Positions 1-20,000 of a stretch of 20,000 nucleotides of DNA are shown here, one piece after another. A program made the translations under genes and the position numbers. The stretch is from Stramenopiles sp. TOSAG23-2 (Eukaryota). The stretch is from the NCBI GenBank assembly GCA_900128395.1, contig LT649242.1, forward strand, positions 55,059 to 75,058, written 5' to 3'. The notes below the pieces were generated by a model. The model was not told the DNA's origin and made no database searches. It saw nothing but the letters and a program-made list of their open reading frames with translations. Positions within the stretch are counted from its first letter, which is position 1. The number at the start of each line of letters is the position of its first letter.

Positions 1-1
1 G

Positions 2-2086
2 ACATGGCAAATGTGTTACACTTCGCTATCCGAGGTAAAAGAGTTAACACCTGAATTTTACTCATTGCCAAATTTTTTAAGAAATGAATCAGGGTGTCCA
101 TTAGGAACCATGCAAGATGGAAATACTGTGAACGATGTACATTTGCCACCCTGGGCAAATGGCTCTCCAGAAACATTTATCGATGTTATGAGACATGCTC
201 TAGAAAGTGAATATGTATCTGCCCATTTACATCAATGGGTAGATTTGATTTTCGGTTTCAAGCAACGAGGAGAAGCTGCTGTTGAAGCAAATAATATATT
301 TTATTATTTAACATATGAAGGTACGGTGAATTTAGATGAAATTGATGATCCAACTTTGCGAAATGCAATGCAATTACAAATTGAGCATTTTGGTCAATGT
401 CCAACACAACTTTTGACCTCGCCACATCCACCTCGTGGTCGCACGATACGTGTGCCACGGCCATTGTACCTAACATTTTTGGGCAAACATGGATATCTAA
501 AAGGACCAAATAATTGTGTTGGCATCGCTGATCTTGCATATATCAATTCACTTGCACCTGGTGTTGGTTCCTTGGTACGATTAGGTTTTGATCCTTTACG
601 CGCCATTGAAGCTTTGGAAAAAACAGATAATTTAAAGTTATGTGCAAATCAACTAGCATTAGGAGGAAAAGCTAGTAAGAACAGTAAATTTTCCGATACG
701 AGTGGTACTGTATATCATAAAACTGAAGAAGGTAAAGCTGTTGTGAGTGTACGTTGCCTTTTTGATTCAATTGAATGTGTTGATGAGAATGGAAAATTAT
801 ATTCGTTTCCATTGGAACGTTTAGATTCAAGAGTTTCATTATCCTCTACGGACAATAATGGAACCAATGCTGCAAAAAATGAGTCTCCAAAGGTAAAGAA
901 AACGAAGTTGTTTGGAACTGATTTTATTCCAATTCGTGTACATCCCTCTGCAAATCCACTGTCGAATAGATACTACTGTACTGTTGTACCTTCTTTGTCT
1001 GATGGTGTTGGAACATTGATGGCGGCGCCGTTAAAAAAATATGAAATGTTATCGCGTGTTACTGCTTGGAGTTCTGGTGGCTTCATCTTAGGCACTGGTG
1101 GTGCATGTCATGGTAGTGTGGAATTTTGGGTAATCGAGCGAACAGACGAAGGTGCGCCATATATTTCAGGATCATTAAGTATCAATGGGCATGAAACCAC
1201 CGTGACACTTGTAACCATATCAAGGGAGATTGTGTTAACTGGTAGTCAAGATGGTGTTGCTATGCTATGGCATTTAAGTAAAGATGCGAATGACAATGCT
1301 ACTTTGTCCAATCGTCCATATCAAATTTTGCGGGGTCATACAAGTGCTTTGACAAGCGGTAGCATCAATAAAACGTGCCAAACTGCTGTCACCGTCTCTG
1401 GTGAACGTTTAGTATTGATTCATAGAATTGAAGAGGCGCCACCTAATGGACAACATGAATTGCTTGGCGATTTACCACTGGTTGAGATCAAATGTGATGA
1501 AATGTCCTTATTGCCGTCAATAACTTCAGCTTCGTGTGTACATACTTGTATCGTGACAGCTGCTGGTGTAATTGTATGTGTTGTGAATAAAACGACATTA
1601 ATTACATATGATATAAATGGTTTGGAAATTATTCGAAAAGATGCAAAAGATGATCATGGTAATTGTGAACAAATCATGGCCATTGAACGGACATCACGCG
1701 GAAATGTTGTTGTTACTGGTGGAGGAAATACTATTTGTTTTTGGTCTGCGCGTACGTTGGGTTTATTGCATTCGTATAAAATAAATACTAGTAGCAACGG
1801 TATTTTATCATTATCTTTATCGTTAAGTGAGGAAATCATGTCAGTTGGTTGCGATGATGGTTTGATTGTCACTGTATGTTTACCAAATTTCCGAGATTTA
1901 AGTGATCCGCACGCTCCTTTACAAAAGCAAATTGCAAACAAATTAAAAGCAAGGCAAAAAGCAGCAAATACATTGGATACTATTATGGGTGCTGGAATAG
2001 ATAATGTGGCAGAGAAAGCAAAAAATGCTGTTAAGAGTGCATTTGGTAGTTTTTCTAATTTATTTGCATCACCAAATAAAAGTTAG
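2..2086 (+). CDS. BEACH domain + WD40 repeat protein (neurobeachin/LRBA/LYST-like), C-terminal part; 5' end lies outside the window
   Basis: The frame is open from base 2 (TWQMCYTSLSEVKELTPEFY). BEACH signatures: VKELTPEFY, DVHLPPWA, ALESEYVSAHLHQWVDLIFGFKQRG, IEHFGQCPTQL. WD40 motifs follow: GHETTVT..LTGSQDGVAMLW, LRGHTSALT, VTGGGNTICFW, VGCDDG. Confidence 0.95.
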   Translation, partial: TWQMCYTSLSEVKELTPEFYSLPNFLRNESGCPLGTMQDGNTVNDVHLPPWANGSPETFIDVMRHALESEYVSAHLHQWVDLIFGFKQRGEAAVEANNIFYYLTYEGTVNLDEIDDPTLRNAMQLQIEHFGQCPTQLLTSPHPPRGRTIRVPRPLYLTFLGKHGYLKGPNNCVGIADLAYINSLAPGVGSLVRLGFDPLRAIEALEKTDNLKLCANQLALGGKASKNSKFSDTSGTVYHKTEEGKAVVSVRCLFDSIECVDENGKLYSFPLERLDSRVSLSSTDNNGTNAAKNESPKVKKTKLFGTDFIPIRVHPSANPLSNRYYCTVVPSLSDGVGTLMAAPLKKYEMLSRVTAWSSGGFILGTGGACHGSVEFWVIERTDEGAPYISGSLSINGHETTVTLVTISREIVLTGSQDGVAMLWHLSKDANDNATLSNRPYQILRGHTSALTSGSINKTCQTAVTVSGERLVLIHRIEEAPPNGQHELLGDLPLVEIKCDEMSLLPSITSASCVHTCIVTAAGVIVCVVNKTTLITYDINGLEIIRKDAKDDHGNCEQIMAIERTSRGNVVVTGGGNTICFWSARTLGLLHSYKINTSSNGILSLSLSLSEEIMSVGCDDGLIVTVCLPNFRDLSDPHAPLQKQIANKLKARQKAANTLDTIMGAGIDNVAEKAKNAVKSAFGSFSNLFASPNKS

Positions 2087-2359
2087 TAGGATGAAGTGGA
2101 GAGAAAACAAGAGAAAGAGATTTTACATAATTACAATTGTTGTACGTGCGTATGTAATTTTATGTGTAGGTGACGCGTGTAAATTTATAAAATTAAAAAA
2201 AAACTGTGAAATTGTTTTTTGGAAATTTATAAGTACATTAATAAAACTCGATTCCCTTATATGTTAGATGGCCTTCGTTTTTCGTTCTTCCATGTAAATA
2301 GCATCATACTTATATAATCTAAATTCTGTACTTATAAAATTTTTAATTGGGAAGAATCG

Positions 2360-2436
2360 GCGGTCACAGCACAGTCTACAAACTGTGCGCCCTCGTCGAT
2401 AATCAGAAAACCTTAATGTGTCTGTGCTGTGTCCCC
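2360..2436. mobile_element. Short MITE-like inverted-repeat element (77 bp)
   Basis: Left end GCGGTCACAGCACAG (2360-2374) and right end CTGTGCTGTGTCCCC (2422-2436) are reverse complements at 13/15 positions. A related partial copy lies at 4724-4763. No TSD is visible. Confidence 0.4.
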
Positions 2437-2941
2437 TACCTCCAACTTTCGGGCTCTCACGCGTTTACGATAGTATTACGCTTACCAGCTAAACTCCTAA
2501 AACAGGTAAAATAAGTACAAAAATGTGCCGTAGCATTCACCACACCGGTTTGCCTATCATGTTGGACCGATTAAAAATATCCGCAACTGGTTCATTAGGA
2601 GGCACACAGTATGAAGAGTTTTTTCTATTCGGACCGATACATCTAAAAAAAGATTTGTATATACTATAACAATAGTATTACAAACAACAACCCGAATCGG
2701 TGAAAAAGAATCCGCCTTCGATACGATTATTCCGCCGTCCAAGTAATCCTTTTCCTAGAGTCAAGACACCCGCGGCCTATGTGCGCGTGCTACACGCCTG
2801 CTAGGGTTTCTAATTTTGTGAAAGATTTTTTAGTAGGGTGATAACATTGGACGAGCAAGGAGTCTAAGCACTATGGATATTCTTTCCAAAAAAAAAAAAT
2901 AAGATTCCGTCAATACTATTTCCCTTCTAATTAAAATTACC

Positions 2942-3033
2942 AAGAAATATTGAATAGCAGTGCAATATTTTTTTGTTAAATATAATAATAAAATAAAAAA
3001 GAAATATTGAATAGTCGCATAGTGCAATATTTT
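2942..3033. promoter_or_regulatory. Two direct copies of a dyad-symmetric motif upstream of the Cys-rich peptide gene
   Basis: AAGAAATATTGAATAG-(n1 or n6)-AGTGCAATATTTT at 2942-2971 and 2999-3033. Each copy contains the inverted pair AAATATTG/CAATATTT. Confidence 0.35.
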
Positions 3034-3169
3034 AAATAATAAAATGAAACACGAATATATATAATATAGAAAGTACAGTGTTTAATAAAAAGCAAAAGAA
3101 TTTCGAACCAATCTTATCGCAAATCATAACAAGAAAAAAGCACAAACAATAAACAAATACAAACAAACA

Positions 3170-3640
3170 ATGAGAATCCACTTCCTCCTTTTGGCATTGG
3201 TTGCTGTTGTTGTATTGTCCCAACATAATGTTGACGCCCGCCTTACCGATCCAGCTATCCGCAGAATGACCGAACACCGCCTCCTCGACGAACTACTTCA
3301 GAGAAGGATGGAAGAGTTGGAAGAAATGGAAGGTGAACAAGGCAGTTTTCAAGATGAATTTGTTGAATCGCGGAGACTTCGTGAAGGTAGGATTTGCAAT
3401 AGGAAACTACCATGTTATACAGATGGTTTTACGGCATGGAAATTCATTTGTATTAATGGGAGATGCAAAAAGACTTGCGATGCGCAATGCCTGCGGAGTT
3501 GCAGAGGAAAATGCAATTGGGCCAAATGCACAAATAAAAAAAAAATATGCACAAGAAAAGATATAAGGGGAAAATGCACGGGGTGGAAAGAAGTTTGTGA
3601 TGACAAATTTAATGAGTGTATGAGGGGCTGTATAGCTTAA
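3170..3640 (+). CDS. Secreted prepro cysteine-rich cationic peptide (defensin/toxin-like organisation), 156 aa
   Basis: Hydrophobic signal peptide MRIHFLLLALVAVVVLSQHNVDA, then an acidic pro region, an RRLR site (3371-3382), and an 85-aa C-terminal domain with 14 Cys. The start context is A-rich (aaacaATG). Confidence 0.85.
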   Translation: MRIHFLLLALVAVVVLSQHNVDARLTDPAIRRMTEHRLLDELLQRRMEELEEMEGEQGSFQDEFVESRRLREGRICNRKLPCYTDGFTAWKFICINGRCKKTCDAQCLRSCRGKCNWAKCTNKKKICTRKDIRGKCTGWKEVCDDKFNECMRGCIA

Positions 3641-4723
3641 GCTTAATGGAAGCGTTGGTTTAAATAATTCACATTTCATATATAAAGTTGCTGCAGCAGC
3701 AACTACATTCACATTTCAGTTTACATAAAATTTTCGCAACACAGATGAGTGCCCTGGTAACATTTACTTCGTACGAGTCAAGATGCCAAGAATTAGTAGT
3801 AATATGATAAAGGAGGCGGAGAAGTGTCAAAGAAAATCTTAATTTTTAAAAATATTTTATAAGAACAATAAGTATTGTAAGAAGATATAAATAAATGTGC
3901 ATATTTTAATTTGTACCTCATTTAAATTATGGTAAAAAATTTCGCGATATGGGGCCGGTGTTTCTGTATCCACCTCCGTCAGCTCCACCTCGTTCGGGTC
4001 GGCTGGTTTATCGGGCACGTCCATGACAAATGATAATGGTTGGTGAGTTTCTACAAAGGTTGGATGATTTTTTCACTCGGTTGGAAAAATATCACGGCAC
4101 GTCTAGCGATTGGGTTGGTGTGTGTTGCGGAAGAATATATTGTAGTACATCATTCATTAATAATAATTAATATTTTATAAAAATAATAATAAATATTATG
4201 AAGTGCTAGGTATCTTTTGTATTGTTCCACATTTAGAATGGGATTACCATTGAGCGTATTTGTGTTTGAGGGTAGCATGATGGGATAGGAGATGAAAATG
4301 GTTGATTTAACTATAAATGTTATTATTCTATCGAAATATTCTTATCGAATTCGGACAACTTAAATAGGAGGTAAAATGTTCCAATATAAGTACCAAAAAC
4401 ATTATTCTTGCAGAATATTCGTAGCGAATACTGTACCTTATTTTCTAGAATAAAATTCCAAAAATGATTTTTTTATCATTTTCTCAAAAGTATACGAAAT
4501 AATTCTATTTTAGTACAATTATTCAACATTTGATAGGCTCCCTTCAAGTTTTTAGGAGTTTAAGGAGTTTGTAGGAAAAAAGCACGAAAGGACGGTGAAA
4601 ATAAAATATGTCATAGCATACAAATAGGCTTACGATGTTGACTTTATTTTTGGTATTTATTATTACCACGGGAGCCGTCACTCTCTACGAAGGAAATACC
4701 ATTGGGAGTGGGACTGCTAGGGT

Positions 4724-4763
4724 GGGGACACAGCACAGCAGACTAAATTGGGCACACTCGTCG
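4724..4763 (+). mobile_element. Partial second copy of the 2360-2436 element
   Basis: GGGGACACAGCACAG (4724-4738) is the exact reverse complement of 2422-2436. It is followed by AAATTGGGCACACTCGTCG, which resembles AAACTGTGCGCCCTCGTCG at 2380-2398. Confidence 0.4.
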
Positions 4764-4802
4764 TACAAATTCATAATAAAAATGTTTTAGATATATATTA
4801 GA

Positions 4803-4950
4803 TAGATAGACAGATAGAAACTTACTGAATCGACATACATGTATTTATATCTAGAAAGTATCACTTACAACATCCATAGATAGACAGATAGAAACTTACT
4901 GAATCGACATACATGTATTTATATCTAGAAAGTATCACTTACAACATCCA
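4803..4950. repeat. Perfect tandem duplication, 2 x 74 bp
   Basis: tagatagacagatagaaac...acaacatcca at 4803-4876 and 4877-4950. Confidence 0.95.
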
Positions 4951-4978
4951 AACAGAGTCTTCTGAATGGTTTTAATGT

Positions 4979-5068
4979 CGAGATGAGTCTAAAAGAGACT
5001 TTCAGTATTAAGAATGTGAAAAACGAGATGAGTCTAAAAGAGACTTTCAGTATTAAGAATGTGAAAAA
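4979..5068. repeat. Perfect tandem duplication, 2 x 45 bp, in frame and including the start codon
   Basis: cgagatgagtctaaaagagac...gtgaaaaa at 4979-5023 and 5024-5068; gives MSLKETFSIKNVK twice. Confidence 0.95.
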
Positions 5069-7219
5069 GAGATTGTCAACTATTTTGTCAGGACATGGCC
5101 TTTCGCATAATAATATAAAGGACAGCTCGCATGACAATATTGAAGAACGATTCATAAAAATGCTGGAAAGACATCAAAATCGAGCAACAGTCGGTCATTC
5201 GCCGTTGGGTACAGTTGCGAGAAAACATAGAAACAGTATCATTGTTTCTGATCTTGATTCAGATGGGACTCGTAGAGTCAGGACTAGTAAAATTGCACTA
5301 CGATATACGGATATAGAAAAATCGAATATGTTATGGTTTGATACGTTGCAGGTTTCAACAACATTGCTTGGATTTATTTATTTTCTCTCATCGATTGTAC
5401 TTACGCATGTAGAAGAAGCTTATAGAGCAGGTGGAAATGCCAGCAATTTATTGCATGTTGTAATTACTACATTTTATGTGATACTATCATTTTTAATAGT
5501 GATGGCAACGATTTCGATCATTTTTACTTTTCGTTATGCAAAATATTCAAATACAATTTTTAAATTATTGATGAGTTTAGGCAGAACTTGGAGAATTATG
5601 TTTTTATTATCACTACGCCTTCTTTTTGGTTTTTTAGCCTGTATATATGGAGCACCTTTTTCTTCGATGCTAGATGGTATAGCAATATTTGTATTGGGTT
5701 TGGCATTAATATTTCAAGATATTTTGACCATACGTTACAGTCATCCAATTTTAAGAATTTGGGTTCTTTCATTTACATGTGTAATGGAGCACCTTTTTCT
5801 TCGATGCTAGATGGTATAGCAATATTTGTATTGGGTTTGGCATTAATATTTCAAGATATTTTGACCATACGTTACAGTCATCCAATTTTAAGAATTTGGG
5901 TTCTTTCATTTACATGTGTAATGTTTTATACATGGATACGGTCCTTGATAAATAAGGAAGTAAATGACATATCCAATCCACTCATTTTTAATGTGCGATA
6001 CAATACATATATTCGTACAATTTATTCGAGTTTATTTGGAATAATGTTTGATGGTTTACTAATAATAATAAAAGATACAGATAGGAAACAATTTGTTAAG
6101 GAAGTAAATGACATATCCAATCCACTCATTTTTAATGTGCGATACAATACATATATTCGTACAATTTATTCGAGTTTATTTGGAATAATGTTTGATGGTT
6201 TACTAATAATAATAAAAGATACAGATAGGAAACAATTTGTTTGGATCATTAAAAGAAAATTTAGATCAGATTTAAAAGAGATGAATTTAGAAAGTGTGGA
6301 AAATTTTAGTAAATTTCGCAAACAATATAACACGAAACAGCTTGTTGTTATTTTAGTTTCGATATTGGCTCTTGTATTTTATATTTTAGGCGCTGATATA
6401 AGCAATATATATGGAATTGAACCTTCCACTAAGGCTACACTTCACGTTTTGTATTATGTATTTTTCATCATTACTTTTGGGTCTTTCCTGTCATTGTATA
6501 GTGATAATTTCAGTTTCGATTCAATGATATTACTATTGAAGGAACGGCATATGTTCATGTCATGTTTATACTGTTTATCACATTTAATTTTATATGTATA
6601 CTTATATTGGCCACATACTTTAGGTGGTTTTCCAAGTTGTACAAACAAAGATTGCACAATAGTTATACAAAATATAACTGGCAATAGCACTGTTAATACA
6701 ATTGTGAAAGAAATTGGTTATGGAACGTTTACAGATGCTGAAAAAGTTACTAATATAATTCAATCCTTAGTATTTCTTATCCAAGTATTACTTTTTCTAT
6801 CAATGGATTCATTGATTGTAAAATCACCATTTTTAGTTGGAATGGTTGCTGTACTTGGTGGAATAACTATGTTGCAATCTGCCATCGGCGCTGGTTTTCT
6901 TTGGAATACTTGTTATCTAATACCAGGTTTAACGGTTACTCAATGTAGTCTTGAACTAAGTATTTATACGTCCTTGTGTTTTTTATTTTCAGCGTCTATT
7001 TATACTGCAATTAGAGATCGTAAATTTAAGCGTTTTTTGTTTATACATGAAGCTGTTTATTGCCAAACAATGACAAATAGTCATAATAGACGAAACACTT
7101 CTATGTTAAATGCAACTAGTGTTCAAAATATGAAGCGCTTAAGTGCAATGGAGGAATGGATTGGTAATTTAGATGATATAGAATTCGAAGTACCTGTAGA
7201 AGAGGAAGTGATTATATGA
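4983..7219 (+). CDS. Polytopic membrane protein of unknown function; one gene frameshifted by a 137-bp tandem duplication (about 636 aa once all three internal duplications are collapsed)
   Basis: ORFs 4983-5810 and 5588-7219 share GAPFSSMLDG...LSFTCVM. Removing one 137-bp copy (137 mod 3 = 2, equal to the frame offset) fuses them. A soluble N-terminus is followed by many hydrophobic helices. Confidence 0.8.
5647..5920. repeat. Perfect tandem duplication, 2 x 137 bp, frameshifting
   Basis: atggagcacc...tacatgtgta at 5647-5783 and 5784-5920, with ATG microhomology at the junction. Confidence 0.95.
5953..6240. repeat. Perfect tandem duplication, 2 x 144 bp, in frame (48 aa)
   Basis: taaggaagtaaatgac...aacaatttgt at 5953-6096 and 6097-6240; KEVNDISN...DRKQFV occurs twice. 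Confidence 0.95.
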
Positions 7220-7255
7220 TATGTGTGTGATCAAAGTGGATATGTATATTATGCA

Positions 7256-7508
7256 TATATATATATATTTCCCACCATATTATTTATATGATGTGTGTGT
7301 GTGTATTAACATAATTCTTTTGGAGAGTAGGAATTATGCATATATATATATTAATATTTTACATGTGTGTGTGAGTAAAAAAGTATATATATATATATTT
7401 CCCACCATATTATTTATATGATGTGTGTGTGTGTATTAAAACATAATTCTTTTGGAGAGTAGGAATTATGCATATATATAATATTTTACATGTGTGTGTG
7501 AGTAAAAA
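7256..7508. repeat. Near-perfect tandem duplication, period about 130 bp
   Basis: cccaccatattatttatatg begins at 7271 and 7401. The copies differ by small indels in A and (TA)n runs. Confidence 0.9.
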
Positions 7509-7597
7509 TCAAAAAATAAATTTTTATGCGCATAAATTAAATTATACACGAACGTACGAGTACAAAAGTACGAACAAAAGAGTGTGCGTGTCAGTAT

Positions 7598-7914
7598 TTG
7601 ATACGAGTAAAATGATATATATATAATATTACGCGTAATATATACTCGTATCATTCTCAAATATTACACTCTTCAATCTCTCTCTCTCTCTCTCTCGTGT
7701 GTTAATCTTTTTTGCTCCATGTAAATTTTAAATTTTATTTTTTTTTTCAAAGTGTTGATACGAGTAAAATGATATATATATAATATTACGCGTAATATAT
7801 ACTCGTATCATTCTCAAATATTACACTCTTCAATCTCTCTCTCTCTCTCTCTCGTGTTAATCTTTTTTGCTCCATGTAAATTTTAAATTTTATTTTTTTT
7901 TTCAAAGTGTTGAT
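7598..7914. repeat. Near-perfect tandem duplication, period about 157 bp, covering the stop codon and 3' flank of the minus-strand HMG gene
   Basis: ttgatacgagtaaaatg begins at 7598 and 7755. Each copy has a (CT)n tract and ends in tcaaagtg(ttgat). The copies differ by a TG indel. Confidence 0.9.
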
Positions 7915-8420
7915 TTTTTAACTTTTTTTAACCATTTTATTTTTGCAATGTCATATTCTTTTTTCAATTGAAGTGATTTTGTTTGGTATTTTGCTCTTGT
8001 ACTATCATCCATATTTCTCCATTCCTCGCCTAAAATTTGTGCAACCTGTATTACGGAGAAATCTGGAGTATATTCTTTAATTTTTGGACGGCGCTCTTTG
8101 GCAAATAAAAAAAAGGAAGTTGGTGGTCGTTTTGGTCCACTTTCAGCAGCTTTCATTTTTAAATATTTTGCTCTCACCAGATCATATTTACCTTTTTCAA
8201 TAACAGCTAATTTCACATATTTGTCTTTATCCTGCTCTGATAAACTTCTCCATATCTCACCAAGTTTTCTTGCAACTTCGACCACACCACTTTTTGGATC
8301 TTCTTTCTTTATTTGATCTCGTACATGTTCACGCCTCTCTTTGCAAAATAAAAAAAATGCAGTAGGTGGACGTTTCGGTGCATTTTTATCTCGTTTCGTA
8401 CCTTTTTTTCGTTTCACCAT
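7902..8420 (-). CDS. Double HMG-box protein (HMGB/NHP6-like), 172 aa
   Basis: Two HMG boxes: NAPKRPPTAFFLFCKERR...VARKLGEIWRSLSEQDKDKY and GPKRPPTSFFLFAKERR...VAQILGEEWRNMDDSTRAKY. No acidic tail. Confidence 0.93.
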   Translation of the reverse strand: MVKRKKGTKRDKNAPKRPPTAFFLFCKERREHVRDQIKKEDPKSGVVEVARKLGEIWRSLSEQDKDKYVKLAVIEKGKYDLVRAKYLKMKAAESGPKRPPTSFFLFAKERRPKIKEYTPDFSVIQVAQILGEEWRNMDDSTRAKYQTKSLQLKKEYDIAKIKWLKKVKKSTL

Positions 8421-8637
8421 GTTATGTAACTAAAAATTTAAAAACAGAAGAACGACTAAGTGAATATACAACAACAACAACAACAAAAAGAAAAAGAAAA
8501 AAGAAGAGGAAAAGTTATCTATCTCTTCATGTTATGTAACTAAAAATTTAAAAACAGAAGAACGACTAAGTGAATATACAACCACAAGAAAAAGAAAAAG
8601 AAAAAGAAAAAAGAAGAGGAAAAGTTATCTATCTCTT
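8418..8637. repeat. Imperfect tandem duplication, 2 x 110 bp, including the HMG start codon and 5' flank
   Basis: catgttatgtaactaaaaat...tatctctt at 8418-8527 and 8528-8637. The copies differ in the (CAA)n/(GAAAAA)n tract. Confidence 0.9.
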
Positions 8638-8675
8638 ACAAATGTATATAAATATAATATAATATAATATATCAT

Positions 8676-8723
8676 ATCTCCATTCACAATCTCCATTCAC
8701 AATCTCCATTCACAATCTCCATT
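8676..8723. repeat. 13-bp minisatellite ATCTCCATTCACA x about 3.7
   Basis: Units start at 8676, 8689, 8702 and 8715 (partial). A (TGAT)n run follows at about 8746-8765. Confidence 0.9.
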
Positions 8724-9444
8724 TCTTTTTTGTAAAAAGTGTAAGTGATTGATTGATTGATTGATTTATTTTGGCCGCCCGCGCCTGTTGTTGTTTTAAG
8801 GTTGTTTTTCATGGAAAAAACAACCGGAGAAGGGTTCCCATCAGGGTTTAGCTTGGCATTGAAATTGAGATTGATCCTTCGTACTTATTATATACTAAAT
8901 TTATCTATCAAAATAAAATATATTACACAATGGTATGTCTATTATACGTGGATAGCAATGAATAAACACACAAACAAATAATATCCAGCTATCAAATACC
9001 AATAATTTATACTTGAAAGGGAAATTAGAATATCAATTATTAGAATATTTTTAGATTTTGGAGGCTAAAATGTTGTTTAAATCAATCATTGTGTGCTTGG
9101 ATGTAAATTCAAATTTTTCGATCGTATTATACCCACTATCCCCATGCTATTGGAAATACAGGTTTTTTATATTTCGTATGCTATTTACGTATTATAACTG
9201 CCATTACCAAGTAACATGGGAATAGCATTAAATATTTCTTCTAAAAAGAAGAAATAAAAATCAATTCAACACATAAAACAACCCTTCTTTCTATAAAAAA
9301 TAGATGTTCTGTAGAGACAATTCAAAGTAACAAGAGAGAGAGAGAGAGATACAATCCAACAAACTTAAAATACAACGAAGAGAATTACATTACACTTTAT
9401 TGTCGAAACACACAAAAACAAAAAACAAAAACAAATTACAAATC

Positions 9445-9948
9445 ATGCCACGTACTGCACAACGTAAAAAAGGACAAAAAAAAGATCCTAATGCACCAAA
9501 ACGTCCACCAACTGCATTCTTTTTATTTGCTGCTACCAGACGTCAACACATTAAACGTGCTGCACCAGGTGCAAGTGTTACACATGTTGCAAAAGCATTA
9601 GGTGAAGAATGGAGAAACTTAAGAGAGCACGAAAAGAACGAATTTTACGCACAAGCTGAAATTGAGAAAAGAAAATACGAAAAAATCAAAGAAAAATATT
9701 TAGCAAATAAAAAAGCAAACAGTGGACCAAAACGTTCCCCAACTGCATTCTTTTTATTTGCTAAAGACCGCCGTCCAGCAATTAAACAAGATCAACCAGA
9801 TGCAAAAGTAACAGACGTTGCAAAAATTTTAGGTCAGGAATGGAGAAACTTAGCAGATAGCTCGAAAGTGAAATACCAAAGCGAAGCGCAACGCTTAAAG
9901 AAAATTTATGACATTGAGAAAGCCAAATTCGAAGCAAGAAAGAAATAA
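9445..9948 (+). CDS. Double HMG-box protein (HMGB/NHP6-like), 167 aa
   Basis: The first ATG is at 9445 (MPRTAQRKKGQKKDPNAPKRPPTAFFLF); the 9400 start in the ORF track is TTG. Second box: GPKRSPTAFFLFAKDRR...VAKILGQEWRNL. Confidence 0.95.
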   Translation: MPRTAQRKKGQKKDPNAPKRPPTAFFLFAATRRQHIKRAAPGASVTHVAKALGEEWRNLREHEKNEFYAQAEIEKRKYEKIKEKYLANKKANSGPKRSPTAFFLFAKDRRPAIKQDQPDAKVTDVAKILGQEWRNLADSSKVKYQSEAQRLKKIYDIEKAKFEARKK

Positions 9949-10821
9949 ATGAATTTTTTTTTTTATATAAAGGCATATCGAAAGTTGTGTGTCGTCTGTC
10001 TTCGAAACTTGTTTATTTCATTTACATATATATAACATATATAGAAAGAAATAGCTGGTGAAATAAACATTAAACCGCTTCAATTTCTGTATTATCGATT
10101 TTATATATAATGAAAATACTGCATATATATATATATATACACACACGTACATGATATATATATTTTATATATATATTTCAAAATATGTGCTTGTGATTTC
10201 TAAAATGATTATTTAAAATAAAAGAAACCGTGAAATTGTCATGTGTCATTTACACGACAATAAAAATTTCTCAATACATTAACACAATATATGGAGATAC
10301 ATCCACGTGTTTATAACATGAACTAAAAAATTAAGAAAAAATATTTTATTATATTTCAATTTAAATATAAAAACACAGTTTTGTTTAAAAAAAAAATATA
10401 TATATATATAATATAAAGAACACTCTGACAACCTCTGTAGAGTCGTGTCTCACAAACGCATGTACAGACAATCTCTTGGGTTTTAAAGCGACTTATCAAA
10501 TCACTTTCATGATAATACAAAAATATAAGTTAAGAGGGCTTTCTTTCGGTTCCATCCTTGCAATACTACTACTATTACCAGGTAGCTAGCATTAGTAATA
10601 ATACCTTAACATGGAATAGATATATATACTTTTGTTTTTTTTACATACATACACAATAATATAATAATATTTTTGTTTTTTGTGTATTTAAAAACAAACA
10701 AATTGAAAAGTTGTTTATAAAAAGAATGTCGAAAAGGAAATCGTTACATGTCTATATCGTCGTCTTTATTTATTTACTTGCAATTAGGAAGATCAATACG
10801 CATACAAAACCATATATAAAG

Positions 10822-11664
10822 ATGGAGCAAACAAATCATTTAGTAACTACTAATGTAGTAGAAGTAAATACTAGTAGTGAAACAGTAAATAATAATAATA
10901 ATAATAATAATCAACGGCCATCAACACCAACAACTGTTGTTCAAAATAATAATAACAATAATAATAATAACAGCAGCAGCAGCAATAGTCAGAATGCATT
11001 TGCAAATGATGTAGTACAAAACACATCAAATATATTAAGAACGGGTCGTGAAGAAGTATATCGCTCCTTTCATTCGCCACTAAGTGAAACCTCACAAAGA
11101 TCACCATCAAGCTATTCACCATTGCAACAACAACAACAACAATATAGTTCTAACTACATACCACCGTCTCCACCAGCAACTACTTCACATGAATATTTTT
11201 ATCAAGCTATGCCACATACCATGCAACAACAAAAATATAGACGTAACGTGCAGCTAGATGATATAAAATACCAATTAGATAGATCGTTGCATTTGCTTAG
11301 GCGTGAGCTTGATAATAGAATAGAACGTATAGAAGAAGACGTTAGCCGTACACGTATCGAAACCAATAAATTACGTGGAGTTGCATTTTTAAGAGAAGAA
11401 GATCATTTACGAATATTATCATCCATACAACAATTAAAGGAAACAAATGCTTTGATTAGTAATACGAATATTTCCCTAGAACAGAAATTGAAGCTATATC
11501 CAACTAGAAATGAAATGGATACATTTTTATTATCTACTATTGATCCAATCAAAAGTGAATTCAATACTAAAATAGATCATTCAAGTCAACAATTAAAAAA
11601 ATTAAATAATATATATTTAAAAGTTGATAAAGAGATTAAACGTCAAGCAAAAATCAGCCGTAAC

Positions 11665-11710
<46 letters not shown>

Positions 11711-12312
11711 GACTTGGTGATATATCACCTATTGATAATAATAGTGATAAGAGTGGAAATAGCAATGCACCTAAAATAAATGTAGAATATATTATAGAAC
11801 AAGTTGAAGCGCGTTTATTTCATCGACTGGAAAAAATGATTGTGGATCGTGTTGATTTAATATCATTAAGGTCTCAAGATAAATTATTTAATAAATTCAA
11901 TGACTCATTAAACGATAAAATCAGTAAAGTAATACAAAGTGAAGTCCAGGATTATTTGAAAAAAAGCTCGTTTGTAAATGGTGGTGGTGGGCGAGCAGGG
12001 TTATTATTAAATGAGCACGATGTGTATCATAAAAAACAATATCAAAAAAAAGATGCTATATATGCAGAGGAAAGACTTATTATGAAAGATAGTATGAAAC
12101 AAATTGGAAAAGAACAGAAATTAATGCAGAATAGTTTGATATCTCTAAGAACACAAGTTCGAGCTTTGGCGAGAGTAGTATCTTCAGTGAAAGGCGATGT
12201 AGCTAATCTAATGAAAATCCAACAAGAAATGGCATTAAATGATACTGATAAAAATAATAAGACTGGCGGTAATGAGGAAGTAGTACCTTTAGGTTTGTAT
12301 CATAGTCGATGA
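10822..12312 (+). CDS. Hypothetical protein with Asn/Gln/Ser-rich disordered N-terminus and long coiled-coil segments (about 496 aa)
   Basis: Long ORF; the likely start is the ATG at 10822 (aaagATGg, MEQTN), although an upstream in-frame ATG exists. Poly-N and poly-Q tracts, heptad-like segments (LRRELDNRIERIEEDV; LISLRTQVRALARVVSSVKGDV). No recognised domain. Confidence 0.75.
11662..11709. repeat. (AAT)n coding microsatellite encoding poly-Asn
   Basis: A run of AAT triplets in frame. Similar tracts occur at about 10888-10911 and 10945-10971, and (AAC)n at about 16679-16705. Confidence 0.9.
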
Positions 12313-12712
12313 TGAATATTATACTCGTATATTTTATTTCATTTTATAATGATATCATATTATGTATGATACGCATATAAAAAGAGAAGAGAGGGGGGTT
12401 CATATTGATAAATGATACTCGTAGTTCATATTATTAGGAACGACATCACACGACATCTCTTACATTAAAATCTCTACGAAGTAGATGATACTTTCGTAAA
12501 ATAATACAAAGAGTACACATAACATGTGTGCTCGTTTTTCATGATGATGTACAAGTTTTAAAAAAAAATACTCTTCTCTCGTAGTTTTTTTTATGAGTAT
12601 TATAATACTTTATGATATATGATAGTGTAAATAAAATACGAATCGTAATTTTTTACTATGATATTAACTAAAAATGTAAAAAAAATATTTTTCGATATCA
12701 TACGTACTCGCT

Positions 12713-15544
12713 CTAAGAAACACTGTTATTCGTTGCATTTGGGGGTTTAAATGAATGTCGTAAACTAGACTTTTTCATTTTTGTTTTATTCATAGCATTT
12801 TTCATAGCTTGTTTAGCAAATGGTGATGCATTACTACCTGATGTTTCTACATAGATACTTTCCATCATTTTCTTCTCCCCAGGACTAAACAATACATCGT
12901 CCAATGGACTTTCAATATTGTAATCATCATTTTCATCATTTTCATCTACAAATTGATCCCCTATATTACCATCATCAAATGGCATACCATCATCATTTCT
13001 TATAATATTGATAAAATCCAGTGGACATTCCCAAACACTTTCACCTGTTTCCGTATTTTCATAATAAATATTATGATTTTCATCAAAACAATCTAACCAT
13101 GTTGGTGGGTTCCAATCACTACCTGTTACTGCATTCCAATAATACGTATTACCATCAGCATCGATCATTTCGTAATATTCCGTTGGTAATACGGTTTTAT
13201 TATTTTTATTTTGTTTTTTAGGAGTAGACATATTCTGGTTTTGGGTTGTAGTAGTAGCAGTAACATCATTTCCGCTCTCTTTCTTTGTTTCTTCTTCTTC
13301 TTTCATTTTTTGTTCCTTTTCTTCTTTTTCTAAACGTTCCAAACGTTTCTTTTTTTCTGCAAGTTTTTCTTTTTCAAGTTGTTCTTTTTTCTTTAAACGT
13401 ATCCATTCGGCTAATTTATCTTCCGAGCTTTTATTTTTGTCGTTTTTATCTACATTACTATTACTTTTGTTTGATGAAGTAGTATTACTGCGTTTTTCCT
13501 CCTTTTTCTCTTCAACGTTTTTTTTAACATTTTCAGTAGGATCTTCTATGGTAGTGGAACATCCAACTGCACCACTCCAACCACTCCACCCAACGCGATT
13601 CATAGCACGCACGCGAAATTCATATCTACGATTTGATAATAAATTCTTTTTTCGACAATCTGTACCTTTCAATGTAGCTGATGCCGTTTGCCAGTTAATG
13701 CTACCAACATGACGCCATTGCAATTCATATTGTCGTACAGCAGCACCATTGCATTCTTTGCAACTCCATGTGATACGTACAGAGGTGCTTTTTACCTCTA
13801 AAATATTATCAATATGAGGCGGGGATGGTATACCACTTTCAGTTCTCACTGCAATAGATTGACTAAATGTACCTTCTTTTCCACATGCTCGTGCTCGTAC
13901 TCTAAATTCATACCTTGTACCTGGCTTTAAACCTTTCTTTCTAACTGTCGTAGTACGAATCGTATCTGAACTGACAGACCAATGCTTTGCCCCAAATTCT
14001 CTAAATTGCAATTCGTACAATACATTCGTTAAACCTTCACTAACACCTTGGCATACTGTATTCCATAACAATACGACGGAATTATCTGCCGCTTCATGCA
14101 TTTGCAATCCAGTAACGCGTGGCGTTGGTAGTCCACCAGTTGATGAGCGACCTGAGGTTGGTTTGTTTACACCATTAAAGACATTCGTCGCTCTTTTCAA
14201 TGGCGGGTCTTCTTTCGGTCGTTGTCGCCATACACGTGGTTGGTTCACTCCCATCCATGCATTTGTTGCTTTGACATTATTAAATTTCTTAGCAAAAGCA
14301 TTTTTAAATGCAGTCCTTTGCTCTGGTGTTTGTTGTTGAAACATTTTTGCAAATATATCAGCAGCTTTTGCTGGGTCATTTTTAGCGAATGAAAATGGAA
14401 ACTCCCCTGTTTCCCAAAATTGCTTCATTGCTTCTTCTGCACGATGGAAATCCTCACTATTAATACCATCAAATGTATCTGGTGTTGGTGTTGGCTTTTG
14501 CGTACCACCGTTATATTTTTCTTTTTGATATTGTTTATTATATTTCGTTGAATATGGATATTTTTCACTGTTGCTGCTGCTACTACTACTACTACTACTA
14601 TTTTTACTACGAGTATAGTCTGGCTTTCTTTCAGGAAACCCAGGCATATCACGAGCTCGTTTTGGTTTTGTTCTTTCTTTTTTTGCATTTTTTTTACTCT
14701 CTTCATAACCACTTCGTGCACTATTTGGCATATTTGTATAATAATCATAACTTGTATTTGTATATCCAGCCCTTGCACTTTTTGGTTTATCATCATATGT
14801 TGAATATCCTGCTCTTGCACTTTTTGGTTTATCATCGTATGTTGAAGTTTTTGGCTTATTACGCCATGGTGGACGTGGGTATGCAGATGACGTTGTCCCA
14901 CTATTGTAACTATGTTTAGAAGAAGTGCCAGCAGGGCGGGCTTCATTTGCAGGTCGAAAAAATGACGGTTTCTTTGGTTCGTTTGGGTGCTGTCCATTGT
15001 TTGAATGATGATATTTTGCATAATATTTTGGCCGAGGTGGAGGAGGTGGTGCGTTATTAGATGCTTTCGCATTTTTATATTTTGCATAGTGATGATTGCT
15101 ATTGTTACTGGTGCTGCTGCTGCTACTATTACTGGTACTGCTATTTGAACGTCTAGAACTTCTTCTAGGTGGTGGTGCTGGCTTTGAAAATGCTTGTCCT
15201 TTTTTTGGTGTTGGTTTATCCTTTAATTTATCATATGCACCGCTAATAACTTTAAATAAATCAGCTGTATATTTATTCTTATCTGGATGATATTTCAAAG
15301 CAAGTTTCCTATATGTTTTTTTAACATCTTTCCGACTACTACGTTTTGGTAAATTTAAAGCTTGATATGGATCTGAAGACAAATGTTGCATTGCTTTTTC
15401 TGCAAATCGCTTTGCTCGTTCTTCTTGTGATTTACTATTATTTTCTTGTGCTACCTTTTCCAACAATGCAATTGCAGCATGATATTGTCGCTGTTTAATT
15501 AAATTCGCACCTTCCGATATAGACGCATCTACATTCGCAGCCAT
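12713..15544 (-). CDS. J-domain (DnaJ type C) protein with two fibronectin type III domains and two WW-like domains, 943 aa
   Basis: J domain DPYQALNL...KKTYRKLALKYHPDKN...FKVISGAYDKL (HPD at 15281-15289). FN3 motifs SVVLLW..YELQFR..LKPGTRYEFRVRA and SVRITW..YELQWR..YEFRVRAMNRVGWSGWS. WW-like motifs DADGNTYYWNAVTGSDWNPP and WLDCFDENHNIYYENTETGESVWECP. Confidence 0.9.
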   Translation of the reverse strand: MAANVDASISEGANLIKQRQYHAAIALLEKVAQENNSKSQEERAKRFAEKAMQHLSSDPYQALNLPKRSSRKDVKKTYRKLALKYHPDKNKYTADLFKVISGAYDKLKDKPTPKKGQAFSKPAPPPRRSSRRSNSSTSNSSSSSTSNNSNHHYAKYKNAKASNNAPPPPPRPKYYAKYHHSNNGQHPNEPKKPSFFRPANEARPAGTSSKHSYNSGTTSSAYPRPPWRNKPKTSTYDDKPKSARAGYSTYDDKPKSARAGYTNTSYDYYTNMPNSARSGYEESKKNAKKERTKPKRARDMPGFPERKPDYTRSKNSSSSSSSSSNSEKYPYSTKYNKQYQKEKYNGGTQKPTPTPDTFDGINSEDFHRAEEAMKQFWETGEFPFSFAKNDPAKAADIFAKMFQQQTPEQRTAFKNAFAKKFNNVKATNAWMGVNQPRVWRQRPKEDPPLKRATNVFNGVNKPTSGRSSTGGLPTPRVTGLQMHEAADNSVVLLWNTVCQGVSEGLTNVLYELQFREFGAKHWSVSSDTIRTTTVRKKGLKPGTRYEFRVRARACGKEGTFSQSIAVRTESGIPSPPHIDNILEVKSTSVRITWSCKECNGAAVRQYELQWRHVGSINWQTASATLKGTDCRKKNLLSNRRYEFRVRAMNRVGWSGWSGAVGCSTTIEDPTENVKKNVEEKKEEKRSNTTSSNKSNSNVDKNDKNKSSEDKLAEWIRLKKKEQLEKEKLAEKKKRLERLEKEEKEQKMKEEEETKKESGNDVTATTTTQNQNMSTPKKQNKNNKTVLPTEYYEMIDADGNTYYWNAVTGSDWNPPTWLDCFDENHNIYYENTETGESVWECPLDFINIIRNDDGMPFDDGNIGDQFVDENDENDDYNIESPLDDVLFSPGEKKMMESIYVETSGSNASPFAKQAMKNAMNKTKMKKSSLRHSFKPPNATNNSVS
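14762..14845. repeat. Diverged in-frame tandem repeat, 2 x 42 bp (STYDDKPKSARAGY x2)
   Basis: Copies start at 14762 and 14804 and show three differences, all synonymous (AGG/AGA, GCT/GCA, TAT/TAC). Confidence 0.9.
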
Positions 15545-16177
15545 ATTGGTTCTTATTTTTTAATTTACCAATAGAATTTCTAAATCTTATCAAAAGAAAA
15601 AATAAATAAAAAAACAGACAACAAAGAAACAAAAATGTGGAAATATTATTATTCTTATATTTATTATAGTTTGCTATCTCGTTCTATCTTCTGGATTTGT
15701 ATCGTTTACTCTTGTGATGTTTCTTATATAACACAGTTGTATAATATATGTTGATGATACCGTGTAGTCCATCACACAATTTACATTTCATAGTTCAATT
15801 TACACTGAAATTTTGAAAACTTAGTAACGTCTCGATTAATTATTTGCCATATATATAGGAAGAATTTCAGTATAATATTTTATTAGTCTAATTTAGAACT
15901 TCGTGTTTATGTTCGGCGACTGTTCAAGGACCAACATTTTTTAGAAGATCACAAATAATTAAAATGATGATCATACAACGTTAAAAGCATGTTAAAAATA
16001 TTATAGGACTATTTTATAGATATTTACTAATACACAGGACTAATATATATAACTTTTTACCACAAATATATGTATAACAAAAAACAACCAAGAAAACGTA
16101 TATCATCTATCATATGAACTTCATCGAACAGTAATAGGGAGAAAGTAAAACATAATTCATTTGTATTTTTTAACAAA

Positions 16178-17851
16178 ATGGGAAATGAACAATCAATTAT
16201 GAATCAACCTGGTCATTGGGATTATTTTATTTCATATGCAACGGTTGATGCAAGCATAATTGCTGAAAAAATATATTCATCCATGACACTGCATCTGCCA
16301 TGGGCACTACGAAAAAAATGTTGGCTAGATGTGTATATGAAAGCAAGGGATGCCGATGCAATGGAAGAAGGAGTTAAAAATTCTAAAACATTCGTACTTG
16401 TTCTGAGCAAATTATATTTTACCCGAGATTGGTGTCGTAAAGAAATACAATGGGCTATAAAATATAAAATACCGACGGTAATTGTTACTGACGTCAAATA
16501 CAAAGATAAAATTGGCAATTTGTTAAAGAAATGCCCTACAAGTTTAGTATCCAATATCACTTCATTCAATGTTATTGATTTAAATTTGCGTGATTCTCAA
16601 TATTTTAATCTTGGTATGCAAATGATAAATGAATCGAATCGAAAGCTAATGTTTGGAAATTATCGTTTAAGCGCCGACAACAACAACAACAACAACAACA
16701 ACAACGAGGACAACAACAATGACCTCGAAAAATCTCCATTACTTTATTTGCCATCTGGAATATATTCATCATCAGGAGAAGATGACGAAAATGATAGTGA
16801 TATTGTAGAAGAAGGAACCATTACGTGTGGTATTGCTAATAGTGATTCGCAACAAGCTGCTATTGAATTTAGCACGGTGAACAGAGATCACAAAAGTTCT
16901 ATCGAACCTGATTGGGATTTAGGCTTGGTAATACGTGCTGAAAAAGATCCACTTGAACTGATGGAGGAATATCGTAATGAATTTCCAATTACGCCAAGAG
17001 GAAGACCAAGTCCATTCGTTGTTGCGTGCGAAAAAGGACGTTTTGTGGATGTCAAACTTTTCATTAAAGGTTACAAACGTGTTCATGGTGCTGATAGTAA
17101 TGTTTATGCTATGGTTATAGAGCCAGGTAAAAATAGCCATGGTTATATAATGCCACCGATAGTGGCAGCTGCATACAATGAACACCATGATATTGTCGCT
17201 TATTTAATTCAAAATGATTGCAAGAAGCATGATGTGATTGATTTTCTGACAAATGAATACAAGAAAGAATTTCCTCCGACGTTGATGGGAGCACCCGATC
17301 CATTTGTAGTTGCATGTGAAAAGGGTCGTTTTGCAGATGTTAAATTGTTTGTTATGTATCATGATCAACATACGTCTGGGATTACAGTGCAAGAAATGAT
17401 AAACCGGAAAGGCAAAACAACAAAATGCTTCAATCGTACAGCATTAATGAAAGCTGCTAAATATGAATACGATGAAATCGTGAAATATTTATTGGAACAT
17501 GGTGCAGATCCTACTATTCAAACTGAAGGAGGTAGAAATTCCCTTCATTTTGCAGCAATGTATTCTAAAAGAAATATGAATACAATAATGATATTATTGG
17601 ATCGAATGCTTAAGAAACATTATGACATCAATTGTAGGACTTTACGTCGAAAATTTACCCCTGTTGATTATGTTTATTTTTCCAACAGTTCCGAATTTAA
17701 AGATCATATACTTCGATTATTGCGTTTTTATGGAGGTAAAGGAAATAAATTTGATGACGATAATGGTCAACTTCTAGTAACATGTCCAGGATTTTGTCCA
17801 GGTTTCAGTCGCGTGTGTCTGAATTTGCATTATAAACTTTTACAGGATTGA
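16178..17851 (+). CDS. TIR-domain (TIR_2-like) ankyrin-repeat protein with N-myristoylation motif, 557 aa
   Basis: MGNEQS start. TIR motifs WDYFISY, CWLD, AMEEGVKNSKTFVLVLSKLYFTRDWCRKEIQWA. Poly-Asn/acidic linker. Ankyrin repeats including RTALMKAAKYEYDEIVKYLLEHGADPT and GRNSLHFAA. Confidence 0.9.
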   Translation: MGNEQSIMNQPGHWDYFISYATVDASIIAEKIYSSMTLHLPWALRKKCWLDVYMKARDADAMEEGVKNSKTFVLVLSKLYFTRDWCRKEIQWAIKYKIPTVIVTDVKYKDKIGNLLKKCPTSLVSNITSFNVIDLNLRDSQYFNLGMQMINESNRKLMFGNYRLSADNNNNNNNNNEDNNNDLEKSPLLYLPSGIYSSSGEDDENDSDIVEEGTITCGIANSDSQQAAIEFSTVNRDHKSSIEPDWDLGLVIRAEKDPLELMEEYRNEFPITPRGRPSPFVVACEKGRFVDVKLFIKGYKRVHGADSNVYAMVIEPGKNSHGYIMPPIVAAAYNEHHDIVAYLIQNDCKKHDVIDFLTNEYKKEFPPTLMGAPDPFVVACEKGRFADVKLFVMYHDQHTSGITVQEMINRKGKTTKCFNRTALMKAAKYEYDEIVKYLLEHGADPTIQTEGGRNSLHFAAMYSKRNMNTIMILLDRMLKKHYDINCRTLRRKFTPVDYVYFSNSSEFKDHILRLLRFYGGKGNKFDDDNGQLLVTCPGFCPGFSRVCLNLHYKLLQD

Positions 17852-18212
17852 AATTTCATTTATATAAAAATATCATCTCTCAGAGAAGGGTAAAATTCAT
17901 GAGTGTTTTAATTGAAAATTTAAAAAAAACGAGAAAAATTTACCACACATATACACTATATTTTTTAATTTTTATTTTTTTTATTTTTTACGCGCACACA
18001 CACACACATGTTACACACTTGTGTTTTCTCACGCGTTAAAATTGGTTTGTTTTTTCTTTTGGGTGTAGCATTTAAAAATAAATTTATTCTTCCTCTTCGA
18101 TTTTATAAACGCGAGTACCAATGAAAATCGTAATTAACATATATATGATAAAAAAAAATACGAGTTCGTATATGGTACGAAGTATGGTATACACACATCA
18201 AATTTAAAAGCT

Positions 18213-19487
18213 CTATTCTTTTTTTAAACAATCATTAATTCCATCGATTTTCTTTGTAGTTCCACGCACCCCTTTGCAGCTCATTGTAATTTTATTTTCC
18301 TCATTATTATTAAATCCAATAAATTTTAAATTGTCCAATGCAACATAACAATTTGCTTTTCCATCGTAATGGTTGTCGCAATCAAAATCAACCATAGCAT
18401 CATCGTCACTATTACTTCCACTTTCTGATGGAAATTTTGCAGAACGTCCTCCAACCACCAAAACATCTTTAAATACAATACGTTCAAATAAGTACGTCGA
18501 TGGGCCAGTGCCATCATAAAATTGAGTCAAGTCAATTGCCTGGTTCACATTGTACATTGTTAAATTTTCATATGTTACATCCCATACATGACCAGAGCAT
18601 TTGGGATGAGATTTAATCCTTGCTCCACATGTCGTTCCATGAAATGTTATATTCCTAAATGTAATATTTGTTAAATAGGAACCACACAATGAGCCTATAC
18701 TTGCACCATGGCCAGTTCCAAAAAACGAATCTTCTACAAGTGTATGATTAGCATGACTAGCAATATTATCATCTCCTGTTGTAAAATTCACATTATGTAC
18801 GTAAAAGGGAGTTCCATGAATATCTACTGCATCGGTATTGTGGCTACATGTATTATCATGTTCACATGCTTTTCCAGTTGATGGAGGATTAAATACTTTA
18901 ATATGTGCGAGTTCACAATTATCACAAAATAATTCCAATACATGATTTGGGGCATTTAAATACAAAGTATCCAACAAGATTCCATTTTTAACTTGTGTAA
19001 ATTGTACCATATGAGGTCTGAAGTCCTCGCGATGTTGCCACCAAACAAGACCTTGCCCATCAATTGTCCCACCACCTGTAATAGCAACATGACTTACATT
19101 TGTTGCTTGAATTATATTTGCTGTTCCAGGCCATTTATCACGTTCGTTTGAAATTTTTAATGTTGCGCCTTGTTGAATGTGAAGTTCAATATTACTTCTT
19201 GTAAGCCTCAAAGCAGCAATAAGAAAAGTACCTGGAGATGGTATGACAATTTTTCCACAATTAGGATCATCAATTGCACGTTGAATAGCATCAGTCGTAT
19301 TTGTTTTTCCATTTCCTTGCGCGTTATAAGGTGCATTGGTAACAATACAGTCCTCTGAATTATTATTATTTAAAATAGCAACAGATACATACCTACCATG
19401 TATCCATCGATATTGCTGGGAAGCAATAATACAATTCGTTTGTAATAAAATGATAATTATCAAAAAAGGTATCATAGTCCAATGCAT
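18213..19487 (-). CDS. Secreted glycoside hydrolase family 28 enzyme (polygalacturonase-like), 424 aa
   Basis: Signal peptide. All four GH28 motifs are present: NTD (18831-18839), GDD (18768-18776), GHG (18705-18713), RIK (18612-18620). Also AQGNGKTNTTDAIQRAID and ITGGGTIDGQGLVWW. Confidence 0.95.
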   Translation of the reverse strand: MHWTMIPFLIIIILLQTNCIIASQQYRWIHGRYVSVAILNNNNSEDCIVTNAPYNAQGNGKTNTTDAIQRAIDDPNCGKIVIPSPGTFLIAALRLTRSNIELHIQQGATLKISNERDKWPGTANIIQATNVSHVAITGGGTIDGQGLVWWQHREDFRPHMVQFTQVKNGILLDTLYLNAPNHVLELFCDNCELAHIKVFNPPSTGKACEHDNTCSHNTDAVDIHGTPFYVHNVNFTTGDDNIASHANHTLVEDSFFGTGHGASIGSLCGSYLTNITFRNITFHGTTCGARIKSHPKCSGHVWDVTYENLTMYNVNQAIDLTQFYDGTGPSTYLFERIVFKDVLVVGGRSAKFPSESGSNSDDDAMVDFDCDNHYDGKANCYVALDNLKFIGFNNNEENKITMSCKGVRGTTKKIDGINDCLKKE

Positions 19488-19626
19488 TTTAACGATATTT
19501 ATATATAATATATAGATGTATATGAGCTATGTGTGTTGTCGTCTATGATGTGTATCTTTTTTATTCTAATAAACTGAAGCAATTTTTTCAATAAATTTAT
19601 TACCCCGGTCGGTCTTCTTCTTCTTC

Positions 19627-19903
19627 TTTAATTCAAGTATTGTAAATATGGATATTTATTATTTTCTTTGAAAAGTCTAGGACCTAGATTAGATATTTAT
19701 TATAATTTTAATATTATTGAAGACATTATTATTGACCACAAAAGTGTTTAATTCAAGTATTGTAAATATGGATATTTATTATTTTCTTTGAAAAGTCTAG
19801 GTCTTTCTTCCCGGAAAGAGTCTGACGACGCAGACTAGTCTAGGACCTAGATTAGATATTTATTATAATTTTAATATTGAAGACATTATTGACCACAAAA
19901 GTG
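19627..19903. repeat. Tandem duplication (120-bp copy plus 157-bp copy carrying a 43-bp insertion)
   Basis: tttaattcaagtattg begins at 19627 and 19747, and both copies end in gaccacaaaagtg. Copy 2 has extra sequence between two AGTCTAGG repeats (19794-19801 and 19837-19844). Confidence 0.9.
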
Positions 19904-20000
19904 GTCGTATGTTATATTAAACAAATAGTTTGCGATCAACATGGGCCACCTGGAAAAACACGACGCCCCCTCCCCCCTTCCCCCCCCCGCCAAAATACCT

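Follow-up and report, generated by a model that had tools for sequence, protein, structure and literature searches.

An open reading frame of a marine single-celled eukaryote encodes a TIR-ankyrin protein with a candidate catalytic glutamate and an N-myristoylation-type motif

Introduction

The open reading frame described here is a genuine gene and comes from an uncultured, single-celled marine eukaryote. It encodes a protein in which an N-terminal TIR domain, SARM1-like and, to judge from its sequence and predicted structure, probably NAD-cleaving, precedes a region of ankyrin repeats (ANK), and in which Gly2, given the motif around it, is probably myristoylated. We tentatively favor the possibility, which we regard as close to an even call, that this is a lipid-tethered cytoplasmic protein of two modules, with a TIR domain that would consume NAD+ by way of Glu89, an ANK region that would be regulatory and an activity that would be switched on by clustering; this proposal draws on sequence, structural models and analogy. 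The protein is a further member of a widely shuffled TIR family of protists and is, as such, both interesting and precedented.

TIR enzymes connect the immunity of bacteria, plants and animals, and tests of what they do in free-living protists have only recently begun. The gene is a compact candidate for asking three questions: does TIR chemistry of the SARM1 kind take place in plankton, do lipid anchors replace transmembrane (TM) receptors there, and how freely does the TIR module recombine with repeats of the sensor type? An active protein would be a tractable addition to a family with a possible influence on virus-host and predator-prey dynamics at sea; an inactive one would be another uncharacterised repeat protein.

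The gene and its reading frame

The gene lies within a stretch of 20,000 nucleotides, referred to here as the window, and its features are collected in Table 1. Translation of the frame located all of the motifs quoted in the preliminary description, namely DYFISY (D15-Y20), WLD (W49-D51), WCRKE (W85-E89) and the stretch EEGVKNSKTFVLVLS (E63-S77), and codon 89 is indeed GAA, at 16442-16444.

Table 1. Positions of the gene and of the parts of its product within the window
Feature	Position	Strand	Basis
Whole ORF	16178..17851	+	Single open frame, 557 codons and TGA stop
N-myristoylation-type motif MGNEQSI, codons 1-7 (Gly2, Asn3, Ser6, no Pro7)	16178..16198	+	Pattern match
TIR domain, residues 13-155, five strands alternating with helices	16214..16642	+	Pfam TIR_2, AF2 model, structural superposition
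WxxxE motif W85-C-R-K-E89, candidate catalytic Glu	16430..16444	+	Alignment with BtpA, PdTIR and AbTir
Disordered linker, residues 156-254, (AAC)n Asn run and acidic stretches	16643..16939	+	pLDDT < 50
Ankyrin-repeat region, residues 255-533 (~280 residues)	16940..17776	+	Pfam Ank families, predicted structure
Cys-rich C-terminal tail (CPGF CPGF ... C), residues 534-557	17777..17848	+	pLDDT < 50

Other marine metagenome contigs encode near-identical proteins (P0002, at 98% identity, represents a cluster of 24), and the source organism, marine and uncultured, is apparently widespread. Among the near-identical alleles the TIR domain varies at 3 of 155 positions and the ANK region at 13 of 279, when a mis-modelled stretch of P0003 is set aside. 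The poly-Asn/acidic spacer noted earlier is present at residues ~167-213, within the linker; a repeat is flagged there at 16668-16722, and the length of the Asn run differs among alleles.

Contigs from four RNA-library runs cover 16150-16613 and 16847-17861 piecewise, with no splice joints seen, and cover is absent at 16640-16787 (the repeat was skipped in this comparison). Such contigs are proof of neither transcription, nor a 5' end, nor a strand. Contigs from two studies share an end at 17861, 10 nt past the stop codon, and this is at most a weak hint of the 3' end of the transcript. The public gene model P0003 excises residues 146-212 as an intron, a part that no RNA contig spans.

The N-terminus and a possible lipid anchor

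The proposed MGxxxS motif stood up to closer inspection: MGNEQSI fits the PROSITE-type N-myristoylation pattern, G-{EDRKHPFYW}-x(2)-[STAGCN]-{P}, and a match of this kind marks a candidate site and does not prove lipidation. The alternative that survives best concerns precisely this point. The same TIR-ANK enzyme could be soluble and cytosolic, either because MGNEQS is not used by N-myristoyltransferase or because translation starts at Met8, and the ANK region would then be its sole regulator; we consider this unlikely, but of the alternatives it is the one to be taken most seriously. A start at Met8 would yield a homolog-like N-terminus, since relatives with an N-terminal TIR (P0045, P0290, P0293, P0296, P0312 and P0341) begin 2-6 residues ahead of a conserved LNxPGxW motif without a Gly2, and Met8 aligns exactly with the Leu of that motif. 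Moreover, the myristoylation pattern is both permissive and short, and the family is only weakly enriched in it, with a small excess (3 of 71 non-orthologous subfamily rows versus 2 of ~270 other proteins retrieved).

Several findings nevertheless speak against a soluble form: (i) the ATG at 16178 is the first past an in-frame TAA, which sits 20 codons upstream, and its context, AAAATGG, has A at -3 and G at +4; (ii) a contig from a poly(A) RNA library begins at 16150, 28 nt upstream of this ATG, and crosses MGNEQS with no intervening ATG; (iii) a diverged ortholog begins with MGNKQS, so that both Gly2 and Ser6 are kept and (iv) other members of the family carry MGxC..S or CaaX independently. 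Across the TIR subfamily, lipid-anchor motifs occur in 9 of 73 members, with the myristoylation pattern in 5 of the 73 rows (3 of the 5 with a neighbouring Cys, MGxC..S), CaaX in 3 and a CC end in 1.

The absence of a TM helix, as had been reported for this protein, was borne out. The most hydrophobic 19-residue window reaches only 1.22 on the Kyte-Doolittle scale, and there is therefore no TM-like segment; this window falls in the C-terminal tail, which is the most hydrophobic segment of the protein yet stays under the TM level.

The TIR domain and its candidate catalytic glutamate

Sequence and structure searches agree with the earlier assignment of a TIR domain. Pfam TIR_2 (PF13676) matches residues 17-95 with an E of 3.3e-10 and 40.9 bits against a cut-off of 28, and AF2 models residues 13-155 as a TIR domain (domain pLDDT 87.1, pTM 0.83), the predicted model having the flavodoxin-like strand/helix fold of ~140 residues. 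When this model was searched with Foldseek, 107 PDB matches were found at E <= 0.001, those among the matches listed being TIR domains, and the top match was the SARM1 TIR (E 1.4e-7). VIA-align superposed residues 13..155 of the model on human SARM1 561..700 with a Z of 18.2 and an rmsd of 2.0 Å over 129/131 residues, at 25% identity; C. elegans TIR-1 gave a Z of 17.0. The top structural matches are catalytic TIRs, namely SARM1, C. elegans TIR-1, SPARTA, RUN1, RPP1 and AbTir. At the level of sequence, BtpA is matched with an E of 0.0014 from the single sequence and 3e-8 from the family profile, and the profile also matches AbTir (1e-5), PdTIR, Cat1, RPS4 and SARM1. A protein atlas places closest to it clusters of bacterial, haptophyte and rotifer TIR_2 families (scores 0.92-0.93, 143-158 shared features); these scores are under the level that separates true family from chance and hence provide a lead only.

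The claim that Glu89 is the catalytic residue gained support from alignment, in which E89 occupies the position of the catalytic Glu of BtpA (E217) and AbTir (E208). The E208A form of AbTir is inactive, and in BtpA the W213xxxE217 motif is catalytic (PMC7188309). W85 and E89 align with W213 and E217 of BtpA/TcpB, and the Glu aligns with that of PdTIR as well. Among 84 rows of related TIR domains, Glu is kept at the E89 position in 81 and D51 in 83; W85 is poorly kept across the family rows (F in 28, M in 22, Y in 21 and W in 4). There is precedent for such chemistry in protists, as a preprint (10.64898/2026.04.20.719644) describes Glu-bearing TIRs of unicellular eukaryotes that are able to form cADPR isomers. 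In the E. coli screen recounted in that preprint, however, a detectable product came from only 4 of 29 Glu-bearing TIRs of unicellular eukaryotes, and the Glu by itself is thus a poor predictor of activity.

It is conceivable that the TIR domain is instead a non-catalytic assembly module of the MyD88/TRAM type, which would nucleate a signalling complex at the membrane while the ANK region recruits partners, but we think this improbable. A myristoylated TIR adaptor is not without precedent: TRAM (TICAM2) is a myristoylated, TM-less TIR adaptor that is held at the membrane in animal TLR4 signalling. Our TIR model also superposes on the TIR domains of adaptors and receptors (MyD88, Z 14.9; IL-18Rbeta, 14.9; TLR15, 13.8), and 25 of the 29 Glu-bearing protist TIRs in the screen of the preprint (10.64898/2026.04.20.719644) were without product. 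Set against this, enzymes account for all of the best matches, whether in structure (SARM1 at a Z of 18.2 versus ~15 for the adaptors) or in sequence (BtpA and AbTir). The Glu, moreover, is retained in those 81 rows over very different architectures, which argues for selection on chemistry and not on interfaces alone. Fusion partners within the family include macro and PARP domains, both of which are tied to ADP-ribose chemistry.

The ankyrin region

That the C-terminal part consists of ankyrin repeats was confirmed by Pfam, where Ank_2 scored 59.6 bits against a cut-off of 27.3, Ank 48 and Ank_3 50.2, and Ank_4 and Ank_5 were also above their cut-offs. In the full-length model the pLDDT is mostly 87-97 over residues 255-533, and a Foldseek search with this region returned FEM1B, ankyrin-B and DARPins at E ~1e-8. 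The region holds two copies of a 'YxxEFP..P(F/L)VVACEKGRFxDVKLF' module, relatives of which are 31-43% identical. In agreement with what had been noted earlier, a Pfam search of the protein gave no NB-ARC, NACHT or LRR at E <= 1, and it gave no Arm or SAM families. A prediction of the complex between the ANK region and the TIR domain, for which alignments were not used and controls were not included, scored 0.00; this is no answer, and speaks neither for nor against binding.

Relatives and comparison with known systems

In the searches made here, the TIR subfamily to which the protein belongs by sequence was found in eukaryotes only, with named members in green algae, a haptophyte and a MAST-4 stramenopile. 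A viral origin was considered and rejected: of 11 stretches that the TIR alignment picked out in a pattern scan of IMG/VR, none was upheld. Prokaryotic members were rejected likewise (12 stretches matched among 185,579 prokaryote genomes, none upheld, with two signature peptides only). Among JGI metagenome contigs, none of 572 pattern matches was upheld as a close relative. A TIR-only word search among proteins of 306-975 aa returned two orthologs only and overlooked relatives that other searches recovered, and is thus uninformative.

The preliminary description went too far in calling the architecture unrecognised. TIR proteins that are intracellular, have no TM segment and carry Ank or Arm repeats have been reported from several choanoflagellate species (PMC6040629). 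Within the subfamily itself, P0293 (CYMTET_38170 of the green alga Cymbomonas tetramitiformis; subfamily match E 4e-44) has the same order as our protein, with TIR_2 at 13-108 and then Ank at 297-375, and four further members, P0331, P0313, P0294 and P0346, combine TIR with ANK. All five differ from our protein in that they are without Gly2 and in that their ANK parts are not the 'ACEKGRFxDVKLF' module. In a quick tree, where the TIR domain of our protein sits on a long branch (0.94), the other TIR-ANK members fall in other clades with moderate support, and the fusions thus look independent. Fusion partners across the subfamily are indeed varied (TPR, kinase, Tudor, ARM, SAM, WD40, LRR, Roc-COR, helicase, macro, PARP and ANK), with NACHT also among the shuffled modules. 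P0045 has the SARM1 domain set in another order, TIR-SAM-ARM. A reading of P0170 as SAM-TIR-TPR was discarded, as Pfam detects only TIR_2 and TPR in it.

SARM1/TIR-1, to which the predicted TIR domain is structurally closest, resembles our protein in joining a TIR to a helical-repeat module and in having a WxxxE-type Glu, E642 in SARM1. It differs in that our protein has its TIR at the N-terminus and not the C-terminus, has ankyrin repeats, lacks ARM/SAM and mitochondrial targeting and bears a lipidation motif; with a Pfam layout of N-terminal TIR and then ANK in place of ARM-SAM-SAM-TIR, it is not a SARM1 ortholog. BtpA/TcpB, AbTir and PdTIR are the closest solved relatives by sequence and share the aligned position of the catalytic Glu, whereas the partner of the TIR in these bacterial proteins is a coiled coil and not ANK. 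TRAM, unlike our protein, is an adaptor without ANK repeats and is not known to be an NADase. TIRs of Salpingoeca, Dictyostelium, Guillardia and Phytophthora show Glu-dependent cADPR production, as reported in the preprint (10.64898/2026.04.20.719644). These protist TIRs and those of choanoflagellates come from other lineages and are likened to ours by description, and the available parts of the two sources make no mention of a lipid-anchor motif.

Two further classes can be set aside. A Thoeris ThsB is not indicated, as the match to Pfam ThsB_TIR, at 13 bits, falls short of the cut-off of 21.2, PADLOC models give weak matches only (ThsB, E 0.0016 and 15.8 bits; PDC-S66, 4e-5) and the eukaryotic locus has no ThsA-like neighbour. 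Nor is the protein a TIR-NLR/STAND receptor, for what connects TIR and ANK is a disordered linker and neither NB-ARC/NACHT nor C-terminal LRR, WD40 or TPR was found by Pfam at E <= 1.

Proposed function

A plausible scenario, in which we infer catalysis, lipidation, membrane location, clustering, sensing by the ANK region and a role in defence or regulated cell death, runs as follows. In a marine picoeukaryote or nanoeukaryote, the N-terminal TIR would consume NAD+, acting as a glycohydrolase or a cyclase according to its products and using Glu89 as SARM1, plant and bacterial TIRs use theirs. A myristate on Gly2 would pin the TIR to a membrane surface; as the lipid would lie only ~11 residues ahead of the first TIR strand, the domain would be held at that surface. 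A linker of ~100 residues, predicted to be disordered, would connect the TIR to the ANK module, which most likely serves in protein binding, regulation or targeting. Analogy with other TIR enzymes suggests that activity would arise through clustering of TIR domains, presumably brought about by ligand binding to ANK or by crowding at the membrane.

A catalytic TIR could also serve a purpose other than immunity, such as control of the NAD+ level, programmed cell death or signalling in feeding or at the phagosome of a heterotrophic flagellate, in the way that SARM1 acts in axon degeneration. We doubt that this is so. It is consistent with SARM1 being the closest structure and with the reordered SARM1 domains of P0045; furthermore, no infection link was obtained for the gene itself, and its neighbours are ordinary (BEACH-WD40, HMG-box, DnaJ-FN3-WW and GH28). 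What weighs against it is not specific to this gene: conflict systems are usually marked by wide shuffling of the kind seen in this family, with NACHT, LRR, WD40, TPR, Roc-COR, kinase and helicase modules, and one study describes TIR genes of algae that respond to infection by giant viruses and that mark the resistant strains in G. huxleyi (PMC12489294).

A broader extension of the lipid-tethered enzyme that we favor is speculative, and we rate it as improbable. The protein may be one of several TIR enzymes of marine protists that are held by lipid anchors, lineages within the subfamily having repeatedly put acyl or prenyl anchors in the place of TM receptors; our protein has MGNEQS, three other rows have MGxC..S and four have CaaX or CC. 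An ANK, TPR or WD40 module that binds a viral or bacterial protein would be the trigger, and NAD+-derived signalling or NAD+ depletion would proceed from the inner face of a membrane, for example the plasma membrane or the phagosome of a bacterivore. If true, SARM1-type chemistry would here underlie a form of surveillance that parallels that by Toll-like receptors but dispenses with a TM segment. Three relatives of the ANK module end in CaaX, and the Cys-rich tail of our protein lies at the site that the CaaX box occupies in these three.

Gene and domain architecture

The ORF at 16178-17851 (+) is uninterrupted and encodes 557 residues, and its translation contains all of the sequence motifs quoted in a preliminary description of this DNA. 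Pfam matched TIR_2 at residues 17-95 (E 3.3e-10; 40.9 bits against a cut-off of 28) and placed five ankyrin families above their own cut-offs, the strongest stretch being residues 403-476, which bears out the order of TIR followed by ankyrin repeats. NB-ARC, NACHT and LRR families gave no match to the 557-aa protein at E <= 1, and a transmembrane helix is not expected because the Kyte-Doolittle maximum, located in the C-terminal tail, is just 1.22 over 19 residues; the reported lack of all these elements thus holds.

Features of the window and motifs of the TIR-ankyrin protein
Feature	Position	Strand	Basis or remark
BEACH-WD40 gene, 3' part, runs past the window's left end	2-2086	+	Beach E 4.9e-56
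Two-HMG-box protein, 172 aa	7902-8420	-	HMG_box E 3e-36
Two-HMG-box protein, 167 aa	9445-9948	+	HMG_box E 6e-39
DnaJ + two FN3 + WW protein, 943 aa	12713-15544	-	long low-complexity Ser/Asn/Pro stretches
DYFISY	residues 15-20	+	ORF translation
WLD	residues 49-51	+	ORF translation
EEGVKNSKTFVLVLS	residues 63-77	+	ORF translation
WCRKE	residues 85-89	+	ORF translation
GAA, codon 89	16442-16444	+	
GH28 (polygalacturonase-type) glycosyl hydrolase, 424 aa	18213-19487	-	Glyco_hydro_28 E 1.7e-41

The ORF has close counterparts elsewhere: a homolog (P0002) in a cluster of 24 members from other marine metagenome contigs is 98% identical across the full length, and an ortholog from a eukaryote protein set (P0003) is 91-95% identical. 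RNA-library contigs (four runs, four studies) match the ORF at 90-100% likeness, a match that is no proof of transcription, strand or ends; none of those on the ORF carries a splice joint, the stretch 16640-16787 has no contig cover, and one poly(A)-library contig begins at 16150, 28 nt 5' of the ATG. The public P0003 gene model cuts out residues 146-212 as a putative in-frame GT...AG intron (16611-16811); the frame is open over this stretch in every allele. Residues ~520-531 of P0003 are also swapped for unrelated letters, probably a mis-prediction in low-complexity DNA.

A SARM1-like TIR domain with a putative catalytic glutamate

The TIR domain resembles that of SARM1 in its predicted fold, and its putative catalytic glutamate is intact. 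Residues 1-165 were modelled with confidence from an alignment of 17 sequences (mean pLDDT 87.1, pTM 0.83); five strands with helices between them span residues 14-152. The top Foldseek matches were all TIR domains, beginning with human SARM1 (E 1.4e-7) and continuing with RPP1, RUN1, TIR-1, TIR-STING, SPARTA and AbTir. Realignment to SARM1 561-700 gave Z 18.2 and an rmsd of 2.0 Å over 129 residues at 25% identity, and adaptor and receptor TIRs scored Z 14-15; the proposed TIR fold is upheld by these values. The SARM1 counterpart of E89 would be E642. By sequence, the closest solved proteins are bacterial NADases, with BtpA/TcpB at E 0.0014 (family profile 3e-8), and further matches were AbTir, PdTIR, Cat1, RPS4, SARM1 and RUN1. 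W85 and E89 align opposite the W and E of 'W-P-A-R-E' in BtpA, where they are W213 and E217, the latter described as essential and catalytic in the available text of PMC7188309. AbTir residue 208 lies opposite E89 when the chain index of the sequence alignment is combined with the numbering of the structural alignment, and an E208A mutant is reported as inactive in the available part of a preprint (10.1101/2023.05.19.541320). Glu89 therefore does occupy the position of the catalytic Glu in BtpA and AbTir.

Among the best 150 hits from 1.8 billion representatives scanned, five match the TIR part (35-51% identity), with TPR (P0170, P0175), thioredoxin-SPRY-kinase (P0181), Tudor repeats (P0246) or no partner domain (P0225), and the remainder are mostly ankyrin proteins. 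A profile built on seven TIR parts collected a subfamily of 73 proteins at E <= 1e-5, whose partners include kinase, ARM, SAM, WD40, LRR, Roc-COR, helicase, FYVE-macro, PARP, kinesin, MORN, NACHT and ANK domains and whose named sources are green algae, one haptophyte and one MAST-4 stramenopile. Over 92 aligned domain rows the E89 column holds E in 81, V in two, Q in one and a gap in eight; D51, W49, S19, C86 and A93 are almost as constant, and the W85 column is mostly F, M or Y. Signature-peptide scans of viral contigs (IMG/VR) and of 185,579 prokaryote genomes gave no confirmed relative and, as far as such limited scans reach, the subfamily appears eukaryotic.

In a quick maximum-likelihood tree of 67 rows (rows with a domain matching <110 profile positions excluded), the protein falls on a long branch (0.94) in a 15-row clade (SH-aLRT 98), next to TPR, kinase and signal-peptide-bearing proteins. 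The remaining TIR+ANK proteins lie in other parts of the tree, which suggests that TIR and ANK were fused on several separate occasions. The subfamily also holds two 353-aa marine metagenome proteins (P0045, P0136) with the order TIR - SAM - ARM (Pfam TIR_2, SAM_TNK/SAM_2, Arm), the SARM1 set of domains in reverse, as well as TIR+ARM (P0290, P0304) and SAM+TIR (P0298) proteins.

The ankyrin region

In a model of the whole protein (mean pLDDT 74.7), helical repeats are predicted confidently at 255-533, with structure matches to FEM1B, ankyrin-B and DARPins, and the linker (156-254) and tail (534-557) come out as disordered. The module 'Y..EFP...P.VVACEKGRF.DVKLF' occurs twice, and its many marine relatives are 31-43% identical; four of these (P0004, P0162, P0166, P0199) share a C-terminal '...(I/V)(T/I)IKF' peptide. 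Across near-identical alleles, 3/155 TIR positions and 23/279 ANK positions differ, 10 of the latter owed to the mis-modelled P0003 stretch; the numbers are small, but a conserved effector linked to a binding part that varies more would be expected to give such a pattern.

Lipid motif and start codon

MGNEQSI matches the N-myristoylation pattern and is similar to the calcineurin B N-terminus; the MGxxxS motif is thus present, and Gly2 is a candidate site for the modification. It is possible that translation begins at Met8 instead of Met1, without the Gly2 motif, because relatives with an N-terminal TIR start 2-6 residues ahead of a conserved LNxPGxW, none with Gly2, and Met8 coincides exactly with the Leu of that motif. 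However, an in-frame TAA lies 20 codons upstream of ATG 16178, which is the first ATG to follow it; the bases flanking this ATG are A at -3 and G at +4, and an ortholog with an E4K change retains Gly2 and Ser6.

With regard to a lipid anchor at Gly2, the pattern fits 5/73 subfamily rows, two of them orthologs of this gene, and only two of ~270 other fetched non-orthologous proteins, an enrichment that is suggestive, not significant. The other three of the five begin with MGLCAS (P0301), MGICTS (P0310) or MGCGAS (P0302), each with a Cys suited to palmitoylation. At the C-terminus, three of the 73 rows end in CaaX (P0170, P0246, P0308) and one in CC (P0298), and three ANK-module relatives (P0008, P0010, P0148) have a CaaX ending where our protein has a Cys-rich tail. 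Judged by sequence, this recurrence of CaaX/CC and MGxC..S motifs suggests that many TM-less TIR-family and ANK-module proteins may be membrane-tethered.

Proposed function and precedents

The domains, predicted fold, active-site residue, family conservation, lipid motif and RNA-library presence are what we observed. The interpretation with the most support is that of an NAD+-consuming TIR enzyme close to a membrane, with the ankyrin module governing its clustering. The TIR would consume NAD+, lipidation near the N-terminus would place it close to a membrane, the ankyrin module may act as a sensor controlling TIR clustering or oligomerisation, and the protein might have a role in defence. Accounts of the gene, its domains and its Glu in the preliminary description stand; its interpretation as a membrane-tethered NADase immune receptor is supported in part.

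There is precedent for this architecture, which had been put forward as unrecognised: the available text of PMC6040629 describes intracellular TIR proteins with Ank or Arm repeats in several choanoflagellates, and the protein in a public green-alga record (P0293) likewise has its TIR ahead of the ANK part. We therefore regard the protein as an additional uncharacterised intracellular protist TIR joined to repeat domains, a type already known. According to the available text of a 2026 preprint (10.64898/2026.04.20.719644), 4/29 TIRs tested, from Salpingoeca, Dictyostelium, Guillardia and Phytophthora, made cADPR Glu-dependently, and a Chlamydomonas TIR yielded 3'cADPR. The portions available of other sources report that virus-resistant Gephyrocapsa huxleyi is marked by TIR genes in which the conserved Glu is kept (PMC12489294), that a survey of TIR diversity has one eukaryotic group whose architectures are diverse and whose members include TIRs of green algae (PMC7075850) and that, in a plant-TIR survey, algal TIRs fall outside land-plant groups (PMC9806590). 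By term search, ankyrin is not mentioned in the text of the preprint or PMC12489294, nor ankyrin or myristoylation in that of PMC7075850; closer relatives may be present in the supplementary tables, where the tested or catalogued TIRs are given. The features that merit bench tests are the SARM1-like TIR with its intact catalytic Glu and the lipid-anchor motif recurring in the subfamily.

Genomic neighbourhood

The window has the appearance of ordinary gene-dense, AT-rich eukaryotic DNA (~29-36% G+C around the gene), with BEACH-WD40, HMG-box, DnaJ-FN3-WW and GH28 neighbours. ORFs at 3170-3640, 4983-5810, 5777-7219 and 10726-12312 (+; 156-528 aa) had no Pfam match at E <= 0.001. The two HMG-box genes are divergent, with ~1 kb between them, and the domain set of the DnaJ-FN3-WW protein is unusual. 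Directly downstream of the TIR-ankyrin gene, a T-rich run and then a (CA)n microsatellite (17957-18019) are flagged as repeat. The GH28 protein has a hydrophobic, signal-peptide-like N-terminus, and a secreted enzyme degrading pectin or polysaccharide in a marine protist would fit.
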